This document shows, in pieces, positions 1-30,010 of a DNA stretch of 30,010 nt; the stretch's first letter is position 1, and each line of letters opens with the position of its first letter. The position numbers and the translations under genes were made by a program. Origin of the DNA: Solirubrobacteraceae bacterium. GTDB taxonomy: Bacteria; Bacteroidota; Bacteroidia; Flavobacteriales; Weeksellaceae. The notes under the pieces were generated by a model. It worked only from the letters and a program-made list of their open reading frames with translations. It was not told the DNA's origin and searched no databases. Where the stretch lies: assembly GCA_041730375.1 (NCBI GenBank), contig JBGSBU010000001.1, positions 1-30,010 of the forward strand, given 5' to 3'.

Positions 1-18
1 TTCAGAATATAATTAAAT

Positions 19-49
19 CAAATATAATTATATTTCAAACCTATTGCAA
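19..49 (-). promoter_or_regulatory. Bacteroidota housekeeping promoter (-33 TTG / -7 TAnnTTTG) pointing off the left edge of the window
   Basis: Minus strand reads TTG (47-49), a 20-nt spacer, then TATATTTG (19-26), matching the Bacteroidota sigma-ABfr consensus in sequence and spacing. The downstream gene is outside the window. Confidence 0.6.
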
Positions 50-252
50 GGTAAATTAACCTAAGAAAAGACAAGAAAACTTTAGTTAACAAGTTGTAAT
101 ATAGGGTAATTAATTATTTTAGAGAGATAAAAATAAAACAACTACGCTTTATATAATAGGTAGTATTTGTTATTTAATGTACGTAAGGAATATAAAAGCT
201 ATGTTTTCCTAATTTAATCAATACCTTTTTCATTGTTAAACAATTAAATTAA

Positions 253-1017
253 CTAAAAAGTTAATTCAACCAAAACAGGGCAATGATCAGAGTGTTTTGC
301 TTCGGGTAAAATGGCGGCTCTTTTTAGGTTGTTTTCTAATTCTTGACTCACCATATTATAATCTATCCGCCAACCTTTGTTGTTGGCTCTGGAGTTGGCT
401 CTGTAACTCCACCAAGAATATTGGTGCGGTTCTTTTATCAAGTGTCTAAAAGAATCTATTAGGTTACATTCTTTTAAATGATTGGTTAGCCAGGCTCTTT
501 CCATGGGTAAAAATCCAGAAACAGCAACATTTCTTATTGGGTCGTGTATGTCTATGGCTTCGTGGCACACGTTGTAATCGCCACTAATAATCAAATTGGG
601 AAGGGTTTTTTTAAGTTCTTTTATATAACTTAAAAAATTATGGCAAAATTGCATTTTAAAATCTAGTCTTTCTATATTGGTGCCAGAAGGTACATAAACG
701 CTTATTACAGAAAAATTATTAAAATCGGCCCTAATAACCCTTCCTTCAAAATCAATTTCTTTTATTCCTGTGCCATATTCAATATGGTTGGGTTGGGTTT
801 TAGTTAAAATAGCCACACCGCTGTATCCTTTTTTTTGTGCCGAATGCCAATAATGATGATAGCCCAATTCTTCAATCAAATCTACACTCACTTGTTCTTG
901 CATGGCTTTAATTTCTTGCAGGCACAACACATCTGGATTGGCGGCTTTTAACCAATCTATAAATCCTTTTTGCATGGCAGCTCTTATGCCGTTTACATTG
1001 TAGCTAATTATTTTCAT
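253..1017 (-). CDS. xth: Exodeoxyribonuclease III (ExoIII/AP endonuclease family)
   Basis: 254 aa with the motifs SYNVNGIRA, LQEIK, GDYN, GWRIDY and SDHCPV. Confidence 0.95.
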   Translation of the reverse strand: MKIISYNVNGIRAAMQKGFIDWLKAANPDVLCLQEIKAMQEQVSVDLIEELGYHHYWHSAQKKGYSGVAILTKTQPNHIEYGTGIKEIDFEGRVIRADFNNFSVISVYVPSGTNIERLDFKMQFCHNFLSYIKELKKTLPNLIISGDYNVCHEAIDIHDPIRNVAVSGFLPMERAWLTNHLKECNLIDSFRHLIKEPHQYSWWSYRANSRANNKGWRIDYNMVSQELENNLKRAAILPEAKHSDHCPVLVELTF

Positions 1018-1024
1018 ACTAAAA

Positions 1025-2164
1025 CTATTGATTTTGAAGTTGTTGTTTGTGTAAATACCGGGTAATTTTAATGGAAGTGTCTAAAAAAACCATTTTAGCG
1101 TTTACATTTCTTTCAATATGGTAGTGGGCTTTGTTTAGTTCGTTTAAAATTTCTTCTATATTGGCGCCATTAATATAGCTACTAAATGTTTCCCAATTAA
1201 TGGTTTGTAAATTAAATTTGCAATTGCCCAATTCAAAATTATTTAAAAGAGCCTCTCTAAAAACAGCGATACTAAATGTTATAAAATTTTTTTGCTTTTC
1301 CCTGCCCCATAAACTAATTTCGTTAGACCAGTTAACCAGCTCTTTTAATGCCACAATATTTTTTTTTGCCATAAAAGCACTTCTAACCCATTTAACAAAG
1401 TAGTTTTCGAATTCTATGCTTTCGGGCGAATCTTCTGCTAATTTAATGGCTTTATTTAAATTTCCGTTACTTAGCACGGCAAGGTTATTTGCCATTTCTT
1501 GGTTGATGTTTTTGGTATCAATTAAATAAGAACTAACCCGCTCTACTTTGTAGGAATTAATTTTAACTAGTTGGCACCTAGAAATTATGGTAGGCAATAT
1601 GGCATTTATATTTTCCGAGACAAGAATAAAAACAGACTGTAAAGGAGGTTCTTCTAATAGTTTTAGCAATTTGTTGGCTGCTTGGCTATTCATGTTCTCT
1701 GGATACCAAATGATTACAATTTTATGTCCGCCTTCATAACTTTTAAAAGACATTTTATGAATAATGGTTTCTGCATCTCGCACATTAATTATGCCTTGTT
1801 TTTTTTCTATGTCAATAAAAGATAGCCAATCTGTTAAATTTCCATAGGGGTGAGTTTTTATAAAGTCTCTAAATTGACTTAAATATTTGCTGCTCTCTGT
1901 TTTTTCTGCCTTAACTTTAGTTGAGCTATTGTTAGGAAAGATAAAATGAATATCAGGGTGGTTTAATTCATTTACAATAGAATTTGTTGTTTGATTTTTT
2001 TTGTCGTTTTCTATTATTGCTTTTGCATAAGCCAATGCAAGTAACAATCCGCCAGAACCTTCTTTAGAAATAAACAATTGTGCATGGCTAAGCCTATCTA
2101 GTTCTATAGATTTAATTAACAAATGCTTAACCTTTTCTTGACCTAAAATTTTATCCCAACTCAT
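1025..2164 (-). CDS. holB: DNA polymerase III subunit delta-prime
   Basis: 379 aa with N-terminal ILGQ, HPDIHFIFP, ANKLLKLLEEPP and LPTIISRCQ, typical of clamp-loader delta-prime. It lies 7 nt upstream of xth on the same strand. Confidence 0.9.
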   Translation of the reverse strand: MSWDKILGQEKVKHLLIKSIELDRLSHAQLFISKEGSGGLLLALAYAKAIIENDKKNQTTNSIVNELNHPDIHFIFPNNSSTKVKAEKTESSKYLSQFRDFIKTHPYGNLTDWLSFIDIEKKQGIINVRDAETIIHKMSFKSYEGGHKIVIIWYPENMNSQAANKLLKLLEEPPLQSVFILVSENINAILPTIISRCQLVKINSYKVERVSSYLIDTKNINQEMANNLAVLSNGNLNKAIKLAEDSPESIEFENYFVKWVRSAFMAKKNIVALKELVNWSNEISLWGREKQKNFITFSIAVFREALLNNFELGNCKFNLQTINWETFSSYINGANIEEILNELNKAHYHIERNVNAKMVFLDTSIKITRYLHKQQLQNQ

Positions 2165-2347
2165 TTCTAAAAAAAATAATTGTAACGGCCGCCAGTTATA
2201 ATTTTATGCATTAACTTTAAAACAGTTAAATTGGGCTAAACCTAACGTAAAGTTAATTTTTAAAACTTAAAGCCACAATTTTTTAAAAACTATAAAACAA
2301 ACCAATTGAATTGATTAATGTCATAAAAAGTTAATTGCGGTTAAAAC

Positions 2348-2355
2348 TATATTTG
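2348..2355 (+). promoter_or_regulatory. -7 promoter element for sdhC
   Basis: TATATTTG (TAnnTTTG) ends 35 nt before the sdhC ATG. No clean -33 TTG at canonical spacing. Confidence 0.55.
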
Positions 2356-2390
2356 TACGATATAAATAATATATTTTTACACGTTTTTTT

Positions 2391-3065
2391 ATGAGTCAAG
2401 GAAATAATTTACTGAGTTCTTCTATTGGAAGAAAAATTACAATGGCACTTTCTGCCTTGTTTTTATTATTGTTTTTAACACAACATTTGTTTATAAATTT
2501 ATTATCTGTTATTAACAAAGATACTTTCAATGAGGTCTCTCATTTTATGGGTTATAATCCGTTGGTACAAAAAGTAATTCAACCCATTTTAATTTTTGGT
2601 ACTCTTTATCATTTTATTTTAGGTTTTATATTAGAAATCACTAACAGAAAAGCAAGAGGGCCACAACAATACGCATACACAAACCCATCTGCAAACAGCA
2701 CTTGGACGTCTAGAAACATGATAATTTCTGGTATTTTAATTTTAATTTTTTTAGCCATTCACATGGTAGATTTTTTCTTTCCAGAAATGAATTATAAATA
2801 CATACAGGTTAATCCACAAGACCCAACCAGGTATTTTCCAGAGCTAGTAAAACATTTTCAAAATCCAATTAGAGTAGCACTTTATGTAGTTGGGTTTATT
2901 TTTCTTGGGTTACATTTAAACCATGGGTTTCAATCGGCATTTCAATCAATGGGTGCAAATAGTAAAAAACATACACCAACCATTAAACTAATTGGTAGTT
3001 TTTATTCTATTCTTGTTCCCATATTATTTACATTCATTACATTATTTCATTTTTTTAACTCTTAA
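2391..3065 (+). CDS. sdhC: Succinate dehydrogenase/fumarate reductase cytochrome b subunit (b558 type)
   Basis: 224 aa polytopic membrane protein starting SSIGRKITMALSALFL, with heme-ligand-type His residues (QHLFIN, YHFILG, IHMVDF, HLNHGF). It lies upstream of sdhA/sdhB. Confidence 0.93.
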   Translation: MSQGNNLLSSSIGRKITMALSALFLLLFLTQHLFINLLSVINKDTFNEVSHFMGYNPLVQKVIQPILIFGTLYHFILGFILEITNRKARGPQQYAYTNPSANSTWTSRNMIISGILILIFLAIHMVDFFFPEMNYKYIQVNPQDPTRYFPELVKHFQNPIRVALYVVGFIFLGLHLNHGFQSAFQSMGANSKKHTPTIKLIGSFYSILVPILFTFITLFHFFNS

Positions 3066-3070
3066 TTAAA
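3051..3070. repeat. Left copy of 20-bp exact direct repeat (attL-like), containing the last sdhC codons and stop
   Basis: TTTTTTAACTCTTAATTAAA, identical to 7429-7448. The flanking bases differ on both sides. Confidence 0.92.
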
Positions 3071-5109
3071 ATTGTAGATAATGCGGTAAGTACTACTAAA
3101 ATAATCGATAAAAATATTATCTTAAGTAAGCTTTAGGATGGTGTTTCTACTGGAGATGTTTTGGAGTGGAATGGAATTTAATGTTTGCCTGTTACTAAGG
3201 TAAAAACCGTAAATGGTGTTAATCCTTCTTCTAACGCAAATGTAGCCGTTGTCGTTTCTAGAGTTGTTACTGGAATTGATTTGTTGATTGGAGCACCTCC
3301 TTATTTTTTAGTACCTAGCGTAATAACAGCCCCTTGGTAGATGGTGATATATATATTGTTAGTGGAGAAGTTTCTCCTAATGAGTTAAAAAATAGAGTAA
3401 CCTATATTTTTGATGATATAAGTGGGTGGAATAAAGTAAATACCGACTTTACACAAAACGATGTTAGGTATTTAAATACCGCTGGAGATAGCGTGCTGGT
3501 GTTTTAAATATGTCTAATAACTTAATTACCGGAGTAGCCACCCCAATAAATAACACAGACGTAGCAAATAAAAAATATATAGATGATTCATTAACAGCCT
3601 CATCTGCCGGATCAATCAATTCTCCAGTTGGATCAATCTTCTTAACTAGCATTCCAGCAAACTCAACTTTTAAAAATGTTGGGTTCGATGTAAATGTAGA
3701 TAACAATACACTTCAGATTGCCTCAACTAAAGCGCAAGTTAAAGATCTTGGAATTACTACATTAAAAATAGCTGATGATGCGGTTGATAAAACTAAAATC
3801 GCACCAAACGTTGCTGGCGATCGGTTAACTCAAGCAATTGATGCCTCTCTACAAATTGATGCCTCAAATATATCTCTAGTTGGCGATGTAACTGGTAAGG
3901 CTTCTAATTCTAAGGTGGTAAAGATTCAAAACATTCCAGTTTCAAGTATTGCTCCAACCAATAACCAAGTGCTAAAATATAATTCTACCACATCAAATTG
4001 GTAAGCGGCCAAGGAAACAACAGAGGTAGTTACTAATTATACAGATAATTTAATTGGAATTAAAAATAAAATTGGAACTTATGTAAACGGGTTAGGCATT
4101 TCCTAGGTTTTAAATGAAAGCGTTACAAAACTTTCAATTTTAAATGGTTGGTTAGTTTATGTAAACGAAAACGAAACAAATGTAAATGTAGTTCTTACCT
4201 CTGCAGATAGTAACAACGCCTTAACAAATGGCTCCAATTGCAACCCTTTTGTTATGCAACCCACTGGAAACGAAACGGTGGTAAATGCTGGCATAAATAT
4301 TAACGTAACTGGCACTGGTACAACGGCTAATCCATACATAATAAACAACGCTTATACAGACCCAGATAACAGTAATGCAAACGAATTGAATACCGGCTTT
4401 ACAAGTGCTTTAAATACCTTAACAATAGCCGATGTGGGCGGAGACAAAACCACATCTATTATTAATTTTAACGCATTAACTTTTGCTTCAAATAAAATAA
4501 CATCAACCATAAACGGAATTGCGGCAGAAATTGCCCCAGTAAGTGGCGTTACTGCTAATAATGAAACTTTAGGGTTTGATTCTACTGGAAATCTGGTTAG
4601 AGGCTCAGCTTGCCATTCAAAACGTACTTACCAAAAACTTAAATAACATTGAGCTAGGGGGTGCAATAAATAAACCAACAATTATTAGTGGTATTACAAA
4701 CACCAATAAATTAAGCTTTACCGCTACTGGGGTAGATGCAATAAATATAAACAGCACAACATTAAGTTTAGATGCCCAAAACAATAGAGTTGGTTTTGGA
4801 ACAGCATCGCCAGGAAACACGGTGGAAATAGTTGGCACAGCAACAAATAGCGGACTTAGGTTGTCTTCCATACCAACAAAAGGTTTATTAGGGACTAATG
4901 CTACCGGCGATATCATATCTAAACCAGCCATATCTAATGAGTTATTTTTTGATGATACTAATTTCTACTATGTTTCTATGAAAATTGAAGCAACCAACTA
5001 TAAAGTGGTTAGGTACAATAAAAACGATGTGAACGACGAAAAAAATGCCAGTGCATCTGGTACACAAACCACCACATTAAGCACTGTTCAATCATTAACC
5101 TATAGTTGA
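3071..5109 (+). pseudogene. 5'-truncated, fragmented gene A for a repeat-rich fibre/adhesin-like protein
   Basis: Coding-like sequence runs from the left repeat to TGA 5107-5109. In-frame stops occur at 3134 (TAG), 3179 (TAA), 4002 (TAA) and 4104 (TAG), and frameshifts near 3318, 3493 and 4602-4615. Motifs include KIVDNAVSTTKI/KIADDAVDKTKI, GDVLEWNG/NQVLKYNS, VKTVNGVNP, LNMSNNLITGVATPINNTDVANKKYID, VTGTGTTANPYIIN, IELGG and RVGFGTASP. The ORF-track pieces 3510-4004, 4254-4646 and 4576-5109 are its fragments. Confidence 0.8.
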
Positions 5110-5117
5110 TTACAAAA

Positions 5118-7238
5118 ATGAAAAGCAGAATATATGCCATCGTAACTTTATTATTGTTATGTTTTAAATTTTTTTATGCAACATTTACTCTTGCAGGAGG
5201 AGTTATAACGCAGTCTGGAACAGATACTTCTTTAAGCGGTTTAAATGGTATTGCCGGTGTGTCTGTACAAACTATAACTGGGGTGTATTCCATTAAGATC
5301 TATACCCTAAGCAATGTTAAACTTAAAGTTACAGGTACATTAACAATGAATAGTACAGAAAAGTTAATATTTACAGCACAGTCTGCTGCTGATAATATAC
5401 TTGAAGCAGATGGTGGAACGTTTAATGTAGGTGAAGCCTATACAAAAAATAGTTTTACCACTCAATTACCTATTGAGGCTATTGTTTGGTCTTTATTTTC
5501 AACCAGAAGCTGGAATACAAGGGTTTGGGTTGTTAGAAATGCAGGAAAAATGATTGCTTATAACGCAGTTTTTAGAATATCACATTCTATTTGGTTTGAG
5601 CAAAACAGCTCAGGTCAAGTGCTTTTAGATGATTGTATTATAGATAAAAGGAGCTCTGCAGGTGACATACAAACAAATCATTAAGATTCGGGTAATAACA
5701 ATACAACCATTAGAAATTCAAGAATATATGCAGACTGTCAGTCGGGTTTAACCTTTAGAAATGCCAATTCACCATTAATAGATAATGTATCTATTTTCCA
5801 AGCCAGAGATGCATGGAATAACGAATCGGGACAGCCAAAAATAATTAGAAGCCTTGTTCCAGACACGGGAACAAATGCCGATGTTTCTCAGTGGGGGAAT
5901 AATACAACAAACGTTATAAATGCAAGGAAAGGAATACAATTTACTTGGGGTGGGTATTTAGAAAATAGCTTCTCAAATACTGGGCAAGTTGGTGTTTGGC
6001 AAGAACTAAATGCTAATTTTAGACCTCCAAACGAAACTGGTGTTAGTCGTGCAGTTTTTTATCTTTCAGATAATCCAGTTGCATCAGATTCTGGTTAAAC
6101 AGCTCTTTCAAATCCCACTACCGGAGGTACTGTTAATACCGCAAATAGATTAACTTATATTGCGACTTCTGTTTCTAATGGAGACATTCCTTTACAAACT
6201 ATTTTAATAGGATCGGGAAGAAGAACAGTTGGAGGATTACAAATTACCGTAGGAAACAGAAACATAATTAGACCAAGAGAAAAAAACACAACAGCAATTT
6301 TTGATGCACTTGAGAATACTTTTGACTATACCATTTGGTCTTACCCTCATTTATCTCAAACCAATCCTATAGTTTTAAAAGCGGGGAACTCTGGCGGTGC
6401 GGTATTTGAACCTGCTATTTTAGCAAACGACTTGAATATAACACTTTCAAAAGTAGCAGCAGCATTAACAGGTATAGCAATAGACCACATTAATAAAACC
6501 ATAACACTAACACAAGAAAGAAGCCTTTGCGATTTATATGACTTTGCGAAAAATAATAAACTTACTAATTTAGAATCACCAAGTATATCAGTTCTTTGTA
6601 CTACTCCTATAGGACAAAACATAGACATAGGTAATTATAAGTTGGTTTTAGCTAGTGGAAGTAAATTAACACCCTGTGTAAAGTATGAAAAGTTAATTAG
6701 TTCGGTGTCTTCAAGTATTAATGATCCAAGCCAAAATTTAGAAGTTGCTTTAACAGACATTAACGGTACATATAAACTAATTAGAATTCAAAATATAAAA
6801 TCAGGTAAAGTAATAATTAAAGATAATAACACAAATACTATTTTAAAACAAGTTAATAATTACACAGGAAACATAAATTTATCTTTTATTAGTAATAGCA
6901 ACAATGTATCTGTATTAGTTGAAAGAATTGGATACACAAACTGGGGAACGAGTGTGGATTTAACCTCGGGTGATGTTTTTAGTTTTGTTGTTGTTCAAAC
7001 AGCAGGCGTAGGAGACCCAGCATCGCTAATTAATCAACAAAGCGAGTTGTATTTAATGAAAAAATTATTAATGAAAGAAGAGGCTATTTATGGCTTTTTA
7101 AACAATCAATCTAATATAACCTTAACCGAAACGTTTTTAAACCAAACAACCGCAACAATTTAAAAACAGCAAGAATTAATAGAATTATTAAAAAAAATAC
7201 TACGAACACACACGTCTAATAGAGAGAAATTAAAGTAA
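5118..7238 (+). pseudogene. Gene B: secreted protein of unknown function, one 707-codon frame with three internal TAA stops
   Basis: ATG 5118 begins a Sec-like signal peptide (MKSRIYAIVTLLLLCFKFFYA). The same frame continues through TAA at 5682, 6096 and 7161 to TAA 7236-7238 with no frameshift. ORF-track pieces 5106-5684 and 6432-7163 share this frame. Confidence 0.8.
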
Positions 7239-7322
7239 ATTTCTAATTTAATTAGAGTAAAAAAAGTAAATACTAAGAAACGCTATTGATGAATATCATA
7301 TAAGATTTATAAGTAGGATAAG

Positions 7323-7330
7323 TATATTTG
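7323..7330 (+). promoter_or_regulatory. Candidate -7 element inside the insert, facing sdhA
   Basis: TATATTTG followed by TA, the same 10-mer (TATATTTGTA) as the sdhC promoter. It ends 127 nt before the sdhA ATG. No clear -33 element. Confidence 0.5.
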
Positions 7331-7428
7331 TAGGCGATTAATAATAACTATAGTATTTTTTTATAAAATCAAAAATAGATTTAATATTAATAGGAAATTT
7401 CAATTTCATTAACATTTTGCTGGTTTTA

Positions 7429-7448
7429 TTTTTTAACTCTTAATTAAA
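7429..7448. repeat. Right copy of 20-bp exact direct repeat (attR-like), 9 nt before the sdhA ATG
   Basis: TTTTTTAACTCTTAATTAAA, identical to 3051-3070. Confidence 0.92.
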
Positions 7449-7457
7449 TCTATACAC

Positions 7458-9470
7458 ATGAGCGTTTTAGATTCCAAAATACCCAAAGGACATATCTCTG
7501 ATAAGTGGGTAAATTATAAAGATCACTTAAACCTAGTAGCGCCAAACAATAGGCCAAAAATAGACATAATTGTTGTGGGCACTGGACTGGCAGGAGCTTC
7601 TGCGGCAGCATCACTGGGGGAAATGGGGTACAATGTAAAAGTATTTTGTTTTCAAGATTCCCCAAGAAGAGCACATTCCATAGCAGCTCAAGGAGGAATT
7701 AATGCGGCAAAAAATTATAAAAATGATGGAGACAGCATTTTTAGATTATTTTATGATACAATAAAAGGAGGAGATTATAGAGCCAGAGAAGCAAATGTGC
7801 ATAGGCTGGCAGAGGTTTCTGGTAATATTATAGACCAATGTGTTGCCCAAGGCGTGCCATTTGCCAGAGAATATGGAGGTTTATTAGATAATCGTTCTTT
7901 TGGAGGAACGCAGGTTCAAAGAACTTTTTATGCAGCGGGTCAAACCGGACAACAGTTATTACTTGGAGCTTATTCCGCTTTGTCTAGACAAATTGGTTTA
8001 GGGCGTGTTAAACTTTACAACAGACACGAAATGCTAGACTTGGTTGTCGTTGATAGAAAAGCAAGAGGAATTATAGCAAGAAATTTAATTACAGGCGAAA
8101 TAGAAAGACACGCCGCACACGCTGTTGTTATAGCGTCTGGTGGGTATGGAAACGTGTATTTTCTTTCTACCAATGCAATGGGAAGCAACGTAACTGCTTC
8201 TTGGAAAATTCATAAAAAAGGGGCTTTTTTTGCCAATCCATGCTACGTACAAATACATCCAACCTGTATTCCCGTTCATGGAACAAATCAATCTAAACTA
8301 ACCTTGATGTCAGAATCCTTAAGAAATTCTGGCAGGATTTGGATTCCAAAGAAAAAAGAAGATGCACAAGCAATAAGAGAAGGCAAGTTAAAGCCAACTC
8401 AACTTTCCGAAGAAGATAGAGATTATTTTTTAGAGCGAAAATATCCAGCATTTGGGAACTTAGTGCCAAGAGATGTGGCTTCTAGAGCAGCAAAAGAAAG
8501 ATGCGACGAAGGGTTTGGAATTGAAGCAAACGACACCAATGAAGGAGTGTATTTAGATTTCTCTTCAGAAGTTATTTCAAAAGGAAAAGAAAAGGCATAT
8601 GCCCTAGGCGATCAAAACCCTAGCGATGAAAAGGTTAAAGACTTAGGAAAAAAATGGTTAGAGGAGAAATATGGCAACTTATTTCAAATGTATCAAAAAA
8701 TTACAGATGAAAATCCATACGAAACCCCAATGAAAATCTACCCAGCAGTGCATTATACAATGGGAGGTGTTTGGGTTGATTACAACCTACAATCTACCAT
8801 AAAAGGCTGTTTTGTTTGTGGTGAGGCTAATTTTTCTGAACATGGAGCAAATAGATTAGGCGCTTCTGCTTTAATGCAAGGGCTAGCCGATGGATATTTT
8901 GTTTTGCCATACACCATTTCAGACTACTTATCTTCTGAAATTAGAACAGGAAAAGTTTCTACAGATTTACCAGAATTTGTTGAAGCAGAAAATAAAGTTA
9001 AAGAGCAAATTAATTTTTTCTTAAACAACAAAGGGTCTCATTCTGTAGATTATTTCCATAAAAAACTAGGTAATATTATGTGGAACAAAGTGGGAATGGG
9101 AAGAAATGAAGAGGGTTTAAAACAAGCGATTGCAGAAATAGATGAATTGAAGAAAGAATTCTATAGCGATGTATATGTACCAGGAGAAGCAAACGAATTT
9201 AATCAAGAATTAGAAAAAGCCATTAGAGTAGCAGACTTTATAGAACTGGGACAATTAATGGCAATTGATGCACTTAATAGAAAAGAAAGTTGTGGTGGGC
9301 ATTTTAGAGAAGAAATGCAAACAGATAAAGGCGAAGCCCTAAGAGATGATGTTAATTTTAAACATGTTGCGGCCTGGGAATATAAAGGCACCGACACCAA
9401 GTTAGCCATCTTACACAAAGAAGAATTAAATTATGAATTCGTTGAATTAAAAGAAAGAAGCTACGAATAA
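7458..9470 (+). CDS. sdhA: Succinate dehydrogenase/fumarate reductase flavoprotein subunit
   Basis: 670 aa with the dinucleotide-binding motif VVGTGLAG, covalent-FAD motif [33 protein letters not shown] and ESCGGHFR. Confidence 0.97.
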
Positions 9471-9521
9471 ACCTATAGCAAATAGTTGAAATTCTAGAGA
9501 ACCATTTTAAAAACTAAAATC

Positions 9522-10295
9522 ATGGCATCAGCAGATAAAAATATAGACCTAACATTAAAGGTTTGGAGACAAAAAAATTCTAAAGAAAAAGGACAATTAG
9601 AAACCTATAAATTAGACAAAGTTTCTAAAGATAGCTCATTTCTTGAGATGTTAGACCAGTTAAACGAACAACTAATAAACGAGAAAAAAGCCCCAGTTTC
9701 TTTTGATCATGATTGTAGAGAGGGTATTTGTGGCATGTGTTCTTTGTATATAAATGGTAGACCGCATGGACCAGACTCTGGAACAACAACTTGTCAATTA
9801 CATATGAGGCATTTTAAAAATAACGAAACTATTTTTATTGAACCATGGCGTTCTGCTGCTTTTCCGGTTGTAAAAGATTTAGTTGTAGATAGAAGTGCTT
9901 TTGATAGAATTCAACAAGCCGGTGGTTTTATATCCATCTCAACTTCTGGTAATACAATTGATGCAAATACTATCCCAATTCCTAAAACTGACGCAGATTC
10001 AGCTTTTAATGCAGCAACCTGTATTGGCTGTGGAGCATGTGTTGCGGCTTGCACAAATGGTTCTGCCATGTTGTTCGTTGGTGCTAAAGTCTCTCAATTT
10101 GCTTTGTTGCCACAAGGTAAAGTTGAGGCTAAAAGAAGGGTTTTAAATATGGTTAAACAAATGGATTTAGAAGGCTTTGGTCATTGTACCAATACTGGTG
10201 CTTGCGAGGCGGAATGCCCTAAAGAAATTTCCCTAGAAAATATAGCTAGAATGAATAGAGAATATCTTTCTGCTACTATTAGTTCTGAGAATTAA
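9522..10295 (+). CDS. sdhB: Succinate dehydrogenase/fumarate reductase iron-sulfur subunit
   Basis: 257 aa with [10 protein letters not shown]...C (2Fe-2S), [11 protein letters not shown] and [12 protein letters not shown] clusters. Confidence 0.97.
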
Positions 10296-10311
10296 GATTT
10301 TTTTCTTAAAT

Positions 10312-10351
10312 AAAAAGGAGGCATGAATTTAAATTCATGCCTCCTTTTTTT
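10312..10351. terminator. Bidirectional intrinsic terminator between sdhB and the convergent desaturase gene
   Basis: AAAAAGGAGGCATGAATTT|AAATTCATGCCTCCTTTTT is a perfect inverted repeat with an A-run before and a 7-T run after, 16 nt downstream of the sdhB stop. Confidence 0.9.
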
Positions 10352-10671
10352 ATGTGGTTTAAAACTAGTTTGTTAAAGAATAACTAAATAAGGTAGTTTT
10401 AATTTTATAATCTAGCGGGGTTTATTTTTTATACTTTTTACTTGTTATAATATAATATTAAACCTATGGAGCGAATGGTTTTCTACTAAACTTAATTTAC
10501 ATTTTTATTGATATAAAAATTAATAAAATAAAAATATAGAATAAGTAAGATAAATTAAAACACACAATTAGCTATTTAAAGAAAAATACATGAGTTATTT
10601 AAAGGTTTAAAAAAAAAATAAGACAAAAGAATAATAATTTTAGTAAAATTTAAAAACAGCTAAATATATAA

Positions 10672-12024
10672 TTATACTTTGTAAGCCACTTGACTATTTT
10701 GAGTATAAAATAAATCTTCTTTCTTTTCTCCGAAAAAAATTATTGAAAAATAAATAGTTACACTAAAAGATATAATTAGGTATATAAATAGTAGAATTAG
10801 AAAATATAAAAAATAATCTGTTGTAATCATCCCTAATAAATTGATTTTATAAATCATAAACATTCCTAAAATAAATTGAGGCAACTCAAAGGCCCAACTC
10901 CATTTATTTCTATCCATAAAAAGTGTTAGTGAGTTAAAACATAATAAAATAAAAATACTTATTAAAACCGGATTAGAAACAAATTCAACTATTGGTTTTA
11001 ATGCAATAATTTCTTTTATGTAAACAAAGAAAAAGTAGTTTAATCCAACCAGAACAGAAAACATTAAAAAATTCCAATACCTTAACTCATTAGAATTATT
11101 TGGCTTATAAAAAAATTCTTCTTTATATAATTTAGGGTTCTTAATAGCCAAAATAGGGTATTTCTCTATTACATCATTAGGTCTCCAGCCTGTTGGCATA
11201 AACCAAATTCTTAATTTATCTAAATAATTATTTGTTCTAAAGGCATCTAATATTAATCTATAAAAATGATGAAGATTTAGAATTAAAGGATTGTACGATC
11301 TACTAGGTCTTGTGTCGCCAACTACAGGGTCAACTCCTTTAATGGAGGCTTGATAGGTGCCAAACATTCTATCCCATATAATTAATAAGGTTCCAAAATT
11401 TTTATCAATGTATTCTGTATTCATTGCATGATGTATCTTATGACTAGTGGGAGTAACAAGAATTTTTTCTAAAAAACCTAATCGACCAATAACCTCGGTG
11501 TGAGTCCAGAATTGTACTGTAGCATGCACAATAAGGATAATATAGTAGTCGGTTAGTGAAAAACCTAAAAAATATATAGGAATTAAAAATAAGGCTCTAA
11601 TAGAGGTTACTGAAATAAAATCGCTTCTTATACCTGTAGCGTAGTTAAATATTTCGCCAGAATGATGTATTCTATGATCATTCCAAAAAATATTAGAGGA
11701 ATGAGCCAATCTATGCCCCCAATAACCACAAAAATCTATAATTATAAATATTAAAACATAATGCCACCAAGCTAATGATTCTGTTTTTAAAAATCCAGAA
11801 CTTTGAAAAAAATCTGGAAAAGCAAGTAAGGTTAAATTAATTCCCACTACAGTTACAACCAAACTCATCATCTTGGAAATAATACTTGAACAAGATTCTT
11901 CAATATAAAACCAAACATCATCAATTTTATCTCTAGAGAAATATGCCTCTATTAGAATTATTAATCCATATATGGGAATAATATAAGCTAGTGAATATGC
12001 GTAAGTAAAATCAATGCCTTTCAT
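10672..12024 (-). CDS. Sterol desaturase / fatty acid hydroxylase superfamily membrane di-iron enzyme (alkylglycerol monooxygenase-like)
   Basis: 450 aa with His boxes HRLAH, HRIHH and HKIHH, the motif DKNFGTLLIIWDRMFGTY, and a hydrophobic C-terminal domain. Confidence 0.85.
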   Translation of the reverse strand: MKGIDFTYAYSLAYIIPIYGLIILIEAYFSRDKIDDVWFYIEESCSSIISKMMSLVVTVVGINLTLLAFPDFFQSSGFLKTESLAWWHYVLIFIIIDFCGYWGHRLAHSSNIFWNDHRIHHSGEIFNYATGIRSDFISVTSIRALFLIPIYFLGFSLTDYYIILIVHATVQFWTHTEVIGRLGFLEKILVTPTSHKIHHAMNTEYIDKNFGTLLIIWDRMFGTYQASIKGVDPVVGDTRPSRSYNPLILNLHHFYRLILDAFRTNNYLDKLRIWFMPTGWRPNDVIEKYPILAIKNPKLYKEEFFYKPNNSNELRYWNFLMFSVLVGLNYFFFVYIKEIIALKPIVEFVSNPVLISIFILLCFNSLTLFMDRNKWSWAFELPQFILGMFMIYKINLLGMITTDYFLYFLILLFIYLIISFSVTIYFSIIFFGEKKEDLFYTQNSQVAYKV

Positions 12025-12331
12025 TTAAAAAATAATTTAAAAATTATACTGTTATTAAAGGTAGTAAAAAAAATTATAATATAGAATGTACAACATACAA
12101 TTTATAATAGTAAAGATTTATTGTGGTTTTTTCTTGAAATGTTTGGTTTTGTTATTTTCGATAGAAAAAAAATCCTAAAATAATTAATAAATATGGCTAT
12201 TTTTTCTGCGTTTTTATTTGAGTATTGTAAACTACAATTGATGTAAAAAAGTAGTCTTTTATTTTTAGTCTTAAATACATTGTATTAAGAACCTAAAGAA
12301 GATAGATAATATTTTTTCTAAGCTTAGAAAA

Positions 12332-13645
12332 CTAACCCTTAAGAAAATTATAAATTTCTGAATTTTCTTTAAATTGTTTGAGTTTTGCCGTAATTCTGTC
12401 GAGTGCAAGGTTATGAATGCTGCCTATGTGCGTTGTTTTAAAATTCTTTTGGGGAGCAAAAGTATTATTTTCAACCTGCAGTCCTATTTCTTTATATGCG
12501 TCTCTGAAGGGAACGCCGCTTTGAATTTTTTGATTTATATTTTCAACCGTATAGATATTATTGTATTTAGGATCATCAATTTTATTTTCCACAACTTCTA
12601 GATTGTTAACCGCATGAATAGTTATTTCTATTACATCTAGAAGTTGTATAATGGGTTCAAAAAGTATTTCTTTTAATATTTGAAAATCTCTATGGTAACC
12701 ACTTGGCAAATTATTTATGGTTAAAATTAATGAATTAGGTAGGGCTTGAATTTTATTGCACTGAGCTCTTATTAATTCAAACACATCTGGATTTTTTTTA
12801 TGAGGCATTATACTAGAGCCTGTGGTAAATTCCTTTGGTAATTTTAAAAAACCAAATTCTTGGCCGTTATAAAGCACCATATCATAAGCAAACTTGCTAA
12901 GTGTACCTGCTAATTGTGCAATGGCAAAAGATAGTGCTTTTTCTGCCTTTCCTCTAAGCATTTGTGCACCAACAGAGCTAATTAAGGTATTGCTAAAATT
13001 TAATTCCTTTGTAGTAAAGTCTCTATCAATAGGGAAACTTGTACCAAAACCTGCAGCAGAGCCTAACGGATTTTGATCGATGGTTTTAAATACGCCTTCT
13101 AACAAGTACAAATCTAAAATAAGTTGTTCGGCATAGGCAGAAAAAAGCAATCCAAAGCTACTTGGCATTGCTGCCTGAAAATGTGTATAGCCTGGTAATA
13201 GGTCTGCTTTATGTTTTTCGGCTTTTTTTATAAAAACATCAAAAAGATCTTCTACTAGTTGTGTTAATTTTTTGCAATAATCTTTGTAGAAAAGTAACAA
13301 GGCGGTTAAAACTTGGTCGTTTCTAGACCGTGCAGTATGTATTTTCTTACCTGCTTCGCCACACTTTATAGTTAAATAATGCTCTATTTTAGAATGTATA
13401 TCTTCGAATTCCTCTTCAATTATAAAATTTCCTTCATTTATTTCTTTCAACAAGTCTGTTAAAGCATTGTTAAGACTTATGCTTTCTTCGGTTGATATTA
13501 AACCAACTTTTGCAAGCATTTTAGATTGAGCCAAATTGCCTAACACATCGTACTTAGCAATGTAGATGTCTAATTCTCTATCTTTTCCAATAGTAAATTT
13601 GTCTATTTTTTCGTTTACTGTATAACCTTTATCCCAGAGTTTCAT
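12332..13645 (-). CDS. argH: Argininosuccinate lyase
   Basis: 437 aa with MKLWDKG, EDIHSKIE, HTARSRNDQV, PGYTHFQ and the fumarase-superfamily signature TGSSIMPHKKNPD. Confidence 0.95.
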   Translation of the reverse strand: MKLWDKGYTVNEKIDKFTIGKDRELDIYIAKYDVLGNLAQSKMLAKVGLISTEESISLNNALTDLLKEINEGNFIIEEEFEDIHSKIEHYLTIKCGEAGKKIHTARSRNDQVLTALLLFYKDYCKKLTQLVEDLFDVFIKKAEKHKADLLPGYTHFQAAMPSSFGLLFSAYAEQLILDLYLLEGVFKTIDQNPLGSAAGFGTSFPIDRDFTTKELNFSNTLISSVGAQMLRGKAEKALSFAIAQLAGTLSKFAYDMVLYNGQEFGFLKLPKEFTTGSSIMPHKKNPDVFELIRAQCNKIQALPNSLILTINNLPSGYHRDFQILKEILFEPIIQLLDVIEITIHAVNNLEVVENKIDDPKYNNIYTVENINQKIQSGVPFRDAYKEIGLQVENNTFAPQKNFKTTHIGSIHNLALDRITAKLKQFKENSEIYNFLKG

Positions 13646-13734
13646 CTATATAAAAAAATAAAAATACTATAATTAAATTAAAATGAATTAATTAGTGGGT
13701 ATTTTTTTAATAAATTTCGGGTAATTTTACTTAA

Positions 13735-15666
13735 ATGATTTCAAAAGATACCATAGATTTAATTTTTGATGCTACACGTGTAGAGGAAGTAATAGGCGAA
13801 TTTATACAGTTAAAAAAGTCTGGAAGTAATTTTAAAGGATTTAGTCCTTTTTCCGATGAAAAAAGCCCTTCGTTTATGGTTTCTCCTTCCAAACAAATCT
13901 GGAAAGATTTTTCTTCGGGAAAAGGAGGCAATGCGCTCACTTTTTTAATGGATCACGAACATTTTACCTACCCCGAGGCATTAAAATATTTAGCTAAAAA
14001 ATATAACATTGAGGTAATTGAGGATAAAGACGAAAATCCGGTTAATATTCTTTCTTCTCAAAAAAAGGAAAATTTATTTGTTATTACAGATTTTGCCAAA
14101 AAATATTTTAACAACCAATTAATAGAAACAGAAGAGGGTAAGAACATTGGATTATCGTACTTTAAAGAAAGAGGTTTTACAGAAGCCTCTATTGCAATGT
14201 TTGAACTAGGTTATTCGCCTAAAGAAAATAATGCTTTTACTTCACAGGCTTTAAAAAAAGGCTATACAAAAGAAAATTTAGAAGAAGCTGGCTTAAGTAT
14301 TTTTAGAGAAAATTGGAGCGTAGACCGATTTAAAGAGAGGGTTATTTTCCCCATCCATAGTTTTACAGGAAAGGTATTTGGTTTTGGAGGAAGAGTTTTA
14401 AAAACCACAGATAAAACAGCAAAATACATTAATTCGCCAGAGAGTTTAATTTATAACAAAAGCGAGGTTTTATACGGAGTATACCAAGCAAAACAAACCA
14501 TAATTAAAGAAGATTTATGTGTTTTGGTAGAGGGCTACACAGATGTAATTTCTCTGCACCAAAATGGTATAAAAAACGCAGTTGCCTCATCCGGCACCTC
14601 TTTAACCAACCAACAGATTAGAATTATAAAAAGACTTACTAATAATTTAGTAATAATTTATGATGGAGACAACGCTGGCATTAAGGCCTCTTTAAGAGGT
14701 ATTGATTTAATTTTACAGCAAGAATTAAACATAAAAATAGTTTTATTACCCGAGGGAGAAGACCCAGATTCGTTTTCTAAAGACCGATCAACGATAGAAA
14801 TACAAGACTTTATTAAAGAAAATGCAGTAGATTTTATCTCTTTTAAAGCTAAAGTTCTACTAAGCGAATCAAAAGACGATTTCGTTAAAAAAGCCGAAGT
14901 TGTGCAACAAATAATTGAAAGCATTGCTTTAATTCCCAATTTAATTAAACAAGAGTTTTACGTTAAACAATGTGCTGTTTTATTGCAGGTTAGAGAAGAA
15001 ATTTTATTTAAACAATTAACCCAGTTTACCAAACAAACCAGTAACGCAAAAAACACCTCAAGAAACAACAAATATTCAGAGGAAAACAAACCTATATTAT
15101 CCATTGCAGAAAAATCAATTCTGCTTGATCCTATTTTAATTTTAGAAGAAAAATTGGTACAATTAATGTTAGAAAGTGGCGGCACGGTAATTGAAGTTAA
15201 AGATTTAGAAAACAGCGAAAATAATTATAGCGCAACGGTTATTGAGGAAATAATAAATCAACTTTCATCCGAAGAATTAGAATTAACCAATCCTTTTTAT
15301 AACAGAATTTATACATTAATTAAAGAGGGTTTTAACAAAGAAGAGCTAAGAACCGGAAACTTTTTTTTAAGACTAATGGATGAAGAAATCACCAATAAAA
15401 CCTCTTCTCTTTTAATAAATAAACACGAATTAAACAATTGGATAAAGAAAGACGTACATGTTCCATTGAAAGACGAAAACCTATCTAAAGAAACCATGGA
15501 TATTTTACTTAGATACAAAGTAAAAATAATAGATAAATTAATTAAAACCATTTCTTTAGAATTAAAACTAATTGCTGATGAAGAAAGAAACAGTATATTA
15601 AAAAAAATTATTAGGTTAAACACTTTAATGAAAGGGTTAGAAAAACAACTTAATAAAGAAGTGTAA
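13735..15666 (+). CDS. dnaG: DNA primase
   Basis: 643 aa with DRFKERVIFPI, FGGRVL, KYINSPES and Toprim motifs VEGYTDV, YDGDNAG and GEDPDS. Confidence 0.96.
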   Translation: MISKDTIDLIFDATRVEEVIGEFIQLKKSGSNFKGFSPFSDEKSPSFMVSPSKQIWKDFSSGKGGNALTFLMDHEHFTYPEALKYLAKKYNIEVIEDKDENPVNILSSQKKENLFVITDFAKKYFNNQLIETEEGKNIGLSYFKERGFTEASIAMFELGYSPKENNAFTSQALKKGYTKENLEEAGLSIFRENWSVDRFKERVIFPIHSFTGKVFGFGGRVLKTTDKTAKYINSPESLIYNKSEVLYGVYQAKQTIIKEDLCVLVEGYTDVISLHQNGIKNAVASSGTSLTNQQIRIIKRLTNNLVIIYDGDNAGIKASLRGIDLILQQELNIKIVLLPEGEDPDSFSKDRSTIEIQDFIKENAVDFISFKAKVLLSESKDDFVKKAEVVQQIIESIALIPNLIKQEFYVKQCAVLLQVREEILFKQLTQFTKQTSNAKNTSRNNKYSEENKPILSIAEKSILLDPILILEEKLVQLMLESGGTVIEVKDLENSENNYSATVIEEIINQLSSEELELTNPFYNRIYTLIKEGFNKEELRTGNFFLRLMDEEITNKTSSLLINKHELNNWIKKDVHVPLKDENLSKETMDILLRYKVKIIDKLIKTISLELKLIADEERNSILKKIIRLNTLMKGLEKQLNKEV

Positions 15667-15749
15667 TGGAATAAGTTGTTTGCTATAGACGCAACCAGCA
15701 TTATTAATAATATAGCCAATCATAAATTTTTAATAGGAAAATTAAGTCT

Positions 15750-15757
15750 TATATTTG
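15750..15757 (+). promoter_or_regulatory. -7 promoter element for gyrB-purA
   Basis: TATATTTG ends 38 nt before the gyrB ATG. Confidence 0.55.
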
Positions 15758-15774
15758 TTACTTGCTTTTTGTAA

Positions 15775-17727
<1,953 letters not shown>

Positions 17728-17761
17728 CTTAAATCTTTAATTTTAAAAACGCGTAGAAAAT

Positions 17762-19048
17762 ATGTCAACATATGTTGTGGTTGGTTTGCAGTGGGGAGAT
17801 GAAGGGAAAGGAAAAATTACAGATGTATTATCATCTAAGTCAGATTATGTAGTTCGTTATCAAGGAGGGAATAACGCGGGGCATACAGTTTATGCTGGAA
17901 AAGATAAATTTGTACTACACCTTTTACCTTCTGGCGTTTTACAATCTAAAGGTAAATGTTTTATTGCAAACGGAGTAGTAGTAGATCCGCAAGCTTTTTT
18001 CGAGGAAATAAAAGAATTAGAAAATAAAAACCAACGAACCAATCACGTTTTTATAAGTAGAAGAGCACATATTATTATGCCTTATCATATTTTGTATGAT
18101 GCTTATAGAGAGGAATCAGCAGGAGATGACAAAATTGGTACTACCAAAAGAGGAATTGGCCCTTGCTACGAAGATAAAGTAGCTAGAATGGGTATAAGGG
18201 CAGTAGATTTATTAAATCCTGATATTTTAAGCGACAAGATTAGAAAAAATCTAGAAATAAAAAATGCCATCTTCGAAAAGCTTTATAATAAGCCACCATT
18301 AGACCACAAAGAAATTTTAGCTCAATATTTAGCATATGGCGAAAAACTAAAAAATAGAATTGTTGATACAGAAATAGAACTAAACGAAGCAATAGACAAC
18401 GGTAAAACTGTTTTATTTGAAGGAGCACAAGCACTAATGCTCGATGTAGATTTCGGAACCTACCCTTATGTAACCTCTTCCTCTCCCTCAACAGGTGGGG
18501 TTTGTATTGGAGCAGGAATACCACCTACTAAGCTTAAAAACCTAATTGGGGTTGCAAAAGCCTACTGCACAAGAGTAGGAAACGGACCTTTTTTAACTGA
18601 ACAGGAAAACGAAGCAGGAGAAAGAATTAGAAAAATTGGATTTGAATTTGGAGCCACTACCGGCAGACCAAGAAGATGTGGTTGGTTAGATTTAGTTGCA
18701 CTTAAACACGCCTGTTTAATAAACGGAATTAATAATTTGGTAATCACAAAACTAGATGTGTTAAGCGGCTTTAAAACCATACAAATTTGTACTGGTTATA
18801 AAAAAGAAGACGGAGAAATTATTACTTATTTTAGCGCATCAACAGAAAAACTAAATACTTACACTCCTGTTTATGAAGAGTTGCCAGGATGGGATGAAGA
18901 TATTTCTGGCGCCAAAAGTTTCGACGAGTTACCAGAAACAGCCAAGAACTATTTAAAATTTATTGAAAACTATCTAAAACTAGATATTTATTTAGTGAGC
19001 GTGGGTCCAGAAAGAAACCAAAATATAATTAGAAAAGAATTGTTTTAA
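17762..19048 (+). CDS. purA: Adenylosuccinate synthetase
   Basis: 428 aa with QWGDEGKGK, GGNNAGHT, GTTKRGIGP and GATTGRPRRCGW. Confidence 0.97.
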   Translation: MSTYVVVGLQWGDEGKGKITDVLSSKSDYVVRYQGGNNAGHTVYAGKDKFVLHLLPSGVLQSKGKCFIANGVVVDPQAFFEEIKELENKNQRTNHVFISRRAHIIMPYHILYDAYREESAGDDKIGTTKRGIGPCYEDKVARMGIRAVDLLNPDILSDKIRKNLEIKNAIFEKLYNKPPLDHKEILAQYLAYGEKLKNRIVDTEIELNEAIDNGKTVLFEGAQALMLDVDFGTYPYVTSSSPSTGGVCIGAGIPPTKLKNLIGVAKAYCTRVGNGPFLTEQENEAGERIRKIGFEFGATTGRPRRCGWLDLVALKHACLINGINNLVITKLDVLSGFKTIQICTGYKKEDGEIITYFSASTEKLNTYTPVYEELPGWDEDISGAKSFDELPETAKNYLKFIENYLKLDIYLVSVGPERNQNIIRKELF

Positions 19049-19054
19049 GATGAT

Positions 19055-20080
19055 TTATTTTTTTAAAATATAATTTCTAGCAGGTTTTTCAATTAAAAAA
19101 TAACTAAAAAAAGAAACAATTATTAAGGTAGTTAGTTTAATGTAAAAAGGAATGGTTAAACCCAAATCTTGTTTAAATAAAACATTTAATCTTTCGTTGT
19201 TTAAAAATACCCCAATAGGATACTGATACAAGTATAATCCATAAGTTAAATGACCTAAAACAACAAATAATTTTTTCGAAAAAAATTCTGTTATTTTATC
19301 TGTGCTAGTAGATAATAAAATAATTAGAACCGCAAAAATAATGGCAAAAAGTCCGTTATTAGAATACCTTCCAAAATCAAAATACAATAAAATAAGCAGT
19401 AGTAGCAATAAAGAAAATATTTTTAAGCCATTATTATTTTTATAATAACTAAACTTATTTAAAAACACTAAGCCAGTTAAGTTTCCTATTAAAAATTCGT
19501 TTAAATGAAAAATGGGTAAATAAAAAATATCGCTAGAATTATAGTAAGGTAAATTTATTTTTCTTGTAATAACTAGGTAAAAAATAATTTGACTGATTAG
19601 CCAAAAAGTTAATATAGAAAAGGCTACAGAATTTAATTTATATTTTTTATAAACATAAATTAAAAAAGGAAAAAGTAAATAGAAAAAAACCTCTACAGAA
19701 ACCGTCCAGCTGTGTACATTAAAAGCCGTTCCTTTTCCTGGAATCCATGCATGAATAAGCGAAATTACTAGAAAAAAATCTACAGTTAGCTTTTTGAACC
19801 ACGAAGCAATTAAAACCAACAAGGCAATAAAAATAAAGGTGGGATAGATTCTTGCAAATCTATTTTTAAAAAACTGAAAAAGTGTAATTTCTTTATTGTA
19901 ATAAGCTATAATTAAAACAAAACCAGAAAGAACAAAGAAATAACTCATTGTAATATTCATTTGCATAAGAATAGGAAAAATTTCCTTTAGATTAAAAGGG
20001 AAACTTAATCTTCCATAATGGAATGCTACTATTAAAATTGCAGTTACAAACCTGGTAAAGGTTAAGATTTTTATATTCAC
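19055..20080 (-). CDS. Acyltransferase family 3 (OafA/YrhL-like O-acyltransferase)
   Basis: Polytopic membrane protein with LTFTRF...FHY, YFFVLSGF, RFARIYP, WTVSVEVFFY and LIEKP. A GTG start at 20080 fits the family N-terminus better than the ORF-track ATG at 20173, but the start is uncertain. Confidence 0.82.
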   Translation of the reverse strand: MNIKILTFTRFVTAILIVAFHYGRLSFPFNLKEIFPILMQMNITMSYFFVLSGFVLIIAYYNKEITLFQFFKNRFARIYPTFIFIALLVLIASWFKKLTVDFFLVISLIHAWIPGKGTAFNVHSWTVSVEVFFYLLFPFLIYVYKKYKLNSVAFSILTFWLISQIIFYLVITRKINLPYYNSSDIFYLPIFHLNEFLIGNLTGLVFLNKFSYYKNNNGLKIFSLLLLLLILLYFDFGRYSNNGLFAIIFAVLIILLSTSTDKITEFFSKKLFVVLGHLTYGLYLYQYPIGVFLNNERLNVLFKQDLGLTIPFYIKLTTLIIVSFFSYFLIEKPARNYILKK

Positions 20081-20215
20081 TTGATAAAAGAGTCTGGTAT
20101 GTTTTTCTAAAAGTAAAAAAAACAATTTATTTATAACAAGTTTTATACACTTAAATAAATTGTTTAATTGCATTAATATAAGTTGAAAATGATGATAAAA
20201 AAATACTAGAAATGC

Positions 20216-20244
20216 GTCAAATTGTCATAAGTTATTTATATTTG
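20216..20244 (+). promoter_or_regulatory. miaB-operon promoter: -7 element TATATTTG (20237-20244) with an upstream GTCA-AATT-GTCA direct repeat (20216-20227)
   Basis: The -7 consensus ends 28 nt before the miaB ATG. The repeat lies just upstream, near the expected -33 region. Confidence 0.5.
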
Positions 20245-20272
20245 TTAAAAATAAAATGTGCTTTAATTACAA

Positions 20273-21706
20273 ATGGAACAAGTTAAATTAACCCCAATTA
20301 TTGAACAAAAATACACAACCAAAACTTTCAATAAAAAAACTAAAAATCTTTTTATTGAAAGTTTTGGTTGTGCAATGAATTTTTCTGATAGCGAGGTGGT
20401 GGCATCTATATTAAAAGAAAAAAATTACGAAATAACTATAAACTCAGACCAAGCAGATTTAATTTTGCTTAACACTTGTTCTATTAGAGAAAAAGCCGAA
20501 CAAACGGTTAGAAATAGGCTTGGGAATTTTAATAACCAAAAAAGACAAAATCCTAAGTTAATAATTGGCATACTTGGTTGTATGGCAGAAAGGATTAAAG
20601 AAAAATTACTTGTAGAAGAAAAAATTGTTAATTTGGTAGTTGGTCCAGATGCTTACAGAGACCTACCTAATTTAATAGAAAACTTAGAAAATACCGGAGA
20701 AAAAGGCGTTAATGTTTTGCTTTCTAGAGACGAAACCTACGGAGAATTATTGCCAGTTAGATTAAATAACAATAAAATTAGTGCTTTTGTTACTATAACC
20801 AGAGGATGCGATAATATGTGTACTTTCTGCGTTGTACCATTTACAAGAGGAAGAGAGCGGAGCAGAGATCCTTACTCTATTTTAAACGAGTGTTTAGATT
20901 TACAGGCAAAGGGATACAAAGAAATAATTTTACTCGGGCAAAATGTAGATTCTTATATATGGTATGGTGGCGGACTCAAAAAAGATTTCAACAAAGCATC
21001 AGACATTCAAAAAGCAACAACCACAGATTTTGCCCTATTAATGGAGATGATTGCAAAAAAAATACCCGCTATTAGAATTAGATTTTCTACCTCAAATCCA
21101 CAAGATATAAAAGACAATGTATTGCACACCATGGCAAAATACCCAAATATTTGCAAAGCTATACATTTACCAGTTCAGTCTGGTAGCAACACGGTGCTTA
21201 AAAGAATGAATAGGCTACATACAAGAGAAGAATACATGGCGTTAATAGACAGAATAAGAAAAATTGTACCAAATTGCGGCATATCACAAGATATGATTGC
21301 TGGCTTTTGTGGTGAAACAGAAGAAGAGCACCAAGAAACCTTATCGTTAATGGATTATGTGAAATATAATTTTGGCTATATGTATGCCTATTCTGAAAGA
21401 CCAGGTACGTTGGCTTATAAAAAAATGAAAGACGATGTGCCTTTAGCCGTTAAAAAAAGAAGACTACAAGAAATAATAGATAAACAACAAGAAAACGCTT
21501 TATTTAGAATGAAAGAATTTCTTGGCAAAGAAGTAGAAGTATTGATTGAAAAAGAATCAAAAAAAAATAAAGACAATTGGTCTGGAAAAAATACACAAAA
21601 CGTAACCGTAGTATTTAATAAAAATGGAAGTAATAAACCGGGCGATTTTGTTAAAGTAAAAATCATAGACTGTACCACGGGTACATTGTTGGGTGTTTCT
21701 ATTTAA
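20273..21706 (+). CDS. miaB: tRNA-2-methylthio-N6-dimethylallyladenosine synthase (radical SAM methylthiotransferase)
   Basis: 477 aa with a UPF0004 domain (FGCAMN, LNTCSIRE, LGCMA), CDNMCTFC, HLPVQSGS, YSERPGT and a C-terminal TRAM domain. Confidence 0.95.
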   Translation: MEQVKLTPIIEQKYTTKTFNKKTKNLFIESFGCAMNFSDSEVVASILKEKNYEITINSDQADLILLNTCSIREKAEQTVRNRLGNFNNQKRQNPKLIIGILGCMAERIKEKLLVEEKIVNLVVGPDAYRDLPNLIENLENTGEKGVNVLLSRDETYGELLPVRLNNNKISAFVTITRGCDNMCTFCVVPFTRGRERSRDPYSILNECLDLQAKGYKEIILLGQNVDSYIWYGGGLKKDFNKASDIQKATTTDFALLMEMIAKKIPAIRIRFSTSNPQDIKDNVLHTMAKYPNICKAIHLPVQSGSNTVLKRMNRLHTREEYMALIDRIRKIVPNCGISQDMIAGFCGETEEEHQETLSLMDYVKYNFGYMYAYSERPGTLAYKKMKDDVPLAVKKRRLQEIIDKQQENALFRMKEFLGKEVEVLIEKESKKNKDNWSGKNTQNVTVVFNKNGSNKPGDFVKVKIIDCTTGTLLGVSI

Positions 21707-21716
21707 TTAATAAAGC

Positions 21717-22985
21717 ATGGATAATTTAAATACAGTAAAACAAAGATTCGGAATTATAGGGAACGACCCAAAACTAAACCATGCAATAGAAAGAACTTTA
21801 AGAATTTCGCCAACAGACATATCTGTTTTAGTAAGTGGCGAAAGTGGCGTTGGAAAAGAATTTATACCAAAAATTATTCATGCTTTTTCTGCCAGAAAAC
21901 ACAACCAATATATTGCAATAAACTGTGGAGCAATACCAGAAGGAACAATTGATAGCGAATTATTTGGACACGAAAAAGGAGCATTTACCGGAGCCTTAAC
22001 CACAAGAAAAGGCTATTTTGAAGTGGCAGATGGCGGAACCATTTTTTTAGATGAAGTGGGGGACCTTCCCTTGTCTACCCAAATTAGATTATTAAGGATT
22101 TTAGAAAGTGGCGAATTTTTAAAGGTTGGCTCTTCTGCCCTACAAAAAACCAATGTTAGAATTGTAGCAGCCACTAATATTAATTTGGTAGAAGCAATCC
22201 AGAAAGGAAAGTTTAGAGAAGATTTATATTATAGATTAAATACGGTTGAAATTAAACTACCTACTTTAAGAGAAAGAAAAGTAGATATTCCTTTTATTTT
22301 TACTAAATTTTCTAATGATTTTGCTGAAAAATATAGACGACCCTCCATAAAGCTAAGCGAAGAAGCCATGGATTTTATTAAAAATTATTCCTGGCCAGGA
22401 AATATTAGAGAATTAAAGAATTTTTCCGAGCAACTTTCTGTTGAAGAATTAAACAAGGAGGTTGATTTAGAAAAAATAAAAACATATTTTTCTGAAAAAT
22501 CAAATAGAGTATTGCTTTTAATAAATAAAAAAACAGATGAAAATAACTTTGCCAACGAAAGAGATATTTTATACCGAGTTTTATTTGATTTAAAAAAAGA
22601 CCTAAACGATTTAAAGAAAATAACACTAGAATTGATAAAAAGACCAGGAGAAAAACTAGACAGAATTGAAGATGTTGAAGCCATTCAAAGATTATTTAAC
22701 GAAAAAAACCAAATAGAAGTTATTGAAAACACTAACAATGATTTTAGTCCAATTTTAAATTCAACCTACAATCAAATAGCTAATTACCCAACCGATACAA
22801 ACCGTAATAAAGATTTTTTGCCATTAAATTCAATTGAGCTAGAATCTTTATCGCTTCAGGAAAAAGAAATAGAAATGATTAAATTAGCCTTAGATAAAAA
22901 TAAAGGGAAAAGAAATAAAGCCGCTCAAGAGTTAGGCATTTCAGAAAGAACGCTTTACAGAAAAATAAAACAATTTGATTTATAA
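21717..22985 (+). CDS. Sigma54-dependent transcriptional activator (bacterial enhancer-binding protein, AAA+ and Fis-type HTH, no N-terminal sensor domain)
   Basis: Walker A GESGVGKE, GHEKGAFTGA, Walker B IFLDEVG, REDLYYRL, WPGNIREL and C-terminal HTH AAQELGISERTLYRKI. Confidence 0.92.
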   Translation: MDNLNTVKQRFGIIGNDPKLNHAIERTLRISPTDISVLVSGESGVGKEFIPKIIHAFSARKHNQYIAINCGAIPEGTIDSELFGHEKGAFTGALTTRKGYFEVADGGTIFLDEVGDLPLSTQIRLLRILESGEFLKVGSSALQKTNVRIVAATNINLVEAIQKGKFREDLYYRLNTVEIKLPTLRERKVDIPFIFTKFSNDFAEKYRRPSIKLSEEAMDFIKNYSWPGNIRELKNFSEQLSVEELNKEVDLEKIKTYFSEKSNRVLLLINKKTDENNFANERDILYRVLFDLKKDLNDLKKITLELIKRPGEKLDRIEDVEAIQRLFNEKNQIEVIENTNNDFSPILNSTYNQIANYPTDTNRNKDFLPLNSIELESLSLQEKEIEMIKLALDKNKGKRNKAAQELGISERTLYRKIKQFDL

Positions 22986-22999
22986 AAAACTAAACTATT

Positions 23000-23500
23000 A
23001 TGAAATTTATTTTTAAAATTGGGTTACTCTTCATAACCCTTCATTTATTTTTTGGGTGTTATTCTTTGGTTGGTTCTTCTTTAAATAAAAACATTAAAAC
23101 AGCAAAGGTTTTTACTATTGTAAATAATGCGCCGTTAAAAAACCTTGGATTAGCAAATAATTTCACTAATTCTTTAACCAATAGAATAGACGAAAGAACT
23201 AACCTAACTTTAACAAACGAGCAAGGCGATATTAGTATAAAAGGAGAAATAACAAAGTATGAATTAAGTTTTGCCAACATCTCGTCTGAGGGGGGAGCAA
23301 GTCAAAATAGATTAAGTATTGGTATAAATATTATCTACGAAAATAAAATAGAGCCTTTAAAGAATTTTACTAAATTATACGAAGATTACGAGAACTTTAA
23401 TGCCAATTTATCATTATCAAATGTAGAGAGTTCTTTGGTGCAAGTAATTACAGAAAAACTTATAGATAAAATTTTTAACGACATAATAACAGATTGGTAA
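23000..23500 (+). CDS. lptE: LptE-family lipoprotein (LPS assembly)
   Basis: Lipobox FFGC-YS, a 166-aa size and a position between the sigma54 activator and secG, as typical in Bacteroidota. Confidence 0.7.
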   Translation: MKFIFKIGLLFITLHLFFGCYSLVGSSLNKNIKTAKVFTIVNNAPLKNLGLANNFTNSLTNRIDERTNLTLTNEQGDISIKGEITKYELSFANISSEGGASQNRLSIGINIIYENKIEPLKNFTKLYEDYENFNANLSLSNVESSLVQVITEKLIDKIFNDIITDW

Positions 23501-24418
23501 ATGAATATCTTTTTAAGCATTGAAAATAAATTAGCGGGTTTAAACACTGAAAATAAAGAGCAACTACATTTTGTTGATGAGTTAATTTTAAAATATCCGT
23601 ATGCTACTTTTTTGCAATTAATACGCATTAATGCTTTAAAAAAATTAGATGTAAGTTTAAATCAAAAAGAAATAAGTAAGGTTTATGGTTTATTTCCACA
23701 AAGAAATTTTTTACATCTATTAAATTGTGTAGAAAATAATGAGGAAAATATAATTGAAAAAGAAACAAAGCCGTTAAATGAACAAATTATAGCAGAAACG
23801 CTAACCAATTCATTAAACACCAATGAAATTATTGTTAAGAATGAAATAACTAACCTAGATTTTATAAGCAATAAAAATAATTTAACTGCAAAATCAGTAG
23901 AACCAAAAACCACTATAAATGAATTTATAAATGAAATTGGAACAACAGAAATTCCGGTTGTTTTAGAGGCTTTAATAAATAAATACTACAAAGAAAACAC
24001 AAGTGGTCAATTAAACCGCTTAAAAAACCAAGAAGAGCCAGAGGAAAATTTATTTCAAACCATAGATTTAAACAAAAAAATGTCTTTTAAAGAATGGGCA
24101 AACTTGTCTAATAAAATTCAAAAAAATGCATTAAAAGAAATTAAAAAACCCAATCAAAATTTTATTATTGAAAAATTTTTAAGAGAAAATCCTAAAATAA
24201 GTAAACCTAATGATGATTTTGAGAGTAAGGAAATAAATTATGATTCTCCTGAAATTTACTCTATAATGACAGAAACTTTAGCAGAAATATACGTTGACCA
24301 AAAGAAATACGAAAAAGCAATTGAAGGATATACTATATTAAGTTTGAAACTTCCTGAAAAAAACCTTTACTTTGCAGATAAAATAAATCAAATTAATTTA
24401 AAAAGTATACACAATTAA
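23501..24418 (+). CDS. Conserved Bacteroidota hypothetical protein with a C-terminal TPR-like motif
   Basis: C-terminal IEKFLRENPKI and MTETLAEIYVDQKKYEKAI...PEKNLYFA. It abuts lptE and secG with zero-nt gaps (TAAATG at both junctions). Confidence 0.75.
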   Translation: MNIFLSIENKLAGLNTENKEQLHFVDELILKYPYATFLQLIRINALKKLDVSLNQKEISKVYGLFPQRNFLHLLNCVENNEENIIEKETKPLNEQIIAETLTNSLNTNEIIVKNEITNLDFISNKNNLTAKSVEPKTTINEFINEIGTTEIPVVLEALINKYYKENTSGQLNRLKNQEEPEENLFQTIDLNKKMSFKEWANLSNKIQKNALKEIKKPNQNFIIEKFLRENPKISKPNDDFESKEINYDSPEIYSIMTETLAEIYVDQKKYEKAIEGYTILSLKLPEKNLYFADKINQINLKSIHN

Positions 24419-24736
24419 ATGGAATCAATTTTTACAGTTTTAATGGTTTTAATAGTTCTTTTGTGCATTTGTTTAGTCTTAGTAATTCTTGTTCAAAACC
24501 CCAAAGGAGGTGGATTGTCATCTACTTTTGGTGCTACCAGTTCACAAACATTTGGCGTACAAGAAACCAACGATTTTTTAAATAGAGCCACCTGGGTTTT
24601 ATCTTCAAGCATAGTGGTTTTAATATTTGTTTCAAGTATTTTAATGAGTAGGTCTGTAAACGCTAAAAAAGACATAGCGCCCAGTTCCATACAAAAAGAA
24701 GTACCTGCAGAAAATACCCAATCGAAGAAAAAATAA
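24419..24736 (+). CDS. secG: Preprotein translocase subunit SecG
   Basis: Two TM helices flanking VLVILVQNPKGGGLSSTFG...FLNRATW. Confidence 0.93.
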   Translation: MESIFTVLMVLIVLLCICLVLVILVQNPKGGGLSSTFGATSSQTFGVQETNDFLNRATWVLSSSIVVLIFVSSILMSRSVNAKKDIAPSSIQKEVPAENTQSKKK

Positions 24737-24801
24737 TTATCCTAAATCTTTATTAGGTATAGTGCTTTTTTGCTTGTTAAACTTAAACTTTGTTTTTGTT
24801 G

Positions 24802-24883
24802 TGACAAACTGACTGCTATTGATCTTTTATACACGTCATTTATTCTATTTTAAAAAAAAAAAATGGCTTGGCATATTTTTAGC
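24802..24883 (+). promoter_or_regulatory. Candidate sigma54 (-24/-12) promoter for groESL with an upstream TGAC-AAAC-TGAC activator site
   Basis: TTGGCATATTTTTAGC (24868-24883) has GG-N10-GC spacing. TGACAAACTGAC lies at 24802-24813. No TAnnTTTG was found in this intergenic region. Confidence 0.5.
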
Positions 24884-24930
24884 TAATAATATTGAGTGTA
24901 CATTAAAAAACTTAAAAAATTTATTTAAAA

Positions 24931-25209
24931 ATGAGTAAAATTAATATCAAACCACTTGCAGACAGAGTTCTTGTAGAGCCTGCTGTTGCAGAAACCAAAA
25001 CAGCTTCAGGCATTATTATTCCAGATTCTGCAAAAGAAAAGCCTCAACAAGGAATTGTAGTTGCTATTGGTACAGGAAAACCAGATGAGCCTTTAACCGT
25101 TAAAGTTGGAGACAAAGTTATGTATGGTAAATATTCTGGATCGGAAATTCAATTAGATGGGGTAGACTATTTAATGATGAGAGAGTCTGACATTTTAGCA
25201 ATTATTTAA
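24931..25209 (+). CDS. groES: Co-chaperonin GroES
   Basis: 92 aa with [28 protein letters not shown] and ESDILAII. Confidence 0.98.
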
Positions 25210-25215
25210 AAATAA

Positions 25216-26871
<1,656 letters not shown>

Positions 26872-26884
26872 TTCATAATATTTT

Positions 26885-26923
26885 AAAAAAGAGGCTTTCT
26901 AAGTAGAAAGCCTCTTTTTTTTT
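26885..26923 (+). terminator. Intrinsic terminator after groEL
   Basis: GAGGCTTTCT-AAGT-AGAAAGCCTC stem-loop, preceded by A6 and followed by T9. Confidence 0.92.
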
Positions 26924-26962
26924 GTAAAAATTAATTTGTAAATTAAGTATTAAATAACTTTT

Positions 26963-27523
26963 ATGTTAGAAATCATTAAACAACCTTGGCATTGGGCGTT
27001 AGCAGGTACTTTGATTGGCTTATTTGTTCCTTTATTACTACTTATTGGAAATAAAAAATTTGGGGTTTCTTCTTCCTTGCAGCACTTTTGCGCCATGTGC
27101 ATACCAATAAAAATTTCCATTTTTTGATTATGATTGGCGAAAAGAACTATGGAATTTATTTTTGGAATACTAATTGGTAGCTTTATTGCTTCGCAATTCT
27201 TAACCAATTCAAATGATATGGTTATAGCAAAAAAAACAAAAACACTTCTTTCTCAATGGGGCATAACTAATTACAGCAATCAACTTCCAATTGAAATATT
27301 TTCAATTAAAAACATTGCAACCATTAAAGGTGTTTTCTTTTTCTTCTTTGGGGGATTTTTAGTGGGTTTTGGAACAAGGTATGCTGGCGGATGTACCAGC
27401 GGACATTCCATTATGGGTTTATCTAATCTGCAATTGCCTTCTTTAATTGCCACTTGTTGCTTTATGATTGGTGGTTTTTTCTCTGCCAATATAATATTGC
27501 CGTTATTCTTTAAATATTTTTAA
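26963..27523 (+). pseudogene. YeeE/YedE (thiosulfate/sulfur transporter family) gene disrupted by two compensating frameshifts
   Basis: ATG 26963 gives MLEIIKQPWHWALAG...GNKKFGVSSSLQHFCAMC, then TGA at 27125 and 27131. The family-like segment FFDYDWRKELWNLF is in a shifted frame (27120-27161). The original frame resumes and contains GFGTRYAGGCTSGH. Confidence 0.75.
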
Positions 27524-27524
27524 C

Positions 27525-27935
27525 ATGAAAAATTTTAACTACCTAGTTTTAGGAATTCTTTTTGGAATTATATTAGTAAAAGCCCAAATCATAAGCTGGT
27601 TTCGCATACAAGAAATGTTTCATTTGCATTCGTTTTTTATGTTTGGCGTTATTAGAATAGCCATAATAGTTGGTATGTTCTCTATATTTCTTATTAAAAA
27701 AATTAATATTAAAACAATTGGTGGTGAGCATATAACGTTTGAAGAGAAAAAATTTACCAAAGGAAACATCATTGGCGGACTTATCTTTGGCATGGGTTGG
27801 GCAATTACTGGCGCTTGTCCTGGTCCGTTATTTGCACAAATTGGAAGCGGCTTTTTAGCCATACTTATTACATTTATAAGTGCTTTGGCCAGTACTTGGG
27901 TATATGGTTATTTTCAAAATAAATTACCGCACTAA
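27525..27935 (+). CDS. YeeE/YedE-family small membrane subunit (partner of the upstream gene)
   Basis: 136 aa with SWFRIQEMF and GGLIFGMGWAITGACPGP. Confidence 0.8.
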   Translation: MKNFNYLVLGILFGIILVKAQIISWFRIQEMFHLHSFFMFGVIRIAIIVGMFSIFLIKKINIKTIGGEHITFEEKKFTKGNIIGGLIFGMGWAITGACPGPLFAQIGSGFLAILITFISALASTWVYGYFQNKLPH

Positions 27936-28026
27936 AAAATTAATACTAAACCATTCCATGTTACTTTGTTATTCTAGTACAAAAGCTTAATTTCGGGATG
28001 ATTTATTTAAATTTAACTGTAAAACT

Positions 28027-29115
28027 ATGAAAAATATTTGTTTTTTTAATAGCACAAATTTTTGGGGCGGAGGAGAAAAGCTTCATCTTGAAAATGCAAT
28101 CGAGTTTAAAGAAATAAATTATAATGTAATTTTATTATCAAAATTCAACTCGCCATTATGGAAAAAGGCAAATGAAAAAAACCTTAAAACACATCCAATA
28201 AAAGTTAAAAATCTTTCTTTTTTAAACCCAATAAAAATAGTAAAACTAGTTTTTTTCTATAAAATTAAATCTATTGATACTGTTGTTTTTTCTACTTCAG
28301 AGGATTTAAAATTTGGTTCTATTGCCGCATATTTAGCCGGAATAAAAAGAATAGTATATCTAAGAGGCTTGGCTGTACCTATTAAAAATAATTTTATAAA
28401 TAGATTTATATTTAATCATATTCTTACACATATTATTGCAAATTCTAATGAAACAAAAAAAAATATGCTAAAACATTTAGAGAGGCATGTTAGAGAAGAA
28501 AAAATTAATATCATTTATCATGGAATTTCTATTGAAAATCAAAAAACGAATACATTAGAAGAAATTGAGAAAAACAAACATGGTATTGTTTTAGGAAATG
28601 CAGGTAGATTAACCGAGCAGAAAGGGCAAGACAAATTGATAGAAATAGCCAAAAAACTTTATGAACAAAATATTGACTTCACACTTTTCATTGCTGGAGA
28701 AGGTAATTTGAAGTCACAATTAGAACATTTAATAGAAAAACATGAACTTAAGAATCATGTTGTATTACTAGGTCATGTTGAAGATATGGAAGGGTTTATG
28801 AACTCTATTGATATTTTTCTTTTATCCTCGATTTGGGAAGGATTTGGATTTGTTTTGGCAGAGGCAATGTTAAAATCAAAACCTATTGTAGCCTTTGATA
28901 TATCTAGTAATCCTGAACTTGTTGAAAATGGAAAATCTGGATTTCTTGTGAAATATTCCAATTTAGATGATTTCACAAATAAAATAATACGCTTAACAAA
29001 AGATAAAGCATTACGCGAAAATATGGGAAATGAGGGATTAAAAAGTGTGATGAAAAAATTTGTTTTAAAAGATAGAATTCTTGAAATAGAAGCTTATTTA
29101 AAATCAACCCCATAA
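28027..29115 (+). CDS. Glycosyltransferase family 4 (GT-B)
   Basis: N-terminal WGGGEK, GRLTEQKG, FIAGEG and SIWEGFGFVLAEAML...PIVA (EX7E motif). Confidence 0.92.
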   Translation: MKNICFFNSTNFWGGGEKLHLENAIEFKEINYNVILLSKFNSPLWKKANEKNLKTHPIKVKNLSFLNPIKIVKLVFFYKIKSIDTVVFSTSEDLKFGSIAAYLAGIKRIVYLRGLAVPIKNNFINRFIFNHILTHIIANSNETKKNMLKHLERHVREEKINIIYHGISIENQKTNTLEEIEKNKHGIVLGNAGRLTEQKGQDKLIEIAKKLYEQNIDFTLFIAGEGNLKSQLEHLIEKHELKNHVVLLGHVEDMEGFMNSIDIFLLSSIWEGFGFVLAEAMLKSKPIVAFDISSNPELVENGKSGFLVKYSNLDDFTNKIIRLTKDKALRENMGNEGLKSVMKKFVLKDRILEIEAYLKSTP

Positions 29116-29128
29116 AACAAGTTAATTT

Positions 29129-30010
29129 TTAAGAATTAAGAACTATTTCAATCCAATTTTTAAAACCATATTTTAATTTAATTTTTTCTTCAATCTTTAC
29201 ATAGGGTTTTTGTAAAAAATCTTTTAATTTGTTATAATTATCTTTTTCTAAAATAAATATGTTATTTGGGTGGTAAAAATCATATTTTTTTACATTTTTA
29301 TTATTGGTAACTAATTTTTTATCGAAACATAACGCCTCAAATGTTCTAAAAGATAGGCCATTATGTGTATTATTTAAAAAATCCAGGCAAATTGTTGAGG
29401 ATTTTAAATAGGCTAAATAATCATCATAAGCTAATGGTTTATTTGTGATTTCTATTTTAGAATTATTACATTTAATTGATTGATTTGAAAGTAAAATAAC
29501 TTTATATGTCATTTGTAAGTCATCTAAAACTGTTAGTAAAGATTCTATTTTAGACATTCTTTCCTTTATATAGGTTCCTACAAAAAAAAAGTCTTGATAA
29601 ATAGCGTCATCTTGTTTTGCATCATAATCAAAATAAAAATTGTTTAACAAAGATACATTCTGAGTATTTTTATCTTTTTCATCAAAGACATAAAACTTAT
29701 CATAATAAGCAATATGTTTATAAATTACAGGAAATCTATGTAATCCATCCCATTGATAACCAATTGTTTTTTTAGATTTATCCTTAATTTTTTTAATAAT
29801 ATCAATTGGGTATATATCTGAACGAACAATTAATGCATAATCTACTTTAGTTTCTATAGATTCAATCTTATTTAAGATTTCAGTCTTTGCATTTTTTATT
29901 TTTAGTTGAGTTTTATATTCATAATCATTAAAAAACAACTTTCTAAATGCATGAATTAATTTATCAATCGGGTTTTTAATTCTAAAATTGTGTTCATTAT
30001 AACTAACATC
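29129..30010 (-). CDS. Partial (5' end beyond window) LPS/capsule biosynthesis glycosyltransferase-like protein
   Basis: The frame is open from 29938 to the window edge (DVSYNEHNFRIKNPIDKLIHAFRK). Motifs YQWDG and GLSFRTFEAL...KKLVTNN...YDFYHPNNI resemble surface-polysaccharide-locus proteins. The product is tentative. Confidence 0.6.
   Translation of the reverse strand, partial: DVSYNEHNFRIKNPIDKLIHAFRKLFFNDYEYKTQLKIKNAKTEILNKIESIETKVDYALIVRSDIYPIDIIKKIKDKSKKTIGYQWDGLHRFPVIYKHIAYYDKFYVFDEKDKNTQNVSLLNNFYFDYDAKQDDAIYQDFFFVGTYIKERMSKIESLLTVLDDLQMTYKVILLSNQSIKCNNSKIEITNKPLAYDDYLAYLKSSTICLDFLNNTHNGLSFRTFEALCFDKKLVTNNKNVKKYDFYHPNNIFILEKDNYNKLKDFLQKPYVKIEEKIKLKYGFKNWIEIVLNS

Follow-up and report, generated by a model that had tools for sequence, protein, structure and literature searches.

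The window, by which we mean the whole stretch of 30,010 nucleotides analysed here, comes from a MAG of 1,281,766 bp in 151 contigs (78% complete, 3.9% contamination), which represents the small, AT-rich, Weeksellaceae-like genome of an uncultured flavobacterium. It contains a respiratory operon in which sdhC is separated from sdhA and sdhB by two pseudogenes and a non-coding tract, enclosed between two copies of a 20-bp direct repeat:

2391..3065, + strand: sdhC, intact, encoding a cytochrome b membrane anchor of 224 aa (Pfam Sdh_cyt 3.9e-10)
3051..3070, + strand: left copy of the 20-bp repeat, the native sdhC 3' end through the stop and 5 nt of the spacer beyond it
3071..5109, + strand: gene A, pseudogene of a fibre-like repeat protein, lacking both start codon and signal peptide
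5118..7163, + strand: gene B, pseudogene of a predicted tailspike-like parallel beta-helix protein, 681 codons, with an N-terminal signal peptide
7164..7428, + strand: AT-rich non-coding right end of about 25% GC, 265 bp long and directly preceding the right repeat
7429..7448, + strand: right copy of the 20-bp repeat, separated from the sdhA ATG by 9 nt
7458..9470, + strand: sdhA, intact, encoding a flavoprotein of 670 aa (Pfam FAD_binding_2 2.8e-53, Succ_DH_flav_C 1.4e-37)
9522..10295, + strand: sdhB, intact, encoding an iron-sulfur subunit of 257 aa (Pfam Fer2_3 6.5e-26, Fer4_8)

The Pfam matches, the full-length reading frames and the order C-A-B identify a Bacteroidota-type sdhCAB operon whose three coding sequences, as the sequence-only reading had claimed, are whole despite the insert. 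SdhC is 53-65% identical to the SdhC of relatives and the N-terminus of SdhA is 77-91% identical, and the housekeeping genes neighbouring the insert are also intact.

The repeat, TTTTTTAACTCTTAATTAAA, is an exact 20-mer on the + strand at 3051-3070 and 7429-7448, and its left copy contains the last four codons and the stop of sdhC (F-F-N-S-stop). The two copies start 4,378 bp apart, with 4,358 bp of DNA between them, and joining them rebuilds an sdhC-sdhA spacer of 5 + 9 = 14 nt; both figures agree with the earlier proposal that recombination of the copies would remove 4,378 bp and leave a 14-nt spacer. No third match with up to two mismatches is present in the window, two matches were obtained in 0 of 100 dinucleotide shuffles, and a search of the whole 1,281,766-bp MAG returned these two copies only, so that the 20-mer, far beyond chance and unique in the genome, is not a common dispersed sequence. 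The edges of the repeat are sharp: similarity between the 60-nt flanks on either side does not exceed that of shuffles, and a longer, degenerate repeat around the 20-mer was discarded on these grounds. Beyond this genome, the 20-mer was found as 11 single, taxonomically scattered matches in 596 Gb of genomes and once in IMG/VR, on a 94-kb contig of 29% GC (L024) that carries neither an integrase nor a homolog of gene B and was hence rejected as a source of a phage attP. These occurrences are attributable to chance, and neither IMG/VR nor the genome collection yielded the 20-mer in an attP-like setting with island flanks.

Comparison with other genomes shows that the repeat is target DNA of the host itself, made up of the end of sdhC and adjoining spacer, with one copy flanking the insert on either side. 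In the genomes of relatives, sdhC and sdhA are contiguous at 19 of 19 loci, with spacers of roughly 10-60 nt, and the same holds for 37 of 37 informative metagenomic loci (spacers of 3-29 nt). Taken together, all 56 junctions, among which there is no contig of the same species, are contiguous with spacers of 3-60 nt, and the site rebuilt by joining the repeat copies resembles them, including the ...FH-F-x-T/N-Q/S-stop ending. Relatives therefore display the empty-site architecture that the sequence-only reading had anticipated, while the longer alleles it had envisaged, in which an integrase would adjoin this core, do not appear at any of the 56 junctions. No exact SdhC is on record from which a same-species allele could be drawn, the best matches in metagenomes and genomes being 62-65% identical.

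The DNA between the repeats is foreign to its host. In tetranucleotide composition it lies at a distance of 0.030 from the host, as compared with 0.0139 ± 0.0029 for host windows (rank 389 of 389), and its GC content is 33.3%, against 29.0 ± 1.9%. No other stretch of the genome deviates as strongly in composition, the insert is the sole long decayed one, and it constitutes the longest stretch of the MAG without a 200-codon frame. No segment of it has a second copy in the MAG, and relatives of the insert are absent from phage and plasmid collections and from 400 genomes of the host's family, as well as from viral and genome contigs searched with single-sequence patterns. In a MAG of 151 contigs with 3.9% contamination, a compositional outlier of this kind might suggest an assembly or binning artefact in which other Bacteroidota DNA has been spliced into the contig. 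Such a chimera, however, would need two misjoins at one unique 20-mer, far shorter than the final k of usual assemblers, and would have to leave perfect native junctions on both sides while carrying multiply broken genes; the repeat itself is host-like when compared with the junctions of relatives. We consider an artefact very improbable.

Decay is evident in both genes of the insert. Gene A lacks its 5' end, and its coding frame, which continues into the left repeat (K-I-V-D-N-A-V), runs straight out of it and then passes through frames 2, 1, 0 and 1, changing near 3319-3340, 3492-3507 and 4573-4646. It is further interrupted by four internal stops (TAG 3134, TAA 3179, TAA 4002 and TAG 4104) ahead of its native stop, TGA 5107, and contains an internal repeat (3068-3102 versus 3765-3799). 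Gene B has no frameshift but two in-frame TAA stops (5682 and 6096). At one of these, 6 of 10 homologs have Q, as fits a CAA>TAA change; at the other the aligned residues vary. Each of the six in-frame stops inside the two genes is thus TAA or TAG, and phage homologs exist for gene B, a combination that could be read as stop-codon recoding of phage-derived genes instead of decay. This reading is contradicted by the three frameshifts and missing start codon of gene A; moreover, TAA is also the terminal stop of sdhC and of gene B, an excess of TAA and TAG is expected under AT-biased mutation, only one of the two gene B stops aligns with Q, and the window encodes no suppressor tRNA. Recoding may be set aside almost with certainty.

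The affinities of the two genes lie with secreted surface proteins. PHROG matches of gene A (tail-fibre and virion protein) are weak, and its weak homologs are surface proteins with signal peptides; over its C-terminus it shares 33% identity (E 5e-11) with the Polaribacter protein encoded directly upstream of a gene B homolog. The AlphaFold2 model of gene B (pLDDT 69) suggests a tailspike-like parallel beta-helix akin to those of phage tailspikes and polysaccharide depolymerases (CBA120 TSP2, HK620 tailspike, WceF), with weak fold matches: the best Foldseek hit is phage CBA120 TSP2 (6w4q), with E 8e-4 and a TM below 0.2. Phage homologs of gene B are 40-56% identical and belong to structural modules on contigs that resemble podoviruses and siphoviruses, where they lack a signal peptide. 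Unlike these proteins, gene B of the island and its bacterial homologs (P0011 and that of Polaribacter) do have signal peptides and a chromosomal location. The A-B gene pair is intact on the Polaribacter chromosome, where, like P0011 in its own, it has housekeeping genes on either side and forms an ordinary part of the chromosome; none of the 400 genomes of the host's family has gene B. A prophage remnant is not indicated, as no terminase, portal, capsid or tail hallmark gene accompanies the fibre-like and tailspike-like genes, both insert genes belong to the type with a signal peptide, and Polaribacter carries the pair in its chromosome.

The insert is equally devoid of genes for its own mobility. 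Pfam and PHROG searches of all island frames detected no integrase, no excisionase and no fragment of either, and the tyrosine recombinases of the MAG (78% complete) are limited to XerC and XerD, with no serine recombinase found. The sharply bounded duplication of target sequence might also result from a non-autonomous transposon, or from a transposase whose target-site duplication is exceptionally long, as is that of IS1634-type elements. Against this, the insert has no terminal inverted repeats, no transposase and no further copy in the MAG, and one of its ends lies inside a gene, making transposition a distinctly unlikely origin. CIMEs are cis-mobilisable elements arising from ICE decay or accretion, as in the ICESt1/CIME system of Streptococcus thermophilus, and their definition requires a cognate ICE acting on the shared att site. 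They resemble the insert in having att-like repeats around DNA without recombination genes; they differ in that no cognate ICE or integrase was found for the insert in a MAG that has XerC and XerD only and no third copy of the 20-mer. The persistence of two exact repeat copies is what one would expect if a CIME-like, att-flanked element were still mobilisable and its excision in trans toggled the coupling of sdhC to sdhAB. That scenario is nonetheless very improbable, given the recombinase complement of the MAG, the lack of a third core copy, the missing left arm, the dead cargo and the absence of related elements from the collections searched. The switch on respiratory-complex expression postulated from the sequence finds no support.

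The right end of the insert bears both on its origin and on the expression of the genes downstream. Its reading frames are short and of low complexity, no tRNA or Rfam element matches were obtained, and scans for sigma-70 promoters and terminators did not exceed shuffles. Local alignment of 7161-7428 with the region upstream of sdhC scores 40 (shuffles, 26 ± 3.4), only the 99th percentile genome-wide. A decayed second copy of sdhC at this end was accordingly dismissed: about 1% of genome windows score as high, with a best score of 47, pointing to generic AT-rich or promoter-like similarity. Repeated 8-9-mers, as in arm-type repeats, are not enriched above shuffles in the 265-bp tract. The left side has no non-coding arm, the interior of a reading frame adjoining the repeat. 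Expression of sdhAB presumably proceeds by read-through, as the common orientation of all insert features would allow, and/or from the promoter-like 8-mer TATATTTG at 7323-7330, which faces sdhA.

Repeats that restore the 3' end of a gene are a classic signature of tyrosine-integrase elements, and identity segments of 13-14 bp are known from Bacteroides elements of the NBU1/NBU2 type. We read the region as an inert fossil left by one old horizontal insertion. The sequence shows that foreign DNA was inserted, that the target was duplicated, that the cargo has decayed and that mobility genes are lacking, whereas the part of an integrase and the later deletion are inferred. As to the route, our tentative preference, to which we accord slightly less than an even chance, is for site-specific integration followed by deletion. 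A larger integrative element would have recombined at a core of at least 20 bp, restoring the sdhC 3' end, and a later deletion, with its left endpoint at or inside the left core copy, would have removed the recombinase side together with the 5' part of gene A. What remained would be two genes for secreted proteins, one fibre-like and one tailspike-like, and, at the right repeat, a non-coding arm; both cargo genes, functionless in the host, may then have gathered frameshifts and nonsense mutations while sdhC, sdhA and sdhB were kept. The uniqueness of the 20-bp repeat, the match of the rebuilt site to all 56 junctions, the foreign composition of the insert, the resemblance of its 265-bp AT-rich non-coding tract to an attP arm and the confinement of decay to the insert argue for this route. 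It is weakened by the absence of an integrase or excisionase, of an occupied site among the 56 junctions, of an attP-like copy and of arm-repeat enrichment, by the chromosomal rather than mobile setting of the intact A-B and B loci, and by the coincidentally placed deletion endpoint needed to bring the interior of a truncated reading frame flush with the left repeat.

The insert compares well with degenerate att-flanked integrative elements and islets at gene 3' ends, with which it shares an exact short target repeat, a restored 3' end, foreign composition and accessory cargo. It departs from them in that its target is a protein-coding respiratory gene and an operon spacer instead of a tRNA gene, that no integrase or mobilisation genes are present, that a truncated reading frame abuts the repeat and that no sister elements were found. 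Of the earlier interpretation as an integrative-element remnant at an sdhC 3' attB, the foreign insertion and exact target duplication are upheld; the integrase and excisionase are lacking, and with no other junction occupied and no sister element there is no evidence for the sdhC 3' end as a recurrent attB, a role on which the literature search yielded nothing relevant. It would be very surprising if the sdhC 3' end and spacer were the attB of an undescribed Flavobacteriales element family, with a remnant still excisable in trans and reversibly coupling sdhC to sdhAB.

The chief alternative is a one-off, integrase-independent illegitimate insertion. On this view, an arbitrary stretch of 4.36 kb from the chromosome of another flavobacterium, at a surface-protein locus, was caught in the sdhC-sdhA spacer through microhomology-mediated template switching or the repair of a staggered break. 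In the former case, the nascent strand would exit after ...TTAAA, copy foreign DNA and re-enter 20 nt upstream in a T-run, a return that would duplicate the target. The insert begins, as a random fragment might, inside gene A, with no start codon and without the signal peptide that all gene A relatives possess, and the left repeat continues the frame and internal repeat motif of gene A for 3 nt or more (AAA). The right repeat opens with a T-run beside the T-rich insert end, providing microhomology at both junctions. The ordinary chromosomal setting of the Polaribacter pair and P0011, the lack of mobility genes and the vacancy of the site at 56 other loci are also in keeping with such an event. 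In transformed Acinetobacter baylyi, homology-facilitated and double illegitimate recombination integrate foreign DNA, and there too, as with template switching, an arbitrary foreign fragment without mobility genes can be joined at A/T-run microhomologies. Such events, however, usually delete or replace recipient DNA, in contrast to the clean 20-bp duplication without loss seen here. A target duplication of 20 bp is unusual for bacterial illegitimate recombination, Ku (NHEJ) was not found in the MAG (78% complete), a chance end within a 265-bp non-coding tract is unlikely a priori, and the landing neatly spares three genes. We regard illegitimate insertion as somewhat less likely than integration followed by deletion.

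None of the insert's features amounts to a new kind of system. Its cargo nonetheless reveals a gene family common to phage structural modules, where it lacks a signal peptide, and flavobacterial chromosomes, where it carries one. The integrase-independent route, if shown, would provide a case of a bacterium without Ku capturing foreign chromosomal DNA and leaving a long duplication of the target. The locus is also a clear natural case in which a tightly coupled respiratory operon, with spacers of 3-60 nt at the 56 other loci, has tolerated a 4.4-kb wedge of dead DNA over a long time, which bears on the transcription and translation of sdhAB without sdhC coupling in the Bacteroidota.

The 20-mer TTTTTTAACTCTTAATTAAA occurs in two exact copies on the + strand, which bound a 4,358-bp insert in the spacer between sdhC and sdhA:

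3051-3070, + strand: left repeat copy, covering the final four codons and the stop codon of sdhC (ORF 2391-3065)
3071-5109, + strand: gene A, a pseudogene for a fibre-like repeat protein
5118-7163, + strand: gene B, a tailspike-like pseudogene in one frame of 681 codons, with an N-terminal signal peptide
7429-7448, + strand: right repeat copy, ending 9 nt before the sdhA ATG (7458)

A match search confirms this repeat, first proposed as att-like in the sequence-only reading: the window holds no further match when as many as two mismatches are allowed, and not one of 100 shuffles that preserve dinucleotides contained two matches. The two copies are the only ones in the whole 1.28-Mb metagenome-assembled genome (MAG), and the rarity of the 20-mer elsewhere, with one occurrence in IMG/VR and 11 in 596 Gb of prokaryote genomes, each single and in unrelated taxa, rules out a common, dispersed AT-rich word. 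Identity ends abruptly at both edges, since the 60-nt flanks are no more alike than shuffled sequence. In the sole viral contig with the 20-mer (L024 of IMG/VR, 93,885 bp, 29% GC), positions 1921-1942 match 22 nt of the left junction (window 3050-3071), likewise at the end of an ORF finishing FFNS-stop; because that contig carries neither an integrase nor a homolog of an island gene, the match was judged a coincidence.

The sdhC-sdhA site is normally empty. At 19 of 19 loci in genomes of the same family and order, whose SdhC is no more than 63% identical, the start of sdhA follows sdhC by about 10-60 nt, and the gap measures 3-29 nt at all 37 informative metagenome loci, bearing out the expectation that the two genes are contiguous. 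Removing one repeat copy and the intervening 4,358 bp leaves a 14-nt spacer, and the rebuilt junction resembles that of the relatives (F-H-F-x-(T/N)-(Q/S)-stop, a short A/T-rich spacer, then ATGAG). An assembly chimera is very improbable, as one unique 20-mer would have to be misjoined twice, with native junctions recreated in the process. No sequence from the same species or genus was found; the exact SdhC is not on record, the best match being 65% identical, and a GyrB at most 82% identical to those of Chryseobacterium, Kaistella and Elizabethkingia marks the host as a new genus-level lineage near Weeksellaceae. The MAG comprises 151 contigs (1.28 Mb, 29% GC, 78% complete, 3.9% contamination), of which the window is contig C1 in full, and the estimated genome size is small, about 1.6 Mb.

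The insert is foreign DNA and stands apart from its host in composition. Among 389 windows of 4.36 kb across the MAG, its tetranucleotide distance is the highest (0.030 vs 0.0139±0.0029 for host windows), and its GC content is 33.3%, against 29.0±1.9% for the host. No part of it has a second copy in the MAG, and gene B was not found in any of 400 genomes sampled from the family. The MAG's longest stretch lacking an open frame of 200 codons lies inside the insert, and the remainder of the window consists of intact housekeeping genes (holB-like, purB, dnaG, gyrB, purA and others), so that the lesions reflect real decay and not poor assembly quality. Gene A passes through reading frames 2, 1, 0 and 1, with internal stops at 3134 (TAG), 3179 (TAA), 4002 (TAA) and 4104 (TAG), and gene B has in-frame TAA codons at 5682 and 6096, one of them aligned with Q in 6 of 10 homologs, as expected for a CAA-to-TAA change. 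Stop-codon recoding is ruled out by the three frameshifts and by the TAA stops that end sdhC and gene B. Elsewhere the MAG contains hardly any decayed DNA. Contig C12 has a 1.1-kb stretch among small genes (1418-2529) in which no ORF reaches 70 codons.

Both insert genes share the orientation of sdh. Gene A has few, weak database relatives, among them PHROG tail-fibre and virion-protein families and signal-peptide surface proteins of Bacteroidota. The first 500 or so residues of gene B are 40-56% identical to proteins encoded by metagenome contigs of podovirus-like and siphovirus-like type, in structural modules that carry terminase, portal, P22-type or HK97-type capsid and SU10 adaptor genes:

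L021 10001-12799: gene B family locus in a phage structural (head/virion) module
L023 4554-7511: the same
L026 10001-12127: the same
L029 10001-12430: the same

The phages carrying this family are of unrelated types, P22/SU10-like podoviruses and HK97-capsid siphoviruses. Their homologs lack a signal peptide and begin directly at the mature N-terminus, whereas those in flavobacterial chromosomes possess one, a distribution that points to exchange of a beta-helix module between phage and host. The AlphaFold model of gene B (pLDDT 69, mainly beta) finds its best PDB matches, with weak scores, in phage tailspikes and related parallel beta-helix enzymes. A bacterial homolog of 706 aa, 29% identical over its full length, has a signal peptide and ordinary chromosomal neighbours. 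In a Polaribacter MAG, a gene B homolog of 696 aa is preceded, 11 nt away, by a 366-aa protein with a signal peptide, whose C-terminus matches that of gene A (E 5e-11, 33% identity). This pair ends a chromosomal cluster (L155 5727-12106) in which at least six signal-peptide proteins, none with a Pfam domain, are encoded in the same direction; the cluster is flanked by msrB and by a DinB-family gene, ffh and folD. Together with the 8-nt A-B spacer of the island, this adjacency marks A and B as a conserved flavobacterial surface-protein pair.

The left end of the insert lies in the interior of gene A. The frame leaves the left repeat as L-L-I-K-I-V-D-N-A-V, with neither a start codon nor a signal peptide, and position 3068, within the repeat, starts a stretch of 35 nt that shares 74% identity with a module further inside the gene (3765-3799). 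The insert is thus a 5'-truncated piece of an A-B-type locus with 265 bp of downstream non-coding DNA. That right end is not enriched in repeated 8-9-mers; it resembles the promoter region of sdhC at the 99th percentile genome-wide, but other windows match that region better, and a second sdhC copy was rejected on this ground.

Two routes fit these observations. The one we tentatively place first, at somewhat below an even chance, would begin with site-specific integration at a core of at least 20 bp, followed by a deletion that took away the side with the recombinase and the 5' portion of gene A. A repeat that is exact, ends sharply and restores the 3' end of a gene carries a high prior for such an event, and the non-coding, AT-rich arm next to the right copy is in keeping with it. 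The left junction, however, is flush, neither sister elements nor other occupied sites were found, and the intact A-B loci are chromosomal instead of lying on mobile elements. Capture of a random foreign fragment without an integrase, duplicating the target, would suit the truncation of a gene at the junction, a gene A motif that carries on into the repeat, the microhomology that may exist at either end and the fact that the event is unique; a template switch, leaving after TTAAA and re-entering in a T-run 20 nt upstream, could have produced it. This second route is a credible but lesser possibility, for which a 20-bp duplication is unusual and a non-coding right end fortunate.

No island frame encodes a recombinase or transposase domain, and the insert contains no terminal inverted repeats, tRNA or Rfam element. 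XerD and XerC are the only tyrosine recombinases in the 78%-complete MAG, whose assembled portion has no serine recombinase or Ku. Among known structures, degenerate att-flanked islets and remnants of the CIME type come closest, but no recombinase, cognate element or recurrence was found for this locus. The insertion and its repeat are confirmed, and the proposal of an integrative-element remnant that uses the sdhC 3' end as attB and might switch respiratory expression is only partly supported.

As had been anticipated, no sdh coding sequence is disrupted; sdhC, sdhA and sdhB are all intact. No convincing + strand terminator was found between gene B and sdhA, and a promoter-like element recurs in the window:

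2348-2355, 7323-7330, 15750-15757 and 20237-20244: 8-mer TATATTTG, a Bacteroidota -7-type element

Ahead of sdhC, gyrB and the ORF at 20273 it stands 36-46 nt before the ATG, a consistent placement without numerical excess (6 in the window vs 4.4 in shuffles), and the window contains no instance of the combined TTTG-N17-21-TAnnTTTG pattern. The copy at 7323, inside the insert, faces sdhA from 135 nt upstream, and sdhAB would be expressed by read-through, from this TATATTTG element, or both. The locus is an ordinary scar of horizontal transfer, well preserved and in an unusual place, where the short-spacer coupling of sdhA to sdhC, seen at every other locus examined, has been lost.
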